Origin: Chloroflexota bacterium
GTDB taxonomy: Bacteria > Chloroflexota > Dehalococcoidia > UBA2979
Length of the DNA: 64,000 nt
Reading direction: 5' to 3'
NCBI GenBank assembly: GCA_027593235.1
Contig: JAQCIU010000003.1
Span: 1-64,000 of the forward strand
The translations under genes were made by a program, and so were the position numbers. Of the stretch, positions 1 to 64,000 are shown piece after piece. The first letter of the stretch is position 1. Each line of letters starts with the position of its first letter. The notes beneath the pieces were generated by a model. The model saw nothing but the letters and a program-made list of their open reading frames with translations. It was not told the DNA's origin and searched no databases.

Positions 1-1517
1 GTGGCCTCGGGGGCGAGTGGCGCGCCGGCCGCCTCGAGGGTGGCGTGCTCGCCGAAGCGGGCACGCGTGGCTGCGAGCGCGGCCTCGAACGCGTCGCGGA
101 AGGCGGCGTCGTGCCAGCGCGCGGCGGGGGCGCGTTCGAAGCTGGCGTGATCCTCGGACGGGGGACCGTCGGCGGCGGTGACGACCGGCGGGGCGAGCAG
201 CGCCTGGACGTTCGTGCCGCTGCGGCTCTGGAGCAGGAAGCCGGCTTGCGAGGAGTTTTCGAGGACGCGGCGGACGAGGTAGGCCATGCCGGGGATCAGT
301 TCGCCGACCGGCACGTAGTCGCGGGCGACCCAGCCGAGTTCGACGAGACCGCGGCTCATGCCCTCGTAGGTGCGATAGAGGGTCTGGTGTTCGAGCGCGT
401 TTGGCGGGAGGCCTGCTTCCTCGGCGAGTGCTTCGGCGACGGCGTGGCTTCGCGCGTTGTGGCTGGCGACGGCGAGTTGTACGTGGGGGTGCGCCGCGAT
501 CAGGCGTGCGGCCGCGGCCTCGAAGGTCGCGTCCGTGGCGGCCTTTTCGAGGTGGACTGGCGGCTCCCATCGGTTGGCGTCGGCGATGATCGTCTCGTAG
601 TCCCAGTAGGCGCCCTTGACCAGCCGCACGAGGAAGGGGGCGCCGCGCTCCCCGGCGAAGGCGACGACGTCCTCGATGTGCGCGAGCGCGTCGCGGAGGT
701 ACGCCTGCACGACGATGCCGGCGTGCGACCAGCCCGCGAGGGCTTCGCCGGGTCCGAGGACGGAGCGGAACAGGCGCCAGGTGAGATCGCGGTAGGCGTA
801 CTGCTCCATATCGACGGTGATACCGATGCCGGCGCGTTGGGCGGCGAGACAGATCGCCTCGAAGGCCGGTCGCACGCGATGGACGGTGCCGTCCGGATCG
901 ACGGGCGAGAAGTGCGCGGTGAGCGAGCTGAGCTTCACGGAGACCTGGAGCATGGCGGCGCCGCCGAGGGTTTCCGCACCGGCGGCGGGGTCCTCGGCGA
1001 GCTGCGCGATCAGATCGAGGTAGCGCTGAGCGTACGCCTCGGCTTCTTCGTCGCTGAGCACCGCTTCGCCGAGCAGATCGAAGGCGGGGTAGCGGGCGTG
1101 ATCGCCGAGGTAGCCGAGGGTACGGCCGATCGTGTCGACGCCGGGCGGGGTGATGAAGCGACGCGCGAACAGCTCCGCGGCGCGCTCGGCGGTTTCGCCG
1201 ACCACCGGCGCGGGCAGGTGATCGTTGCGCGCGACGCGGAGAAGCCACTGCAGCGGACGCGGTAGATCGGGGAAGTCATCGCCGAAGTACTCGCGGGCGA
1301 GCCGCTTCGCCTCGGAGCCGCCGCTGTCGTAGTCGAGGGACGCGAGCACGTCCATGTAGCGGAGGAGGCGACTGCGGAACGCCTCGTCGGCGACGGCGTG
1401 GGTGAGCAGCCAGTCCTCGATGCGTTCGGCGACACCGGGGTGGTAGTCGCCGGCAGCCGCGAGGAGGGCGCGGCCCAGTTCCTGCGTGCGGGCTTCGACA
1501 CGGGGCGAGTGGGGCAT
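1..1517 (-). CDS. putA: Bifunctional proline dehydrogenase / P5C dehydrogenase (PutA), 5' part; runs off the window start
   Basis: Absent from the ORF track; hand translation from ATG at 1517 gives MPHSPRVEARTQELG...FDLLGEAVLS...VSVKLSSL...VDMEQY...GIVVQAYLRD...VRLVKGAYWDYE...VASHNARS...GMAYLVRRVLENSS, which are PRODH motifs. Confidence 0.93.
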   Translation of the reverse strand, partial: MPHSPRVEARTQELGRALLAAAGDYHPGVAERIEDWLLTHAVADEAFRSRLLRYMDVLASLDYDSGGSEAKRLAREYFGDDFPDLPRPLQWLLRVARNDHLPAPVVGETAERAAELFARRFITPPGVDTIGRTLGYLGDHARYPAFDLLGEAVLSDEEAEAYAQRYLDLIAQLAEDPAAGAETLGGAAMLQVSVKLSSLTAHFSPVDPDGTVHRVRPAFEAICLAAQRAGIGITVDMEQYAYRDLTWRLFRSVLGPGEALAGWSHAGIVVQAYLRDALAHIEDVVAFAGERGAPFLVRLVKGAYWDYETIIADANRWEPPVHLEKAATDATFEAAAARLIAAHPHVQLAVASHNARSHAVAEALAEEAGLPPNALEHQTLYRTYEGMSRGLVELGWVARDYVPVGELIPGMAYLVRRVLENSSQAGFLLQSRSGTNVQALLAPPVVTAADGPPSEDHASFERAPAARWHDAAFRDAFEAALAATRARFGEHATLEAAGAPLAPEA

Positions 1518-1725
1518 GCGGGTCCGTCCGCTGCGGTGGGGCGCCGCTGGCCTCGATCGTATCGCTGTCCGGCGTGGGGGGGATGCGTGTCGTGATGCGC
1601 GTCGTGATGAGGTGACGCGATCGGCGGAGCTATACTCCGCACTGTCCGAGGCACAGGAAGAAATACAGCGCCCCCACGACTGGCCGCAGCGACGGCACGA
1701 CGGGGGCATGCATGAGGGGGTACGT

Positions 1726-2664
1726 GTGGATTATCGACGACTGGGGCGCTCCGGACTCGAGGTTTCCGTAGTCGGCATCGGCTGCAACAACTTCGGACGC
1801 CGCCTCGATCTCGATGGCACCTCGGCGGTGCTGAACCAGGCGATCGATGAGGGCATCAACCTCTTCGACACGGCCGACATCTACGGTGGCGCGGGCGCTT
1901 CCGAGGATCTGATGGGCAAGGCGCTGAAGGGCAAGCGACAGCAGGTGGTGCTGGCGACCAAGTTCGCCGGGCCGATGGGCGAAGGCCCGATGTCCAAGGG
2001 CACTTCGCGCAATCACATCATGGACGCGGTAAACGCGAGCCTGGACCGACTGCAGACCGACTACATCGACCTGTACCAGGTGCACTTCCCGGATCCGCTG
2101 ACGCCGATGGAAGAGACGATGCGCGCCCTGGACGACCTCGTGCGGTCGGGCAAGGTCCGTTACATCGGCAACTCGAACTACGCCGGTTGGCAGATCGCGC
2201 ACGCGCACTGGATCGCCGAGCACTACGGGCTGACGAAGTTCATTTCGGCGCAGAACGAGTGGAGCTTGCTGAAGCGATCCGTCGAGACCGAGGTGGTTCC
2301 GTCCGCGCGGGAGTTTGGCCTCGGTGTGTTGCCGTACTTCCCGCTCTCCAGCGGGCTGCTCACCGGCAAGTACAAGCGCGGCGCGGCCGCACCCGAGGGC
2401 ACGCGCCTCTCAGCCGGTCCGATGGCGGAGCGCGCGCTGACGGACGCCAACTTCGACATCGTCGAGAAGCTCGAGGCGTACGCGTTGGAGCACAACCACA
2501 CGCTCCTCGAGCTGGCCTTTAGCTGGCTGGCGCACCACCCGGCGGTCGGCAGCGTGATCGCCGGCGCGACCAAGCCGGAGCAGGTGACCTCGAATGCCGC
2601 TGCGGCGAGCTGGGTGCTCACCGCCGAAGAGCGCGCCGACGTGGATGCGCTCGCCAAGGCGTAA
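1726..2664 (+). CDS. Aldo/keto reductase
   Basis: YRRLGRSGLEVS, FDTADIYG, ATKF, LQTDYIDLYQVH, GKVRYIG; GTG start after GAGGGGG. Confidence 0.92.
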   Translation: MDYRRLGRSGLEVSVVGIGCNNFGRRLDLDGTSAVLNQAIDEGINLFDTADIYGGAGASEDLMGKALKGKRQQVVLATKFAGPMGEGPMSKGTSRNHIMDAVNASLDRLQTDYIDLYQVHFPDPLTPMEETMRALDDLVRSGKVRYIGNSNYAGWQIAHAHWIAEHYGLTKFISAQNEWSLLKRSVETEVVPSAREFGLGVLPYFPLSSGLLTGKYKRGAAAPEGTRLSAGPMAERALTDANFDIVEKLEAYALEHNHTLLELAFSWLAHHPAVGSVIAGATKPEQVTSNAAAASWVLTAEERADVDALAKA

Positions 2665-2692
2665 CGCACGCCTCGGGAGTTGGATGGACGCG

Positions 2693-2723
2693 GAAGGACC
2701 GGCGAGAGCCGGTCCTTCTTGTT
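2693..2723. terminator. Intrinsic terminator hairpin between convergent genes
   Basis: GAAGGACCGGC-GAGA-GCCGGTCCTTC followed by TTGTT. Confidence 0.8.
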
Positions 2724-2748
2724 GTGCGTGGCGGGACGGGCTCAGCCG

Positions 2749-3336
2749 CTACTGGTGTTTGCCGACCTCCCAGCCGCTGTGGGCGAGGTGTTCCGAGGCG
2801 AACGCGATCGGTTCGTCCTCCAGCTCGGTCCCCATCGTGTCATTCCAGCGGTTGAGGAAGCCGAAGGTGGCGATCGCGGCGGTCAGCTCGACGATCTGCG
2901 CTTCGTCGAAATGCTCGCGCAGGGCCTGGAAGTGGGCGGGGGTGGTGGCGTTGGGCTGGATCGAGGCGTCGCGGGCGAAGCGGAGTGCGGCGCGCTCGGC
3001 GGCGTTGAAGTGGGGGCTCGCTTCGAAGTCGTAGAGGGCTTCGATTTTGGCGGCCGGGACGCCGGAGCGGGCGGCGGAGTTGGCGGTGTGGGCCTGGCAG
3101 TAGCGGCAGCCGGCGGCAACGCTGGAGACCTGCGCGACCATGTGCTTGAGGCTGGATTCGACCTCGCCGGTGTTGAAGACGGTGACGAAGAGGCGGCTGA
3201 GCGCGTCCCGGATCTCGGGGCGGCGGGACATGGTCTTGGTGCTGTTGAGGACGAAGCCCATGCGGGCGATCGAGCCCTCGGCGGAGTGTTCGTAGTTCTC
3301 GATCTCTTCGGGTGGGAGTGGGGCGACGCCGGCCAT
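2749..3336 (-). CDS. AhpD / carboxymuconolactone decarboxylase family protein
   Basis: CRYCQAH motif, ERAALRFA, FDEAQIVEL, FLNRWND. Confidence 0.88.
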   Translation of the reverse strand: MAGVAPLPPEEIENYEHSAEGSIARMGFVLNSTKTMSRRPEIRDALSRLFVTVFNTGEVESSLKHMVAQVSSVAAGCRYCQAHTANSAARSGVPAAKIEALYDFEASPHFNAAERAALRFARDASIQPNATTPAHFQALREHFDEAQIVELTAAIATFGFLNRWNDTMGTELEDEPIAFASEHLAHSGWEVGKHQ

Positions 3337-3352
3337 CGGGGGCCTCCTGGAG

Positions 3353-4207
3353 CTAGGTGGTGACTGTGTCGAGCCAGCCGACGAGGTTGGCGGTCACCTC
3401 GTCGCGGTTGATTTCGTTGAGCATTTCGTGGCGGCCGTCGGCGTAGTACTGGGTATCGATGCGCGTGACGCCGGCGTCGCGGTAGCGCCGTTCGAGGAGG
3501 TGCAGGCCCTCGAGGTTGCGACCGACGGGGTCGCGGTCGCCCGAGACGAAGAGGATCGGGAGATCGGAGCGGATCGCGGCGAGCGCGATGGGGTCGGTGA
3601 GCCGTGCCGGGTTGGCGCCGCCGCGGGGCGGGCGAACGGCCTGCGTTTCGAAGCCGCACATCGGGTCGGCGATGTACTTGTCGACCTCGGCGTTGTCGCG
3701 GCTCAGCCAGTCGTAGGGAGTGCGCGCCGGCTCGAACTGTGCGTTCGGGGCGAATGCGGGCGGCGGTTCGCCCTCACGTGGCGCCTCGCGGGTGCCGGAG
3801 CCGGACAGGATCAGCGCGTCCATCGCCGAGGAGTGGTCGAGGATGAGTTGCTGGGCGGCGAAGGAGCCCATGCTGTGGCCGAAGAGGATGACCGGTTTGC
3901 CGTTCGCGTCGGCGCGTGCGAGCGCGACGAACTGGCCGACGTCAGCGACGAGGGCGTCCCAGCCGGCGTCGCCGTGGTCGCCGAGGCCGGCGGGGCCCGG
4001 TGAGTGGCCGTGGCCTCGGTGGTCCAGGCTCCAGACGGCGTAGCCAGCGGCGTTGAGGGCGGTGGCTACGCGGTCGTAGCGGAGTGAGTGCTCGGCCGCG
4101 CCGTGCGCGATGACGACGAGGCCGCGCGCGCCCTCGTGAGGCCAGCGGTAGGCACCGAGATCGAAGCCGTCGACAGCGGAGGTGAAACGGAAGGTCGTTG
4201 GGGGCAT
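3353..4207 (-). CDS. Alpha/beta hydrolase (lysophospholipase / monoglyceride lipase-like)
   Basis: HGAAEH, DHRGHG, GHSMG nucleophile elbow, RHEMLNE; start MPPTTF at 4207 (the longer ORF-track N-terminus is spurious). Confidence 0.9.
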   Translation of the reverse strand: MPPTTFRFTSAVDGFDLGAYRWPHEGARGLVVIAHGAAEHSLRYDRVATALNAAGYAVWSLDHRGHGHSPGPAGLGDHGDAGWDALVADVGQFVALARADANGKPVILFGHSMGSFAAQQLILDHSSAMDALILSGSGTREAPREGEPPPAFAPNAQFEPARTPYDWLSRDNAEVDKYIADPMCGFETQAVRPPRGGANPARLTDPIALAAIRSDLPILFVSGDRDPVGRNLEGLHLLERRYRDAGVTRIDTQYYADGRHEMLNEINRDEVTANLVGWLDTVTT

Positions 4208-4236
4208 CGGTGCTGGCTCCTCGGAGTGTAGGGGGG

Positions 4237-5010
4237 CTAGTCGGGCAGGCGCTGGTCCTCGATGCCGGGCATGATCCACTGCACGCGCGGTGGCGGGTAC
4301 GAGACGAAGCTCTGGCCCGGGCGGTCCGCGCCGACGTTCACGAGGGTCATCCGTTCCTCGCCGATGTAGTCGGGCTGACCATCGCGCAACCGGAACGGTT
4401 GATCGTGGCCGGGGTAGACGAGCGCCCCAGATTGGGCGACACGGCGGACCGAGGCATCTGCCTGGTCGGCGTTCCAGAAGACGAGCGGGTTGTGCCCGGA
4501 GACGGCGACGGCGGCGTTGTGGATCGCGTCGCCGGCGATGATGCAGACGCCGTCCTCGGTTTCCACCTCGAGGCCGATGCTGCCCGGGGAGTGGCCGGGC
4601 AGTTCGATCACCTTGCAACCGGGCATCAGCTCCGATCCCTCGCCGACTTCCTCGATGCGCATCAGATCGAGGATGGCGCCGGTCCAGGCGGGCGTCGCCC
4701 AGTCGTTGACGTGCGGGTCGTGCGCGTAGGCGACCTCCGAGGGGTGCGCGAGCAGCGGGGCGTTGGGGAACAGATCGGCGTTCTGTACGTGATCCCAGTG
4801 CGCGTGGCTGAGCACCTGCGCGTCGATGTCGTCCGCGGTGAGGCCGCGCGCGGCGAGCTGGGCCTGGAGGTAGGTGCGGCGGCCGACGTGGGCGGAATCG
4901 AAGAGGATCCGGCGATCGCCTTCCTCGATGAGGAGGACGGCACAAAAGCCGACGACGCCGACATCAGTGCTGAGGCCGGAGCCATGCATCAGGACGTCGA
5001 TCTTGGGCAT
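4237..5010 (-). CDS. Metallo-beta-lactamase-fold hydrolase (AHL-lactonase-like)
   Basis: SHAHWDH, PGHSPG, AGDA, PGHD metal ligands. Confidence 0.88.
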   Translation of the reverse strand: MPKIDVLMHGSGLSTDVGVVGFCAVLLIEEGDRRILFDSAHVGRRTYLQAQLAARGLTADDIDAQVLSHAHWDHVQNADLFPNAPLLAHPSEVAYAHDPHVNDWATPAWTGAILDLMRIEEVGEGSELMPGCKVIELPGHSPGSIGLEVETEDGVCIIAGDAIHNAAVAVSGHNPLVFWNADQADASVRRVAQSGALVYPGHDQPFRLRDGQPDYIGEERMTLVNVGADRPGQSFVSYPPPRVQWIMPGIEDQRLPD

Positions 5011-5108
5011 GTCTTACTCCTCGGGATCGCCGACGGTCGTCCGGAGTCTAGCGGGGTTCGGGGCGAACTCGTGATCCGCGGGGACCGCCCGGGCGGCGGC
5101 GCAGCCGG

Positions 5109-6365
5109 CTACTGCGGGGTGACGGCGGCACCGGTGGCGATCAGTTGATCGATCGCGTCGGGGGCGAGGCCGGCTTCGGCGAGCAGCTCGCGGGTGTGCT
5201 TGCCGAGGACTGGCGAGGCGTCGCGGGCCTCGAGGGCGGTTTCGCTGAACTGGACGGGCGGGGCGACGACGGTGATCCCGCCGAGGAGTTCGTGATCGAG
5301 GCGGATCAGGTAGCCGTTGGCCCAGGCCTGTTCCAGATCGAGCATCTGCTCGGTCGTGTGGTACTCGGCGATGGGGACGCCGGTCGCGCCGATCGCCGCC
5401 AGCCAATAGGCGGTCGGCTGTGCCGCGAGCTTCGCTTCCACCTGTGCGCGGACGCGCTGCATGTGTGCCTTCGGGTCGTCGCTCGTCCAGTTCGGGTCGC
5501 TGACGAACGGGTCGTCGATGCCGAGCAGCGCGGTGAGCGAACGCTGGAGTGGCCTTGAGAGCGCGCCGAGGCCGATCACGCCGTCGGCAGTGCGGAAGAG
5601 GCCGTAGTAGGCGCGGGCGACGGCCCACGGGCTGATCGCATCGCGGTGATCGAGGATCTCTTCCCAGCTCTTTCCCTCGGCGAAGGCGGTCTTGAGGTAC
5701 TCGACGTATTCCTCGCGCCAGCCGTCGGTGGCGTCGACGTGGTTGATCTGGTTGTTCTGGAGGACGAGCGCGGCCTGGAGCAGCGAGACGTCGAGCTTCT
5801 GACCGTGGCCGCTGCGCTCGCGGTGGTAGAGCGCGGTGGCGATGCCCCAGGACATGAGCAGCCCGGCGGCGTAGTCGATCGCTGGCGCGGCGATCGCGCG
5901 CGGGCCGTGCTCATCGAGGTGTGCGATGCCGGAGTAGGCCTGGAGAACCATGTCGACGCCGGGGGCGTCGGCCATCGGGCCGCGGCGGCCGAAGGCGGTG
6001 TTCTCAGCGTAGATGACGCGGGGGTTGGCCTCGAAGACGGTCGGGTAGTCGAGGTGCATCGCTTCGGCGAGGCCGGGGCGGAAGTTGGCGATCACGACGT
6101 CGGCGGTGGCGACGAGCTGTTGGACGGCGGCGAGCGCCTCGGGGTTGCCGAGGTCGACGGCGAGCGATCGCTTGCCGCGGTTCTTGTTCAGGAACTGGCG
6201 GCCCTCGCCGGGGATGATCGGCGCCATCTGGCGGGTGTTGTCGCCGAGCAACGGTTCGACTTTGACTACGTCGGCGCCGCCGTCGGCGAGGAGCTGGGCG
6301 GCGTAGGGCGCGGCGATGAAACGCCCGAACTCGATCACGCGCAGGCCGGCGAACGGTCCCGCCAT
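5109..6365 (-). CDS. Family III (CaiB/BaiF) CoA-transferase
   Basis: GLRVIEF, LADGGADVVKVEP, NRGKRS, NFRPG, AIDY, SPVLGKHT. Confidence 0.92.
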   Translation of the reverse strand: MAGPFAGLRVIEFGRFIAAPYAAQLLADGGADVVKVEPLLGDNTRQMAPIIPGEGRQFLNKNRGKRSLAVDLGNPEALAAVQQLVATADVVIANFRPGLAEAMHLDYPTVFEANPRVIYAENTAFGRRGPMADAPGVDMVLQAYSGIAHLDEHGPRAIAAPAIDYAAGLLMSWGIATALYHRERSGHGQKLDVSLLQAALVLQNNQINHVDATDGWREEYVEYLKTAFAEGKSWEEILDHRDAISPWAVARAYYGLFRTADGVIGLGALSRPLQRSLTALLGIDDPFVSDPNWTSDDPKAHMQRVRAQVEAKLAAQPTAYWLAAIGATGVPIAEYHTTEQMLDLEQAWANGYLIRLDHELLGGITVVAPPVQFSETALEARDASPVLGKHTRELLAEAGLAPDAIDQLIATGAAVTPQ

Positions 6366-6401
6366 GGCGTCTCCTCGGTGGTGGCCGTTCGTGCGGCGGC
6401 G

Positions 6402-8864
6402 TTACTCGAGCGCGCCGGCGGCGGCCGCGAGCGCGATCTGGTCTTCGTCGATCCCGACCAGCTCCGAGAGTACGTGGAACGTGTCCTCGCCGAGCGCGGG
6501 CCCGGCTTTGTGGAGCACGCCGGGCGTCGCCGAGAAGCGGGTGACGAGGCCGTCGTAGGGGGTGGGGCCCATGACGCTGTGGTTGAGCGTGACGAAGAAG
6601 TCGCGGTGGGCGAGCTGCGGATCGAGGTAGAGGTCCGACGGGCGTTCGACCGGGGCGGCCGGGACGCCGGCGGCGGCGAGCCGATCGGCGAGCGCCCAGC
6701 GATCCTGATCCGCGCACCATGCAGCGAGATCGGCCTCGATCGCCTGCTTCTCGGCGAGGCGGGCCTCGAGGTCATCGAAGCGGGAACCGGACCAGCGATC
6801 GAGGCCGGCGGTCGCGACGAGCGCGCGCCACTGCGCGGCGGTTTCGACGGCGATCGCGGCGTAGCGCTCGGTGCCGGCGACGCGGAAGGTGCCGTGCGGG
6901 CAGGCGGCGGGCGAATCGAGGCCGGCCGGTCCGGCGACGCGGCGATTGACGAGGGTGTCGATCAGCAGCGGCGAGACGAAGTGCGCGCCGGCCTCGGTCT
7001 GGGCGAGATCGACATGTTGGCCCTCGCCGGTGCGCTCGCGGTGCAGCAGCGCGGTCGCGAGCGCGGCGACGCCGAATCGTGGGGCGACGAAGTCCGTGTA
7101 GGCGCCCCAGCAGCCGGCCGGTTGGCGATCGGGCCAGCCGGTGAGCAGATCGAGGCCGGACAGGCAGGCGCCGTGTAGCCCGAAGCCGGCGTAGCTGCGT
7201 TCCGGGCCGGTCTGCCCGCGGAGGCAGGTGCTGAGCATGACGAGGTCGGGGCGGTCCTTGCTGATTGAGGCGTAGTCGAGCCCGAAGTTCGCGAGTGTGC
7301 CGGGGGTGAACGACTCCACGACGACGTCGGCCCAGTCGATCAGCTCGCGGGCGAGCGCGAGGCCCTCGGGGGTGGCGAGGTTGAGGGCGACGCCGAGCTT
7401 CGAGGAGTTGAAGTTCGCGACGAACTGCGATCGATCGAGGCCGGGCGTGCCGTCCTTGAACGGCGGACCGCCGCGCAGGACGTCCGGACGCGTCGAGGAT
7501 TCGATGCGGGCGACGGTTGCGCCGTGATCGGCGAGCGCCTTGCTGATGAGGGGGCCGACGCCGACCCAGGCGAAGTCGGCGACCTTGAGGCCCGCGAAGG
7601 GCTGGCGGCGGGGGCCGCCGGCGTCGCTGCCGGCGATGGAGAGCGGAGCGCGCGGGGCGTCGAGGAGGTGCTGATCCTGGCCGAGCGTCGGGGCGGCGCG
7701 CTCGATGCGGATCGGGGTCCTCGTCAGTTTCGCGAAGGGGCCGGGGTAGCGTTGGCCGTCGACGTCGATCCAGAAGTCGCGAGCGGCAAGGTGGGGATCG
7801 TCAATGATCTCCTGCGTGGTGTAGAGCGGGGCGAGCATGTAGTCGCGGGAGACGGCCTCGGCGAACAGGTCGGCCTTGGTGTGTTGCTTGATGTAGGCGG
7901 CGATCCGCTCGATCGCCGGTCCGAGCGCGGCGGTCGCTGCGACCACATCCCCGGCGGCCTGTGCGGCGATGCCGAGGGCCCAGGCTTCGAGATCCGGGTC
8001 GGGCCAGTCCTCGAGATCGCCTTCGTCCTGCATCCACTTGAGGAAGCGCGTCGCGCCGCGGAGCGCGAGGCCGACCGGCGCGATGCCGAAGACGACGTAG
8101 CCGTCGCTACAGGGATAGCGCCGGCCAGCGGGGCCTGCGGCGAAGGTCGCGCGGTCGTCACCGCGGCCGGGCGGATCGGCGCCGACGTTCGGCGGGTAGC
8201 CGGTCGCGTTCATCAGCGTCCAGACGATCGCCGCCTGTTGCGAGACATCGAGGCGCTGCCCGAGGCCAGAGCGGTCGCGTTCGACGAGCGCGATTAGGGT
8301 GTCGGCGGCTGCCTGGACGCCGGCGTGGAAGGCCGCCTGCGGGTAGCCGACCGGCAGCGGCGGCCGATCCTGGTCGCCCTGCAGGCTGATGAGGCCGCCC
8401 GCGGCCTCGGCGGTGAGTTCGGTCGCGGGGCGCTCGGCCCAGGGGCCGTCCTGTCCGTACGGGGTGACCGAGGTGTAGATGAGCTGCGGGTAGCGCTCCG
8501 CGAGCTGCTCGTAGCCGAGGCCGACGGCCGCCAGCACACCGGGGTCGTAGGACTCGAGGAGTGCGTCCGCGCCGGCCAGCAGCAGGTGGAACGCCTCGCG
8601 GTCACGCTCGCTGCCGAGGACGTCGAGCACGACGCTGCGCTTGCCGAGCGCGAGCGCGGTCCAGTAGAGGGAGCGGTCCGCATCGCTGTCATCGAAGGGC
8701 GGTAGTCGCCGGGAGGCGGCGCCTTCCGGGGGCTCGACCTTGATCACCTCGGCGCCGAGGTCGGCGAGGACCTTGCCGGTCAGTTCGGCGCGCGCGGTGG
8801 TGAGGTCGAGGACGCGGATGCCCTCGAGCGCGTTGGGGGAGTTGGGGTTCGCCGAATTCATCAT
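6402..8864 (-). CDS. Two-domain (tandem) family III CoA-transferase
   Basis: Two CaiB repeats (LEGIRVLDL...LADLGAEVIKVEPP...APTLGQD and GLKVADFAWVGVGP...GPALGEDT); start at MMNSAN. Confidence 0.9.
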   Translation of the reverse strand: MMNSANPNSPNALEGIRVLDLTTARAELTGKVLADLGAEVIKVEPPEGAASRRLPPFDDSDADRSLYWTALALGKRSVVLDVLGSERDREAFHLLLAGADALLESYDPGVLAAVGLGYEQLAERYPQLIYTSVTPYGQDGPWAERPATELTAEAAGGLISLQGDQDRPPLPVGYPQAAFHAGVQAAADTLIALVERDRSGLGQRLDVSQQAAIVWTLMNATGYPPNVGADPPGRGDDRATFAAGPAGRRYPCSDGYVVFGIAPVGLALRGATRFLKWMQDEGDLEDWPDPDLEAWALGIAAQAAGDVVAATAALGPAIERIAAYIKQHTKADLFAEAVSRDYMLAPLYTTQEIIDDPHLAARDFWIDVDGQRYPGPFAKLTRTPIRIERAAPTLGQDQHLLDAPRAPLSIAGSDAGGPRRQPFAGLKVADFAWVGVGPLISKALADHGATVARIESSTRPDVLRGGPPFKDGTPGLDRSQFVANFNSSKLGVALNLATPEGLALARELIDWADVVVESFTPGTLANFGLDYASISKDRPDLVMLSTCLRGQTGPERSYAGFGLHGACLSGLDLLTGWPDRQPAGCWGAYTDFVAPRFGVAALATALLHRERTGEGQHVDLAQTEAGAHFVSPLLIDTLVNRRVAGPAGLDSPAACPHGTFRVAGTERYAAIAVETAAQWRALVATAGLDRWSGSRFDDLEARLAEKQAIEADLAAWCADQDRWALADRLAAAGVPAAPVERPSDLYLDPQLAHRDFFVTLNHSVMGPTPYDGLVTRFSATPGVLHKAGPALGEDTFHVLSELVGIDEDQIALAAAAGALE

Positions 8865-8976
8865 GGTCGTTATTCTGCCAGAGACGGGCGCTGATGCGGG
8901 GCGTGGCGGGTGCCCGCTGCCTCGCAAGTGTGTGGCGTTCGTCGCTAGTCTCGCGCGGGCGAAGGGAGCGAGTGCG

Positions 8977-10155
8977 ATGGCGGACCGACGGATGTTGCAG
9001 GGCACGGTGGTTATCGACTTCACGCGGGTGGTGGCGGGGCCGTACGCGACCCGGATGCTGGCCGATATGGGCGCGGACGTGATCAAGGTTGATGCGCCAC
9101 CCGGCCAGGAGGCGCCGGGCAGTGGGGGCACGCCGTCAGCGGAGGGGGCGGGACTGACACGCTCGGCCGGATCGGTGGAGAACAACCTGGGAAAGCGCTC
9201 GATCGTGCTCGATCTGAAGTCGGCGGAGGGCGTCGCGGTGGCGCGCGACCTGATCGCGGGCGCGGACGTGCTGGTCGAGAACTTCCAGCCGGAGGTGATG
9301 GATCGGCTCGGGCTCGGCTTCGAGGCGATGCAGGCGCTCAATCCGCGGCTGGTCTACGCCTCGATCTCCGGGTTCGGGCACGGCAACAGCTTCTCGCGGC
9401 GGCGCGCCTTCGGCGCGACGGCGCATGCCGAGGCCGGTTGGATCTGGACGCAGCAGCAGGCGGCGCTGACCGAGGAGCCGTTCGCGCCGGGGGTGACTGT
9501 CGCGGATCTGATCACGGGAGCGCTCTCGTTTTCAGGGGTGCTCGCGGCGTTGTTGGACCGCGAGCGAACGGGGCGTGGGCAGCACGTGGACACCTCGCTG
9601 ATGGACGGGCAGCTCGCGCTGCTGAACGACGTGGCCTCCGGAGCGCTGAACGGGCAGACGGAGGAGAACTGGCGACCGTTCAGGCACCCGATCCATGCGG
9701 CGACGGACGGACACCTGACGATCAACGTCGGCACGCCTCGTCACTTCGCGCGGATCGCGGAGGGGCTGGGGCACGCCGGTGCGGCGATGCCGGAGAGCGC
9801 GCCGGAGGCGAACGCGCTGGTGTCCTCGTGGGTCGCGGAGCACACGGTGGCCGAGGCGACACGCGGCCTCGAGGCGGCGGGGGCGGCGTACGGTGCGGTG
9901 CTGACGATGCCACAGGCGGTGCGCCACCCTTACTTCGCGGAACGCGGGATGCTCGCGGACGTGCCGGATGTGGTGAGCGGAACGCACCACGCGGTCAGCT
10001 CCGCGCTGTTCTTCTCGGACGCGGAGAGTGCGCCGAGCGGGCGCGCGCCACTGGCCGGGGAACACTCGCGCGCCATCCTCGAGGGCCTCGGCTACGAGGC
10101 GGGGCGGATCGAGGCGCTGCTGGCGGGGCCGGTGCGGCAGCACCCGCCGCTGTAA
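8977..10155 (+). CDS. Family III (CaiB/BaiF) CoA-transferase
   Basis: VIDFTRVVAGPY, LADMGADVIKV, NLGKRS, ENFQP, VADL, APLAGEHS; ATG after GGGAG. Confidence 0.92.
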   Translation: MADRRMLQGTVVIDFTRVVAGPYATRMLADMGADVIKVDAPPGQEAPGSGGTPSAEGAGLTRSAGSVENNLGKRSIVLDLKSAEGVAVARDLIAGADVLVENFQPEVMDRLGLGFEAMQALNPRLVYASISGFGHGNSFSRRRAFGATAHAEAGWIWTQQQAALTEEPFAPGVTVADLITGALSFSGVLAALLDRERTGRGQHVDTSLMDGQLALLNDVASGALNGQTEENWRPFRHPIHAATDGHLTINVGTPRHFARIAEGLGHAGAAMPESAPEANALVSSWVAEHTVAEATRGLEAAGAAYGAVLTMPQAVRHPYFAERGMLADVPDVVSGTHHAVSSALFFSDAESAPSGRAPLAGEHSRAILEGLGYEAGRIEALLAGPVRQHPPL

Positions 10156-10198
10156 CGCCGGCGCCGTTGGGCGCGTGTCGTGACATCGGGAGCTGACG

Positions 10199-11398
10199 CT
10201 ACTGGTAGATGACCAGCGCGGGCGTGGTGCTGAGCTTGAGGATCGTGGCTGGCGACATCAGCGGCGTGTCCCAATTGAAGAAGAGCTTGATCGCCGGGCG
10301 CTCCGCGTAGGGCGCGAGCGCGTAGCGGTCGTAGTGATCGATCTTGATCGCGGGGCCGCCGAGGCCATCCATATCGACGACCAGTTCGACCTCGGGTATG
10401 GCGTTGTACTGCGCGGTGCCGAACAGCATGTCCGGGGTGAACTGGTGCAGCACCAGCGCCTTCGGCGGGATGCCCTCGCGGCGGACGAGGGCGGCGAGGT
10501 AGGCCTGCACGGCGTTCACGTCGTTCGCACCGAGGCTGCCGATCACCTGGCCGGGCGCTTCACGATCGAGGGCGGTCGCGAACTCGGGATCGAGCGCGAC
10601 GTGGACGAACGGTTCGCGCAGGTAGGGCTCGAGGCGCTTCACCTCGGTGAGTGGATCGCCCCAGCCGATCTGGATATCGAGGAAGACGAGGGCGCCGGCG
10701 CTCCGCGCCGCCTCCACGTAGCCGGCGATCACGGCGGGATCCATGCGACCGAGGTAGGTGCCGTCGCCGTTGGGGCTGGTCTGCGCGACGGCGACGATCG
10801 GGTGCACGGCCGGGATCACGCCGAGGTTGCCGTTGAGGGCGTCGTACTGGCTGGCGAGCTTGCGGACCTCGGCGATGGCGCCGGCGGGGGTGTAGCTCCC
10901 GAGGACGCCCATCGTGGGGATGCCGGGGTAGCCATAGAAGGAGACAACCTGGGCGCCCTCGAAGACGGAGGCGTTGGCGGGGAGCTTCCAGGTGGCGGCG
11001 GCGGGGGCGTCGATGAAGTAGACCTCGCCAGCCGCGACGTTCTTGATGCGGGTGACACCCAATGGGGCGGCGGGGCCCCATCCGGCCCAGACGCGTTTCA
11101 CGGCGTCGAAGTGCCAGATGGAGAAGGCGGCCTGGCTGGCGCCGAAGTCGATGTTCCCGAAGGCGCGATCGGCGGTGCCGTCGGATCGGTCCCAGCGGAG
11201 CACGTTGGCGCCGGGCTTCAGCTTCAGTTCGCAGAGGGCCGGTTCGATGCGGGTCGCGGGCCCGAAGCTGGTGCTGGCGAGGCGCGGGGAGGCGCAGCCG
11301 GCGGTGGTGGCCGCCTGCGTCGATGAGGGGGTAGCGGCGACGAGGAGCGCCAGCCCGAGGAACGCCGCCGTGGCGGTGGCGAGGATGCGATGGAGGAT
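10199..11398 (-). CDS. Exported protein: signal peptide, PGAP-like module and conserved TIM-barrel-like hypothetical domain
   Basis: Frame is open from ATC at 11398 (GGGAG 7 nt upstream) and encodes the signal peptide ILHRILATATAAFLGLALLVAA; C-terminal FYGYPG...LDIQIG...HVALDPEF...LHQF...DMDG...KLFF. ORF track starts at internal GTG 11203. Confidence 0.75.
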   Translation of the reverse strand: MLHRILATATAAFLGLALLVAATPSSTQAATTAGCASPRLASTSFGPATRIEPALCELKLKPGANVLRWDRSDGTADRAFGNIDFGASQAAFSIWHFDAVKRVWAGWGPAAPLGVTRIKNVAAGEVYFIDAPAAATWKLPANASVFEGAQVVSFYGYPGIPTMGVLGSYTPAGAIAEVRKLASQYDALNGNLGVIPAVHPIVAVAQTSPNGDGTYLGRMDPAVIAGYVEAARSAGALVFLDIQIGWGDPLTEVKRLEPYLREPFVHVALDPEFATALDREAPGQVIGSLGANDVNAVQAYLAALVRREGIPPKALVLHQFTPDMLFGTAQYNAIPEVELVVDMDGLGGPAIKIDHYDRYALAPYAERPAIKLFFNWDTPLMSPATILKLSTTPALVIYQ

Positions 11399-11788
11399 GG
11401 CCGGGCTCCCTGCGGCGTGGGTGGTAGGTCAGCGTGGCCCTCGATCGGGGCTACTACGAGGGGACGATGCGGCGGGTCGCGGGCGTTCTGGCGACTCGGG
11501 ACGCGCGTGAGGGTCAACACACCGCGGGGCGCTATGCGCAAGCAATTCGCGGGTGGAATTTGAGGGATCAGGGCTCGACAACACGAGAATTCTGGCGCAC
11601 CGTCTTCAACACACCAAACTCGAATGTTAATCCGACTACTCAAACGTCACTACCGAGTGATGTAGCGGGTGATCGTGATCCATGTCCGGGGGGCGAGCGC
11701 CGCGGAAGCGAGGTGGGATGTGGCAGCGATGCCATCCCTCATTGCCGACCCCAGCTCCTCGACCGATTCACCCGAACGCGGGTGGGGG

Positions 11789-11817
11789 TCAAGTGCGGGG
11801 GTCCGACTTGCCGATGA
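11789..11817 (+). promoter_or_regulatory. Possible sigma-28 (FliA/SigD)-type promoter
   Basis: TCAAG-N16-GCCGATGA about 60 nt upstream of the riboswitch. Confidence 0.35.
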
Positions 11818-11875
11818 TGGAGTGAACCGGACGTCACGTTCGGACACACCATCGCACGGAAGCGGATGGCGTGCG

Positions 11876-11970
11876 CTCGCTGAGAGAGCAAACCCGTCGA
11901 AAGGCGGGGACGCAAAGGCACGGGCCTACCTCCACCCTCGGGTGGACAAGGTCGCCGACCTACCGAAGAG
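11876..11970 (+). ncRNA. GEMM-I (c-di-GMP-I class) riboswitch, A20 variant
   Basis: GCAAACCCGTC-GAAA-GGCGGGGACGCAAAG (P2 with GNRA loop), GCACGGGCCTAC...CAAGGTCGCCGACCTACCGA (P3 with tetraloop receptor); P1 CTCG/CG(A)AG abuts SD GAGGAG. Confidence 0.9.
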
Positions 11971-11980
11971 GAGACACGGT

Positions 11981-12862
11981 ATCCGAGTACGATTTGCCAC
12001 GTTGGCGGTGTTCTTGACCATCGCAATGGCACTCCCCACCCTCAATTCCGATCACGCCTCGGCGGCAACGCTGCCCGAGGGGGCGGTCACCCACGGGACC
12101 GCGGCGATCGCGAGTTCCTCCACGATTGCGGACGCAGCGCTCAAAGACCTCGGCACCTGGCAGGGCCAGTGCTTCAACTGGGTGAAGAAGGTCGTCGACC
12201 GCGCCACCCCGTATTCGATGGGCTGGGGGTACCGCGACGGGTACCTGGGCGCCGGCGCCGTGGAGGTGCCGCTGGAGAACGCGGTTCGCGGCGACATCAT
12301 CCAGCTCGCGAATGACGCAAACGCCGGTCCGGGTGCGTCCTACCTGGGTCTCCACACGGCGATCGTGCTGGAGAACCTGGGCGGCGGCCGGTTCGATGTG
12401 ATCGATTCCAACCAGAGCTGGGACGAGATTGTGCGCCTGCGCCCCGGCTACAAGCCGCTGGGTTCGGCGGCACGCTATCCCGGCATCTCCGTGCACGTGT
12501 ACCGGTTCCCCGGTGGCTCGGCCGTGGACGCTCCGCTCAGCGCGGCGCCACCACTGGCTGATGGCGCCGAGGCGATCGTGAACGCGGACGGCGATTGCCT
12601 CCGACTGCGCGCCACGCCGGGCCTCGCCGGGCTGCGGATCGACTGCATCCCGGACGGCACGGCGGTGTCCGTGACGGGAGCGGCAGTGAACGCCGATGGT
12701 CGCGCGTGGGTGCCGGTGGACTCCTACCTGGGCGCGGGATGGGTGGCGGCGAGCTTCCTGGTGAACTCGGTGCCTGATAACACGCCGGGGTTCCAGCCGA
12801 TCTCGACCAGCCCGATCCCGGGCAACACGACCGTTGACGATGTGACGCGGGTGCGGGACTAG
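11981..12862 (+). CDS. Secreted CHAP/NlpC-P60-like cysteine amidase with SH3b domain (N-terminal part of a probably longer gene)
   Basis: Signal peptide IRVRFATLAVFLTIAMAL...HASA; GQC...GDII...HTAIV...DSN; SH3b CLRLRATPGL...IPDGTAV...GWVAASFL; ATC start 7 nt after GAGGAG. Confidence 0.8.
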   Translation: MRVRFATLAVFLTIAMALPTLNSDHASAATLPEGAVTHGTAAIASSSTIADAALKDLGTWQGQCFNWVKKVVDRATPYSMGWGYRDGYLGAGAVEVPLENAVRGDIIQLANDANAGPGASYLGLHTAIVLENLGGGRFDVIDSNQSWDEIVRLRPGYKPLGSAARYPGISVHVYRFPGGSAVDAPLSAAPPLADGAEAIVNADGDCLRLRATPGLAGLRIDCIPDGTAVSVTGAAVNADGRAWVPVDSYLGAGWVAASFLVNSVPDNTPGFQPISTSPIPGNTTVDDVTRVRD

Positions 12863-12880
12863 GCCGGGTACACGCTGCCG

Positions 12881-13729
12881 GTGCCGCCGCTGGGTGGGCT
12901 GACGCGCGGGCTGGCCGGGACGAGCGACCCACAGGCGCTGGTTGATGCGCAGGCGTTCCCGGTGCAGACACTTTCGATGTTCGACATCGCGACGCAGAAG
13001 TACCTGTCGTACATCCCGGGCGCGCCGGCCTACGTCAGCACGCTGAACGCGAACACGCTGAAGGCGACTTCGATCGTCGCGGTGAAACGTGCGACGACGG
13101 GTGCGGCACTCTCCGTCGCGCCAACGCCGATCGCACTGAGCGGCCCTCGAGCGTTCCTGGTGCCGCCGCTGGACGGCCTGACGCAGGGGATCGCCGGCAC
13201 CACTGATCTGGATCTGCTGCTGGATGCGCAGACGTTCGAGGTGCAGACCGTCTCCGCGTGGGACGTGGCAACGCAGCGCTTCCTGACCTTCATCCCCGGT
13301 GCACCGGCGTACGTGAGCACGCTATCGAGCGCGACGCTGGAAGCAGACATGGTGGTGATGATGCGCCGCGGGGTCGCCCCTTCGGCCGCGAGCGTGCCGA
13401 ACCCGAAGGTGGACCAGCGGACGGCGTCGATTACCTATTACTACTGCACGCAGGGGGCCAACCCGGCGGGCTACGGTGACGGTGGCGGTTGGTGCGGCGG
13501 CATGGCCAACGGCGAGATCGTTTACGAGGGCGCGGCGTCATGCTCGGCGGCGTACCTCGGGCAGCAGTTCAAGATCCTCGGTGACCCGACGGCACGGACC
13601 TATACCTGCGCCGATACGGGCGGTGGGGTGACGGACGAGCACCGCGATATTTTCTTCAACAACAGCGATGACGGTCACGCGTGGTGGTTGCAGGTTGGCT
13701 CCACCGCGACGATCGAGATCGTCAGCTAG
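12881..13729 (+). CDS. Two PGAP repeats plus 3D/DPBB-like cell-wall domain; in-frame continuation of the preceding ORF
   Basis: Duplicated VPPLxGLTxGxAGT...D.ATQ..L..IPGAPAYVSTL; C-terminal ITYY...ADTGGGV...DIF; same frame as 11981..12862 across TAG 12860-12862; no clear RBS. Confidence 0.75.
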   Translation: MPPLGGLTRGLAGTSDPQALVDAQAFPVQTLSMFDIATQKYLSYIPGAPAYVSTLNANTLKATSIVAVKRATTGAALSVAPTPIALSGPRAFLVPPLDGLTQGIAGTTDLDLLLDAQTFEVQTVSAWDVATQRFLTFIPGAPAYVSTLSSATLEADMVVMMRRGVAPSAASVPNPKVDQRTASITYYYCTQGANPAGYGDGGGWCGGMANGEIVYEGAASCSAAYLGQQFKILGDPTARTYTCADTGGGVTDEHRDIFFNNSDDGHAWWLQVGSTATIEIVS

Positions 13730-13785
13730 CGCTCCGACCAGCGACCAGGCACCTCGTCGCATGTCCCGCCAGGGCGAGGAGCACC

Positions 13786-13819
13786 GGGGGCCGTCCGCAA
13801 GGACGGCCCCCACTTCTTT
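13786..13819 (+). terminator. Intrinsic terminator
   Basis: GGGGGCCGTCC-GCAA-GGACGGCCCCC followed by ACTTCTTT. Confidence 0.8.
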
Positions 13820-13842
13820 GCCCTCGATTTGCCGGTGATCGG

Positions 13843-14583
13843 CTAGCGGCGGAGCCGGTAGCGGAGGTAGAGCTCGCCGGTGGCGTGGTTCGGGATCGCG
13901 GAGATCAGCGTGAGCTGGGCGAGGAGCGCGGTGCTGGGCGGGCGATTGGAGCGGACGGGGGTGAGGGTTTCGTTGCCCCCGACGATGCGCGGCCCGAGCG
14001 TGAGGAAGTATTCGTCGACGAGCCCGGCGTCGAGGAGCATCCCGTTCAGCATGGGACCGCCCTCCACGAGGACGCGTGAGGCGCCGAGTTCCTGGCGCAT
14101 GTGGTGGAGCATCGCGCGGGCCGGATCCGCGGCGGGGACCGTGACGACCTCGCGGCCGGTCGCGCGGATCGCGGCGGCGCGTTCCGGCGCGGCGTCGCTT
14201 CCGAGGTAAACGATCGCGCGGAAGTCCTCGGCGGTGAAAAACAGCCGATCGAGGGGCATGTCGCCCGAGCCGGAGAGGACGGCGGCGATCGGGTTCGGCG
14301 AGAGGCCGCGCGCGGCGCGGATCGCCGCGAGTTCCGGATCGCCAAGGCGGGAGGAACTGCCGCTGGCACGGAGTGTGCTGGCGCCGTTGAGGACGACGTC
14401 CGCATTGACCCGCAGCTCGCGCATCAATCGCTGATCGACAGGGGTGCCGAGGCCCTGCTCGTTGCCCTCGACGACGACTTTGCCGTCCGCGGACATGACC
14501 ATGTTGGTGTAGACGAAGGGTCGATCCGGTGGCGGATCGGGGAACTCGAGCGTGACGTAGTCGGGCTTGGTGTGATCGGTCAC
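13843..14583 (-). CDS. RibD C-terminal / pyrimidine reductase family protein
   Basis: RPFVYTNMVMSADGK, ADVVLNGAST, VLVEGGP, LVDEYFLTLGP. Confidence 0.88.
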   Translation of the reverse strand: MTDHTKPDYVTLEFPDPPPDRPFVYTNMVMSADGKVVVEGNEQGLGTPVDQRLMRELRVNADVVLNGASTLRASGSSSRLGDPELAAIRAARGLSPNPIAAVLSGSGDMPLDRLFFTAEDFRAIVYLGSDAAPERAAAIRATGREVVTVPAADPARAMLHHMRQELGASRVLVEGGPMLNGMLLDAGLVDEYFLTLGPRIVGGNETLTPVRSNRPPSTALLAQLTLISAIPNHATGELYLRYRLRR

Positions 14584-14640
14584 GCGCGCACCTCGCTGGC
14601 CCCGCGGCCGCGCACGCCGGTGTCCACCGCCGTCTCCACG

Positions 14641-15939
14641 CTAGGGGATGATGAGCGTATCGCCGATCCGGATGAAGCCGTGGTTGCGGATGCTATTCGT
14701 CTTTGCGAGCTGTTCGACGGTGGTGTCGAAGGCGATCGCGATTGACCACAGCGAGTCGCCGGGCCGAACGGTGTAGCGCTTGCCGGACAGGTTCGTCGCG
14801 ACGGGGGTCGAGACCGGCGCGGGGAGCGCGCCGCCGCCGCTCCCGCCGGGGATGCGCAGTTGCTGGCCGATCGAGAGGAAATTGGCGTTGGTCAGGCTGT
14901 TCGCCTGGACGATCGCGTCCACTGAGGTGCCCCACTGGGCGGCGAGGGCGGAGAGGGTGTCGCCCGACTGGACGGAGTAGGTGAGCGTCCGTGGCGGCCG
15001 ATCGCGGAGTAGCTGCCAGACCGCCTCGTCGGTGACGCCGTAGCGCCAGACGGAGATTTCCTGCGCGTTGCTGGCGAATGACTCGTCGATGAAGTCGTTC
15101 CACTCGGTGCCGCCGGCGACGGTGCCGTCGCCGATCGGGTTCACCGGGAGGCCGAACCCGCCAACGGCGCGGATCGCGGACTGGAGGGCGAAGCGAGCGG
15201 TCACGCCGTCCGCGCCGGGGTCGTCTCCGGCTTTGCGGTACTTCGCGATGTTGCCGGAGTTGTTGAAGGCACCCCAGTAGACCTGCGGTGCGATGGCGTT
15301 GGAGAACTCGGCGAACTCCGCGAGTGGGATGCGCGGGACCTCCCACGGTCGGGCGTCGACGGAGGTGGTGATGACGGCGTTGGGTTCGTGACGACGCAGC
15401 TCCTCGCCGTAGCGGCTGGCGTCGTCGTTCGTGCCGCGCCAGAAGCCGGCGTGCGCCTCAAGATCGACGATCAGGCTGCGGGCGCCGGCGCCGATCACCT
15501 GTGCGCCGATGGTCGCCTCGGCGACGGGATCAGTGCCGTGGAGGACGCCCCAGGCATGGAAGGGGACGCCGCCGTCCTCGAAGTAGCGCGCCATCGCGGA
15601 GATCGCGGCGGGGCCGTCGATGCCGTCGTCCTTGTCGTACTTCGACATCCAGTCGGTGCCGTCGTGGACCTTGAGCGCGATGCCGAGGCCGTGGCTGGCG
15701 AGGACGTTGCGGATCGCCTCGCGCTCGCCGTCGTGTCGGAATTGCCAGACCCAGGCGAGGTGGCGCGGTTCGCCGAGGGCGACGGTTGCGCGCGGTAAGG
15801 CGGGCAGCGCGGGCGTGACGCCGAAGGCTGGCCCGGTACCGCGCGCGAACACGGTGCGCGGTAGCGCGAGGGCGACCGGGACTGCGGCGGCGGAGGCGAG
15901 GAAACGGCGACGGGAGACGGAGCGGCTGTGCCGGCTCAC
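14641..15939 (-). CDS. Tat-exported glycoside-hydrolase-like protein with two LysM domains
   Basis: SRRRFL twin-arginine signal; DLE and APQVYW barrel motifs; LysM YSVQSGDTLSALA and YTVRPGDSLWSIA. Confidence 0.85.
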   Translation of the reverse strand: MSRHSRSVSRRRFLASAAAVPVALALPRTVFARGTGPAFGVTPALPALPRATVALGEPRHLAWVWQFRHDGEREAIRNVLASHGLGIALKVHDGTDWMSKYDKDDGIDGPAAISAMARYFEDGGVPFHAWGVLHGTDPVAEATIGAQVIGAGARSLIVDLEAHAGFWRGTNDDASRYGEELRRHEPNAVITTSVDARPWEVPRIPLAEFAEFSNAIAPQVYWGAFNNSGNIAKYRKAGDDPGADGVTARFALQSAIRAVGGFGLPVNPIGDGTVAGGTEWNDFIDESFASNAQEISVWRYGVTDEAVWQLLRDRPPRTLTYSVQSGDTLSALAAQWGTSVDAIVQANSLTNANFLSIGQQLRIPGGSGGGALPAPVSTPVATNLSGKRYTVRPGDSLWSIAIAFDTTVEQLAKTNSIRNHGFIRIGDTLIIP

Positions 15940-16147
15940 GGGGGAACCCCTGACTCACGCGCAATCTATACCGTTGCGCGCTCGGTCCCCACCGAGCTCC
16001 AGTATGCCACGAGTGAGGAACGGTGTGTCATAACGATCGGATGTGCGCGCGCGAACTTTCGAACCACTGGCGTGGCAGGCGGGTCCTATCATGGCTGTGA
16101 CGGGCGAGGCAGGAAGCCTCGCCCGCGCTGCTGATCGGGGAGGTCCC

Positions 16148-17200
16148 GTGGCTGAGAACGCGATGAGCAGTGTGGGCGTGCCGCGCGAGACGAAGATCGG
16201 TGAGTACCGCGTGGGGCTGACGCCGCGGGTGACCGCGGATCTCACGGCGCTGGGCATCGAGGTACTGGTCGAGCGATCGGCGGGCGTTGGTGCGGGGTTC
16301 CCGGATACCGCGTACGTGGACGCGGGCGCCCGGCTCGTGGACGTTGACGGCGCCTTCGGCGCCGAACTGGTGATGAAGGTGAAGGAACCGAACCCGGACG
16401 AGGTCGCCCGGCTGCAGCGCGGCCAGACGCTGTTCACGTTCGTCCACCTCCCGGGGAACCCACAGTTGCGCGCGCCGCTGGAGGCGAGTGGCGCGACGGT
16501 GCTGGCCTACGAGTTGCTGGAAGACGAGCTGGGCCGCAACCCGATCCTGGCGCCGATGAGCTTCATCGCCGGTCGGCTCGCCTCGCAGATTGGCGCGCAC
16601 TACCTGGAGGGCACCAGCGGCGGGCGCGGGGTGCTGCTGGGCGCGGTGCCGGGCACGGAGCCGGCGCTGGCGGTGGTGGTTGGCGCGGGCGTGGTTGGCC
16701 GGCAGGCCGCCGAGGTGGCGCACGGGATGGGCGGTCGGGTGATCCTGGTCGACAGCCGTGAGGATCACGCACGCAAGGTGGCGGCGGAGGTGGGGGCGCT
16801 GGCGACGGCGATTGAGCCGGATCAACTGGCATCGGTACTGGCGGAGGCGAGCCTGATCGTGGGCGCGGTGCACCGTCCGGGCGAGGCGGCTCCGCACGTG
16901 GTCAGCGAGCAGATGATCGCAACGATGCCGCCGGGATCGGTGGCGGTGGACGTGGCGATCGACGAGGGCGGGTGCTTCGAGACCTCGCGGCCGACCTCGC
17001 ACGCCGAACCGACGTATGTGAAGCACGGCGTGATCCACTACTGCGTGCCGAACATGCCGAGCATGGCGGCACACGACGCGACGGTGGCGCTGGTTGCGGC
17101 GACGCGACCGCACATCCTGACGCTGGTGCAGGGCGGGCTGGCGGTGTTCCGGACGAACCCGGGACACGCGAAAGCGATCGCAGTCGAGCCGGGCCGGTAG
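16148..17200 (+). CDS. ald: Alanine dehydrogenase
   Basis: GVPRETKIGEYRVGLTP, KVKEP, FTFVHL, PILAPMS, GAGVVG, VDVAIDEGGCFETS, HYCVPNMP. Confidence 0.92.
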   Translation: MAENAMSSVGVPRETKIGEYRVGLTPRVTADLTALGIEVLVERSAGVGAGFPDTAYVDAGARLVDVDGAFGAELVMKVKEPNPDEVARLQRGQTLFTFVHLPGNPQLRAPLEASGATVLAYELLEDELGRNPILAPMSFIAGRLASQIGAHYLEGTSGGRGVLLGAVPGTEPALAVVVGAGVVGRQAAEVAHGMGGRVILVDSREDHARKVAAEVGALATAIEPDQLASVLAEASLIVGAVHRPGEAAPHVVSEQMIATMPPGSVAVDVAIDEGGCFETSRPTSHAEPTYVKHGVIHYCVPNMPSMAAHDATVALVAATRPHILTLVQGGLAVFRTNPGHAKAIAVEPGR

Positions 17201-18417
17201 ATGACGGTCGAGTTCCGCGCCGCACACGAGGACGAACTCGCGGACTACCTGCGGGTGGTGAAGTACGTCTTCGCGGTGCCGCCGAACGACCCGAACGAAC
17301 AGGAACCCTCGCGCTGGCGGCTGCGCCCCGAGCACACGATGTGCGCGTTCGTTGATGGGCAACTGGTGTCCTCGTACGCCGCGAACGACTTCACGGTGCG
17401 GCTGAACGGCGCGCCGGTGCGGATGGCCGGGGTGACGAACGTGGGAACGCTGCCGGGCTACCGGCGGCGCGGCCTAGTTCGCGAGCTGGTGACGCGCGGC
17501 CTCGCAGACGCGCGCGATCGCGGGCAGAGCTGCGCGATCCTGTGGGCCTCGTACGGCGCGATCTACCAGCGCTTCGGGTACGGGCTGGCCTCGACGCATA
17601 CGACGTACACCTGGGATCCGCGCTACGGCGCGCTCAGCGGACCGCCGGTGGACGGGCAGACGGACGTGGTGGAGCCGGCCGTGGGGCGGCCGATCGCGGA
17701 GGCGCTGCTGGCGAGCTACGTGCAGCCGCGCAACCTGGTGATCGAGCGCAGCGAGCAGAGCTGGACGCGGCGGCTGAGCCAAACGACCCGACCCAGAGGC
17801 CGCACCAGATGGCGGTCTATCGGAACGCGGGCGGCGAGCCGCGCGGCTACCTCACCTTCCGCAACCGCGATCACGAGGACTGGAACCCAGGCCCGAACCA
17901 GTACATGACGGTGACCGAGTTCGTGGCGCTGGACATCGAGGCCTATCGCGGCCTCTGGGAGTTCCTGGCGGCGCACGACCTGGTACGTGAGATCGAGGTT
18001 GAACGGGTGCCCGAGGACGATCCAGCGCCGCTGCTGTTGCTGGAACCTCGGACGCTGCGACGGCGCACGGGCGACGGGATCTGGATGCGGATCGCCGACG
18101 TGGAGCTGGCGCTGAGTCAGCGGCCTTATGGGGGCGTTGGCGCGCTGACGCTGGCGATTGAGGACGATGTGTGCACCTGGAACGCCGGTCGGTTCCGGCT
18201 CGAGACGGACGGTCCCGAGACCGTGGTGACGCGGACCCTTGAGCCCGCGGACCTGACGATGCCGGTGGCGCGGCTGGCGCAGCTCCTGAGCGGCTTCGCC
18301 AGCGCGAGCCAGTTGGCGCGCGCCGGCCTGATCGAGGCACGCGACGCGAGTGCCCTCGAAACGGCGGATCGCCTGTTCGCGACGAACTACCGGCCCTACT
18401 GCCAGGACGGCTTCTAG
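17201..18417 (+). pseudogene. Eis-like GNAT acetyltransferase (GNAT-GNAT-SCP2) interrupted by a 1-nt frameshift near 17777
   Basis: First frame carries VGTLPGYRRRGL and LWAS...IYQRFGYG; second frame continues AYRGLWEFL...WMRIADVELAL..RPY...WNAGRF...PYCQDGF. Confidence 0.85.
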
Positions 18418-18471
18418 TTCGCGATACCTTGTGTCTAGCCGCAGCTGTGAGCCGGCTGGCAAAGGATTGCA

Positions 18472-20265
18472 ATGCAGGGCCACGAGCAAACGTTGATCGG
18501 CGAGCTTGCGATCGTCGTGGCGCTCGGCGTGCTTGCGGCGCTGATGCTGCACCGGGTGCGGCTGCCACCGGTGATCGGCTTCCTGATCTCCGGAGCGATC
18601 GCGGGGCCGCACGGACTGGCGCTGGTGGGCAGCAGCGAGGACATCGAGCTGATCGCCGAGATCGGCGTGATCCTGCTGCTGTTCGCGATTGGCCTCGAGT
18701 TTTCGCTGTCTCGGCTGCGCTACATCTGGCGCGCCGTTGCGATCGGCGGATCGCTGCAGGTGGGCGTGACGGTCCTCGCGACGTTCCTGGTGTTGATCGC
18801 GCTGGACGAAACGCCGCAACGGGCGGTGTTCTTCGGGCTGGTCGTCGCGCTGTCGAGCACGGCGATTGTGCTGCGCGCCCTCGATAGTCGTGGCGAGGTT
18901 GACGCTCCGCATGGCCGGTTCATCGTCGGGGCACTCATCTTCCAGGACCTGCTGGTGGTGCCGCTGACGCTGTTCGTACCGCTGCTGGCGGGCGGCGAGC
19001 AGGACGTGATGCGCGAGCTGGCGATCGCGATCGGCAAGGCGATCGCGGTGATCGTTGCGGCCGTGTTCGCGGCCCGCTTCGTGATCCCCCGCTTCTTCCG
19101 CCTCGTCGATCAGACCGGCAGCCGCGAGGTGTTCTTGCTGGCGGTGCTGTCGGTTGGGGTCGGTCTTGCCTGGGGGATGTCCGAGGTTGGGCTGTCGTTC
19201 GCCCTCGGCGCGTTCCTGGCGGGGCTGCTGCTGGCGGACACGGACTACACGCACCGCGCGGTCAGCGATGTGATCCCGCTGCGCGACGTGTTCACCAGCA
19301 TCTTCTTTATCTCGCTGGGGATGCTGCTCGATCCCGATGTCCTGGTGGACGACCCGCTCGTCGTGACGCTGATTGTCGTCGGGCTGTTGTTTGGGAAGGG
19401 GCTGATCGCATCGCTGTCGGCGATCGCGATGCGGTATCCGGCCCGGGCGGCGTGGGAGGTGGGGGTCAACCTGGCGCAGTTCGGGGAGTTCGGGTTCGTC
19501 GTGCTGACGCTCGGGCTCAGCGTCGGTCTGGCAACGGACGCCGAGGTGCAGACGCTGGTGAGCGCAGGTGTGCTGAGCATGGTGCTCTCACGGTTGGCGA
19601 TGGAGTTTTCGCCGAAGTTGCGCGCCGGGGAGGCGCTGCTCCGCCCTCTGGAGCGGTTGCTGCGCGCGCCGGGTATCGATGAGCCGGAGCCGGAGCACCG
19701 TGGACTGACCGATCACGTGGTCGTGGTGGGGTACGGGGTGGCCGGGCGGTTGCTGCGGCAGTCGCTGGCCGATGCGGAGGTACCGCACCTGGTGTTGGAG
19801 CTGAACGCCGATCGCGTGCGAGACGCGCGCGCGGCCGGGGCGCCGGTCTACTACGGCGATATCACCAGCACCGAGGCGCTGTCATACGCGCAGGTGCCCT
19901 ATGCGCGCGCGCTGGTGCTGCTGATCAACGACCCCGGCGCGGCGCGGCGGGCGGTGTCGGCGGCGCGCGCGGTCTGTCCGGTGACGCCGATCTTCGTGCG
20001 TACCCGCTACCTGGCGGACAGCGCGGAGCTGCGCGCCCTGGGCGCGAACGTCGTGGTTGCCGAGGAGTTGGAGGGCGGGACGGAGATGGCGGCGCACGTG
20101 CTGCACGACGGCGGCATGCCGGAGCGCGAGGTGCGACGGATCGTTGCGCGCGCCCTCGATCGGTTTCCCGGGGATGGGCGTATCGGCGAGACGCAGCACT
20201 GGCTGACGGCGGTTGATGAGGTCGACGAGGTTGATGAGCTTGAACCGGAAGCGGTGACGGAGTGA
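18472..20265 (+). CDS. CPA2 cation:proton antiporter with TrkA-N domain (Kef-like)
   Basis: GVILLLFAIGLEFS, LSSTAIV, LIFQD, LGAFLAG, FFISLGM, QFGEFGFV; VVVGYGVAG, YYGD. Confidence 0.92.
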   Translation: MQGHEQTLIGELAIVVALGVLAALMLHRVRLPPVIGFLISGAIAGPHGLALVGSSEDIELIAEIGVILLLFAIGLEFSLSRLRYIWRAVAIGGSLQVGVTVLATFLVLIALDETPQRAVFFGLVVALSSTAIVLRALDSRGEVDAPHGRFIVGALIFQDLLVVPLTLFVPLLAGGEQDVMRELAIAIGKAIAVIVAAVFAARFVIPRFFRLVDQTGSREVFLLAVLSVGVGLAWGMSEVGLSFALGAFLAGLLLADTDYTHRAVSDVIPLRDVFTSIFFISLGMLLDPDVLVDDPLVVTLIVVGLLFGKGLIASLSAIAMRYPARAAWEVGVNLAQFGEFGFVVLTLGLSVGLATDAEVQTLVSAGVLSMVLSRLAMEFSPKLRAGEALLRPLERLLRAPGIDEPEPEHRGLTDHVVVVGYGVAGRLLRQSLADAEVPHLVLELNADRVRDARAAGAPVYYGDITSTEALSYAQVPYARALVLLINDPGAARRAVSAARAVCPVTPIFVRTRYLADSAELRALGANVVVAEELEGGTEMAAHVLHDGGMPEREVRRIVARALDRFPGDGRIGETQHWLTAVDEVDEVDELEPEAVTE

Positions 20266-20765
20266 GCCGTCGCGGCGCGCAGCTCGGCCTGCTTGCGCTC
20301 TCGGCGGTGGTGATTGCGGCGTGTGGCGAGGCGGAACGTCCGGTGACGTCGCCGCTGGGGGACGGGGAGCTGCCGGCGGCGGTGACCGCGGCGGATGTTG
20401 TGGGCGTGGCGGTGACGGGTGACGCCGGCGCCTACACGTTCGCGGTAACGGTGGGCAGTCCGGACACGGGCTGTGAGCAGTACGCGGATTGGTGGGAGGT
20501 GGTGAGCGAGGACGGGACGTTGATCTACCGGCGCGTCCTGTTGCACAGCCATCCGACGGAACAGCCGTTCACGCGCAGCGGCGACGCGATGGCGATCACA
20601 GCCGCGGACGTCGTGATCGTTCGCGCGCACATGAACAACGGCGGCTATGGAGGCACCGTGCTCCGCGGATCCGTCAACAGCGGCTTCCGAGCGGAGCGGC
20701 TCGCGTTGAACTTCGCGCCGGAACTGGCCTCGCGACCGCCACTGCCGGAGGGCTGCGATGGCTGA
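20262..20765 (+). CDS. Conserved hypothetical lipoprotein
   Basis: Lipobox IAAC; SPDTGCEQYADWWEV, RVLLHSHPTEQPFTRS, RAHMN; GTGA overlap with the upstream gene. Confidence 0.75.
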   Translation: MSRRGAQLGLLALSAVVIAACGEAERPVTSPLGDGELPAAVTAADVVGVAVTGDAGAYTFAVTVGSPDTGCEQYADWWEVVSEDGTLIYRRVLLHSHPTEQPFTRSGDAMAITAADVVIVRAHMNNGGYGGTVLRGSVNSGFRAERLALNFAPELASRPPLPEGCDG

Positions 20766-20934
20766 GTTGCCCGCGTCGCGGTGCCGAGGGCGGTCTGGCG
20801 ACCTCGATCGGCGGCGATCCCCGGCGCCCATTACCACCGCCATATTGCGCCGCGTTGAGCAGAAGCGCCCGTAGGTAGAACCTGACAGAACGCACACCGA
20901 CCGATGCCGTGGGTGTCGGAAAAGGGGAAGTCTG

Positions 20935-21822
20935 ATGCGTATCGCGATGACTGGAAGCTCTGGGATGGTCGGGTTGGCGCTGTCGCGCCGGTTGGAGAGC
21001 GCGGGGCACGAGGTGGTGCGGATCCGCCACGGCGACGCGACGAACCCGAACGCCGAATGGAGTCCCGCCGATCAGTGGATCCGCGAGGGCGTGCTGAACG
21101 GGGTTGATGTGGTGGCGCACCTGGCAGGTGCGTCGATTGGCGATGGACGCTGGAGCGAGACCTACAAGCAGGAGTTGCGGACGAGCCGAATCGATGGTGC
21201 GCGACTGCTGGTGGAGACGATCCGCGGGATGAGCGAGCGGCCGCGGGCGTTCGTGAGCGCCTCGGCGGTGGGTTTCTACGGCGATCGCGGCGAGGAGCGC
21301 CTGACCGAGGACGCGGCGCGGGGGAGCGGGTTCCTGGCGGACCTCGTGAGCGACTGGGAGGCCGAGGCGGCGACGGCCGGCGAGCTGGGCCTGCGGGTGG
21401 CGATGGTGCGTAGCGGGGTAGTCCCGCGCAGCATGCTGCCGGCGCTGATCGTGCCGTTCAAGCTGGGGTTGGGCGGGAAGCTGGGCAGCGGGCGCCAATA
21501 CTTCGCCTGGATCGGACTGGACGATCTGGTGCGGATCTACGAGCACGCGATCACCAGCGACATCGCCGGCCCGATCAACGGCGTCGCTCCGCAGGAGATC
21601 ACCAACAGCGAGTTCACGAAAGACCTCGGTCGGGCGATCAAGCGTCCGACGTTGTTCCCGCTGCCCGGCTTCATGCTTGGGCTGATTATGGGCGGCGAGA
21701 AGGCGAAGGAAACGGGGCTGGTGAGCCAGCGTGTCGTGCCGCAGCGGCTGCTGGACGGCGGCTGGCAGTTCGAGGCCGGCACGCTGGCCGAGGCCTTGCC
21801 GGCGGAGCTGGCCGCGCTCTAG
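20935..21822 (+). CDS. TIGR01777 / YfcH-type NAD-dependent epimerase family protein
   Basis: MTGSSGMVG, HLAGASI, SASAVGFYGDRG, GFLA, FKLGLGGKLGSGRQY. Confidence 0.92.
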   Translation: MRIAMTGSSGMVGLALSRRLESAGHEVVRIRHGDATNPNAEWSPADQWIREGVLNGVDVVAHLAGASIGDGRWSETYKQELRTSRIDGARLLVETIRGMSERPRAFVSASAVGFYGDRGEERLTEDAARGSGFLADLVSDWEAEAATAGELGLRVAMVRSGVVPRSMLPALIVPFKLGLGGKLGSGRQYFAWIGLDDLVRIYEHAITSDIAGPINGVAPQEITNSEFTKDLGRAIKRPTLFPLPGFMLGLIMGGEKAKETGLVSQRVVPQRLLDGGWQFEAGTLAEALPAELAAL

Positions 21823-21876
21823 CGACCGGCCCGCGGCGGGTGGCCGGCCCTCGGGGGTGGCGCCAGGAGGTGCGCG

Positions 21877-22347
21877 GTGGGATTGCACCGCTTCGAGACC
21901 GTGCAGACGTTGCCGGTGGGTCTTGCCGCAGCGTGGGACTTCTTCTCCGATCCGAAGAACCTGGCGGTGATCACGCCGCCGGAGATGTCCTTCGAGGTGA
22001 CCTCACCGCTCCCGGAGCGGGTCTACGCGGGTCTGATGGTGACGTACCGGGTGAGGCCGCTGCTGCGGATCCCAGTGCAGTGGGTCACGGAGATCACGCA
22101 TGTGGACGAGGGGCGCTACTTCGTCGATGAGCAGCGGCTCGGCCCGTACCGCGTGTGGCACCACGAGCATCACTTCAGCGAGGTGGCGGGCGGCATCGAG
22201 ATGCGCGACATCGTTCACTACGCGGTGCCGCTTGGGCCGCTGGGTGATGTGCTCGATCGATTGGTGATCGGCAAGCGCGTCGAGGAGATCTTCGCGTTCC
22301 GGCGGCGGGTGCTGGAGCGGCGCTTTGGACAGCCGATCGTTCGCTAG
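21877..22347 (+). CDS. SRPBCC family protein
   Basis: AWDFFSDPKNLAVITPP, WVTEIT, FVDEQRLGPY..WHHEH, IFAFR. Confidence 0.88.
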   Translation: MGLHRFETVQTLPVGLAAAWDFFSDPKNLAVITPPEMSFEVTSPLPERVYAGLMVTYRVRPLLRIPVQWVTEITHVDEGRYFVDEQRLGPYRVWHHEHHFSEVAGGIEMRDIVHYAVPLGPLGDVLDRLVIGKRVEEIFAFRRRVLERRFGQPIVR

Positions 22348-22700
22348 CGTGCGTAGTGCGCGAACGCGCGGGTGACCAGGCCGTCGCCGTTGAAGAAGAA
22401 GACCTCGGCCGAGGGGCCGCGGTGCCCCTCGTAATAGAGCGTGATGCTGTCGACGCCGAAGAGCGTGGTCTCCAGGTCGAAGTGGAGGTTCGGCATCATG
22501 CCGAGCGCCTTCGTCCAGTAGGCGGCAACCGCCGGCTTGCCGGCGAGCGTGCCGCTGGGATCGCCGGTGATCGAGGGGATGACCGGCGAAGACATCTCGA
22601 AGTCCTCGGTGTAGTGGGCGAGGACGCGGGGGAGATCGTGGCTGTTCCAGGCCTCGATCCAGTCGCGCGCGAACTCGGCGGCGAAGGCGGCATCGAGCAT
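22344..22700 (-). CDS. SnoaL / NTF2-like protein
   Basis: WIEAWNSHDL..LAHY..DFEMSSP, YW..AL, GVDSITLYY. Confidence 0.85.
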   Translation of the reverse strand: MLDAAFAAEFARDWIEAWNSHDLPRVLAHYTEDFEMSSPVIPSITGDPSGTLAGKPAVAAYWTKALGMMPNLHFDLETTLFGVDSITLYYEGHRGPSAEVFFFNGDGLVTRAFAHYAR

Positions 22701-22835
22701 CGGATCTCCTCGGGAGCGGCGAACGCGCGGGTAGTGGCGCGATCGTAGCTGGCACGAGGCTGACGGTCGCCTGCCGCGGAGGGGGTGCCGAGGCGAGATC
22801 CGGCGCGGGAGTTGGCGGGCGGATCGAGGCGGGGG

Positions 22836-23342
22836 CTAGGGGTTCTCGACCTCGCAGTCGGCGCCCGGGAAGCTGTCGCCATCGCCGCCACCGGTGCAGT
22901 CATCGGTATCTGCGCCACCGTAGAGGGTGTCGACCTCGGTGCCACCGACGATGATGTCGTCGCCGGCGCCGCCGGAGAGCACGTCCGCGCCGGCGTCGCC
23001 GTTGATCAGATCGTCGCCTCCACCGCCGAGGATGCAGTCGTCGCCGCCACCACCGGAGATGTTGTCGTCGCCGGCGCTGCCGACGATCAGGTCGTTTCCG
23101 GCGGTGCCGTTGATGACGCCGGCGCCGCCGACGAGCGAGGTGATGGCGATGCCGGCGCAGATCGCCGGCTTGAGGTCATTGGGGACGATCGCCTGGGCCG
23201 AGGAGCTGGAGGAGGTGGCGGGGACGACGATCGCCGCCGCGGATCCGGTAATCCGGGTGGTGCCAGCGAACAGTACGAGCGCGGCAAGCAGGAGGACGGC
23301 GATCGCTTTCATCGTCGTTCGCCGGAGCCTACGCGGCCTCAT
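22836..23342 (-). CDS. Secreted RTX-type Ca2+-binding repeat protein (putative minor or tip fibre subunit)
   Basis: Signal peptide, [19 protein letters not shown], then repeated GGxGxD nonapeptides; start overlaps the stop of the peptidase gene (alternative start MKAI at 23312). Confidence 0.8.
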
Positions 23343-25290
23343 CGTAGTAATAGTCACCGCGTTCGAAGCGCGAACCGGGGAGCACCTCATCCGCGACGTA
23401 GCGGTAGGTGAGATCGCCGTCGATCACGAAGTACTGGCCGCTGAGGTCGACGATGTTGTCGACGATTTCGGCCTGCTCGAGATCGGCCTGCGCGCCATCG
23501 ACGATGGCGAGCGCCTCTTCGTCACCGGCGAGGAACGATTCGATCAGGGCGCGCGGGTCGCGGCGCAGTGGGCTGTTGGGGTACGGAGCGCCCGGCTCGA
23601 TGTCCTGGCGGTGCCGGCCGGCGAGTGGCGGAGCGGCAGCGAGGATCGGCAAGCCTTCGCGCTCCGCGACGCGCACAAGATCGCCGAAGCGGGCGACGCG
23701 GAGTACGCGGTGGGTGGCGGGGATGCGATCCGACGCCACCTCGACCAGGAGGTGGTCGTAGCGGGAGTGGATGCGGGCACGTTCGCCGGCGCGGAAGGTC
23801 TGGTAGGTGATCAGGCCAAGCGTGGCCAGGCCGAAGCCACAGAAGATGAGGATGGTGACGGCGATCCGTGGGAAGTCGGTGTAGGCGATCTCCGTGCCGA
23901 AGAGCGGCAGCGTGACGGTCTTGCTGGTGGCGGTGAGGGTGGTGACGGTGCCGCCATCGAGGAGTTGCAGATCGCCGATGCGGTCATCGAACTGGAGCTG
24001 CAGGTCGGTGAGGCGGAAGCCTGAGGGGTGGACGACGTGGCGGCTGAAGGGCTGCCCGGCGAGTTCGCCCTCGATGGAGATGGTGGCGATCAGGCCCAGT
24101 TCGTAGATGTCCGAGGTGATGCCGGTGGCGGCCTCGAAATCGGCGATGATCGCGTCCACGGCGTCGAGATCGAGGACGCCGTTCAGTGCGGCGCTGTTCC
24201 CGGCGAAGAGCGTGGTTCGTTGGATTACCAGCGGCTGGCGCCAGCCGTTGGCGTGGCGTACCTCCGCGACCAGCTCGTAGGAGCCGGTGACGTTCTCCGG
24301 TTCGAACGCGGACTCGGACGCGACGGTGTACTCGTAGACGACTGGCAACTGCGAGGTGAGCGCGCGGAACACCGGTTGCGGTGGCGCGTCAGTAGTGTCC
24401 TGGAAAAGCTGGCCGGTCGCTTCCGGTCCGTAGCGCAGTTCACCCTGGATGCCGTAGGGGACGGCGGTGGTGGTGAGTTCCGTGCTGCCCTGGGTGCTGG
24501 TGACCAGTGGGAGCGCGATTGCGACGAGCATGATGGCCATCAGGATGGTGAGGAGCTGGCCACCCCACGGCCCGTAGTAGCTAAAGCGCCCGAGATCGAC
24601 GCCACCGGGGCCCTGGGGCGGACGACCGCTGGGCCCGACGGGTTCGAGCGAGCGGAGGAACGGCGCGGACAAGGGGGCACGCCGAGCGGACGGGCGTGCC
24701 CGAGGGCGACGCGGGGCCTCGGAACTGGTGCGCTCGCCACGGGGCATGTCGTCGTTCGACGAGCGGTTAGGCCGCCGTCGCCGCTGCTGCTGCTGATCGC
24801 CGGACTGAGTCATGATGCCCAGTCCAATCGCTCCGGTGATGAGGAGGGCGACGTTGCCGGGAGCCTGGAGGGCGCGAAGGGCAGCGCCGACACGCGGCAG
24901 AGTGCGGAAGCCCTCGCCGATGATGTCGTCGGGAGCGGGGTGATAGGCGTCCGCGGTGTTGCGGTTGTCGCCTTGAACGGTGAAGCGGCCGCCGTGATCG
25001 ATGGTGACACGGTGGAGGACGACGCCGAGGTTGGGATGGCGGTACGCGACGATGTCGCCGGGATCGTAGTCATTCCGCTGGCGCAGGAGCACGACGTCGC
25101 CGTGGTTGACGGTCGGCGCCATGGAGTCGCCCTGAATGAGTACGTAGGAGAAGTTGCCGCCGATCGAGGCTGGCGCGAAGCCGAGCCACAGGAGCAGCGC
25201 GGCCCCGAGCAGGGCGCCGCCGACGAGCGCGCCGCGCAGTGGGCGGCGGCCGACGGAGCGGAAGGCAGCAGGGCGAGTTCGCTGTCGCAC
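23329..25290 (-). CDS. SipW / ER-type (Ser-His) signal peptidase I fused to a large membrane-anchored extracellular domain (DUF5305-like)
   Basis: GDSMAPT..GDVV, GDIVAY, VLHRV, QGDNR...D; several TM segments bracket a beta-rich domain; GGAGG RBS before GTG. Confidence 0.85.
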
Positions 25291-25299
25291 AACACCCTC

Positions 25300-25725
25300 C
25301 TACTGCTCCGCAATGACCGCGGTGAAGTTGTTGGTCGCCGTGGCGGTCAACTGGACGTTGGTGTTGGCGTTGGCGGGGGTGGTGTCGCACGAGATGTCAT
25401 GCGCGGGCGGTGCGCCACCGACGCGGGTGCACTGGTACCAATCGCCGCTGGCGTTCACGAATTCGACGAAGATCAGCAGCGAGACGTTGACGCCATCGCC
25501 ATTGTCGGCGGTCGCGGTGAAGGTGACGGTGTTCACGTTTGGCGGGTTGGTGGGATCGAGCGCGTAGTTGATGTTGGTCACGGTGAAGCCGGTGATGGTG
25601 GCGGCGCCTTCACCAGCGGAGGTCTGAGGGACGGTGTTCACGGCCGTGAACGCAGCACCCCCGACCGCGAAGATCGCGAGGGCGGTGATGAGTTGCAGTG
25701 GCCCGCGACGGAGCGCTCGGCGCAT
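25300..25725 (-). CDS. SipW-cognate secreted protein, TasA/pilin-like major subunit candidate
   Basis: AAGGAG RBS; signal ending GGA-AFTA; T/N/V-rich beta-type mature chain with one Cys pair; directly upstream of the SipW-type gene. Confidence 0.75.
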   Translation of the reverse strand: MRRALRRGPLQLITALAIFAVGGAAFTAVNTVPQTSAGEGAATITGFTVTNINYALDPTNPPNVNTVTFTATADNGDGVNVSLLIFVEFVNASGDWYQCTRVGGAPPAHDISCDTTPANANTNVQLTATATNNFTAVIAEQ

Positions 25726-25954
25726 CGACTCTCCTTGTCACGCCGCACGCGGAGCATGGTCGCCCGCGTTCACACGTGATTCGTCCGGTCCATGCTGACG
25801 TTTTCGGGCGCTCGCGGCGTCGGGGAAACCCCGTCATCACGGGAAGAATCGGCCCGTCAGGGGATTCGTGGGGCGAGCGCTACCATCACCCTCGATCCCG
25901 TGCTCCGATGCGAGGCGCGGAGCGGGGCTCAGCGCAGGGGAACCAGGCGGTCCG

Positions 25955-26671
25955 ATGCTTGAATTGCGCAACCCACACAGCGTGATCGCGGCCCTGGACA
26001 CGCGGCCGGGCGATGTCGCGCGGCTGGAACTACCGGCCGGTGGCGGCGGTCCTGCCTGGCGGCGCGCCGTTGAGCGCGCGGAACGGCTGGGGATCCCGAT
26101 CGGGACGCTCGAGGACCGTAGCCGCTCGGGCGGGCGCGAACGCGGCGCGATCGGACGGGTGGCGGAGCGCGCGCCCGTGCACCTGGATGAGCTGGTCGGC
26201 GGCGCTTCCGAGGGTGGGCTGTGGCTCGCCCTCGATTCCTTGCAGGACCCGCACAACGTGGGCGCGATCTTTCGGATCGCGGCGTTCTTTGGTGTGCGGG
26301 GCGTGCTGATGACGCGCGACCGCGCGGCGCCGATGAGCGGGGTGGTCTACGACGTGGCGAGCGGTGGCGTCGAGGCGGTGCCGTTCGCGGCGGAGACGAA
26401 TCTGCACCGGGCGCTGGGGATCGCGCGCGACGCAGGGATCTGGCTCCTCGGCAGCTCCGAGCATGCGCCGCGGGATGTCTACGAGATCCCGCGCGATCGC
26501 GCCTGGATGCTGGTGCTGGGCAACGAGGAGAACGGGCTACGACCGCGGACGTTGGAGGCGTGCGACGAGGCGGTACGGGTAAGCGCCGCCGAGGGCGCGA
26601 CGGTCACCTCGCTCAACGTCGCGAGCGCGGCAGCGGTGCTGATCGGCGCGCTGGCGCGACCGACCGGGTAG
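25955..26671 (+). CDS. SpoU/TrmH family RNA 2'-O-methyltransferase (RlmB-like)
   Basis: LDSLQDPHNVGAIFR, VLGNEENGLR, SLNVASAAAV. Confidence 0.92.
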   Translation: MLELRNPHSVIAALDTRPGDVARLELPAGGGGPAWRRAVERAERLGIPIGTLEDRSRSGGRERGAIGRVAERAPVHLDELVGGASEGGLWLALDSLQDPHNVGAIFRIAAFFGVRGVLMTRDRAAPMSGVVYDVASGGVEAVPFAAETNLHRALGIARDAGIWLLGSSEHAPRDVYEIPRDRAWMLVLGNEENGLRPRTLEACDEAVRVSAAEGATVTSLNVASAAAVLIGALARPTG

Positions 26672-26705
26672 CCCGCCCAGCGGCCCGGCCAGCTGCTACT
26701 GGGCG

Positions 26706-27920
26706 TCAGCGCAGGTCCAGGTCCTGGTGCAGTGCGATGAAGTCGATCGCGACGGCGTGCTGCGAGCGGCCGTTGACGAGGGCGTTCCAATCGCTGTGGC
26801 GCACACCCTGCATCGAGTGCAGCACGACGGGGATGCCGGCCGCGAGGTAGGCGTCGCGTACCTCGATGCCGCGGCTGTAGGGGACGACGCTGTCGTCGGT
26901 GCCGTGGAAGATGATGGTCGGCGCGTCGTTCGCGCTGATCCGCTCGCGACCGTCGTAGTAGCGCAGGGCGTTGACGGCCGAGAGGCTGCCCCAGTGATCG
27001 ATGACGGTGGCGACGCGCGCGGTGCGGCCGGGGTTCGTGGTGGCGAGCGTCCAGTCTTCCTCGAGGGTGAGTTCGTCACGGTAGTCGCCGTCATCGGAGG
27101 CGCCGAGGGCGAGCGCGGAGATGGCGCCGGCGGAGCCGCCCATGGCGGTGATGCGCTCGGCATCCAGATCGTAGGCGGCGGCGTTGGCGCGTACCCAGCG
27201 GATCGCGGCCTTCGCGTCGCGAATCGCGGGATACGCGGAGGTACTGCCTGACCAGTCGGTGGGGACGGTCCCGTAGTCGTCGGCGAGACGGTAGTTGATG
27301 GAGAAGGCGACCCAGCCACGCACGGCGTAGTAGCGGGCGGCATCGACGATGCCGCCGTTGAGCGAAGTCCCGCCGCGGAATGATCCGCCGTGGATGATGA
27401 CGATCGCGGGACGGGGCGTGGTCGCGGCAGCGGTGGGGCGATAGACGTCGAGCGTCAGGTCGACGGGCGTACCGGCGCCTACGCCGAGGGCGGTGTGGGT
27501 GAGCCCGCGCCCGTAGACCACGTTGCTGGTCACGCCGACGGTGAACTGTGCGTCGTGGTAAACGACCGGTGCGACCTCGACGCGTTCGCAGACCGCGAGA
27601 ATTGGACCAGCCGGCATCTCTCCTCCCGGATAGTGGGCGAGGTGGGCGACGTTGACAAAGTCTGGAGCGCCGACGAGGTACCCGACAGGGAACCCGCTGG
27701 GGAACGACCAGATGCTCTGAATACCGCAGCCGCCGGCTTTGGCAGCGCTGACGATATCGGTGGTGGCGCCGCCACTCCAGGTGACAAGCGCGACGCCGCC
27801 CTGTGGCGGCAGCTTCCCGGACAGTTCGCCCGCGGATGCGGTGCGGGTGGCGAGCAACGTCCCGGCAACAGCGAGGACGGCACCGATCGCGAGGGTGGCG
27901 AGACCATGGCGGGCAGACAT
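26706..27920 (-). CDS. Secreted esterase/lipase (alpha/beta hydrolase) with N-terminal PGAP-like module
   Basis: Signal peptide ending ASA; LDVYRP, IHGGSF, INYRL, GGSAG, FHGTDDSVV. Confidence 0.85.
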   Translation of the reverse strand: MSARHGLATLAIGAVLAVAGTLLATRTASAGELSGKLPPQGGVALVTWSGGATTDIVSAAKAGGCGIQSIWSFPSGFPVGYLVGAPDFVNVAHLAHYPGGEMPAGPILAVCERVEVAPVVYHDAQFTVGVTSNVVYGRGLTHTALGVGAGTPVDLTLDVYRPTAAATTPRPAIVIIHGGSFRGGTSLNGGIVDAARYYAVRGWVAFSINYRLADDYGTVPTDWSGSTSAYPAIRDAKAAIRWVRANAAAYDLDAERITAMGGSAGAISALALGASDDGDYRDELTLEEDWTLATTNPGRTARVATVIDHWGSLSAVNALRYYDGRERISANDAPTIIFHGTDDSVVPYSRGIEVRDAYLAAGIPVVLHSMQGVRHSDWNALVNGRSQHAVAIDFIALHQDLDLR

Positions 27921-28033
27921 CGTGGCGAGGTTAACAGGGACCCTCGGTGCACTCGTTAACTGGTTATGGCTGTCGCGTCCGACCGGACCCCCGGGCCGCA
28001 CCCACGATTCGGGCGGCGGTGTAGCCTCCGAGG

Positions 28034-28504
28034 ATGAAACGCCTCGGTCGGATCGCGCTGGTGCTGGCGCTGTGTCTTGCGGTGCCGGCTGCCGTGCTGG
28101 AGGCGGCCGCGTGGATCCTCGGGCGGCGTGCCACGCGGTCGAGGATCGCGCCGGGACGCCCGCTGCTGGTCTACGACAACGACTGTGGCCTTTGCACGAT
28201 CGTGGCGTTGTTCTGCCAGGCGCGCACGCCGGGGTTGGCCCTCGTTGGGTTTAGCGAGCTGCCGCGGGAGGGGATCCTCGAGTCGCTCGACTGGGAGGCA
28301 GTGCTGGCGAGCGCCCACCTGGTGACCGCCGACGGGGTCGAGTACCACGGGGGCGAGGCGGTGACGCAGCTCCTGCGGCTGGGCACCGTGGGGCCGCTGG
28401 TGGCGTGGCTGGACTGGCCGGTGCTGCGCGGGCTGCGGGAGATCGGCTACCGGCTGGTCGTCTGGCAGCGGGCGAGCATCTCGCGGGTGCTGCGGGCCGG
28501 CTGA
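28034..28504 (+). CDS. DCC1 / DUF393 thiol-disulfide oxidoreductase-like protein
   Basis: LVYDNDCGLC motif, GGEAV, GYRLV. Confidence 0.8.
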   Translation: MKRLGRIALVLALCLAVPAAVLEAAAWILGRRATRSRIAPGRPLLVYDNDCGLCTIVALFCQARTPGLALVGFSELPREGILESLDWEAVLASAHLVTADGVEYHGGEAVTQLLRLGTVGPLVAWLDWPVLRGLREIGYRLVVWQRASISRVLRAG

Positions 28505-28539
28505 GCGGCCAGCTGACCGACTAGCTGATCGGCGTGGCG

Positions 28540-29037
28540 CTAGAACTCCGCCTGAACGCGCGTGTCCTTCTCCGTGACGAGCTGGCGCAGGCTTTCCTGG
28601 AACTCCTCGATTCTGTGGCTGAGCGCCGCATCGCCGCTCGCGAGGATGCGCACGGCCAGCAGGCCGGCGTTGCGCGCGCTGGCGACGCCGACGGTGGCGA
28701 CGGGGATGCCTGCGGGCATCTGGACGATCGAGAGCAACGAGTCGAGCCCATCGAGGTACTTGAGCGGGACGGGCACGCCGATCACCGGCAATGTGGTGGC
28801 GGAAGCGACCATGCCGGGTAGGTGAGCGGCTCCGCCGGCTCCGGCGATGATGACGCGCAGCCCTCGTTCGGCGGCGCGTTCGGCGTAAACGAGCATCGCC
28901 TGCGGGGTGCGGTGAGCGGAGATGACGCGCACCTCGTGGGGGACGCCGAACTCAGCGAGGGCTTCAGCGGCCTCGCGCATGACCGGCAGATCCGAGTCGC
29001 TGCCCATGATGATGCCGACCTGCGGTATGTCCGTCAT
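28540..29037 (-). CDS. purE: N5-carboxyaminoimidazole ribonucleotide mutase
   Basis: [44 protein letters not shown]. Confidence 0.97.
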
Positions 29038-29052
29038 GCCAGGGATCCTTCC

Positions 29053-30198
29053 CTACGCCGTCGCGGCCATCAGTGTGTCAGCGGCGACGGCGGCGCGCGC
29101 GCGGGTTTCCTCGGGGTCGGCTCCCAGCGCGGTCACATGCCCGATCTTGCGCCCGGCGCGGGCGGCTTTGCCGTAGAGGTGGGCGTGTACGCCGGGAGGC
29201 GTGGCGGTCAACGCCACGGGAAGGCCCGCTTCCACATCGGCGTCGCCGCGTCCGAGCAGGTTGGTCATCACCGCCGCCGGAGCGCGGAGGGCGGTGGAGC
29301 CGAGCGGCCAGTCGAGGATTGCTCGGAGGTGGTTCTCGAACTGCGAGGTAGCGCAGGCCTCGATGCTGAAGTGACCGGAGTTGTGGGGGCGTGTCGCGAT
29401 CTCGTTCACGGAGAGTTCGCCGTTCGCGAGGAAGAGTTCGAGGGCCATGTTGCCGACGACGCCGGTGAGTTCGGCGACGGCGACGGTCAGCTCCTCGGCG
29501 CGCGCGCGGATCGCCTCGGGAATCGCGGCCGGGGCGATCACCTCGACGCAGATGCCGTCGCGTTGGACCGTTTCGACGATCGGGTAGCGCGCGAATTGGC
29601 CGCCCGGCCGGCGGGCGATGAGCCCGGCCAGCTCCTGTTCGATCGGCACGAACTGTTCGACCAGCAAAGAGACACCGTTGGTGGTCGCCTCCGCGATCAA
29701 CGTTTCCGCGGCGGCGCGATCAGCGAGTACCCAGACACCGCGACCGTCGTAGCCATCGCGTTGCGCCTTGGCGACGACGGGCCAGCCGTGCGTTTCTGCG
29801 AACGCGACGATGCCCTCGAGGTCCGCGACCGGCGCGAAGGCGGGCACGGGGAGGCCGGCGGCGCTGAAGGCGCGACGCTGGTGCAGCTTGTCCTGCGCGA
29901 AGAGCAGCGCGTCCGCCGAGGGGTAGACACGCTTGCCTTCGGCCTCGAGCTGGCGAATCGCCTCGAGGTTCACGAGTTCGTGATCGAAGGTCACGACGTC
30001 ACAGTCCGCGGCGAACGCCAGCAGATCGGCGGCGGACTTCGGCGAGCCGATCGCGACATGCGGCCAGATCTTCGCCGCGCCATCCTCGGGACTGGCCGCG
30101 AGCAGGCGGATCGGGATATCGAGGGGCGTCGCGGCTTCAATCAGCATGCGCGCGAGCTGCCCGGCGCCGACGATGCCGATGGTGGGGGTTGGCGTCAT
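29053..30198 (-). CDS. purK: N5-CAIR synthase
   Basis: GAGQLARM, VTFDHE, QDKLHQR, GYDGRG, NEIATRPHNSGH, SQFENHLRA, HLYGK, RKIGHVT. Confidence 0.96.
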   Translation of the reverse strand: MTPTPTIGIVGAGQLARMLIEAATPLDIPIRLLAASPEDGAAKIWPHVAIGSPKSAADLLAFAADCDVVTFDHELVNLEAIRQLEAEGKRVYPSADALLFAQDKLHQRRAFSAAGLPVPAFAPVADLEGIVAFAETHGWPVVAKAQRDGYDGRGVWVLADRAAAETLIAEATTNGVSLLVEQFVPIEQELAGLIARRPGGQFARYPIVETVQRDGICVEVIAPAAIPEAIRARAEELTVAVAELTGVVGNMALELFLANGELSVNEIATRPHNSGHFSIEACATSQFENHLRAILDWPLGSTALRAPAAVMTNLLGRGDADVEAGLPVALTATPPGVHAHLYGKAARAGRKIGHVTALGADPEETRARAAVAADTLMAATA

Positions 30199-30304
30199 GC
30201 CGCCAGTCTCGCGGCGCCACGCACGTCACACAAGCAACCGCGCCCCGACCGTTAAGCGAACCCCCGTGACCGAGGCGCGAAGCGTCACCGAGGGTCGAAG
30301 ACCT

Positions 30305-31591
30305 CTAGCCGGTGGGGCGTTCCTCGGCTGCGCGGCGAGTGGCGGCGACATCGAGGTGTGGGAACTCCTCGGTCGAGGCGCGGCCGTGCAGGGCGTTGTA
30401 CGCCTTGATGTAGCTGGCGGCGCTCCAGGCCTGGTGCGCCTTGCCCATCGGACGGCCACTGCGGCCGTGGAGCCATTCGTTGAACTCCCACTCCTGGTGG
30501 ACGCCGAGCCGATTGGCCTCGGTCAGTCGGGCGAGGGCGTCGAAGGCCAGTTCTTCGTGGCCGAGCTGGTGGAGGAAGCGCACCCAGATGCCACCGATGA
30601 ACGGCCACGCGCCGCCGTTGTGGTAGTGGTGCGGAAGGTTGAGGAAGTTGACGACCAGGTAGTCACGCCAGTCGTCGTCGCCGGGGTAGATCGGCGGGTA
30701 GATATTGCGGATTGGATGCGGATCGTCGGCGCCGACGCCCCAGATGAACTGGAAGATGCGCTCCTTCTGCCAGTCCTCCAGAAAGCCGTTGAGGCCGGCG
30801 AGCAGGTTGGCGTAGACGTCACAGCGCCAGGAGAAGTCGAACGGTTTGACCTCGGAGATCAGGTACTGCGGCGTACCGATGAAGGAGCGACCGAGGGCAC
30901 CCTTGGCCATGTCCGTGTGGTGATCGACGGGCCAGAACACCTCGCGGATGCGATCGCGCACGCGGTCGGCCTGTGCGCGCTCGTCGTCGCCCCCGGGGAG
31001 CTCGAGGAGGTCGAGCAGCGAGGCGTGATCGCGCAGCGCCTGGTGCCAGAGCACTTCGTCGTAGAGGACGTTGTAGGACCGCGGGAAGAGATCCATCCAG
31101 TCCGAGGACTCCGGGATCTGGATCAGACCGTCGCCCGTGGAGTCATGAGCCCTGAGCCAGCGGATGGTGAGCCAGGCGGCTGGCGCGAGGCGGCGTGCGA
31201 ACTCCAGATCGCCGCTGGCAAACGCATAGCGGGTCAGCCCGATCACGAACCAGAGCGAGGAATCGACCGAGGCGATTCCGCCGAGCCCGGAGAACTCAGG
31301 TGTGCCGTTGTGGATGAGCACGTGCGCGGGGATCTGGCCGGCCGGCGCCTGGTGTTCGGCGAGCGTTTCGATGGAGCGTCGCGCGGTATCGAGGAGATCG
31401 GGTTCACCGCTCTCCAGCACCCAGAGGGACGTAATCATGCTGTCGCGTGCCCAGATCGCGGCGTAGTTCTCGGCGGTGTCGGTCAGGACGTTGTCGCTGG
31501 TGGACGCGGCGGTGAAGCCCATCGGGTGGACGTTGCGGCGCAGCGAAGAAAGCGCCTGCTCGTAGGCCTCGTTGCGCGGGGCGTTCGACAT
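30305..31591 (-). CDS. (alpha/alpha)6 glycoside hydrolase, GH100 invertase / amylo-alpha-1,6-glucosidase-like
   Basis: NYAAIWARDS, GQIP, VDSSLWF, DWMD, HYHNGGAWPF, WEFNEW, QAWSAA. Confidence 0.85.
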   Translation of the reverse strand: MSNAPRNEAYEQALSSLRRNVHPMGFTAASTSDNVLTDTAENYAAIWARDSMITSLWVLESGEPDLLDTARRSIETLAEHQAPAGQIPAHVLIHNGTPEFSGLGGIASVDSSLWFVIGLTRYAFASGDLEFARRLAPAAWLTIRWLRAHDSTGDGLIQIPESSDWMDLFPRSYNVLYDEVLWHQALRDHASLLDLLELPGGDDERAQADRVRDRIREVFWPVDHHTDMAKGALGRSFIGTPQYLISEVKPFDFSWRCDVYANLLAGLNGFLEDWQKERIFQFIWGVGADDPHPIRNIYPPIYPGDDDWRDYLVVNFLNLPHHYHNGGAWPFIGGIWVRFLHQLGHEELAFDALARLTEANRLGVHQEWEFNEWLHGRSGRPMGKAHQAWSAASYIKAYNALHGRASTEEFPHLDVAATRRAAEERPTG

Positions 31592-31793
31592 CGCAGCAAC
31601 CTTGCCGAGGGCGCGCGTCCGGGTGGCGCCTTCAATTCGATCATCGCAGCCGCGCCGCTGTCTCGGGAGCCGCGAACCGATCAGGAATTCGTCTGAATCG
31701 ACCAGAAGACTCGCGGGTGACGGTCGCCGGGACCACGACTCAGTCCGCGCGTTCGGGTGGCGAGCATAGCGCGTCGCGCCGTCCGCGCCGCCG

Positions 31794-31857
31794 GCGCCGC
31801 TCGCCGGTGCGTCACACCGAGGAGAGCGCCGCTCGCCGGTGCGTCACACCGCGGAGA
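31794..31857. repeat. 32-bp tandem duplication covering the glycosyltransferase stop codon
   Basis: GCGCCGCTCGCCGGTGCGTCACACCG(A/C)GGAGA twice, one mismatch. Confidence 0.9.
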
Positions 31858-33148
31858 GCACCGCGTCATCGGGGCGGGTGTAGGCGCCTCGGAAGTGCTC
31901 GAAGATGTTCGCGGTGCGTTTGGCGATCCCGGTCCAGCCGAACTCGCGGCGGGCGAAGCGGGAGCCCTCGTTGCTCAGCTTGCCGGCGAGTTCCGGGTAG
32001 CGCATGGGCATCGCGAGCATGCCAGCGAACTCCTGTGGGATGGTCGGATCGGCGAAGAGCGCCTGGGTGCCAAAGTTGAGCATCTCGCGGAGGCCGCCGT
32101 TCGCGGTGACCACTGTCGGCGTGCCGCAGGCCATCGCCTCGATCGCGGTCATGCCGAACGGCTCGTAGCGAGAGCAGAGCGCGAAGACGGCGGCGGCCCG
32201 GTAGTAGTTCGGCATTTGCTCGTCCGGGATGTAGTTCCGCCAGATCACGTGTTCCTCGACGCAGAGCGCCTGGGCACGCTGCTTCCAATCGGCGATCAGC
32301 CGCTCGTCGGCAGGTGAGTTCGCGCCGACGGCGAGTTGGACGCGGGCGTCCGGGACGATCTGACGGAGCGCGGGCAGCGACTCGATCAGCAGGTCATAGC
32401 CCTTGTTCGTGGCGGCGCGGCCGACGGCGTAGACATCGTGTTGGCGGAACTTGATCCGGCGCCGGATCTTCTTGATCTCCTCGGAGGGGACGGGGGTGAA
32501 GCGCGATTCATCGATGCCGGGCGGGATCATCGTGATCTGCTGATCGCGCATGTCGTAGCTGGCACGAAGGATGTCGGCCTGCTGGTAGCTGGTGGCGATC
32601 AGGTGATCGCAGCTCCGGTAGACGAGGAATTCGCGCTGGATGCGCTCCTCGAAGCGGTAGCCGTTTGTCGCCTCGGGATCCTGATCGCGGATCGAGCGCA
32701 TGTCCGTCTGCTTCCACTTGCCCAGCGAATGCGGGGTGTGGATGTGCGGGATGCCGAGTTCTTCGGCGATGCGCTGGCCGGCCCAGCCGGCGTCCCAGTA
32801 GTGCGAGTTCACGGTGTCGTACTCGCGGCCGCTGCGGGCGGTGGTGGTGAGGAAGTTGGTCACGAACTCGGTCAGGTGATCGTGCATGTCCTCTTTGCGG
32901 ATGAACTCTTTGCCGCCGAAGGGGATGCGCAGGATGCGGGCGCCGCTGTTGAGACGCTCGACGGCGCGCTGGCCCTCGAACTGACGGGTCACCACGTCGA
33001 CCTGGTAGCCAAGGCGTGCGAACCGGCGCGCCAGCTCGATCACGAAGGTGACCTGTCCGCCGGTGTCCGGCAGGCCCAGTTCCGGCTTCGCGGCGACGTA
33101 GCCGTGGAGCGACAACATGAGGAGCGATCCTCGGTAGCCGGTGGTCAT
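31844..33148 (-). CDS. GT4 sucrose-phosphate / mannosylfructose-phosphate synthase-like glycosyltransferase
   Basis: SLHGYV..PELGLPDTGGQV, VVTRQF, SHYWDAG, HTPHSLG, IPPGID, YEPFGMTAIEAMACG; ATGA overlap with the HAD gene. Confidence 0.9.
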   Translation of the reverse strand: MTTGYRGSLLMLSLHGYVAAKPELGLPDTGGQVTFVIELARRFARLGYQVDVVTRQFEGQRAVERLNSGARILRIPFGGKEFIRKEDMHDHLTEFVTNFLTTTARSGREYDTVNSHYWDAGWAGQRIAEELGIPHIHTPHSLGKWKQTDMRSIRDQDPEATNGYRFEERIQREFLVYRSCDHLIATSYQQADILRASYDMRDQQITMIPPGIDESRFTPVPSEEIKKIRRRIKFRQHDVYAVGRAATNKGYDLLIESLPALRQIVPDARVQLAVGANSPADERLIADWKQRAQALCVEEHVIWRNYIPDEQMPNYYRAAAVFALCSRYEPFGMTAIEAMACGTPTVVTANGGLREMLNFGTQALFADPTIPQEFAGMLAMPMRYPELAGKLSNEGSRFARREFGWTGIAKRTANIFEHFRGAYTRPDDAVLSAV

Positions 33149-33906
33149 CGGTCTCTCCGTTCGGGGATCAATCCCCAGTGCCGCAGCCCCTCGAGGATGC
33201 CGGCGGCGTAGTGATCGGTTGCGAGGTAGGCGCGCTCCCGGTCGACGCGATCGCGCAGCTCCGTCCGGCCGTTGCCGACGACGACGCCGCGAGACGCGTG
33301 TTCGAACATGACGAGGTCGTTGCCTGAGTCGCCGGCGACGATCACGTGATCGTGCGCGACCGCGAGGTGGTCCGAGACGCGAAACATCGCCTCCGCTTTG
33401 CCGGCGTCGGGCGGGATCACGTCGAAGTCGCTGTCGCCGCTGTGGATGGTCCGCCGCGCGATCGCGGCGGCATCGAGGGCCGCCTCGACAGCCGCGACGG
33501 CGGAGGCGGGGACGGCGAAGCTGGCCTTGTAGGGGGTCTGGAACTCTTCGGCGTGTGGCGCGAAGCCGAGGGCGCGGATGACGCGATCGACCTCGGTGCG
33601 TGGCCAGCCCTTGAAGCGGCGCTCCCAGCCGTCGTCGTGGCCGCAGCCGGCGTAGTCGATCTCGGTGCCGAGGGCGGTAATCACGGCGTCGGCGGGTGGT
33701 GCGCCGGGCGGCCATGCTGCCGCGATTGTGCGGCGGACGCTGGCGGTCGGGCGGCTGGAGTTGAGGGCGATCGGCATCGCGGCGTCGCGCAACGCCTGAA
33801 GGAGTTCGGCTAACGCCCCCTCATCGCCGAGCAGCGTGTCATCGATGTCGGTGACCAGGAGCCACCGCGCGGCGGACGGGGGGCGGTCAGAGCTGGAGGA
33901 CCGCAT
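33145..33906 (-). CDS. HAD-IIB sucrose-phosphate / mannosylfructose-phosphate phosphatase-like protein
   Basis: LLVTDIDDTLLGD, NSSR, GTEI, YKASF, DVIP..AGK, AGDSGND. Confidence 0.9.
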   Translation of the reverse strand: MRSSSSDRPPSAARWLLVTDIDDTLLGDEGALAELLQALRDAAMPIALNSSRPTASVRRTIAAAWPPGAPPADAVITALGTEIDYAGCGHDDGWERRFKGWPRTEVDRVIRALGFAPHAEEFQTPYKASFAVPASAVAAVEAALDAAAIARRTIHSGDSDFDVIPPDAGKAEAMFRVSDHLAVAHDHVIVAGDSGNDLVMFEHASRGVVVGNGRTELRDRVDRERAYLATDHYAAGILEGLRHWGLIPERRDR

Positions 33907-33964
33907 TTCCGCGACGATAACACGCAAGGATTGCGGGGCTGTTTCCGGGTGGTAGAGTCAAGGG

Positions 33965-34570
33965 ATGACAACTGACCCGGCCGAGCGCGACGCGGAGTCA
34001 GCGGAGGCTGCCGAGGCATATCGCCGCGAGCTGCGCGCGAACAAGGTGCGCAAGGGCCTGGTGATCGTGAACACCGGCGACGGCAAGGGGAAGTCGACGG
34101 CGGCCTTCGGGATCGCGTTCCGGGCGCGGGGGCGGGGCATGCCGGTCGCGATCATCCAGTTCCTCAAGCGCGACGGCGCGAACTACGGGGAGTTGCGAGC
34201 GGCGCGCGAGCTGGGCATTGAGGTCGAAGGTGCGGGCGACGGCTGGACCTGGACGAGCAAGGACCTGGATCACTCGGCGGAACTGGCGCGGGCTGGCTGG
34301 GCGCGAGCGCAGGAGCTGATCGAGGCGGATGCCCACACGGTGATCGTGCTGGACGAGTTCACGTATCCGATGACCTACGGCTGGGTCGACACGCACGAAG
34401 TGGTCGCGTGGCTGCGCGAGCACAAGCCGGCGATGCTGCACCTGGTGATCACCGGACGGAACGCGCCGGACGAGCTGATCGAGTACGCCGATCTGGTGAC
34501 GGAGATGCGATTGGTGAAGCACCCGTTCCAGGACCAGGGCATCAAGGCGCAGCCGGGGATCGAGTTCTAG
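33965..34570 (+). CDS. cobO: Cob(I)yrinic acid a,c-diamide adenosyltransferase (CobA/BtuR type)
   Basis: VNTGDGKGKSTAAFG, QFLK, VLDE, VITGRNAP, ADLVTEM..KHP, GIEF. Confidence 0.95.
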   Translation: MTTDPAERDAESAEAAEAYRRELRANKVRKGLVIVNTGDGKGKSTAAFGIAFRARGRGMPVAIIQFLKRDGANYGELRAARELGIEVEGAGDGWTWTSKDLDHSAELARAGWARAQELIEADAHTVIVLDEFTYPMTYGWVDTHEVVAWLREHKPAMLHLVITGRNAPDELIEYADLVTEMRLVKHPFQDQGIKAQPGIEF

Positions 34571-35772
34571 CGCGTCTCGCGAGCGGAACGCCAGGCCTCG
34601 CGCAGGCCGATGCGCGGGCCCGTGCTGAGGATCGCACCGGCGTAGATGCGCCCGGAGAGATTGACGATCGCTCCGATCGACAGGATCAGCAGGGTCAGCG
34701 AGAGCGCGATCTCCCAGAGGGGCGGCGAGCCGACGCCGATCCGAGGTGTCATCGCGAGCGGCGAGGACACCGGCAAGATCGAGAGCACGCGCGCGGTCAG
34801 GCTGTCGGGATTCGAGACGACCAGTGTGAGCGATGTGAAGTAGATGACGATCAAGGTGATGTTGATTGGCATGGTTGCCGCCTGCGCATCTTCCTGGCGC
34901 GCGACCGTCGCGCCGGCCGCCGCGAAGATGAAGCTGTAGAACAGCAGTCCCAGCACGAGGTAGGCGGCGGCGAATGCCCCGACTCGGAAGCCGATCGCTG
35001 GCAGGTCGGCGGTGCCGAAGATGCTGATCGCGATCAAGGCGGCGGCGATGCCGATCGCGATCTGAGAGACGGCGAGGAGGAGGATGCCTCCTACCTTCCC
35101 GAGCAACAGTTGCCACGGGCGCAACGCGCCCATCAATACCTCGACGACCCGGCTGGTCTTCTCCTCAACCACGCCGTTGAGGATCCAAGATCCGTACGCC
35201 GTCAACGAGAGGAGCAACACCACAACTGCGGCGGAGGAGGCGCCGCGGTCGGCCTCGCTGGCACGTTCGCCGTCGGCGGTCTCGGGGTTGAGCAGCGTGA
35301 TCGGGATCGGCTCCGGATTCACGAGCGGAGCAGCCTCCTCGAGCGTCAGGTCGAGGCTGGCGAGGACGTCTGGGAGCGTCGCGAGCCGATAGGCCTGCGT
35401 GACGAGCGCGCTGATGTTGCGGTCTGCTTCGCGGTCGAAGATGAGCGATGGGCCGGCGTAGAACGCAGCGACGGCGCCGCCGTTCGCGACCATGCGGCGC
35501 GCTTCATCGCGATCGGCGACCAGCACGACGTGCACCTCGGTGCCGAGCGATCCGTCGTCGAGGAGCTCTCCGAAGGTGTCATTGACGTCCGACGTGACGA
35601 CAGCGACCACCGGCGTCCCTTGACCGACGATGTCGGGGAGAATCGTCGCCGCGGCGACGGCGCCGAAGGCGATCACGAGGATCAACAGCGTGGAGATGCG
35701 GAAGGTGCGTGCGCCGGTCCGTTCACGGATTTCGCGCTGAGCGACCAGCCATGCGCCGCCGAGGCCGCTCAT
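34567..35772 (-). CDS. ABC-2 type exporter permease (NatB/YhaP-like)
   Basis: VAQREIRER, GVVEEKTSRVVEVL, LLLGKV, AAAGATV.RQEDAQ. Confidence 0.9.
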   Translation of the reverse strand: MSGLGGAWLVAQREIRERTGARTFRISTLLILVIAFGAVAAATILPDIVGQGTPVVAVVTSDVNDTFGELLDDGSLGTEVHVVLVADRDEARRMVANGGAVAAFYAGPSLIFDREADRNISALVTQAYRLATLPDVLASLDLTLEEAAPLVNPEPIPITLLNPETADGERASEADRGASSAAVVVLLLSLTAYGSWILNGVVEEKTSRVVEVLMGALRPWQLLLGKVGGILLLAVSQIAIGIAAALIAISIFGTADLPAIGFRVGAFAAAYLVLGLLFYSFIFAAAGATVARQEDAQAATMPINITLIVIYFTSLTLVVSNPDSLTARVLSILPVSSPLAMTPRIGVGSPPLWEIALSLTLLILSIGAIVNLSGRIYAGAILSTGPRIGLREAWRSARETR

Positions 35773-36689
35773 GCCGGCACCTCAACCGCCGGCGCTGCTC
35801 CGATCGCTTCCATGAAGAGGTCGGAGAGGGCGGGGGGCTCGAAGCGGAAGAAGCGCACCTCGCCCGCGGCCTGTGCGGCCCACAGCAGCAGCGCCGGGTT
35901 GGCGTCGTTCGGCACGCGTAGCCTCGATTCCGGACCGCGTTCCCACATCGTTTCGGCGCCCTCGATGCCGGCGTGCCATGTGGCAGCGGCGCCGTCCGTG
36001 ACGACCGAGGCGTGCACGTAGCGCGAGGGCGAGGCGGCGCGGACCGCGTCGAGCTCGCCCGCGAGGACGACGCGCCCGCGATGGATGATCGCGATGTCGT
36101 CGCAGAGGTCCTCGACGAGATCGAGCTGGTGGCTGGAGAACACGACGGCGGCACCGCGTTCGGCCTGTTCGCGCACGACGTCGCCGAGCGCGGCGACGCC
36201 GATTGGATCGAGGCCGGAGAACGGTTCGTCGAGGATCAGCAGATCCGCCTGGTGGGCGAGCGCGACGATGAGCTGGACGCGCTGCTGGTTGCCGTGCGAC
36301 AGCTCCTCGACGCGTGCGGTGGCGCGGTCGGCGAGCCCGAGACGCTCGAGCCAGTGGTCGGCGGCGGTGGCGGCATCGCTGGTGCTCAGGCCGTGGAGGC
36401 GCGCGAAGTAGATCGCCTGATCACGGACGCGCATGCGCGGGTAGAGGCCGCGCTGTTCCGGCATATAGCCGAAGCGCGCGCGTTCCTCGGGACGGATCGG
36501 CGCGCCGCGCCAGTGGACGGCGCCGCGATCGAGGTGCACCAGCCCGAAGACGCTGCGCATCGCGGTGGTCTTGCCGGAGCCGTTGGGACCGAGGAGGCCG
36601 AGCATGCGACCGGGCTGTGCGCGAATCGTGCAGCCGTCGAGGGCGCGCACGTCGCCGTAGCGCTTCTCCAGGTCGGTCAGTTCGAGCAT
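35769..36689 (-). CDS. ABC transporter ATP-binding protein (NatA/YhaQ-like)
   Basis: GPNGSGKTT, GYMPEQRGLY, LSHGNQQR, ILDEPFSGLDP, FSSH. Confidence 0.93.
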   Translation of the reverse strand: MLELTDLEKRYGDVRALDGCTIRAQPGRMLGLLGPNGSGKTTAMRSVFGLVHLDRGAVHWRGAPIRPEERARFGYMPEQRGLYPRMRVRDQAIYFARLHGLSTSDAATAADHWLERLGLADRATARVEELSHGNQQRVQLIVALAHQADLLILDEPFSGLDPIGVAALGDVVREQAERGAAVVFSSHQLDLVEDLCDDIAIIHRGRVVLAGELDAVRAASPSRYVHASVVTDGAAATWHAGIEGAETMWERGPESRLRVPNDANPALLLWAAQAAGEVRFFRFEPPALSDLFMEAIGAAPAVEVPA

Positions 36690-36777
36690 GGTCCCCCGGA
36701 GCTGCGCTTGAGCATCCATGGTGCCGGGCGACCGGTCGATTGGGTAGCGGAGCGCCCTCGGTCGCGGCGGCCTGCGG

Positions 36778-38265
36778 CTAGGCGAGGCGGCCGAGGATGG
36801 CACGCAGCGTCTCGCGCAGGCGCTCGTTCGGGACGCGCCGCGCGAGCGAGGCGTAACGGCGGACCTTGCCGCCCGCCAGCCACGCGTGCGTGGCCTCGAC
36901 CGCCGCGAGCTGGGCGGAGACGGCGTAGGACGGGTACGCGTGCGGCAGCTCCGCGAGATCGCGGAGTCCGAGGCCCTGTCGCATCGCGAGCGCGAATTCG
37001 TGGATCAGCTCGCCGGCGGCGGGCGCGACGATCTGCGCGCCCTCGATGCGGTCGTGCTTGCCGCGGGTGACGACCTGGACGAAGCCGGGCGCGGCCTGTT
37101 CCACGGTGGCGCGATCGGACTCGGCGAGGGAGGAGCGGTGGACGCGCACGGCGTCTCCCCAGCGGGCGCGTGCTTCGGCCTCGGTGGCGCCGATCGTAGC
37201 GGTCTCCGGATCGGTGTAGGTGACGGCGGGGGTGAGGCGCGGATCGATCGGTCGTGGCAAGAGCAGCACCGAGGCCATCAGCGCCGACACGCCCTCGAGT
37301 GCCGCGAGGTGCGTGAGACGCGGGCCCGGGACAACGTCGCCGGCGGCGTAGACGCGCGGGTTCGAGGTGCGCATGTTCCGGTCCACGGTGATGCCCGTGA
37401 CGCGGTCGAAGGCGATCCCGGCGGCTTCGAGGCCGAGTCCTTCGACCTGTGGCACGCGGCCCGCCGCCACCAGCACCTGGTCGAACGGCAGCTCGGTGCG
37501 ACCGTCGCGGCCCTCGAGGATTGCGCGCGAGCCGGTGGCGCGGGTCTCGATCGCGCGGACGGTGGTCGCGGTGCGGATGGTGACGCCGTCGGCCTCGAGG
37601 GCAGCGCGGAGCGCGGCGCCCAGCCGGCGATCGAGCGCGGGCAGCACCTCGATCGCGGCTTCGACGATCGTGACGGCGGAGCCGAGGCGGGCGAAGGCCT
37701 GTCCCAACTCCAGCCCGACGACGCCGGCGCCGATCACGAGGAGGCGGTGCGGGAGCACCCGCAGCGACCAGATCGTTTCGTTCGTCAGGTAGCCGGCGTT
37801 CGCGAGGCCGGGGACCGGCGGGACAACCGCCGAGGCGCCAGTCGCAACGACGACATAACGCGATGCCAACTCGCGGCCGTCAACGAGCAGGCGATCGGGC
37901 GCCTCGAAGGTCGCGCGGCCCTCGATGACATCGACGCCGCGGGCGCGGAGCAGATCGGGCGCGTCGGCACGTTCGAAGATCGCCTGCTGGTGGTCGTGGA
38001 TGCGGTCCATGACGCTGCCGAGGTCCACGGCCGCGCTGGCCTCGAAGCGGGGGAGCCCGAAGCGCTCGGTGCGCCCGGCGCGGTGATGGGCGTTCGCGGC
38101 GGCGAGCAGCGCCTTGCTTGGCACGCAGCCGGCCCAGGTGCAGTCGCCGCCGAGTCGTGCCGCCTCGATGAGCGCGACGCGGATGCCGAGGCGTGGCGCG
38201 ACGTCGGCGATCGAGAGACCGGCCGGGCCGCCACCGATCACCGCGAGGTCGTAAGGCTTCGCCAT
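36778..38265 (-). CDS. Class I pyridine nucleotide-disulfide oxidoreductase (MerA/LpdA-like)
   Basis: IGGGPAG, GGDCTWAGCVPSK, ATGA, IGAGVVGLELGQ, YAAGD, HAYPS; no C-terminal Cys-Cys pair, so not a true MerA. Confidence 0.9.
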   Translation of the reverse strand: MAKPYDLAVIGGGPAGLSIADVAPRLGIRVALIEAARLGGDCTWAGCVPSKALLAAANAHHRAGRTERFGLPRFEASAAVDLGSVMDRIHDHQQAIFERADAPDLLRARGVDVIEGRATFEAPDRLLVDGRELASRYVVVATGASAVVPPVPGLANAGYLTNETIWSLRVLPHRLLVIGAGVVGLELGQAFARLGSAVTIVEAAIEVLPALDRRLGAALRAALEADGVTIRTATTVRAIETRATGSRAILEGRDGRTELPFDQVLVAAGRVPQVEGLGLEAAGIAFDRVTGITVDRNMRTSNPRVYAAGDVVPGPRLTHLAALEGVSALMASVLLLPRPIDPRLTPAVTYTDPETATIGATEAEARARWGDAVRVHRSSLAESDRATVEQAAPGFVQVVTRGKHDRIEGAQIVAPAAGELIHEFALAMRQGLGLRDLAELPHAYPSYAVSAQLAAVEATHAWLAGGKVRRYASLARRVPNERLRETLRAILGRLA

Positions 38266-38386
38266 CGCGCTCTCCTCGGAAGTGGCGTTCGCGGCGCGAT
38301 CAGTATCGCGGGGCGGGGGCTCCGCGCGGTGTGAGCGCGCTTGCGGACGGTGGCTCGCCGCCAGTAGCGAGGCCGCTACCGCGCGA

Positions 38387-39004
38387 CTACGGCGCCGCGA
38401 CTGGCGCGATGTGGCCGGGCTCGATACGCGCCGCCGTCGTGACCGCCTCGACGAGGGCCAGTCGCTCCTCGAGGGGCATCGCGATGACCGCGAGGACGTG
38501 CGCGGCGAGGCGCTCGAGGGCGGCGATCGTCGGCGCATCGGTGTAGCGCCCGGCGTCGTCGGACTTGGTGCGAGGCGCGGCGATCCCGAGGTGGTCGACG
38601 ACGTGGGCGCCCTGCCAGGTGAGCGTCTGGATGAGTTGCCGGCGCACGTGTTCACCGCCGGTACTGCCGGCGCTGATCAGCGCGACGGTCTTGCCGTAGA
38701 GATCGCCGGCGCCGACGTTCCAATCGAGGGCGTTCTTGAGCGCGCCGGGGAGTGCGCCGGCGTATTCCGGTGCGGCGATGATCACGGCGTCCGCGCGGGC
38801 GAGGCGGGCGCGGAACGCCAGCACCGGCGGCGTTGGCGCGTCCTCGAGATCGGGGTTGAACGGCGGCATCGAGGCGACCTCGTCCGCTTCGTCGACGGCG
38901 ACGCCGTCACGCGCGAGGAGCGCGGCGCGCACGACATCGAGGGCGGATCGATTCGCGGAGTGTGCCTGCAGGCTGCCGCTGATCAGGAGGATGTTCGTCG
39001 TCAT
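38387..39004 (-). CDS. NADPH-dependent FMN reductase
   Basis: ISGSL..S.N, ADAVIIAAPEY, PGALKNALDW. Confidence 0.9.
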   Translation of the reverse strand: MTTNILLISGSLQAHSANRSALDVVRAALLARDGVAVDEADEVASMPPFNPDLEDAPTPPVLAFRARLARADAVIIAAPEYAGALPGALKNALDWNVGAGDLYGKTVALISAGSTGGEHVRRQLIQTLTWQGAHVVDHLGIAAPRTKSDDAGRYTDAPTIAALERLAAHVLAVIAMPLEERLALVEAVTTAARIEPGHIAPVAAP

Positions 39005-39136
39005 CGATCCAGCGTACGCCTCGCGTCGAGTCGCGCCGTGTGGCCGCGAAGCGGGCTCGGAAGCGGATTCGGAAGCGGGGCCGGTGCACCGGTGTTCCTC
39101 GATGCTGGCGGTGGCTGGGGGAACGCTCGGCGAAAG

Positions 39137-39175
39137 TCTCAGCAGAGGTTTAGGGGCATCTCAGAGTTCCCTTAG
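39137..39175 (+). promoter_or_regulatory. Four 11-bp-phased hexamers: OmpR-family (MprA-box-like) binding site
   Basis: TCTCAG 39137, GTTTAG 39148, TCTCAG 39159, CCTTAG 39170, upstream of an operon with an OmpR-family regulator. Confidence 0.7.
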
Positions 39176-39237
39176 ACGCGGGGCCGAATCTGATTTCAAC
39201 GCACAACGCGTACAGGAGATTCGACGAGGAGAGAACG

Positions 39238-40011
39238 ATGGGTTGGAAGAGCAAGGTTCCGTTGATCGGTGGTCTGGGGTTGGTTGCGATCGGTGGCGTG
39301 GCGATGGCTGCGCCGGTGGCGAGCGCGGCTTCGGTTTCCGGCGACGTGGTCAGCGCCGCGATGCAACAGATCAGCGGCGACGAGGGCGCGCACCCCTTCG
39401 CCGGGCAGCGTCACCACCGTGGGATGCGCGGCCAGGCGATCGCCGAGGAGCTGGGCATTGAGGTGGAGGTCTACCGCGACGCGGTGAAGGCCGTGATTGC
39501 CGACCGGATCGCGGACGGCGAGGAGCGCCCGGTCTGGGCGGACCTCACGCCGGCGGAGCGGCTGGAGACGCGCGCGGAGTTCACCGCCGACGTGGCCGCC
39601 GAGCTGGGGATCAGCGCGGACGATCTCCAGGCGGCGCACGACACGGTGTTTGCGGCGAAGCTGGCCGAGGCCGTGGAGGATGGGCGGCTGACGCAGGCCG
39701 AGGCCGACGAGATGCAGGCCGCATACGAGGACGGCACGCTCTTCGACGTGGCGCAGGACCGGCGGATCGACGCGCTGGGCGACCGGCTGGAGCAGCTCCT
39801 GGAGAACGGCTTCATCGATGACGCGCAGTACGATGCGCTGCAGGCGGAGCTGGACGACAAGGACCTGCGCGGCTTCCACGAACTGCTCCGCGAGTACCGC
39901 GAGGCGAACGGGTTCGAGGGCCGATGGTTCCGCGGGATGCGCGGTGGACCGGCGGGCCTCGATGGTCTGGGGGCGGACGTGGCCGCCGAGCTCGAAGGGA
40001 TCTCGCTGTAG
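39238..40011 (+). CDS. Exported acidic helical hypothetical protein
   Basis: GAGGAG RBS, signal peptide, repeated [22 protein letters not shown] and GFIDDAQYD helices. Confidence 0.8.
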
Positions 40012-40013
40012 AT

Positions 40014-40697
40014 CTGCAAGCTGACGTTCTGGTCGTCGATGACGACCCGGCGATCATCGTCGCCCTCGAACGCGGTCTCCGCGTCGAGGGCTTCGATGTG
40101 CGCAGCGCCAACGGTGGCGTGGCGGCGCTTCACGCCGTCGACGAACGAGAGCCGGACGTGATGGTCCTGGACATCAACATGCCAGATCTGGATGGCGTAA
40201 GCGTGACACGGACGCTGCGCGCGAACGGCCACGAGGTGCCGATCTGCATCCTCTCCGCGAACGACGAGGTCTCGGACCGCGTCGCCGGGCTGGAGGCGGG
40301 GGCGGACGACTACCTCGTGAAGCCGTTCGCGCTGCCGGAGCTGGTCGCGCGGCTACGGGCGCTGCTCCGGCGCGCGCGTGCTGCGGCTACCGAGGATGGC
40401 GATCGGATCGAGGTAGGCGACCTGGTGGTCGATCCGGCGCGGCGACTGGTGCTGCGCGGCGATCGCGAGATCGAGTTCACCCGCCGCGAGTTCGATCTCC
40501 TGGAGTTGCTCGCCCGCAACGCGGGGATCGTGCTTTCGCGATCGCAGCTCCTGGAGCGCGTCTGGGGCTACGACTTCGAGGTGGACAGCAACGTCGTCGA
40601 TGTCTTTGTCGGGTATCTGCGGCGGAAGCTCGAGGCGGCAGGCGAGCAGCGGCTGGTGCAGACGGTGCGCGGCATCGGGTTCGTGCTGCGGCCATGA
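40014..40697 (+). CDS. OmpR-family response regulator (PrrA/MprA-like)
   Basis: [62 protein letters not shown]; probable CTG start. Confidence 0.92.
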
Positions 40698-42070
40698 GCC
40701 TGCGCACGCGCGTTTCGCTGGCCGCGGTGCTTGCGACCGTGGCGGCCGTGTTGCTGGCGGGGATCGCGATCCTCGGGTTCACGACACGTACGCAGACGGC
40801 GGACCTCGATCGCGAGTTGGAGGCGCAGTTGGAGCAATTGCGACGTCAGGGCGTGGCGGCGCTGCTCGATCTGCGACAGGTGCCGCGACCGGCGCAGCGG
40901 AGCGATCTCAACTTTGGCGTGCGCGTCCTCAACGGCGAGACGGTGCTCTTCGAGAGCGAGTTCCCGAGCATCGACGAGGAGGCGCCGGAGGGCTTCTCCG
41001 AGCAGTCCGCGGGCGACGAGCAGTGGCGCGTGCTGTCCCGGCCAGTGCGTGTCGCGCCTCGGGTGATCGAGGAGCCGCTGACGATCGAGGTGGCCGCGTC
41101 GATGGCCGGCATCGAAGCGACGCTGAAGGGCCTACGACGGCTGTTGTTCTTCGTGGGCCTGCTGTCGATCGGCGGCGCGGGCCTTGGTGGCTGGGTGCTG
41201 GGAGCCGTCGCGATGCGCCCGCTGGCGGGGCTGCGCCGCGAGGCCGAGCGCGTCAGCGAGACCGCCGACCTGAGCGTCCGCGTTCCCGTCGATCAAGGCC
41301 CGTCCGAGGTGGATGACCTGGCGCGGAGCCTGAACGTGATGCTCGAACGGATCGAGGAGGGCGCGCAGCAGACGCAGGCGGCGCTCGACGCCTCGCGCGG
41401 GTTCGCCGGCAACGTGGCGCACGAACTGCGCACGCCACTGACCAGCATGCAGACCAACCTCGAGGTGCTCGCCGCCAACCCTGATCTGGCGGCCGCGGAG
41501 CGGGCCGCGATCGTGACTGACGTGGTGGCGCAGCAGCGGCGCCTGCTGGAAGCCCTCGAGGCGCTGCGGCTCCTCGCGCGCGGCGATCTCGCGGCCGCGG
41601 ATCTGTTCGAGGTGAGCGACCTCGCGGAGTTGATCGACGCCGCGGTGGCGCAGGCGCGCGGTCGCTTTCCGGAGGCGACGATCGAGCTGACCGTCCCATC
41701 GGACCCGCCACCGACCGCGGTCTGGCCGGAGGGCGTGCGGGTGCTGGTGGACAACCTGATTCGCAATGCGGTGACACACGGGACGCGTCCCGGCGTTGCG
41801 CCGCTGGCGCGGATCGCGCTGACGCATGACGCCACTGAGTGGGTACTTGCGGTTGAGGACGGCGGCGACGGCATCCCGATCGAAGAGCGCGCGCGGGTTC
41901 TCGAACGGTTCGCGCGTGGGAGCGGGGCGCGCTCCGCGGGGAGCGGCCTGGGGCTCGCGCTGGTGGCACAGCAGGCCGAGCTGCACGGGGGACGCGTGGT
42001 GATCGGTGACGCCTCGGGCGGGGGCGCGCGGATCGAGGTGCGGGTGCCGCTGCGGGGAGTCGGGCGCTAG
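40694..42070 (+). CDS. HAMP sensor histidine kinase (PrrB/MprB-like)
   Basis: Two TMs, [42 protein letters not shown]. Confidence 0.93.
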
Positions 42071-43167
42071 CCGGCCATGCCCTGGTTCGGTCGTGCGTTG
42101 GCGCGTGCCAGGGTGGTATCCAGCAGCCGCTCCATCTCGTCGACGAAGCGGTTCCAGCCGAAGCGTTCGCGGGCCAGCGTGCGTCCGCGTCGCCCGAGAT
42201 CGGCGGCAGCGCCGGGTTCGGAGAGCAGACGACGGGCGGCGCCGGCAATGGCGGCGGGATCCTCGGGAACGACGAGCAGGCCGTTCCCCTCCTGTTCGAT
42301 CACCTCGGTCAGTCCGCCGATCGCGGAGGCGATCACCGGTCGCAGCAGTTGTCCACCGAGGATGGCGATCGCGCAGGACGAGACCGGCACCCGCGCCGGT
42401 ACGACGACCAGGCTCACCTGGTTGACGATCGCGGGCAGTCGCGAGGTTGCGACGTTCCCTCGGAATGAGACGGCCTGACCGAGTCCGAGGGCAGCGGCCT
42501 GAGCCTGCAGCGCGTCGCGCTCGGGGCCATCGCCGACGATCACGAGTTCCGCGGTGCGGATGCGCTCGCGGATCTCGGCGAGCGCGTCGATCGCGACGTC
42601 GAAGCCGGAGTCACGGGTGAGCGGTCCCACGCAGAGCAGCGTCGGCCGCTTGAGGAGGCGCGGTCCGGGCGCCAGTTCGGTCAGTGGCAGCCCGGCACGG
42701 ACGACCGTCGTTCGCGCCGCACTGTCGCGCGCGACCGCGCGAAGCTGGCCGGCCAGGGTTTCGGTGTCGACCACAATCGCGGCGGCGTACTGGAGCAACG
42801 CGCCTTCGATGTTGCCGTCCTCGTGCGTGTTGTTCGCGAGCGGGCCGTGAATCGAGACGGCGAGCGGGCGTCCATCGCGGCGCGCGACCTCGAGGGCGAG
42901 CGCGGAGAGCGGGCCGCCTGTCTCGACGAGATCGATGTCCGGGGATTCGGCGACGGGGGCCGGGAGCGCGGTGGCGTCCGTCCCGACGGTTGCGTCGACG
43001 CGGTGGATCGACAGTCGTTCACTGACGATGGCGTCCGCCGGTCGATCGCTCCGCGGGGCGACGAGGGTGACGGTGTGGCCGCGAGCGGCCAGTGCCGGGG
43101 CCAGACGCGCGGCGACGTCATCGAGGTCGTCGAGGTCGAACTGGCCGGACCAGTAGCGGATACGCAC
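42067..43167 (-). CDS. GT4 family glycosyltransferase (degenerate motifs)
   Basis: LAARGHTVT, LLCVGPL, IVGDGPER, PVIASAIGGLTEVI, GLLV; GTG after AGAAGGA. Confidence 0.8.
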   Translation of the reverse strand: MRIRYWSGQFDLDDLDDVAARLAPALAARGHTVTLVAPRSDRPADAIVSERLSIHRVDATVGTDATALPAPVAESPDIDLVETGGPLSALALEVARRDGRPLAVSIHGPLANNTHEDGNIEGALLQYAAAIVVDTETLAGQLRAVARDSAARTTVVRAGLPLTELAPGPRLLKRPTLLCVGPLTRDSGFDVAIDALAEIRERIRTAELVIVGDGPERDALQAQAAALGLGQAVSFRGNVATSRLPAIVNQVSLVVVPARVPVSSCAIAILGGQLLRPVIASAIGGLTEVIEQEGNGLLVVPEDPAAIAGAARRLLSEPGAAADLGRRGRTLARERFGWNRFVDEMERLLDTTLARANARPNQGMAG

Positions 43168-43324
43168 CGGGAATCCTTCTGTTGGCAAACGGTTGGCGGT
43201 TCCCGCAAGGCTGGTGACCGCAGGATTCAGAACGAATAAGAAGTTAACCACCGACTGACGCCGGCCGCGCTGGTACAGGGTAATCTTCGGTCGCTTGCGT
43301 CCTGAACGCATCAAAGGAGCGCAC

Positions 43325-44050
43325 GTGACTCTCGTGATTTCGCATCGCACGCAGATGGGTTCGATGCCGGAGAACACGATCGCCGGCATCGAAGCGGCGA
43401 TTGCGAGCGGTGCGGATGGCATCGAGATCGACGTGCGCGCGACCGCTGACGGCACGCTGGTGCTGATGCACGACGCGACGCTGCAACGGACGGTTAGCGA
43501 TCCACGATTGCTCGCGGACGTCACGTTCGAGGAGTCACGAGGGCTCGCAGTCCTCGATCCGTTCGCGGGCGCGGGTGCGCAGCCGATCCCGACCTTCGAC
43601 GAGACGTTGGCCTGCGTGGCCGGGCGTGCGTTGCTGGTGATCGAGCTGAAGGAAGCGGGCCTGGAGGAGCGTGTCGCGGCGGCGGTGCGCGCGCACCACG
43701 CGGCGGGGTGGTCCTGGATCTGGTGCTTCGACGCCGACGTGGTGGCGCGAGCGCGCGAGGTACTGCCGGAGGTGCCGGGCTGGCTGAACTGGTCCGCGCG
43801 TGGCGCGGCGCGGATTGGCGGTGAAGACCCGATCGAGCTGTCGCGACGGATCGGCGCGGCCGGTATCAGCGTGAACCACCTCGATCTGGACGCAGCCCTC
43901 GTGGACCGCGCGCGACGGCGTGGCCTGCTCACGGCGACGTGGACGGTCAACGAGGCGGAGTCGCTCGCGCGGGCGCGGGACTCTGGCGTCGACGCGATTT
44001 GCGGCGACTTCCCGGATCGCACCCGTGCCGTACTCGGCGGTGCCGGGTGA
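43325..44050 (+). CDS. Glycerophosphodiester phosphodiesterase
   Basis: SHR, PENT, GADGIEIDVRATADG..VLMHD..L.RT, IELK, WTVN, GVDAICGDFPD. Confidence 0.92.
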   Translation: MTLVISHRTQMGSMPENTIAGIEAAIASGADGIEIDVRATADGTLVLMHDATLQRTVSDPRLLADVTFEESRGLAVLDPFAGAGAQPIPTFDETLACVAGRALLVIELKEAGLEERVAAAVRAHHAAGWSWIWCFDADVVARAREVLPEVPGWLNWSARGAARIGGEDPIELSRRIGAAGISVNHLDLDAALVDRARRRGLLTATWTVNEAESLARARDSGVDAICGDFPDRTRAVLGGAG

Positions 44051-44057
44051 TCCGAGG

Positions 44058-45299
44058 ATGACCGCGTCGCCGGCGGCGACCGAGCCAGCCGGGCCATCCG
44101 TACCGCCCGGGCGCGGCAATATTCTCGAGGTGTTCCTTGTCGCGCTGCGGCTCGGATTCACGTCCTTTGGCGGGCCGGTCGCCCACCTCGGATACTTCCG
44201 CGAAGAGTACGTGCAGCGCCGTCGCTGGCTGGACGACGCGGCGTACGCGGATCTCGTGGCGCTCTGCCAGTTCCTGCCGGGTCCCGCCAGCTCGCAGGTC
44301 GGGATCGCGATTGGCGCGTTGCGCGCCGGGTGGCTTGGCGGCTTCGTGGCGTGGTTCGCTTTCACCGCGCCCTCCGCGATCGCCCTCGTGCTGTTCGGAC
44401 TCGCCGTCGAGGAGTTCGAGTTGGCGGATGCGGGCTGGCTGCACGGGCTGAAGATCGCGGCCGTGGCGGTGGTGGCAAACGCAATCTGGGGGATGGCGCG
44501 CAACCTGACACCAGATCGCGAACGGATCACCCTCGCGGTGATCGCCGCCGCTGTCGTGCTGATCGAGCGCACGGCACTGACACAGGTGCTGGTGATCGTC
44601 GCCGGGGCGGCGATCGGCTGGCGCCTCTTCCCGGCGGCGGTCATCGAGGTGGTGCCGCCGACTGTCCGCCGTGGCGGCTTCGGGATGAAGGTGGCGGTTG
44701 CGGCCTGGGTGCTGTTCTTCGGGCTGCTGATCGGCCTGCCAATCGCGAGACAGTTCTCCGACGCGCAGCCGCTGGCGCTGTTCGACAGCTTCTATCGGGC
44801 GGGGTCACTGGTCTTCGGCGGCGGGCACGTGGTGCTGCCGCTGATCGAGTCCGAGGTAGTCACGCCCGGCTGGCTCAGCCGCGACGAGTTCATCGCCGGG
44901 TACGGCGCGGCGCAGGCCGTTCCGGGCCCATTGTTCGCCTTCTCCGCCTACCTCGGAGCGATCGCCGATCCGCGACCGAACGGCTGGGCCGGCGCCTCGA
45001 TTGCCCTCGGCGCCATCTATCTGCCCTCGTTCCTGTTGCTTGCGGGGACGCTCCCGCTCTGGGAGCGGCTGCGCGCGCGCCCCGAGGTGCAGTCGTCGCT
45101 CAAAGGCGTCGGGGCGGCGGTGGTCGGGCTGCTGGTGGCGGCGATGTACGAACCGGTGTGGACCAGCGCGATCCTCGCTCCGAAGGACTTCGCGTTGGCC
45201 CTCGTGGCGTTCGGGCTGCTCATCGCCTGGTGGTTGCCCGCGTGGGCGATCGTGCTGGTGGCGGCAGCCGGCGGGGAGCTGATCGCGGCCACGGCGTAG
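44058..45299 (+). CDS. chrA: Chromate ion transporter (CHR family, long chain)
   Basis: LGFTSFGGPVAHLGYFR, CQFLPGPASSQ, GSLVFGGGHVVLP, AQAVPGPLF. Confidence 0.94.
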   Translation: MTASPAATEPAGPSVPPGRGNILEVFLVALRLGFTSFGGPVAHLGYFREEYVQRRRWLDDAAYADLVALCQFLPGPASSQVGIAIGALRAGWLGGFVAWFAFTAPSAIALVLFGLAVEEFELADAGWLHGLKIAAVAVVANAIWGMARNLTPDRERITLAVIAAAVVLIERTALTQVLVIVAGAAIGWRLFPAAVIEVVPPTVRRGGFGMKVAVAAWVLFFGLLIGLPIARQFSDAQPLALFDSFYRAGSLVFGGGHVVLPLIESEVVTPGWLSRDEFIAGYGAAQAVPGPLFAFSAYLGAIADPRPNGWAGASIALGAIYLPSFLLLAGTLPLWERLRARPEVQSSLKGVGAAVVGLLVAAMYEPVWTSAILAPKDFALALVAFGLLIAWWLPAWAIVLVAAAGGELIAATA

Positions 45300-45377
45300 G
45301 CGGCGGCGCGCGCTGGTACGGCCCGTCGCGATTCATCTCCGACAGAACGAGCGCGGCCCGAGGCGTAGCATGCTTGG

Positions 45378-46667
45378 ATGATCGCCCGCTGGTATCAAAC
45401 GACGTTTGAAGCGCTCGGCGTACGCGACTATCGCGTGCTCTGGTGGGGCAGCACCCTCGCCACCCTGGCGTTCATGATGACGCGCACCGTCCAGAGCGTG
45501 GTCGCATTCGACCTGGCGGGGAACAGCACCGCGGTCGGGATCGTGGCCCTCGGTAGCGGCATCGCGATGATCTTCATCGGGCCGCTGGGCGGTGTGCTCG
45601 CGGATCGGTTGTCGAAGCGGTTGGTGCTGCTCTTCGGTCAGTCCCTCGTCGGGATCTGTTTTGCGACCATTGGCGTGCTGATCATTACCGACGTGATCGC
45701 GCTCTGGATGCTGGTGGCCCTGTCCTTCGTGATGGGGATATCGTTCTCGTTCATTGGTCCGACCCGGCAGGCCTACGTGGGCGAGCTGGTGGATCGCGAT
45801 TTGTTGCCGAACGCCGTCGCGCTCAGCCAGCTCTCGCAGGGTTTCTCGCGCGTGGTTTCGCCAATGCTCGCCGGCGGCCTGATCGCGCTCTCCGTATCCG
45901 GGACGGGCGGCACCTACCTGGTGATGGGCGCGATCCTGTTCGCGGTCGTCGGGACGATCTCGATGCTGCCGGCCTCGCGGCCGGCCTCCAGCGGCAAGTC
46001 GATCACCGGTGATTTCACCGCTGGCCTGTCGCACGTGCGTGAGCGGCCGCGGCTGTTGGTGCTGATTCTGTCGTTCGTGCTGGTGGTCGTCTTCGGGATG
46101 CCGTACGTCACCGTCTTGCCCGCGCTCCTGGAGTCTGAGTTGGGGCACTCGTCCGAGACGATCGGGATCCTCTTCACGGTCGAGGCGATCGGCGGCCTGG
46201 TCACCGGGCTGTTGGTCGCGGGATCGGTGCGAGGCGCCGGGGCGGCGCGGATCATGTTCGGCCTCGGGATCGTCTTCGGCGTCGCGCTGATCGGCCTGTC
46301 GATTGTTCCCAGTCTTGCGCTGGCGCTCGTCGCGATGTTCTTCATGGGCGTCGGGCTGACCGGGTTTCAGCTCACCAACAACGCGCTGCTGATGATGGAA
46401 GCGGATCAGGAGTACTTCGGGCGGGTGATGTCGCTGGTGATGATCGCCTGGGGCGGTCAGGGCCTGACCGCGTTGCCGATCGGCATCCTCGCGGACCGCA
46501 TCGGCGAGCGGCCGGTGCTCGCGATGGAGGGCGCGGTGATCCTCGCGATCGTGATTGGCTCCGCGTTCGCCTATTCAACCGTCGGCCGCGGCGCCTCGAC
46601 GTCCTCGTGGGCGGCCGCCCGCAAGACGGACACCGAGGCCGGTGGCGCCGTCGCCGGCGGTAGCTAG
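45378..46667 (+). CDS. MFS transporter
   Basis: GGVLADRLSKR motif A, about 12 hydrophobic segments, GRVMS. Confidence 0.9.
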   Translation: MIARWYQTTFEALGVRDYRVLWWGSTLATLAFMMTRTVQSVVAFDLAGNSTAVGIVALGSGIAMIFIGPLGGVLADRLSKRLVLLFGQSLVGICFATIGVLIITDVIALWMLVALSFVMGISFSFIGPTRQAYVGELVDRDLLPNAVALSQLSQGFSRVVSPMLAGGLIALSVSGTGGTYLVMGAILFAVVGTISMLPASRPASSGKSITGDFTAGLSHVRERPRLLVLILSFVLVVVFGMPYVTVLPALLESELGHSSETIGILFTVEAIGGLVTGLLVAGSVRGAGAARIMFGLGIVFGVALIGLSIVPSLALALVAMFFMGVGLTGFQLTNNALLMMEADQEYFGRVMSLVMIAWGGQGLTALPIGILADRIGERPVLAMEGAVILAIVIGSAFAYSTVGRGASTSSWAAARKTDTEAGGAVAGGS

Positions 46668-46672
46668 CGCCA

Positions 46673-47296
46673 GTGGAACCGGGCGATTCGGGCCGGATCG
46701 TTGTCCTCAACGGAGCGCCTCGGTCCGGCAAGTCGAGCATCGCGGCCGTTATCCAGGAATCGTTCGACGGGATCTGGATGAACCTGGGTGCTGACGTGTT
46801 CGTTCGCGAGGTCACGCCGCCCGGGTGGCGGCCGGGAATTGGCCTGCGCCCCGGCGATGAGCGTCCCGAGTTGCGACGGATCGTGCCACGCCTCTATGCG
46901 GCGCTGTACGAATCGATCGCGGCGCACAGCCGGCTTGGCCTCAATGTCGTGGTCGACGTTGGGCACTACGACGAGACGGTGCTCGCCGATTGCGCGCGGC
47001 GTCTCCTGGGATTGCCCGCGTGGTTCGTCGGCGTGCGCTGTCCGATCGAGGTGGTGATGGAGCGTCGGAACGCCGGACAGCCGGGGCGCGCAGGTGAGTA
47101 CGCGACTGGTACTGCCGAGGAGCCCGTGCCTGATCCGGTGCAACGCTGGCAGGACGCCGTGCACATCCCCGGCAGCTACGACCTGGAGGTCGACACCTCG
47201 CTGCTGAGCGCGGAGCAGTGCGCGGCGGAGATTCGAGGCCTGATCGAGACTGGTCGAGGCCCGTCCGCGTTCCAGCGGATCGTCAATCGCAGCTAG
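46673..47296 (+). CDS. Chloramphenicol phosphotransferase (CPT)-like P-loop kinase
   Basis: IVVLNGAPRSGKSS, GLNVVVD, FVGVRCP, RWQDAVH, YDLEVDTS. Confidence 0.88.
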   Translation: MEPGDSGRIVVLNGAPRSGKSSIAAVIQESFDGIWMNLGADVFVREVTPPGWRPGIGLRPGDERPELRRIVPRLYAALYESIAAHSRLGLNVVVDVGHYDETVLADCARRLLGLPAWFVGVRCPIEVVMERRNAGQPGRAGEYATGTAEEPVPDPVQRWQDAVHIPGSYDLEVDTSLLSAEQCAAEIRGLIETGRGPSAFQRIVNRS

Positions 47297-47871
47297 CGCT
47301 TGTCGCGGCCCAGCCACTGCGGTTCCTCGATGGCGGCGCGCGCATTGACGACGCGGGCCATTGCGAACAGCAGATCCGAGAGCCGGTTCAGGTAGCGGAT
47401 GATCGGCCCGGCAACCGCCGCGCCGCGCCCGAGGGTGATCACGCGCCGTTCGGCGCGACGGCAGACGGTACGCGCGTGATGGAGGTGGGCGGCGGCGATG
47501 TGGCCGCCGGGCAGGATGAACCGCACCAGCGGCTCCAGCTCCTCGTCGAGGGCGTCGATCCAGCCCTCGAGGCCGGTGATGTCCTCGTCCGTGACGCGCG
47601 GGCCGACCGGCTGGTCCTTGGCGATGCGCTCCTCGATGTCCGGCGTCGCCAGTTCGCCGCCGATGTCGAAGAGGGCGGACTGGATCGTCGTGAGCCAGCT
47701 GCGGAGGTCGTCGTGGTCGATGGCGGCGGCGCAGACGCCGAGCACGGAGTTCAGCTCGTCGACGGTGCCGTAGGCCTCCAGGCGGGCGTCGTCCTTCGGG
47801 ACGCGCGGTCCGCCGAAGAGGCCGGTCTCACCGGCGTCGCCGGTGCGTGTGTAGATCTTTGGGCTGGACAG
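47293..47871 (-). CDS. pduO: ATP:cob(I)alamin adenosyltransferase, PduO type
   Basis: KIYTRTGDAGET, EAYGTVDELNS, LFDIGGELA, FILPGG, ARTVCRRAER, YLNRLSDLLF; the N-terminal motif requires a CTG start at 47871 after GAGGAG. Confidence 0.92.
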   Translation of the reverse strand: MSSPKIYTRTGDAGETGLFGGPRVPKDDARLEAYGTVDELNSVLGVCAAAIDHDDLRSWLTTIQSALFDIGGELATPDIEERIAKDQPVGPRVTDEDITGLEGWIDALDEELEPLVRFILPGGHIAAAHLHHARTVCRRAERRVITLGRGAAVAGPIIRYLNRLSDLLFAMARVVNARAAIEEPQWLGRDKR

Positions 47872-47898
47872 GGTGGTCTCCTCGGCCGCCTGTGCAGC

Positions 47899-48957
47899 CT
47901 AGACCGTGACGCCCTCGCGCGGGCGTACGTCCGCCAGATCGGCCATCAGGTGGAGCACCTCGGGATCGCGGGTGACCACGGTCAGCCCGGTCACGCCGGA
48001 GTCCGCCCAGGCGGTGTAGCGCTCGCGGATGCGTGCGACCGGGCCGATCAGCGCACCTTCATCGAGGAACTCGTCGGGAACCTCCTCGAGCGCCTCGGCC
48101 TTGCGCCCGGCGAGGTACAGCTCCTGGATGCGCTCGGCGGCTTCGCCGTAGCCGCGCTGGATCATCTGGTTCTTGTGGAAGTTCATCGAGGAATGGCCCA
48201 TGCCGCCGACGTAGAGGGCGACGTTGGGCTTGAGGGCGCGGAGCGCGCCGCGCACGTCGTCCGTGACGTTGACGGAGACGCTGGTCTGCATCTCGAAGCT
48301 ATCCCAGCCGTTCGTCTTGCCGGCCTTGGCGAAGCCTTCCTCGATCGACTTGCGGTACTCGGGTGCGCGGCTGGGGACGAAGCCAAACGGCAGCAGGCCG
48401 TCGCAGAGTTCACCAGCCATGCGCAGGTTGTCCGGGCCGCCACTGCCGAGCCAGATCGGCAGGTTCGGGTTGGTGTGAAGGATCGACTTCAGCGGCTTGC
48501 CGATGCCGAGCGCACCGGGTCCGGTGTACGGCAACGAGATCTCGCGGCCCTCGTGGCTGACGGGTTCATCGCGGGCGAAGATCTTCTTCATGATCGAGAC
48601 GTAGTCGCGGATCCGCCAGTACGGCTTGCCCCACGGCTGGCCGTACCAGCCCTCCACGATCTGGGGGCCGGAGACGCCAAGGCCGAGGATGAAGCGGTTG
48701 CCACCGGCGAGCGCGTCGACCGTCTGCGCAGCCATCGCGGTGGCGGCCGGGGTGCGCGCGGCGAGCTGGATGATGCCGGTCCCGAGGCGAATGTGTTTGG
48801 TGTGGGCGGCGATGAACGCCAGCGGGGTGATCGCGTCGGAGCCATAGGCCTCGGCGGTCCAGACGGAGTCGTAGCCGAGCGCCTCGGCCTCCTTGATGAA
48901 GTCGATGGGCATGCCCATGTCGGCGCCCGAGTAGCCGATGCTGATTCCGAGTTTCAC
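47899..48957 (-). CDS. LLM-class F420-dependent oxidoreductase
   Basis: GYDSVWTAEAYGSDA, RTPA.TAM, LGLGVSGPQIVEGWYG, LYVGGMG. Confidence 0.9.
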   Translation of the reverse strand: MKLGISIGYSGADMGMPIDFIKEAEALGYDSVWTAEAYGSDAITPLAFIAAHTKHIRLGTGIIQLAARTPAATAMAAQTVDALAGGNRFILGLGVSGPQIVEGWYGQPWGKPYWRIRDYVSIMKKIFARDEPVSHEGREISLPYTGPGALGIGKPLKSILHTNPNLPIWLGSGGPDNLRMAGELCDGLLPFGFVPSRAPEYRKSIEEGFAKAGKTNGWDSFEMQTSVSVNVTDDVRGALRALKPNVALYVGGMGHSSMNFHKNQMIQRGYGEAAERIQELYLAGRKAEALEEVPDEFLDEGALIGPVARIRERYTAWADSGVTGLTVVTRDPEVLHLMADLADVRPREGVTV

Positions 48958-49119
48958 GAGGGACCCCCTACCACTAGCGCGGAGAGGATACTATCCGGAA
49001 TTCAAACTGAGTTCGATTCAGTTGGCGGTCGGATCACCGATTCACTCGGCGGCGGCTGGGTCCTGGATGACCCGCTGCGCGGTGGGGCGCATAATCCGGC
49101 TGTTCCGATGGGGATGCAG

Positions 49120-50367
49120 ATGGCGATGGCGCTCGAAGGCGTGCGGGTACTCGATGTGACCGGGCCGATTGGGCACTACGCCAGTCGCATGCTGGCGGAC
49201 CTGGGCGCCGACGTGATCAAGATCGAACCACCCGAGGGCGATCCGGCGCGGCGCTGGGCGCCGCTACTGCCCGGCATTCCCGAGCCGGAGTCGGGATCGC
49301 AGTTCCTGCTGCTGAACGCCAACAAGCGCGGGATCACGCTGGACCTGACGCAGCCGCACGGGCGCGACCTGTACCTGGAGCTGGTGAAGACCGCAGACAT
49401 CGTGATCGACTCGTTCCAGACCGCCGAGGCGGCCGAGTTGCGGCTCACCACCGAGGATTTGATCGCGGTGAAGCCGGACGTCATCCACACCTCGATCACC
49501 GGTTGGGGGCTGAGCGGCCCGCGCGCGAACTGGGCGTACGCGGACATCGTCGGCTGCGCGATGTCCGGGACGATGCAGCTTGCCGGGGTGCAGGAAGGGC
49601 CGCCCGAGCAGCTCCCGGACATGCAGGGGTACCACTCCGCCTCGATCCAGGCGGCGGCGGGGGCGATGGGTGCGCTGGTCTATCACCAGGCGACGGGCGA
49701 GGGGCAGCGGGTGGAGGTCTCCATGCAGGAGGCGATGTCGATGTCGCAGGAGACGGCGATGATGCAGGCCGACATCCTGGGGACGAACCGCGAACGCGGC
49801 GTCCCGATGCGCGGCCTCGATATTCCCGGGCTCGGCCTCCACGAGACCGCCGACGGGCACGTCTACATGATGGCGTCCGGCCTGGCCGGGGCGGGTTTTC
49901 AGGGCCTGGTGGAGCTAATGGAGCTGACCGGCGACGCGCAAGACCTGATCGAAGAGCCCTACGTCTCGTTCATCGACGAGAAAATGAATACCAACTTCAT
50001 CATGGCCGCGCTCAGCGACGAGTCGCAGCGCGCAGCGGTGCAAGACACGCTGGTTCACATGGACCAGGTGGTGCGGGAGTTCACGAAGAAGCACCCGAAG
50101 CTCTACCTCTACGAAGAGGGCCAGGCGCGCCGGGTGTTGGTCGGGATGGTGAGCACACCGCAGGACATCCTGGACAGCCCGCAACTGGCGGGACGGAACT
50201 GGTTCGTTGACCTGCAGGACTCGGGGCGCGGCGTGACGCTGCACTACCCGGGGCCGCAGTGGGACCTGCACGGGACGCCGGCGACGCTACGCCGCCCGGC
50301 ACCGTTGCTGGGCGAGCACAACGACGAGGTGTTCGCGGAGATCCGCGCCCAAGGAGTGACGGCATGA
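49120..50367 (+). CDS. Family III CoA-transferase, BbsE-like subunit (apparently lacking the catalytic Asp)
   Basis: LEGVRVLD, LADLGADVIKIEPPEGDP, NANKRGITLD, APLLGEHN; the 1049-aa ORF-track extension is an antisense shadow. Confidence 0.88.
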   Translation: MAMALEGVRVLDVTGPIGHYASRMLADLGADVIKIEPPEGDPARRWAPLLPGIPEPESGSQFLLLNANKRGITLDLTQPHGRDLYLELVKTADIVIDSFQTAEAAELRLTTEDLIAVKPDVIHTSITGWGLSGPRANWAYADIVGCAMSGTMQLAGVQEGPPEQLPDMQGYHSASIQAAAGAMGALVYHQATGEGQRVEVSMQEAMSMSQETAMMQADILGTNRERGVPMRGLDIPGLGLHETADGHVYMMASGLAGAGFQGLVELMELTGDAQDLIEEPYVSFIDEKMNTNFIMAALSDESQRAAVQDTLVHMDQVVREFTKKHPKLYLYEEGQARRVLVGMVSTPQDILDSPQLAGRNWFVDLQDSGRGVTLHYPGPQWDLHGTPATLRRPAPLLGEHNDEVFAEIRAQGVTA

Positions 50368-51641
50368 CGACGAACGGCCACAGCAGCGCGAGCGGCGCGA
50401 CGCCACGGATCCTGGAGGGGGTGAAGTTCCTCGATCTGACGTGGTTCGGCGCCGGGCCGATCGCGACGCGGACGATCGCGGGGATGGGCGCGGAGGTGAT
50501 CCGCGTTGAGACGGAGAAGCGACCGGACGGGCTGCGTGTCGCTCAGCCACGGCCCGTGGACGCGGCCGGATACAACGTGTCCGGCTACTACAACAACTTC
50601 AACACGGACAAGAAGAGCGCGACGATCGACCTCACGACCGAGCGCGGCCACGAGCTGGGCATGGAGCTGGTGAAGTGGGCCGACATCATGATGACCAACT
50701 TCACCCCGCGCGCGATCCGTCAGATCGGGATGGACTGGGAGACGGTGAAGGCCGCCAACCCGGGCATCATCGCGATGTACCAGCCGATGCAGGGGATGAC
50801 TGGACCGCACACGGAGTACGTGGGCTTCGGTTCGATCCTGGGGACCGTTTGCGGGATCAACGGGCTGGCCGGTTCCGAGGGCAATCCACCGGTCGGCGTC
50901 GGTACGAACTACACGGACTACGTGGTCAACCCGATCCACGCGGTCACCGCACTGCTCGCCGCGCTCTATCACAAGCGCCGGACCGGCGAGGGGCAGATGA
51001 TCGACATGTCGCAGCTCGAGTCATCGGTCGCGGCGTTGGCGGGACCGCTGTTCGTGCAGTCGAACGGCGGCGACAACTACCTGCGCGAGGGCAATCACGT
51101 GAAGTACGCGGCGCCGCACGGCGCGTACCAGGTGCGCGACGGCGTGACTGCAAACGGCGAGCCGCGCCCCGATCGCTGGCTGGCGATCGGCTGCATCGAG
51201 GAGTCGCAGTGGCAGCGCCTTGCGGCCGCAGCCGGTCATCCGGAGTGGGCCGCTGACGCGCGCTTCGCGACGCTATCCGCGCGGAAGGCGAACGAGGCAG
51301 CCCTCGATGGGTTGATCGCCGACTGGGCACGGGAGCAGGACGGCGACGCGGCGCAGGCCGCGCTGCAGGCGGCCGGGGTGCCGGCCGGGTTGGTGCTCAA
51401 CGCGACCGAGGTGCTTGCCGACGAGCAGATGGTGGCGCGGGAGTACTTCCGCTACATCCAGCACCCGGAGGCCGGCCTGCGTGCGCAGGACGGTTCTGGC
51501 TTCAAGTTGTCGAAGACGCCGTGCGAGCCGACGGTGCATGCACCGCTGCTGGGCGAGCACACGTACGAGGTGGCGACGGAGGTCCTGGGACTGACGCCGG
51601 AAGAGATCGGCAACCTCGTCGCGGAGGCGGTGCTCTTCTAG
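50364..51641 (+). CDS. Family III CoA-transferase, BbsF-like subunit
   Basis: LDLTWFGAGP, GAEVIRVE, NTDKKS, NFTP, NYTDY, APLLGEHT; ATGA overlap. Confidence 0.9.
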   Translation: MTTNGHSSASGATPRILEGVKFLDLTWFGAGPIATRTIAGMGAEVIRVETEKRPDGLRVAQPRPVDAAGYNVSGYYNNFNTDKKSATIDLTTERGHELGMELVKWADIMMTNFTPRAIRQIGMDWETVKAANPGIIAMYQPMQGMTGPHTEYVGFGSILGTVCGINGLAGSEGNPPVGVGTNYTDYVVNPIHAVTALLAALYHKRRTGEGQMIDMSQLESSVAALAGPLFVQSNGGDNYLREGNHVKYAAPHGAYQVRDGVTANGEPRPDRWLAIGCIEESQWQRLAAAAGHPEWAADARFATLSARKANEAALDGLIADWAREQDGDAAQAALQAAGVPAGLVLNATEVLADEQMVAREYFRYIQHPEAGLRAQDGSGFKLSKTPCEPTVHAPLLGEHTYEVATEVLGLTPEEIGNLVAEAVLF

Positions 51642-51693
51642 CGTGCCCGTCGACCTCGCTGCCGGCGCGCCCCCGCGCCCTTGCGTCCGAGGG

Positions 51694-52764
51694 CTAGACG
51701 AAGTCGAAGTCGCCGAGCGTGACGTGGAACCGGCTTGCTGGATCGCGGAGGATTGCAGCGGGTTCGGGCGGTCCACCGTCCGGCGGACTCGCCAGATCGT
51801 AGACAGCGCTCCCGGCCTCGATGAAGCCCGCGCGGCGGAGTGCCTGTTCGTACGGATGACCCGGTGGGAGCCAGCTGACGGTCGTCGTACAGCCCTGTTC
51901 GCCGATCCGCCTGACGCCTTCGGCGAGTAGCCGCTCCGCGAGATCCGGGTGATCCGGGTGGGCGAGCAGGTCGGGGATCGTCGCCGCGTCGCCGTCCGCC
52001 TTCAGCACGAGGTAGCCGAGGCAACGATCGCCCTCGAGGCTGGCGAGCACGACGGTCCGGCCGCCGCGTGGGTCGCGGTAGCGCCAGTTGAGGTACTCGG
52101 CGGTGCGGACCGTGGCAACCTCGAAGTCAGCGCGCGCGGCGTGCCAGAGCTGGTCCGTGCGATCGTCGAAGCGGTCGAGGAGCGTGATGGTCATCGCCTC
52201 GGTCGGTCGGGATCTGGCGCGGCGGCGAGAGGCGGCGGCACGCCATAGCGTGCGCGCGAGCTGCCCGATGCCACCGGCGGCGAGCTGCGCCCTGGCGAAA
52301 CCACGTGCGCGGTGATGGCGCCGCCAGATCGTCAACGGGCGCAGCGTCTCGGGGGCGTCGTTGATGTGCAGGACCTGCGGGCTGTTGCTGGGCGTGCCGA
52401 ATCCGAGGTGGCCGTTCTCGGCGAACTGCGCGTCGCGGTAGGCGGCGAGGAGCCTGGAGATGCCGCGCCCCTGGAAGTCGGGATGGACGCTGAGATCGGC
52501 GCCGTTCTCCGTCGTGTATTCCCGGTCGCCGACACGGACACGCCCGAACCAGCGGAGCCGCGATCCGATCACTTGCCCGTCGAGTTCGACGACGGTGTGT
52601 TTCGCGCAGTCCGCGACGCCGCCCAGCCCGAGCTTCCAGGTCAGGTGATCGAGTGGCGGCACGTCGATCGCGAAGGCGGGCCAATGCGGGAACGATGCCT
52701 CAATCACCGAGAGCATCGATGGCAGGTCGGCGACGGTGGCGTTTCGGATCGTCGGTTCGGCCAT
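51694..52764 (-). CDS. Two-domain GNAT family acetyltransferase
   Basis: DLSVHPDFQGRGIS, FGTP, RTAEYLNWRY, GDFD. Confidence 0.82.
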   Translation of the reverse strand: MAEPTIRNATVADLPSMLSVIEASFPHWPAFAIDVPPLDHLTWKLGLGGVADCAKHTVVELDGQVIGSRLRWFGRVRVGDREYTTENGADLSVHPDFQGRGISRLLAAYRDAQFAENGHLGFGTPSNSPQVLHINDAPETLRPLTIWRRHHRARGFARAQLAAGGIGQLARTLWRAAASRRRARSRPTEAMTITLLDRFDDRTDQLWHAARADFEVATVRTAEYLNWRYRDPRGGRTVVLASLEGDRCLGYLVLKADGDAATIPDLLAHPDHPDLAERLLAEGVRRIGEQGCTTTVSWLPPGHPYEQALRRAGFIEAGSAVYDLASPPDGGPPEPAAILRDPASRFHVTLGDFDFV

Positions 52765-52967
52765 GGGCTCACGTCTCAGCGTTGTTTAGCGTCGTTCGGA
52801 GTTGCCTGACGTGCCTCGGCGCGTGCGGCGAAGCGTAACGGGGTTTTACGCCTCGGCAGGTGGACTTTTACTCAGCGGTGAGGTTCTGGCGAAACTCCGT
52901 GGCCGGTATGATCAGAGGACTCACTCTTCCGTCGTTCCCACCGACGGGTAGCCTGAACGGGCCATCC

Positions 52968-54359
52968 ATGACTCTCGAGACGCTCACCAGATCCGGCGAG
53001 GCCGGGGATTCACGCACGGCAGACGGTGCGCTTGCGGCCTCGCAGATCGCGGGGCTCCGCGAGGCGTTCGACGCGGATCCTCGGAACCGCGTGGCGCAGA
53101 ACGCGGTCACGCGGACGGCGATCGACGACATCGCGGTGAACCGCGAGATCGTGACGAGCACGGATCACACGTTCTCGCACCTCCTGGATCGCTGGACGGT
53201 CACCGATCAGAAACAATCGGGTCGCTGCTGGCTGTTCGCCGGTATGAACCTCTTTCGCGTTGGAGCGATGGAGCAGATGGGGTTGAAGAACTTCGAGTTC
53301 AGCCAGACCTACCTGTTCTTCTGGGACAAGTTCGAACGGGCGAACTATTTCCTGGAGGCGATGATCGAGACGTCCGATCGTCCGGTGGACGATCGCGTGG
53401 TCGCCTGGTTGCTGGGGCACCCGCTGGACGACGGCGGACAGTGGAACATGTTCGCGAGCCTGGTCCAGAAGTACGGCCTGGTGCCGAAGTCGGTGATGCC
53501 AGAGACGATCAGCTCCGAGAAGACGCCGCCGATGAACCGTCACCTGGTGCAGCGCCTGCGCGAGGGCGCGCGGGACATTCGCGAGCAGCGCGAGGGCGGC
53601 GCGGCGATCGATTCGCTGCGCGCGACCAAGGATGTGGTGCTGGCGGACTTCCATCGGATCCTGTCGATCCACCTCGGGACGCCGCCGGAGAAGTTCGACT
53701 GGCAGTGGAACGACCGCGACGAGCACTTCCACCGTGACGGGGAGATGACGCCACAGGCGTTCGCCGAGAAGTACGTGAACGTCCCGTTCGACGACTACGT
53801 CTGCCTGGTCAACGACCCCCGGCCGGGTAGCCCGTACGGGCGCACGTTCACGGTGGAGTACCTGGGCAACGTCGTTGGCGGCGAACCGGTGCGCTACCTC
53901 AACGTCGAGATCGACGTGATGAAGGAGCTGACGATGCGCTCCATTGTCGAACGCGGCGAGCCGGTATGGATGGGCTGTGACGTCGGGAAGATGATGCAGC
54001 GCGACCTCGGTATCTGGGACGCGAAGATGTTCGACTACGGGTCGATCTACGGGCGCGACTTCGACATGACCAAGGCGGAGCGGCTCCGCTATCACCAGAC
54101 GTACATGACGCACGCGATGCTGTTTACGGGTGTCGACGTGGTCGAGCACCACCCGCGGCGGTGGCGTGTGGAGAACTCGTGGGGCGACACGACCGGTCGC
54201 AAGGGTTTCTACGTGATGAACGATTCGTGGTTCGACGAGTACATGTTCGAGGTGGCGGTGCGGCGCGAGGACCTGCCGGCTGAGTTGCAGGCGGCGTTGG
54301 CGCAGGAGCCGATCGTGCTGCCGCCTTGGGACCCGATGGGTGCGCTGGCTTCGAGGTAG
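52968..54359 (+). CDS. pepC: Aminopeptidase C / bleomycin hydrolase (C1B)
   Basis: QKQSGRCWLFA, DGGQW, KYGLVPK, VWMGCDV, THAM, WRVENSWG, PWDPMGALA. Confidence 0.95.
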   Translation: MTLETLTRSGEAGDSRTADGALAASQIAGLREAFDADPRNRVAQNAVTRTAIDDIAVNREIVTSTDHTFSHLLDRWTVTDQKQSGRCWLFAGMNLFRVGAMEQMGLKNFEFSQTYLFFWDKFERANYFLEAMIETSDRPVDDRVVAWLLGHPLDDGGQWNMFASLVQKYGLVPKSVMPETISSEKTPPMNRHLVQRLREGARDIREQREGGAAIDSLRATKDVVLADFHRILSIHLGTPPEKFDWQWNDRDEHFHRDGEMTPQAFAEKYVNVPFDDYVCLVNDPRPGSPYGRTFTVEYLGNVVGGEPVRYLNVEIDVMKELTMRSIVERGEPVWMGCDVGKMMQRDLGIWDAKMFDYGSIYGRDFDMTKAERLRYHQTYMTHAMLFTGVDVVEHHPRRWRVENSWGDTTGRKGFYVMNDSWFDEYMFEVAVRREDLPAELQAALAQEPIVLPPWDPMGALASR

Positions 54360-54442
54360 GCGCGTCTCCTCGGAGGTGTGGACGCGGGCTACGCCCGCGG
54401 GGTGATGTTCGGATGATCCCACCCGCCCTCCCAAAGGATCTC

Positions 54443-54492
54443 GGGGGCAAGCCCCCGCAGCCCCCCGGTCGCGACTCGCTTCGCGGTCGCGC
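54443..54492. repeat. REP-like intergenic hairpin cluster
   Basis: GGGGGCAAGCCCCC hairpin followed by GCGACTCGC-TTC-GCGGTCGC imperfect hairpin. Confidence 0.4.
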
Positions 54493-54558
54493 TCGGAACG
54501 GCGGTTGCAGCGGGGCAGGCGTGGACTTCGCGCCGCCGGACCGGAGTTGGTGTGACCG

Positions 54559-55521
54559 ATGCCCCGAGATGAGCGACGGCGCGACCGGGTGGAGCCTTTC
54601 CTTCGTGCGCGGCCGCCCGAGATGACGCTGCGCTGGGCGGCTGGTCAGCTCGGCTCGCGCCAGCGGGTCATTGGCGCGCGCAGGCTGCCGGGCGGGAAGG
54701 CGGTGGCGACGCATCTGCTGGCCGTCGAGTCGCCTCGAGGGGTGCGGAGTCGCGTGGTGTTGCGACGGTACGTGCGGGAGGACTGGATGGCGCGCGAGCC
54801 GGACGCGCCGGCGAAAGAGGCGCTCGCCCTCGGACTTGCCGAGCGGGCGGTGCTGCCGACGCCGCATCTGATCGCGGCCGACCTCACCGCCGAGGTCACC
54901 GATGCCCCCGCGTTGTTGCTGACGCGCCTCGCTGGTCGTCCGGACCTCCAGCCGAGGAACCTCGACTCGTGGCTGCGGCAGCAGGCTGAGGCGTTGCCGC
55001 CGATCCACGCCGTCGAGGGCGACGATCTCTCGCGGCTCGAGCGGTACGTGCCGTGGATTGACCTCGATGGGCTCCAGCCGCCTCGATGGTCTCGAGAGAC
55101 CGAGGCGTGGGGGCGTGTGATCGCGCTGGCGCGTGGACCGCGGCCGCGGGTGCGCTGGCGGTTCATCCACCGCGACTATCACCCGATGAATCTGCTCTGG
55201 TCTCGAGGGCGGCTGACCGGCGTGGTGGACTGGACCAACGCTCGCTACGGGCCGCCCGGGATCGACGTCGCGTGGGCGCGTCAGAACCTCGTGGTCTCGC
55301 ATGGCGTCGAGGTGGCCGAGCGGTTCCGCGCGTTTGCCGAGGCGGCGCTGGGACGCGAGCAGGACCCGGTATGGGACGCCCTCGGTGTGGTCGAGACGCT
55401 GCATGAGCCGGACATCGGCTCGCTCTCGCAGTGGCACGACCAGGGGCTGACGTCGCTGACGAAGGCGACGGTGCGTCGCCGCCTCGACAGCTACGCCGTC
55501 TCGATCGCCGCTCGCAGCTAG
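54559..55521 (+). CDS. Aminoglycoside phosphotransferase (APH/ChoK) family protein
   Basis: VVLRRY, P..IAAD, HRDYHPMNLL, GVVDW, DVAW. Confidence 0.88.
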   Translation: MPRDERRRDRVEPFLRARPPEMTLRWAAGQLGSRQRVIGARRLPGGKAVATHLLAVESPRGVRSRVVLRRYVREDWMAREPDAPAKEALALGLAERAVLPTPHLIAADLTAEVTDAPALLLTRLAGRPDLQPRNLDSWLRQQAEALPPIHAVEGDDLSRLERYVPWIDLDGLQPPRWSRETEAWGRVIALARGPRPRVRWRFIHRDYHPMNLLWSRGRLTGVVDWTNARYGPPGIDVAWARQNLVVSHGVEVAERFRAFAEAALGREQDPVWDALGVVETLHEPDIGSLSQWHDQGLTSLTKATVRRRLDSYAVSIAARS

Positions 55522-55538
55522 CGAGGGGTGCGCCGCGC

Positions 55539-56417
55539 CTAGAGGTCGGCGATCTGGGGGATCACCTTCGTCGCCATCTGCTCGATGACGCGCGGGTCCT
55601 CGACGTTGATGGCGCTGCCGAGGGCGGCCTGGACGCCGACCGCGGCGAAGCGGCCGAGCCGGTCGACGAGCTCGCTGGCGTTCTCGCCGTTGGGGCCGGG
55701 ATCGAAGCGGGTGACGATCGTCTTCTCGATGTCGTCGTAGTCGCGCCCCTCGTTGTCGCAGTGGTTGGCGAGGATGCCGAGGCGGCGCTCCACGTTCTCG
55801 GGGTTGTCGCCGGCGATGTTGCAGAAGTTGGCGTGCTTCGCGACGAGGCGAAGCGTCTTCTTCTCGCCGCTGCCGGCGATCAGGAGCGGGGGGTGCGGCT
55901 GCTGGATCGGCTGCGGTGAGCAGAGGGTCTCAGCGAGCTGGTAGTGCTTGCCCTCGTAGGCCCCGTTGTTGTCGCTCCACATCTGCTTGAGGATCTCGAT
56001 CGTCTCCTCGAGGCGTTCGAAGCGCTCCTTGAGCGGCGGGAAGGGGATGCCGAGGCCGAGGTGCTCGCGCTCGTACCAGGCGGCGCCGACGCCGGCCCAG
56101 GCGCGGCCGCCGGAGAGCACATCGAGGCCGGTGATATGCTTCGCGAGGAAGCCGGGGTGGCGGTAGGTGATGCCGGTGGTGAGCACGCCGAGCTTCACCT
56201 TCGAGGTGCGCGCGGCGAGGTAGCCGAGGATGCCGTACGCCTCGAACATCTCGTGCTCGGCGGGGCCGACGTTGGCGATCTGGAAGTAGTGGTCCATGAC
56301 GGAGACGCGGTCGAATCCGCCCTCGTCAGCGGCGGCGAGGATGTCATCGAGCTTCGCGGCGAACTCGGCGGTGGGGACGCCGTAGGTGAAGTTGGAGAGG
56401 TGCAGTCCGAGCTTCAT
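55539..56417 (-). CDS. LLM-class F420-dependent oxidoreductase
   Basis: VSVMDHYFQI, TGITYRHPG, LDVLSGGRA, GAAWYEREH, LIAGSGEKKTLRLVA. Confidence 0.92.
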   Translation of the reverse strand: MKLGLHLSNFTYGVPTAEFAAKLDDILAAADEGGFDRVSVMDHYFQIANVGPAEHEMFEAYGILGYLAARTSKVKLGVLTTGITYRHPGFLAKHITGLDVLSGGRAWAGVGAAWYEREHLGLGIPFPPLKERFERLEETIEILKQMWSDNNGAYEGKHYQLAETLCSPQPIQQPHPPLLIAGSGEKKTLRLVAKHANFCNIAGDNPENVERRLGILANHCDNEGRDYDDIEKTIVTRFDPGPNGENASELVDRLGRFAAVGVQAALGSAINVEDPRVIEQMATKVIPQIADL

Positions 56418-56516
56418 GGATGCTCCTTGTCGTGACGGGTGCGGGGACAGAGATGTTGCCTCAACGTACCAGCGCCGTTTGGCTGAGCGGTCATGTTCCA
56501 TGCCTGCTGGCAAGAA

Positions 56517-57152
56517 TTAGCAGTTGTCGAACCAGGGCTGGCAGCCGAACGCGAACGTCACCTCGACGTGGAGCATCTGCGCGGGGTCGCCGCGGAGGAC
56601 CGCATCGAAGGTGACGGACCCTTCGATGTGGTCGGACGTCCAGGTCTCGATCTCAAGCGATCCCGATTCCGGCACGGTTTCGTAGCGCCCGTCTCCCTCG
56701 AACACAACCTCTGTGAACATCGTCCCGGCAGCCCCGTTCAGCTTGAGCCGTCCCTCGGCTACCGCGTAGCTTCCGGGCCCCGCTGGGATATCCGCGCGTG
56801 TTGTACCGCTCGTCGCCGCGACGTTCACGCCGTCCCGTCCCGCGAGGTAGGTGCCTTGCGAGGTGATCGTCCCGGAATCAACGCAGGCGATCCGTAGCAG
56901 CGTGACGATCTGCGCGCTTTGGGCCATCTGGGCGTCGAACGACTCCTCGCTCGTGTCGGCCACCGCCTCCAGGTACGCGTCCGAGAACCAGTAGTCGGTG
57001 GTGAAGGTCTCGATCGTCTGTGGGTATGTCCACGCTTCGTCCCGCGCGCCGGTCAGCGTGATGGCACAACCGTCGTCGGTCCGACTCCTTGACTCGCCTT
57101 CGCCACAGGCCGCGATCAGGGCGAGAACGGCCACCGGCCACAGCAATCGCAT
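56517..57152 (-). CDS. Hypothetical lipoprotein
   Basis: MRLLWPVAVLALIAAC lipobox; beta-rich mature region with Cys residues. Confidence 0.7.
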   Translation of the reverse strand: MRLLWPVAVLALIAACGEGESRSRTDDGCAITLTGARDEAWTYPQTIETFTTDYWFSDAYLEAVADTSEESFDAQMAQSAQIVTLLRIACVDSGTITSQGTYLAGRDGVNVAATSGTTRADIPAGPGSYAVAEGRLKLNGAAGTMFTEVVFEGDGRYETVPESGSLEIETWTSDHIEGSVTFDAVLRGDPAQMLHVEVTFAFGCQPWFDNC

Positions 57153-57386
57153 GTACCAGTCGCTCCGATTGGTCGACACAGGCTCACCTTCCCCCACGAG
57201 TCGGGGCGTGCTTCGTGAGTCTAGGGACAGTTTAGGGGCGAAGCTGGGATCAGAGGGAGGCGTCGACCGACCGTCAATAGAGGGTGGCCGGCGGGTTTGT
57301 TGGGTCGCCAAACGCGGTTTGAGATTGACGGCTGTATCGCAAGGGTGATACCGAAGGCAGTCGAAACGATTGAAAGAGGAGGACGC

Positions 57387-58571
57387 GTGGCCCAGCAACG
57401 CGAGGCGGCGATCGTCGGGATTCATGAGTACCCCAGCCGGTACGACCCCGACGTGTCGGCGATTCAGATCAAGGCAGCATCGATCAAGGCCGCGCTCGAC
57501 GACGCGGGGTTGAAGTGGAGCGACGTTGACGCGCTCTACGACGCGCAGGACGGCGAGGGAGGCGGCGGCCTTGGGCTGGCGGCCTACCTCGGGCTGAAGC
57601 CGACGGTGTTGGACACGACGCAGGTCGGTGGGTCCTCGTACGAGTTCCAGGCGGCGCACGCGATGCGCGATATCGCGGCCGGGAAGTGCAACGTGGCCGT
57701 GCTGTCGTACGGCTCCAAGGCGGCGACGCTGCGGACGCCGATCGGTACCGGTGGCGCGACCGGTGGCGGTAGCTGGCAGGCCAACATGGAGGCGCCGTAC
57801 GGCCAGACGCTGATCGCGAACTACGCGATGGTGGCGCACCGGCACATGCACGAGTTCGGGACGACCAGCGAGCAGCTCGCGGAGATCTCGGTGGCGACGC
57901 GCTACCACGCGATGCGGAACCCGCAGGCGGTGCAGGCGATGAACGACCTGCAGTTCGTCGGGGTGAACGAGATCACCATCCAGGACGTGCTGGACTCGCG
58001 GATCATCGCGGACCCGCTGCACCTCCTGGAATGCTGCATGGTCAGCGACGGCGGCGGCGCGGTGATCATCGCTTCGGCCGATGTCGCGCGCGGTACGAAG
58101 AAGAAGCCGGTCTGGCTGATCGGCAGCGGTGAGGCGACGAGTTACCGCGAGAACGGCGGCGACATCACGACGAGCGCCGGTGCGCAGAGCGCGCCGATCG
58201 CCTTCGCCGAGGCGGGTGTGTCCCCCTCGGAGATCGACGTGGCGATGATCTACGACTCGTTCTCGATCACGGTCGCCGTGATGCTCGAAGACCTCGGCTT
58301 CTGCAAGAAGGGCGAGGTGGGCGAGTACATCAGCGGCGGCCGGATGAAGTTCGACCAGCCGGGTGGTCCGGCGTTGAACACCGACGGCGGCGGGCTGTCC
58401 TCCAACCACCCGGGGATGCGCGGCATCTTCCTGCTGCTGGAGAGCGCGCGGCAGCTCCGAGGTGAGTCCACCTCGCAGGCCGCGAACGCGAAGCTGGCGG
58501 TCGCGCACGGCAACGGCGGGCTGCTGGGCGGCACGCACACCGGCGGCACCGTCATCATGGCCTCGGACTAG
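57387..58571 (+). CDS. SCP2-thiolase-like / Ltp2-type protein
   Basis: GAGGAGG RBS; AAIVG, HMHEFGTT.EQLA, SDGGGAV, IYDSFS, LEDLGFC.KGE, NTDGG.LS..HPG. Confidence 0.9.
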   Translation: MAQQREAAIVGIHEYPSRYDPDVSAIQIKAASIKAALDDAGLKWSDVDALYDAQDGEGGGGLGLAAYLGLKPTVLDTTQVGGSSYEFQAAHAMRDIAAGKCNVAVLSYGSKAATLRTPIGTGGATGGGSWQANMEAPYGQTLIANYAMVAHRHMHEFGTTSEQLAEISVATRYHAMRNPQAVQAMNDLQFVGVNEITIQDVLDSRIIADPLHLLECCMVSDGGGAVIIASADVARGTKKKPVWLIGSGEATSYRENGGDITTSAGAQSAPIAFAEAGVSPSEIDVAMIYDSFSITVAVMLEDLGFCKKGEVGEYISGGRMKFDQPGGPALNTDGGGLSSNHPGMRGIFLLLESARQLRGESTSQAANAKLAVAHGNGGLLGGTHTGGTVIMASD

Positions 58572-58592
58572 TCGGAACGAAGGAGAAGCAAC

Positions 58593-59006
58593 ATGTCCAA
58601 GCGACCGATGCCGAAGTTCTTCGAGCCCGACACGCAGGCGTTCTGGGACGCGACGAACGACGAGCAGCTCGTCTACCAGCAGTGCAAGGCATGCAACGAG
58701 GTGGTGTTCACGCCTCGGGCGCACTGCACCAGCTGCGGCAGTGCTGACCTAGAACAGAAGACGTCCAAGGGGGATGGGACGGTGTACACCTACTCGGTGG
58801 TGCGCCAGAACCGGAACCCGGCGTTCGCCGACCTCGGTGCTTACGCGCTGGCCTACATCGACCTCGACGAGGGCTTCCGCATGCTCTCGAACGTGGTCGG
58901 GGTGGCGAACCCACAGACCGACGTGAAGGTCGGGCAGCGGGTAAAGGTGAAGTTCGAGAAGCAGGATGAGGGCGAGTACCTGATCCCGCTGTTCGAGCCG
59001 ATCTAG
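58593..59006 (+). CDS. DUF35 Zn-ribbon / OB-fold protein
   Basis: FWDA, CKAC...PR..CTSC, GTVYTYSVV, LDEGFRM. Confidence 0.92.
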   Translation: MSKRPMPKFFEPDTQAFWDATNDEQLVYQQCKACNEVVFTPRAHCTSCGSADLEQKTSKGDGTVYTYSVVRQNRNPAFADLGAYALAYIDLDEGFRMLSNVVGVANPQTDVKVGQRVKVKFEKQDEGEYLIPLFEPI

Positions 59007-59034
59007 CCTCGGAAGCACCGCCAGCAGATCGAAG

Positions 59035-59057
59035 CGGCCCCCTCATCGAGGGGGCCG
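59035..59057. repeat. 23-bp hairpin, copy 1 (terminator-like)
   Basis: CGGCCCCCTC-ATC-GAGGGGGCCG, identical to 59700-59722. Confidence 0.88.
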
Positions 59058-59122
59058 CTGTCGTGCCGGGCGGGCGTCGTCGACTCGTACACTGCGAAGT
59101 GAAGCGACGTGGAGGCGAGCTG

Positions 59123-59398
59123 ATGCTGTACGAATACAAGCACACCGGTCGGCGGCGACGCGGTTGCCTCGAGACGTTCGAACTCCGCCGCGGCGTCTCC
59201 GCCCGCGACGATGACGCTCCTTGCCCAGAGTGCGGAACCCTCGAAACCGAGCGCCTCAAGTTCCAGTCCTTTGCCGTCGCTACCCCCTTCGACGCCGCTG
59301 CCGCGCGGGCGCCACGGCCACCCAGACGCGGCCCGTACGACGACTTCACGCGGGAGAATGTCGCCGACGATCGCGATAGCGACGTCGCGCACCTTTAG
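59123..59398 (+). CDS. FmdB-like zinc-ribbon protein (variant)
   Basis: GGAGG RBS; YEYKH...C..TFE......CPECG. Confidence 0.7.
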   Translation: MLYEYKHTGRRRRGCLETFELRRGVSARDDDAPCPECGTLETERLKFQSFAVATPFDAAAARAPRPPRRGPYDDFTRENVADDRDSDVAHL

Positions 59399-59488
59399 GG
59401 CGCGAGGTGTGAGCGTTGTTGCTGCGTAGCCCCCCCGAGGGGGCAGTTTCCCGCCTGTCCGTCCTGGGGACTGGGGAGCGTGTTCTGT

Positions 59489-59519
59489 CAGTTGACAATT
59501 AGTCAACTGGGACTATGCT
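59489..59519 (+). promoter_or_regulatory. Sigma70-type promoter overlapped by a perfect palindromic operator
   Basis: TTGACA (59492)-16 nt-TATGCT (59514); CAGTTGAC-N5-GTCAACTG at 59489-59509. Confidence 0.7.
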
Positions 59520-59568
59520 CACCGGCATCAACAGCGGCAAGGATGCCCGCACTGAGAGGATTCCGGCC

Positions 59569-59679
59569 GTGAAGTATGAGCGACCGCAGATCGTGCGCAA
59601 CCGCGTGATCGGTCAGATGATTCAGGAGACCTCCCTCGTCATCTGCACCTTCCCGGATCAGCTGAACTGCCAGTTCTAG
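59569..59679 (+). CDS. 36-aa RiPP (lasso-peptide-like) precursor MKYERPQIVRNRVIGQMIQETSLVICTFPDQLNCQF
   Basis: GAGAGGA RBS, GTG start, GC3-rich codons, own promoter and terminator; YxxPxI and GxxxxxT leader motifs. Confidence 0.7.
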   Translation: MKYERPQIVRNRVIGQMIQETSLVICTFPDQLNCQF

Positions 59680-59696
59680 ACCGCGCATCGTTCGGC

Positions 59697-59730
59697 AAAC
59701 GGCCCCCTCATCGAGGGGGCCGTTTTCGTT
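59697..59730. terminator. Bidirectional intrinsic terminator (hairpin copy 2)
   Basis: AAACGGCCCCCTC-ATC-GAGGGGGCCGTTT followed by TCGTT, between convergent genes. Confidence 0.85.
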
Positions 59731-59774
59731 GGAGGCGCATTCGTTGGCGCGCCAGGACCGGGCATGGCGCGCAG

Positions 59775-61745
59775 CTACAGCGTGCGCTTCAACCAATCGA
59801 GGACGTGCTCGTGGTAGGAGCGGACCATTGCCGGGTGACCGGCGCGGACGAAGCCGTGGTAGCCACCGGGGAACCGCACGAATTCGACCTGTTTCCCGAG
59901 GCGTTTGAGCGCGGTGTAGTACTCCTCCGACTGTGAGATCGGGCAGCGGATATCCGCTTCGCCGTGGAGCAGCAGCACCGGCGTCTTCACGTTCGGGGCA
60001 TAGGTGATCGGCGAGTGGGCGACGTAGGCCTCGAAGTTCTCGAGGGGCGTGCCGCCCCATTGCTGTTCGCCGAACTGCACGGAGATGTCGGACTGGCCGT
60101 ACATCGAGACGAGGTTGGTGACGGGGGCCGCGACGATCGCCGTCTTGAACCGATCGGTGTGGCCGACGGTCCACGAGGTCATGAAACCGCCGTACGAGTA
60201 GCCGTGAATCGCGAGGCGGCTCGCGTCGACGTAGTTGCGGCGGAGGACGCGGTCGACGGCGGCCATCTGATCCTCGTAGTCCTCGCCACCCCAGTCCTCG
60301 AAGACGCGCGAGACGAAGTCGCGGCCGTAGGTCGATGACCCGCGAGGGTTGATGTAGAGCACGAGGTAGCCGGCGCCGGCGAGCATCTGGTGCAGCGGCA
60401 TCCAGCCGTTGCCGAAGAAGCCGTTGGGGCCGCCGTGAACCTCGAGGACCAGCGGGTACTTCTTCTTGCGATCGAAGTCGGGCGGGAAGGTCAGCCAGCA
60501 CTCGATGTCGAGGCCGCCGCGCTGGAAGGTGAAGCGCTCGGTCTTGCCGACCCCGTAGCCCTCGAGGTACCCGGTGCTCACGGCGCTGACGGCGTGCTCG
60601 CTCTCATCCTCGATATCGACGGCGGTCACCTCGTTGGGGCGGGTGAGGCGGGAGTTGAGGACGGCGGCGCGGGTGGCGTCAGCGGAGAGCGAGAGGCCGG
60701 CACCCAGCTCCTCGGTGGCGCGGAGTGGCTCAACCGTGGAGCCGCTGGGGGTGGTGCTGTAGAGGCCGGTGGAGCCGTGCCGTTCGGCCTGGAAGGTGAT
60801 GCGTCGCGCACCCCAGTGCATCGGCGGCGGGTCGGCGAGCGGGATGTTGGCGCCGGTCGGCTGCAGCGAGTCGTCGGTGATCTGCTTTGGCGCGGCGCCG
60901 TCCTCGAGGGCGACGGTCCAGAGGTAGGACTGCGCGTACGCGTATTCCTGGCCACCCGAGACGAAGGCAAGGCGGTCGCCCTGGGGTGACCAGGCGATCG
61001 GGCTGAGGCCGGAGAGGTTGCGGACGATCCGCCGTACCGCGCCACCGCCCGAGGGCACCACGCACAGCTCCAGCTTGCCCGGCGTGCGTCGCTCGCGCTG
61101 CGCGGAACGATCGCCGGAAGCGAAGGCGATCGATGCGCCGTCCGGCGACGGCGTTGGCGAGTAGCAGTCGTAGTCGCCGCGGGTGAGCTGCTTCGCTTCG
61201 CCGCTGTCGAGGTCGACCCGGAAGAGCTGGCGGTGGGTGTCGCCGCGCCAGCCGAGGCCATCCGCACGGAAGTAGATGCGGTTGACCCGCTTCGCCCTCG
61301 GGATCGACGGGTTGGCGGTAGGGGCGGGCGCGTCCGGATCGACATCGACGGCGAGGACGAGCGCGCCGCCGTTCGGGAGCCAGGCGAGCGAACGGATCGG
61401 CCCGGCAAGGCTGGTGAGCTGACGTGCTTCCCCGCCGTCGATCGGGAGCAGCCAGACCTGGGCGTTCGCAGTGGAGCCGTCGTCATCGCGGCGGCTGCGG
61501 AGGAAGGCGACGGTCTTGCCGTGCGGTGACCAGGTCGGGCGCGAGTCGAGTGGGCCGGCGGTGAGCTGGCGTGCGGTGCCGCCCTCGAAGGGGACGAGCT
61601 CGAGCACGGAGCTGCGCTGGAGGGTGGTGGGATCGACCGCGCCGCGGACGTAGGCGATGGCGCCGCCGTCCGGGCTGATCGCCGGCTCGGCGACGGTGTC
61701 GAGGTCGACGAGCATGCTGGGGTCAATCGGGCGGGTGGCGGGCAT
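59775..61745 (-). CDS. S9 family peptidase (acylaminoacyl / dipeptidyl peptidase)
   Basis: WSPDG-type propeller repeats, PLVLEVHGGP, NPRGS, GYSYGG, LHGEADIRC, H in GYHGF. Confidence 0.93.
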   Translation of the reverse strand: MPATRPIDPSMLVDLDTVAEPAISPDGGAIAYVRGAVDPTTLQRSSVLELVPFEGGTARQLTAGPLDSRPTWSPHGKTVAFLRSRRDDDGSTANAQVWLLPIDGGEARQLTSLAGPIRSLAWLPNGGALVLAVDVDPDAPAPTANPSIPRAKRVNRIYFRADGLGWRGDTHRQLFRVDLDSGEAKQLTRGDYDCYSPTPSPDGASIAFASGDRSAQRERRTPGKLELCVVPSGGGAVRRIVRNLSGLSPIAWSPQGDRLAFVSGGQEYAYAQSYLWTVALEDGAAPKQITDDSLQPTGANIPLADPPPMHWGARRITFQAERHGSTGLYSTTPSGSTVEPLRATEELGAGLSLSADATRAAVLNSRLTRPNEVTAVDIEDESEHAVSAVSTGYLEGYGVGKTERFTFQRGGLDIECWLTFPPDFDRKKKYPLVLEVHGGPNGFFGNGWMPLHQMLAGAGYLVLYINPRGSSTYGRDFVSRVFEDWGGEDYEDQMAAVDRVLRRNYVDASRLAIHGYSYGGFMTSWTVGHTDRFKTAIVAAPVTNLVSMYGQSDISVQFGEQQWGGTPLENFEAYVAHSPITYAPNVKTPVLLLHGEADIRCPISQSEEYYTALKRLGKQVEFVRFPGGYHGFVRAGHPAMVRSYHEHVLDWLKRTL

Positions 61746-61850
61746 GGTGCTGGCTCCTCGGTCGTCGGTCGTCGCGCGCCGGGGCATGCTAGCGGAACGA
61801 GAGGCGCGATCGTCAGGTCGCGACGAGACAACCGGGAGGCGAAGAGGGCG

Positions 61851-62675
61851 ATGAGCAAGCTCGACGGACAGGTCGCGATCGTGACCGGCGGGGCGTGGGG
61901 CATCGGCGGCGCGACGGCGCGACGCCTCGCGAGCGACGGGGCGCGGGTGCTGGTCGCCGACCTCGACGTGGCGGGTGCGACCTCGAACGTCGCGCGGATC
62001 GCCGAGGCGGGCGGGACGGCGATCGCGATGTCGGTCGACGTCGCCGACGGCGCGCAGATCGAGGCGATGGTCGCTCGCGCGGTGGCGGAGTGGGGGCGGC
62101 TCGACATCCTGTTTCAGAACGCCTACCGCGACGACGGGTCACACGCCGGGAGCGCGGTCGAGCTGGAAGAGGCGTCGTGGGACGGGGCGATGGCGATCCT
62201 GGTGAAGGCGCTATACCTCGGGGCGAAGTACGCGGTGCCGCAGATGCGGGCGAGCGGCGGCGGGAACATCGTCAACACTGCCTCGGTGCACGGGGTGCTG
62301 ATGGCGCCGCGGCGGATCGCATACGAGACGGGGAAGTCGGCGGTGATCGGGCTGACGCGCCAGATGGCGACCGACTTTGGCCCCGACAACATCCGTGTGA
62401 ATTGCATCCTGCCCGGGCACATCGTCACGGAGCGGACGGCGCCGCGCTGGGCCGAGAACCCGGAACGTCTCGAGTTCTTCAAGCAGCACTACCCGTTGCG
62501 CCGGGTCGGCGCGCCGGACGACATTGCGAACGCGGTCGCGTTCCTCGTGTCCTCGGAAGCGTCGTTCATCACCGGGCACGCGCTCGCGGTGGACGGGGGG
62601 ATGACAGTGCAACTGCAGGAGGATCTCACTGTCGCGACCGCCCGCTACGCGCGCGAGCACGACTTCGAGCTGTAG
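61851..62675 (+). CDS. Short-chain dehydrogenase/reductase
   Basis: TGGAWGIG, NTAS, YETGK, IRVNCILPG, FITG..LAVDGG. Confidence 0.93.
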   Translation: MSKLDGQVAIVTGGAWGIGGATARRLASDGARVLVADLDVAGATSNVARIAEAGGTAIAMSVDVADGAQIEAMVARAVAEWGRLDILFQNAYRDDGSHAGSAVELEEASWDGAMAILVKALYLGAKYAVPQMRASGGGNIVNTASVHGVLMAPRRIAYETGKSAVIGLTRQMATDFGPDNIRVNCILPGHIVTERTAPRWAENPERLEFFKQHYPLRRVGAPDDIANAVAFLVSSEASFITGHALAVDGGMTVQLQEDLTVATARYAREHDFEL

Positions 62676-62684
62676 GCGAGTCCC

Positions 62685-63458
62685 ATGCGCGTAGCGCTGT
62701 TCTCGGATATTCACGGCAACTCGATCGCCCTCGATGCCGTGCTCGCAGATATCGAGGAACACGGCGGGGTCGATGCGACCTGGGTGCTCGGTGACCTCGT
62801 GGCGATCGGGGCCGACCCGGTTGGTGTCCTTGAACGACTCGAGGCGCTGCTATCCACGACCATCATCCGTGGCAACACCGATCGGTATGTGACCACAGGT
62901 GACCGACCGCCGCCGACCGAGCCGGACGTGCGTGGCGACCCCTCGTTGTTTGCGCGATACACCGAAGTACAGCGGAGCTTCGCGTGGACACAGGGAATGG
63001 TCACCGCAGCGGGCTGGCTCGAGTGGCTGTCAGCGCTACCGCTCGATGCCCGTTTGCTCTTGCCAGACGGAACACGGCTGCTCGGTGTTCATGCGTCGCC
63101 CGGAACCGACGACGGTCCGGGGTTCCATCCCGGACAAGGCGACGACGAGCGTGCCGCCGCCGTCGCCGGTTGCGAGGCAGATCTCGTAGTGGTTGGGCAC
63201 CGGCACTACCCGGCCCGGTGGTCTGTCGGTGGCATCGACGTCATTGCGCTCGGCAGTGTCAGCAATCCGCTCGCTCCGGATCTGCGAGCGAGCTACGTGG
63301 TCCTCGAGGCTGACGAGCGCGGCTACGAGGTCGAGCATCGCCGCGTTGCCTACGACCTCGATGCGTCGATCGCTGCGACCGACGATGTGCGGCACCCGGC
63401 GGCCGAATTCATCAACCGGTACTTCAGAGGCGAGATGGTTCCGCATTGGCGGCGCTAG
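62685..63458 (+). CDS. Metallophosphoesterase (YfcE/MJ0936-like)
   Basis: SDIHGN, LGDLV, RGNTD, VHASP, GHRH, GSV. Confidence 0.9.
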   Translation: MRVALFSDIHGNSIALDAVLADIEEHGGVDATWVLGDLVAIGADPVGVLERLEALLSTTIIRGNTDRYVTTGDRPPPTEPDVRGDPSLFARYTEVQRSFAWTQGMVTAAGWLEWLSALPLDARLLLPDGTRLLGVHASPGTDDGPGFHPGQGDDERAAAVAGCEADLVVVGHRHYPARWSVGGIDVIALGSVSNPLAPDLRASYVVLEADERGYEVEHRRVAYDLDASIAATDDVRHPAAEFINRYFRGEMVPHWRR

Positions 63459-63485
63459 GCATCGCTCAGTCGAGACGAAGTCGCG

Positions 63486-63536
63486 ACTCTTTCCAAGATG
63501 GAAAATGCCAGATAAACTCTTTCCGCAATGGAAAGT
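63486..63536. promoter_or_regulatory. Two tandem palindromic operator sites
   Basis: ACTCTTTCC-AAGAT-GGAAA and ACTCTTTCC-GCAAT-GGAAA, 30 bp apart, just before an ATG. Confidence 0.7.
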
Positions 63537-63545
63537 GATGCTGCA

Positions 63546-64000
63546 ATGACAGACGAAACGAGATACGTGGGTCCGGACGAAGCGCGGTCCGCTCTCGCAT
63601 CATTGGCCGAGGCGGAGCGAGCGGGCCGGATACGCAGCGCGCGTCCGCGCTGGTTCGGCGTGGTGATGGCATTCCTCCTCGGCGGTTTGGTGGCGACTCC
63701 CGCGTTGGCGGATGCGGAGGGGCTGGTGAGCAAGGAGCTCGCCACCATCGTCCTGATCCTTGGGTTCGCGCTCGTTGTGGCCGGTCAGCGCCAACGAGCG
63801 GATGCCTGGCCGCAGGATTTCCCGGGTGGCAAGGGGCAGACGGCATTGGCTCTGACGATCACGATCGGGCTCTCACTGGCCCTGTACGCCATTGGCATCG
63901 TGCTGCGCGATGCTGCTGACCTGTGGTGGGGACCACTGGCCTCCGGCGTTGTCGCGGGCGCCCTCGTCTTCTTGCTCGTTAATCGGGAGCGTCGGTCGAT
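63546..64000 (+). CDS. Hypothetical membrane protein, runs off the window end
   Basis: Hand translation MTDETRYVGPDEARSALASLAEAERAG...PRWFGVVMAFLLGG..., about 4 hydrophobic segments. Confidence 0.65.
   Translation, partial: MTDETRYVGPDEARSALASLAEAERAGRIRSARPRWFGVVMAFLLGGLVATPALADAEGLVSKELATIVLILGFALVVAGQRQRADAWPQDFPGGKGQTALALTITIGLSLALYAIGIVLRDAADLWWGPLASGVVAGALVFLLVNRERRS

Follow-up and report, generated by a model that had tools for sequence, protein, structure and literature searches.

Analysis of a 64,000-nt stretch of DNA from a Chloroflexota bacterium (hereafter, the window) identified a three-gene module, in which a gene for a small secreted protein (A) is followed by a gene for a membrane signal peptidase fused to a DUF5305-type module (B) and by a gene for a secreted protein with RTX repeats (C). 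The A-B-C order recurs across many genomes, far more consistently than chance would allow. There is good support for B being a processing enzyme dedicated to A and C, the cleavage step itself being inferred, and by analogy with characterized systems A and C probably build a surface fibre.

Conservation of the three-gene module

The initial annotation of the window regarded the three genes as an operon-like unit, and this agrees with their location on one strand and their conserved order (Table 1). The strong ribosome-binding site that it assigned to A is present as AAGGAG immediately upstream of the ATG codon, while gene B starts with GTG 9 nt past the stop codon of A and is preceded by GGAGGG. 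The longest ORF of C reaches position 23390; the likely start, judging by the alignment, is the ATG at 23312, because the homologs align from there and an upstream start would make C run into B. Scans of positions 22300-26000 yielded no promoter-like site and one terminator-like site, located inside the downstream gene, with no excess over shuffled sequences.

Table 1. Positions in the window of the three genes and their features.
Feature	Positions	Strand	Basis
Gene A, 141-aa precursor of a small, predicted secreted acidic beta-sandwich protein	25300-25725	minus	ORF, profile scans, model
Shine-Dalgarno sequence AAGGAG	25731-25736	minus	5 nt before the ATG of gene A, read directly
A residues 24-40, signal-peptide end and conserved N-terminal motif/extension, AAFTAVNTVPQTSAGEG	25606-25656	minus	alignment, model
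Gene B, 653-aa fusion of signal peptidase I and a DUF5305-type module	23329-25290	minus	profiles, homolog alignment
B residues 30-165, ER/archaeal-type signal peptidase domain (S56, H93-R94, G107-D108, D114) between TM1 and the weaker TM2	24796-25203	minus	
B residues 246-494, TM3, extracellular DUF5305-type domain and TM4	23809-24555	minus	
B residues 495-653, predicted cytoplasmic C-terminal domain	23332-23808	minus	
Gene C, 158-aa precursor of a predicted secreted RTX beta-roll protein with four conserved Cys	22836-23312	minus	
C residues 23-36, diverged copy of the A-x-N-T-V-P-x-T motif common with A	23205-23246	minus	alignment
C residues 59-140, modelled beta-roll of GGxGxD nonapeptide repeats	22893-23138	minus	profile, model

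Co-occurrence of the genes in other genomes had been set beforehand as a test. In 80 loci from named genomes, found with a single-protein query, B adjoins A in 78; of the two others, one lies at a contig end and one lacks B. C comes next in 61 of the 78 A-B loci, and the remaining 17 comprise 11 contig ends and six loci with room for C but without it. In a phylum sample of 22 loci, retrieved by a genome search with the A-family alignment, B adjoins A in 20 and C then follows in 16. The second A-B module in the genome of the window has no adjoining C. The possibility that these are merely chance ORFs of high-GC DNA was rejected, given the conservation of each of the three proteins. No further gene family is conserved around A-B-C, and no conserved anchoring genes (sortase, LPXTG, SLH) were found near the module.

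The A family is large and unnamed: it comprises 1397 representative clusters at E <= 0.001 and occurs in some Actinomycetota as well as in about 6% of the Chloroflexota genomes that were sampled. Literature searches found no published description of this family or of its RTX partner. A relative of the B peptidase domain is also encoded within 1.5 kb at 17 of 20 Peptidase_M73 (TasA-like) loci from the same phylum; this peptidase type is therefore habitually located beside genes for secreted subunits.

The peptidase fusion and the two secreted proteins

Gene B encodes the Ser-His (SipW/ER-type) signal peptidase named in the initial annotation: the protein scores 55.7 bits against TIGR02228 (archaeal-type signal peptidase I; cut-off 51.85) and 37.2 bits (2.6e-9) against Peptidase_S24 (cut-off 23.3), and S56, H93, R94 and G107-D108 are invariant, with D114 nearly so, in 17 homologs. 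We take S56, H93-R94 and G107-D108 to be the catalytic Ser, the "HR" box (His replacing the bacterial Lys) and the GDN box, respectively. The score against the SipW equivalog NF046067 is 26.8 bits with a cut-off of 190, so that B, as judged from profile scores, is of the SipW enzyme type (TIGR02228), yet is not a SipW orthologue.

Hydrophobic segments of B are located at residues 21-43, 145-161 (weaker), 246-264 and 476-494, the last two suggesting a TM-bracketed domain at residues 265-475. This fused domain, already described in outline from the window, is of the DUF5305 type (PF17231). The window's copy scores 18.2 bits (E 0.0018; gathering cut-off 29), eight of the 11 scanned homologs, among them the paralogue from the same genome (41.8 bits), pass the cut-off with 31-46 bits, and the DUF5305-type regions of B and its homologs align with one another. 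The start of the C-terminal domain is conserved, and its length varies between homologs. This layout, a TM-flanked extracellular domain followed by a cytoplasmic tail, matches the description given for DUF5305, an extracellular domain with a TM helix on either side and a cytoplasmic domain behind it (preprint 10.64898/2026.01.04.697558). The fusion of a peptidase and DUF5305 is already known, having been noted in passing: one study lists such fusions in bacteria, one of them from Tepidiforma (PMC11821415), and another mentions one in Anaerolinea thermophila (preprint 10.64898/2026.01.04.697558).

The N-terminal sequence of A is ...FAVGGAAFTAVNTVPQTSAGEG. Mature A has approximately 116 aa, a pI of about 4 and two Cys, which are invariant in the family alignment and probably form a single disulfide. 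The initial annotation described A as small, secreted and rich in beta-strands; in agreement with this, the AF2 model is entirely beta, with pLDDT <50 at residues 4-39. The top VIA-align matches of the model are FN3/Ig/CBM-like (best Z 6.2-6.4, all <7), and a Foldseek search against PDB gave no match at E <= 0.001. These generic matches suggest a small FN3/Ig-like sandwich rather than a jelly roll, and the monomer model may already represent a complete sandwich.

The same annotation called the small protein TasA-like, which our results do not support. A has no Pfam or NCBIfam match at E <= 1, the A-family profile has no match among PDB sequences, and hhalign of the A-family alignment against eight Peptidase_M73 proteins of the same phylum gave a probability of 2%. 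No Peptidase_M73 domain was found in A or genome-wide. TasA, AbpA and tafi chains are absent among the structural matches listed for A; a relation may nevertheless exist. A search for longer or fused forms of A, which is weak evidence, found none.

Conservation in A is highest at residues 24-42 and in the first strand, with mean commonest-residue fractions of 0.66 and 0.64, respectively, against 0.39 elsewhere. The N-terminal extension of 16 residues is highly conserved and unstructured in the monomer model; its sequence, N-T-V-P-x-S-x-A-G-D-G, includes a Pro and several Gly, and large hydrophobic side chains are scarce in it. At several loci, A is present as two or three tandem paralogues. 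Complex prediction for three copies of mature A (residues 27-141) gave a score of 0.00 in two runs, which speaks neither for nor against binding.

For C, described initially as a secreted GGxGxD protein, the repeats stand and the start is moved downstream. HemolysinCabind (PF00353) matches C in four stretches (3.6e-18, 65.6 bits, cut-off 23). The model (mean pLDDT 86.6) features short strands with a nine-residue period, the block mean pLDDT being 77-98 across residues 41-140, and in Foldseek it matches solved RTX blocks with 36-43% identity, probability 1.00 and E 0.02-0.7. The N-terminal segment is modelled by AF2 as a helix at residues 2-22, with pLDDT 89-93 in blocks 1-20.

A and C have in common the motif [A]-[F/V/I]-[A/T]-A-x-N-T-V-P-x-[S/T] just past the signal peptide. 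Its core, A-x-N-T-V-P-x-S/T, is found behind the hydrophobic segment of both proteins at most loci, and at some loci C scores against the A-family profile. P31 of C is invariant across 15 aligned homologs, and the motif is degraded in the window's own C. Genome-wide, the motif follows a hydrophobic stretch in three ORFs only, two A paralogues and an orphan C paralogue. Several A-x-A-like registers fit as the putative cleavage site, and the window's A has Thr at -1 of the canonical AxA register. No SipW-cognate signal was matched in A or C in the NCBIfam scan at E <= 1, in a library that may not include TIGR04088, presumably the model for this type of signal peptide.

Comparison with known systems

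The statement in the initial annotation that no characterized system has this architecture is outdated, the tafi (TafD plus the DUF5305 protein TafG) and AbpX loci being close analogues. The tafi system, the Tat-fimbriae of haloarchaea, consists of the subunits TafA, TafE and TafC, the signal peptidase I TafD and the DUF5305 protein TafG (PMC11821415, PMC12337348); deletion of tafD abolished both TafA processing and filaments (PMC11821415). As in A-B-C, a dedicated Ser-His peptidase and a DUF5305 protein are encoded beside genes for small secreted beta-sandwich subunits, and there are major and minor subunits. The differences, as far as the tafi descriptions go, are several: TafD and TafG are separate proteins, whereas B unites the peptidase and DUF5305 in one polypeptide; tafi substrates carry Tat signals, whereas those of A and C are of the Sec type, and the host here is a bacterium; and the minor partner here is an RTX beta-roll, with regulator and adhesin genes not conserved in the A-B-C locus. 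In addition, A has no detectable relation to the TasA family (Peptidase_M73), a comparison that covered Peptidase_M73 rather than tafi sequences.

AbpX loci encode a TIGR02228-type peptidase, and DUF5305 has been proposed there as a peptidase accessory (preprint 10.64898/2026.01.04.697558). Like A, AbpX is described as acidic, with two Cys and with about 16 extra residues at the N-terminus for which monomer predictions give no structure, and calcium is implicated in both cases. In contrast to A, which is not detectably related, AbpX is reported to be a jelly-roll member of the TasA superfamily; Ca2+ is placed at its donor-strand interface, whereas in A-B-C the binding of Ca2+ falls to a separate protein, the RTX partner; the associated peptidase is described with ten TM helices, whereas B has four; and as an amphipathic strand the extension of A is inferior to W2-I12, the donor strand described for AbpX.

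The tapA-sipW-tasA operon of Bacillus subtilis likewise has three genes, for a signal peptidase, a major fibre subunit and a minor protein (PMC9674648, PMC10151520). However, the gene order differs, C is unrelated to TapA, and A lacks the Peptidase_M73 domain. In the TapA-type minor protein, the N-terminal region mimics the strand of the subunit. The VGGA-AF end of the signal of the window's A presumably resembles that of TasA.

C resembles RTX proteins in its GGxGxD nonapeptide repeats and in the match of its model to solved RTX blocks. Classic RTX proteins are substrates of type I secretion with a C-terminal signal, whereas C is very small, has an N-terminal Sec-type signal with an A-like motif, and contains four conserved Cys.

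Possible roles of the module

The reading that we prefer, to which we give about even chances, is that B matures A and C, A polymerises via its N-terminal extension, and C is located at one end. A-B-C would give a monoderm bacterium a complete module of its own for export and maturation. B is a membrane protein in which a Ser-His signal peptidase I is joined to a DUF5305 module, the latter being a separate "peptidase accessory" protein in the archaeal tafi and AbpX loci; A and C would be the two cognate substrates of B, and their Sec-type signal peptides end in the common motif. Cleavage of A would occur somewhere within A24-V29. Mature A would be an acidic FN3/Ig-like sandwich of 11-12 kDa that has a single disulfide and leaves about 16 conserved N-terminal residues free; mature C, with a similar extension, would be a small RTX beta-roll that binds Ca2+ and is held by two disulfides. 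An extracellular fibre or matrix might then form with A as its major subunit, assembling through the extension of A, and C could occupy one end by the same means and serve there as nucleator, cap or anchor, perhaps depending on Ca2+.

Fibre formation via the N-terminal extension is suggested by analogy with tafi, AbpX and TasA/TapA/SipW. The donor-strand exchange, the anchor role of the peptidase protein and the cap role of the RTX protein that the initial annotation proposed would likewise be analogies. A resembles known donor-strand subunits in its free conserved extension, acidity, two invariant Cys and tandem paralogues. The absence of a detected TasA relation, the generic fold, the Pro/Gly extension and the lack of detected anchor genes count against a fibre, as do the possibly complete sandwich of the monomer, the degraded motif in the window's C, Thr at -1 in A, the six loci without C and the second module of this genome, which has no C beside it.

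In the main alternative, B matures two non-polymerising secreted or wall-associated proteins, and the motif only serves B for recognition, on the mature side of the site that it cleaves. A would then be a monomeric FN3/CBM-like binding module and C a soluble Ca2+-binding partner. Conservation of the module and the common motif are explained equally well by this alternative; the fold of A matches binding-type domains (cytokine-receptor FN3, CBM21; Z 5.5-6.4), and the Pro/Gly-rich extension, together with the absence of fused or longer forms and of anchor genes in our searches, fits it as well. We nevertheless consider it doubtful: conservation of the extension continues well past any plausible peptidase site, through A-G-D-G into the first strand, tandem A paralogues occur at several loci, and the characterized loci with a TIGR02228-type peptidase and DUF5305, as described in the available sources, all make filaments.

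It is improbable that the N-terminal segments of A and C stay uncleaved as membrane anchors, so that A, B and C form a membrane complex with A and C as ectodomain subunits. A and C would then loosely resemble accessory subunits of a signal peptidase complex, and the confident N-terminal helix in the AF2 model of C is consistent with this. However, in both families small residues fitting A-x-A-type sites are found behind the hydrophobic segment, the catalytic residues of B are invariant, and the tafi subunit is reported to be cleaved by the neighbouring peptidase (PMC11821415). That A belongs to an archaeal-type machinery, either as a pilin-like protein of the type IV kind or as one resembling the archaellum stator (FlaF/FlaG), was rejected as very improbable: archaella are reported from Chloroflexota (PMC12488501) and A has weak matches to FlaF, FlaG and archaellin beta-sandwiches (Z 4.6-5.2), but these Z values lie within the search background, genes for the ATPase, platform and prepilin peptidase are not conserved near A, and the partner B belongs to the type I signal peptidases rather than to class III.

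A more specific form of the preferred fibre reading, which we advance only tentatively, is that A-B-C represents an unrecognised fibre or matrix class of monoderm Chloroflexota and some Actinomycetota, in which A would assemble via A-x-N-T-V-P-x-S-x-A-G-D-G, a disulfide-stapled C would nucleate or cap with Ca2+, and the fusion B would mature both. The major subunit, the 11-kDa FN3/Ig-like A, would here be unrelated to the TasA jelly roll, and B resembles a minimal signal peptidase complex.

In archaea and Firmicutes, the pairing of a dedicated signal peptidase with DUF5305 is emerging as the locus signature of biofilm and bundling fibres of the TasA-like kind. A-B-C extends this signature to a large unnamed subunit family with a different fold class and an RTX minor partner. 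The module is carried by the cultured Levilinea saccharolytica, Ornatilinea apprima, Tepidiforma and Litorilinea aerophila, and the fibre idea is therefore directly testable. If it is true, the fibres would be candidate structures by which filamentous Anaerolineae, abundant organisms of sludge and sediments, attach to other cells or to surfaces. The coupling of cleavage to assembly by a peptidase-accessory fusion could then also be studied in a compact system of only three genes and a 12-kDa subunit.

Arrangement and conservation of the A-B-C module

Three closely spaced genes, encoding a small secreted protein (A), a fusion of a signal peptidase with a DUF5305-type domain (B) and a secreted RTX protein (C), all lie on the minus strand of the window, whose G+C content is about 69%. 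The longest ORF of C extends to 23390, overlapping B; homologs of C align from a shorter start, and the ATG listed in the table is the most likely one. The flanking genes, coding for a SnoaL-like protein, a SpoU methylase (on the opposite strand), an esterase and an epimerase, are unrelated housekeeping genes. GC skew is positive in all 2-kb bins of positions 1-64000 (0.045-0.176), and the cumulative skew climbs without a turn.

Features of the module and of related loci (G000, genome holding the window; C13, C35 and C53, its contigs; L, loci fetched for comparison)
Feature	Position	Strand	Description
A	25300-25725	minus	141 aa; AAGGAG box 5 nt 5' of ATG
B	23329-25290	minus	653 aa; GTG start 9 nt past A stop, preceded by GGAGGG
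C	likely ATG at 23312	minus	158 aa; 16 nt past B stop
Second A-B pair, C13	L004:7393-9713		no C gene alongside
Next gene after this pair	L004:9872-11011		379 aa; C-terminal LysM domain
Orphan C paralogue	L161:8108-8554 = C35:107107-107553	minus	148 aa; HemolysinCabind 3.8e-15
Separate DUF5305 locus, C35	L162:5486-8219		two small secreted proteins, 169 and 198 aa, without Pfam family
Stand-alone signal peptidase, C53	L163:5239-5850		203 aa
RTX-repeat-rich open frame	C53:66658-69381		966 aa; same contig as the stand-alone peptidase
C-profile match, another Chloroflexota genome	L151:1-864	minus	E 5.7e-24; lies beside L151:1258-1809
Thermoleophilia locus	L072:5989-7292		peptidase of 217 aa lacking DUF5305, flanked by A and C
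Variant locus	L110:6001-9065		159-aa peptidase, then 663-aa protein matching the C profile
Variant locus	L130:4264-6378		B upstream of A
Split genes	L052:6722-9328; L041:6479-8721; L051:9440-11243		A or B broken into two parts or spread over overlapping frames

Of the 401 genomes sampled from the phylum, 26 have matches to the A family, a count that includes G000 and G173 (flagged as unpublished). Among the 22 loci of this sample (the window, the second locus of G000 and 20 fetched ones), B adjoins A in 20 and C comes next in 16. Where B is missing (two loci), A is a second copy in a genome that also holds a full module. All-against-all clustering of the flanking ORFs yielded no other gene family common to more than seven loci, antisense shadows aside. 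Co-occurrence elsewhere, as expected of the three-gene fiber system proposed in the initial annotation, was borne out in named genomes, where B adjoins A in 78 of 80 loci (one of the other two ends at a contig edge and one lacks B) and C follows B in 61 of the 78, the remaining 17 being cut by a contig end (11) or having room but no C (6); the samples of 22 and 80 loci come from the same species collection, overlap and are related by kinship, and their counts are to be read as consistency, not statistics. The 80 loci stem mainly from metagenome-assembled genomes (MAGs) of Anaerolineae and other Chloroflexota, the carriers including Levilinea saccharolytica, Ornatilinea apprima, Litorilinea aerophila MAGs, and one MAG each of Tepidiforma, Gaiellaceae and Thermoleophilia. 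Several loci contain two or three A genes in tandem; the split genes could reflect frameshifts, misassembly or copies in decay.

Features of the three proteins

Protein A belongs to no Pfam or NCBIfam family. A word-based search retrieved 53 relatives, none of them named and one from a Dehalococcoidia MAG, while the A profile matched 1397 clusters among 1.84 billion representatives at E <= 0.001 (513 at E <= 1e-10), nearly all of 110-160 aa; the ten looked up were labeled 'hypothetical protein' or had no name. In the ESM Atlas its neighbors are clusters without a name, drawn from Chloroflexota and Actinomycetota. Mature A (about 12 kDa, pI about 4) has nine acidic residues versus one basic, and the family consensus (...YAFAAxNTVPxSxAGDGxxxISGYTVSxIxYxLN...) includes two nearly invariant cysteines. 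In the AF2 model (pLDDT 74.5) a six-stranded beta-sandwich begins at residue 43 and pLDDT is below 50 at residues 4-39; the best conserved regions are the first strand and the extension, the stretch behind the signal (residues 24-42) that is unstructured in the monomer model. Foldseek gave no match to the model at E <= 0.001, VIA-align only generic FN3/Ig/CBM-like ones (best Z 6.4 and 6.2); the A profile had no match among PDB sequences, and hhalign against eight Peptidase_M73 proteins of the same phylum returned a probability of 2%.

Protein B matches Pfam Peptidase_S24 (2.6e-9) and the archaeal-type signal peptidase I family TIGR02228 (55.7 bits, cut-off 51.85), and falls far under the cut-off of the NCBIfam Bacillus SipW equivalog. 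Across 17 aligned homologs S56, H93, R94 and G107-D108 never vary and D114 hardly does, a pattern that fits a Ser-His, ER-type enzyme. Given hydrophobic segments at 21-43, 145-161 (weaker), 246-264 and 476-494 and the charge of the linker 166-245 (16 Arg+Lys versus 6 Asp+Glu), four transmembrane segments are predicted, with the 265-475 domain, like the peptidase domain, on the extracellular side. The window's own B gives a weak Pfam match to DUF5305, below the cut-off (18.2 versus 29 bits). Eight of the 11 B homologs scanned, including the paralogue in G000, pass it, and therefore the middle domain is probably a DUF5305 module.

Protein C matches HemolysinCabind (3.6e-18), and its AF2 model (pLDDT 86.6) runs from an N-terminal helix through an extended linker to a beta-roll; against solved RTX blocks, the model aligns with 36-43% identity. 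P31, P49, C52, D92, C93, C153 and E154 are invariant among 15 homologs, and P49, C52, D92, C93 and C153 remain so among 44; the repeats contain one more cysteine.

The motif [A]-[F/V/I]-[A/T]-A-x-N-T-V-P-x-[S/T] stands right behind the hydrophobic segment of A and C alike at most loci, and because of it some C proteins match the A profile. The A version is close to constant (YAFAAANTVPxTKAGDG); that of C has diverged in certain lineages (AFAAGISVPPSNVG), as it has in the window's own C. Throughout G000 only three ORFs have the motif after a hydrophobic stretch, namely the two A paralogues and the orphan C paralogue.

Related loci in the genome and the phylum

The A paralogue on C13 is 47% identical to A (N-terminus ...FAVGGAAFTAANTTPGSSAGDD), and its partner is a 548-aa peptidase-DUF5305 fusion (DUF5305, 41.8 bits). 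The orphan C paralogue on C35, which has STAANLTPNSS behind its signal and no A or B gene nearby, may be the missing partner of this pair. At L162 on the same contig, the signals of the secreted proteins end in ...GGVYAWDA and ...GAAFAWSA; next come a DUF5305 protein that stands alone (437 aa, 45.7 bits) and then a 131-aa transmembrane protein. This looks like a locus of the TasA or haloarchaeal Tat-fimbriae (tafi) type with a separate accessory protein. The peptidase on C53 is kin to the peptidase domain of B (E 2.4e-12 against its profile; Peptidase_S26, 24.2 bits).

In the sample of 401, none of the 26 genomes that have A-family matches is among the 37 (including the unpublished G344) that hold Peptidase_M73/TasA-like proteins. 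Independence would predict about 2.4 shared genomes, with the caveat that relatives in the sample are not independent; this is at most a hint that one system stands in for the other. At L151 the neighbors of the C-profile protein are a SipW-type peptidase and a TasA-like protein of the classical kind, and therefore RTX partners may occur beyond the A-type module.

Putative processing and assembly

In tafi, loss of the neighboring signal peptidase gene tafD abolishes TafA processing and filaments; TafG was identified as DUF5305, and peptidase-DUF5305 fusions were noted in some bacteria, Tepidiforma among them (PMC11821415). TafG was proposed to be a helper of TafD (PMC12337348), and a preprint on AbpX, a TasA-superfamily fiber subunit, regards DUF5305 as a putative peptidase accessory, citing a fusion in Anaerolinea thermophila (10.64898/2026.01.04.697558). 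Neither the A family nor the motif nor an RTX partner is described in the passages of this literature available to us, and the supplements might list such loci; literature searches that paired TasA, signal peptidase or donor strand with Chloroflexi, Chloroflexota, Anaerolineae or Tepidiforma gave no additional reports. A strong case that B would be a dedicated processing enzyme for A and C comes from synteny, from catalytic residues that are intact, from the private motif common to A and C and from the tafi precedent.

The AbpX subunit is acidic with two cysteines, and its 16-residue extension, unstructured in monomer predictions, becomes a Ca2+-reinforced donor strand (10.64898/2026.01.04.697558). 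That A does not polymerize stays a live alternative, since its fold class appears not to be that of TasA and its extension is rich in proline and glycine. By analogy, we give an even chance to the reading that A would polymerize via its extension and that C would sit at one end.
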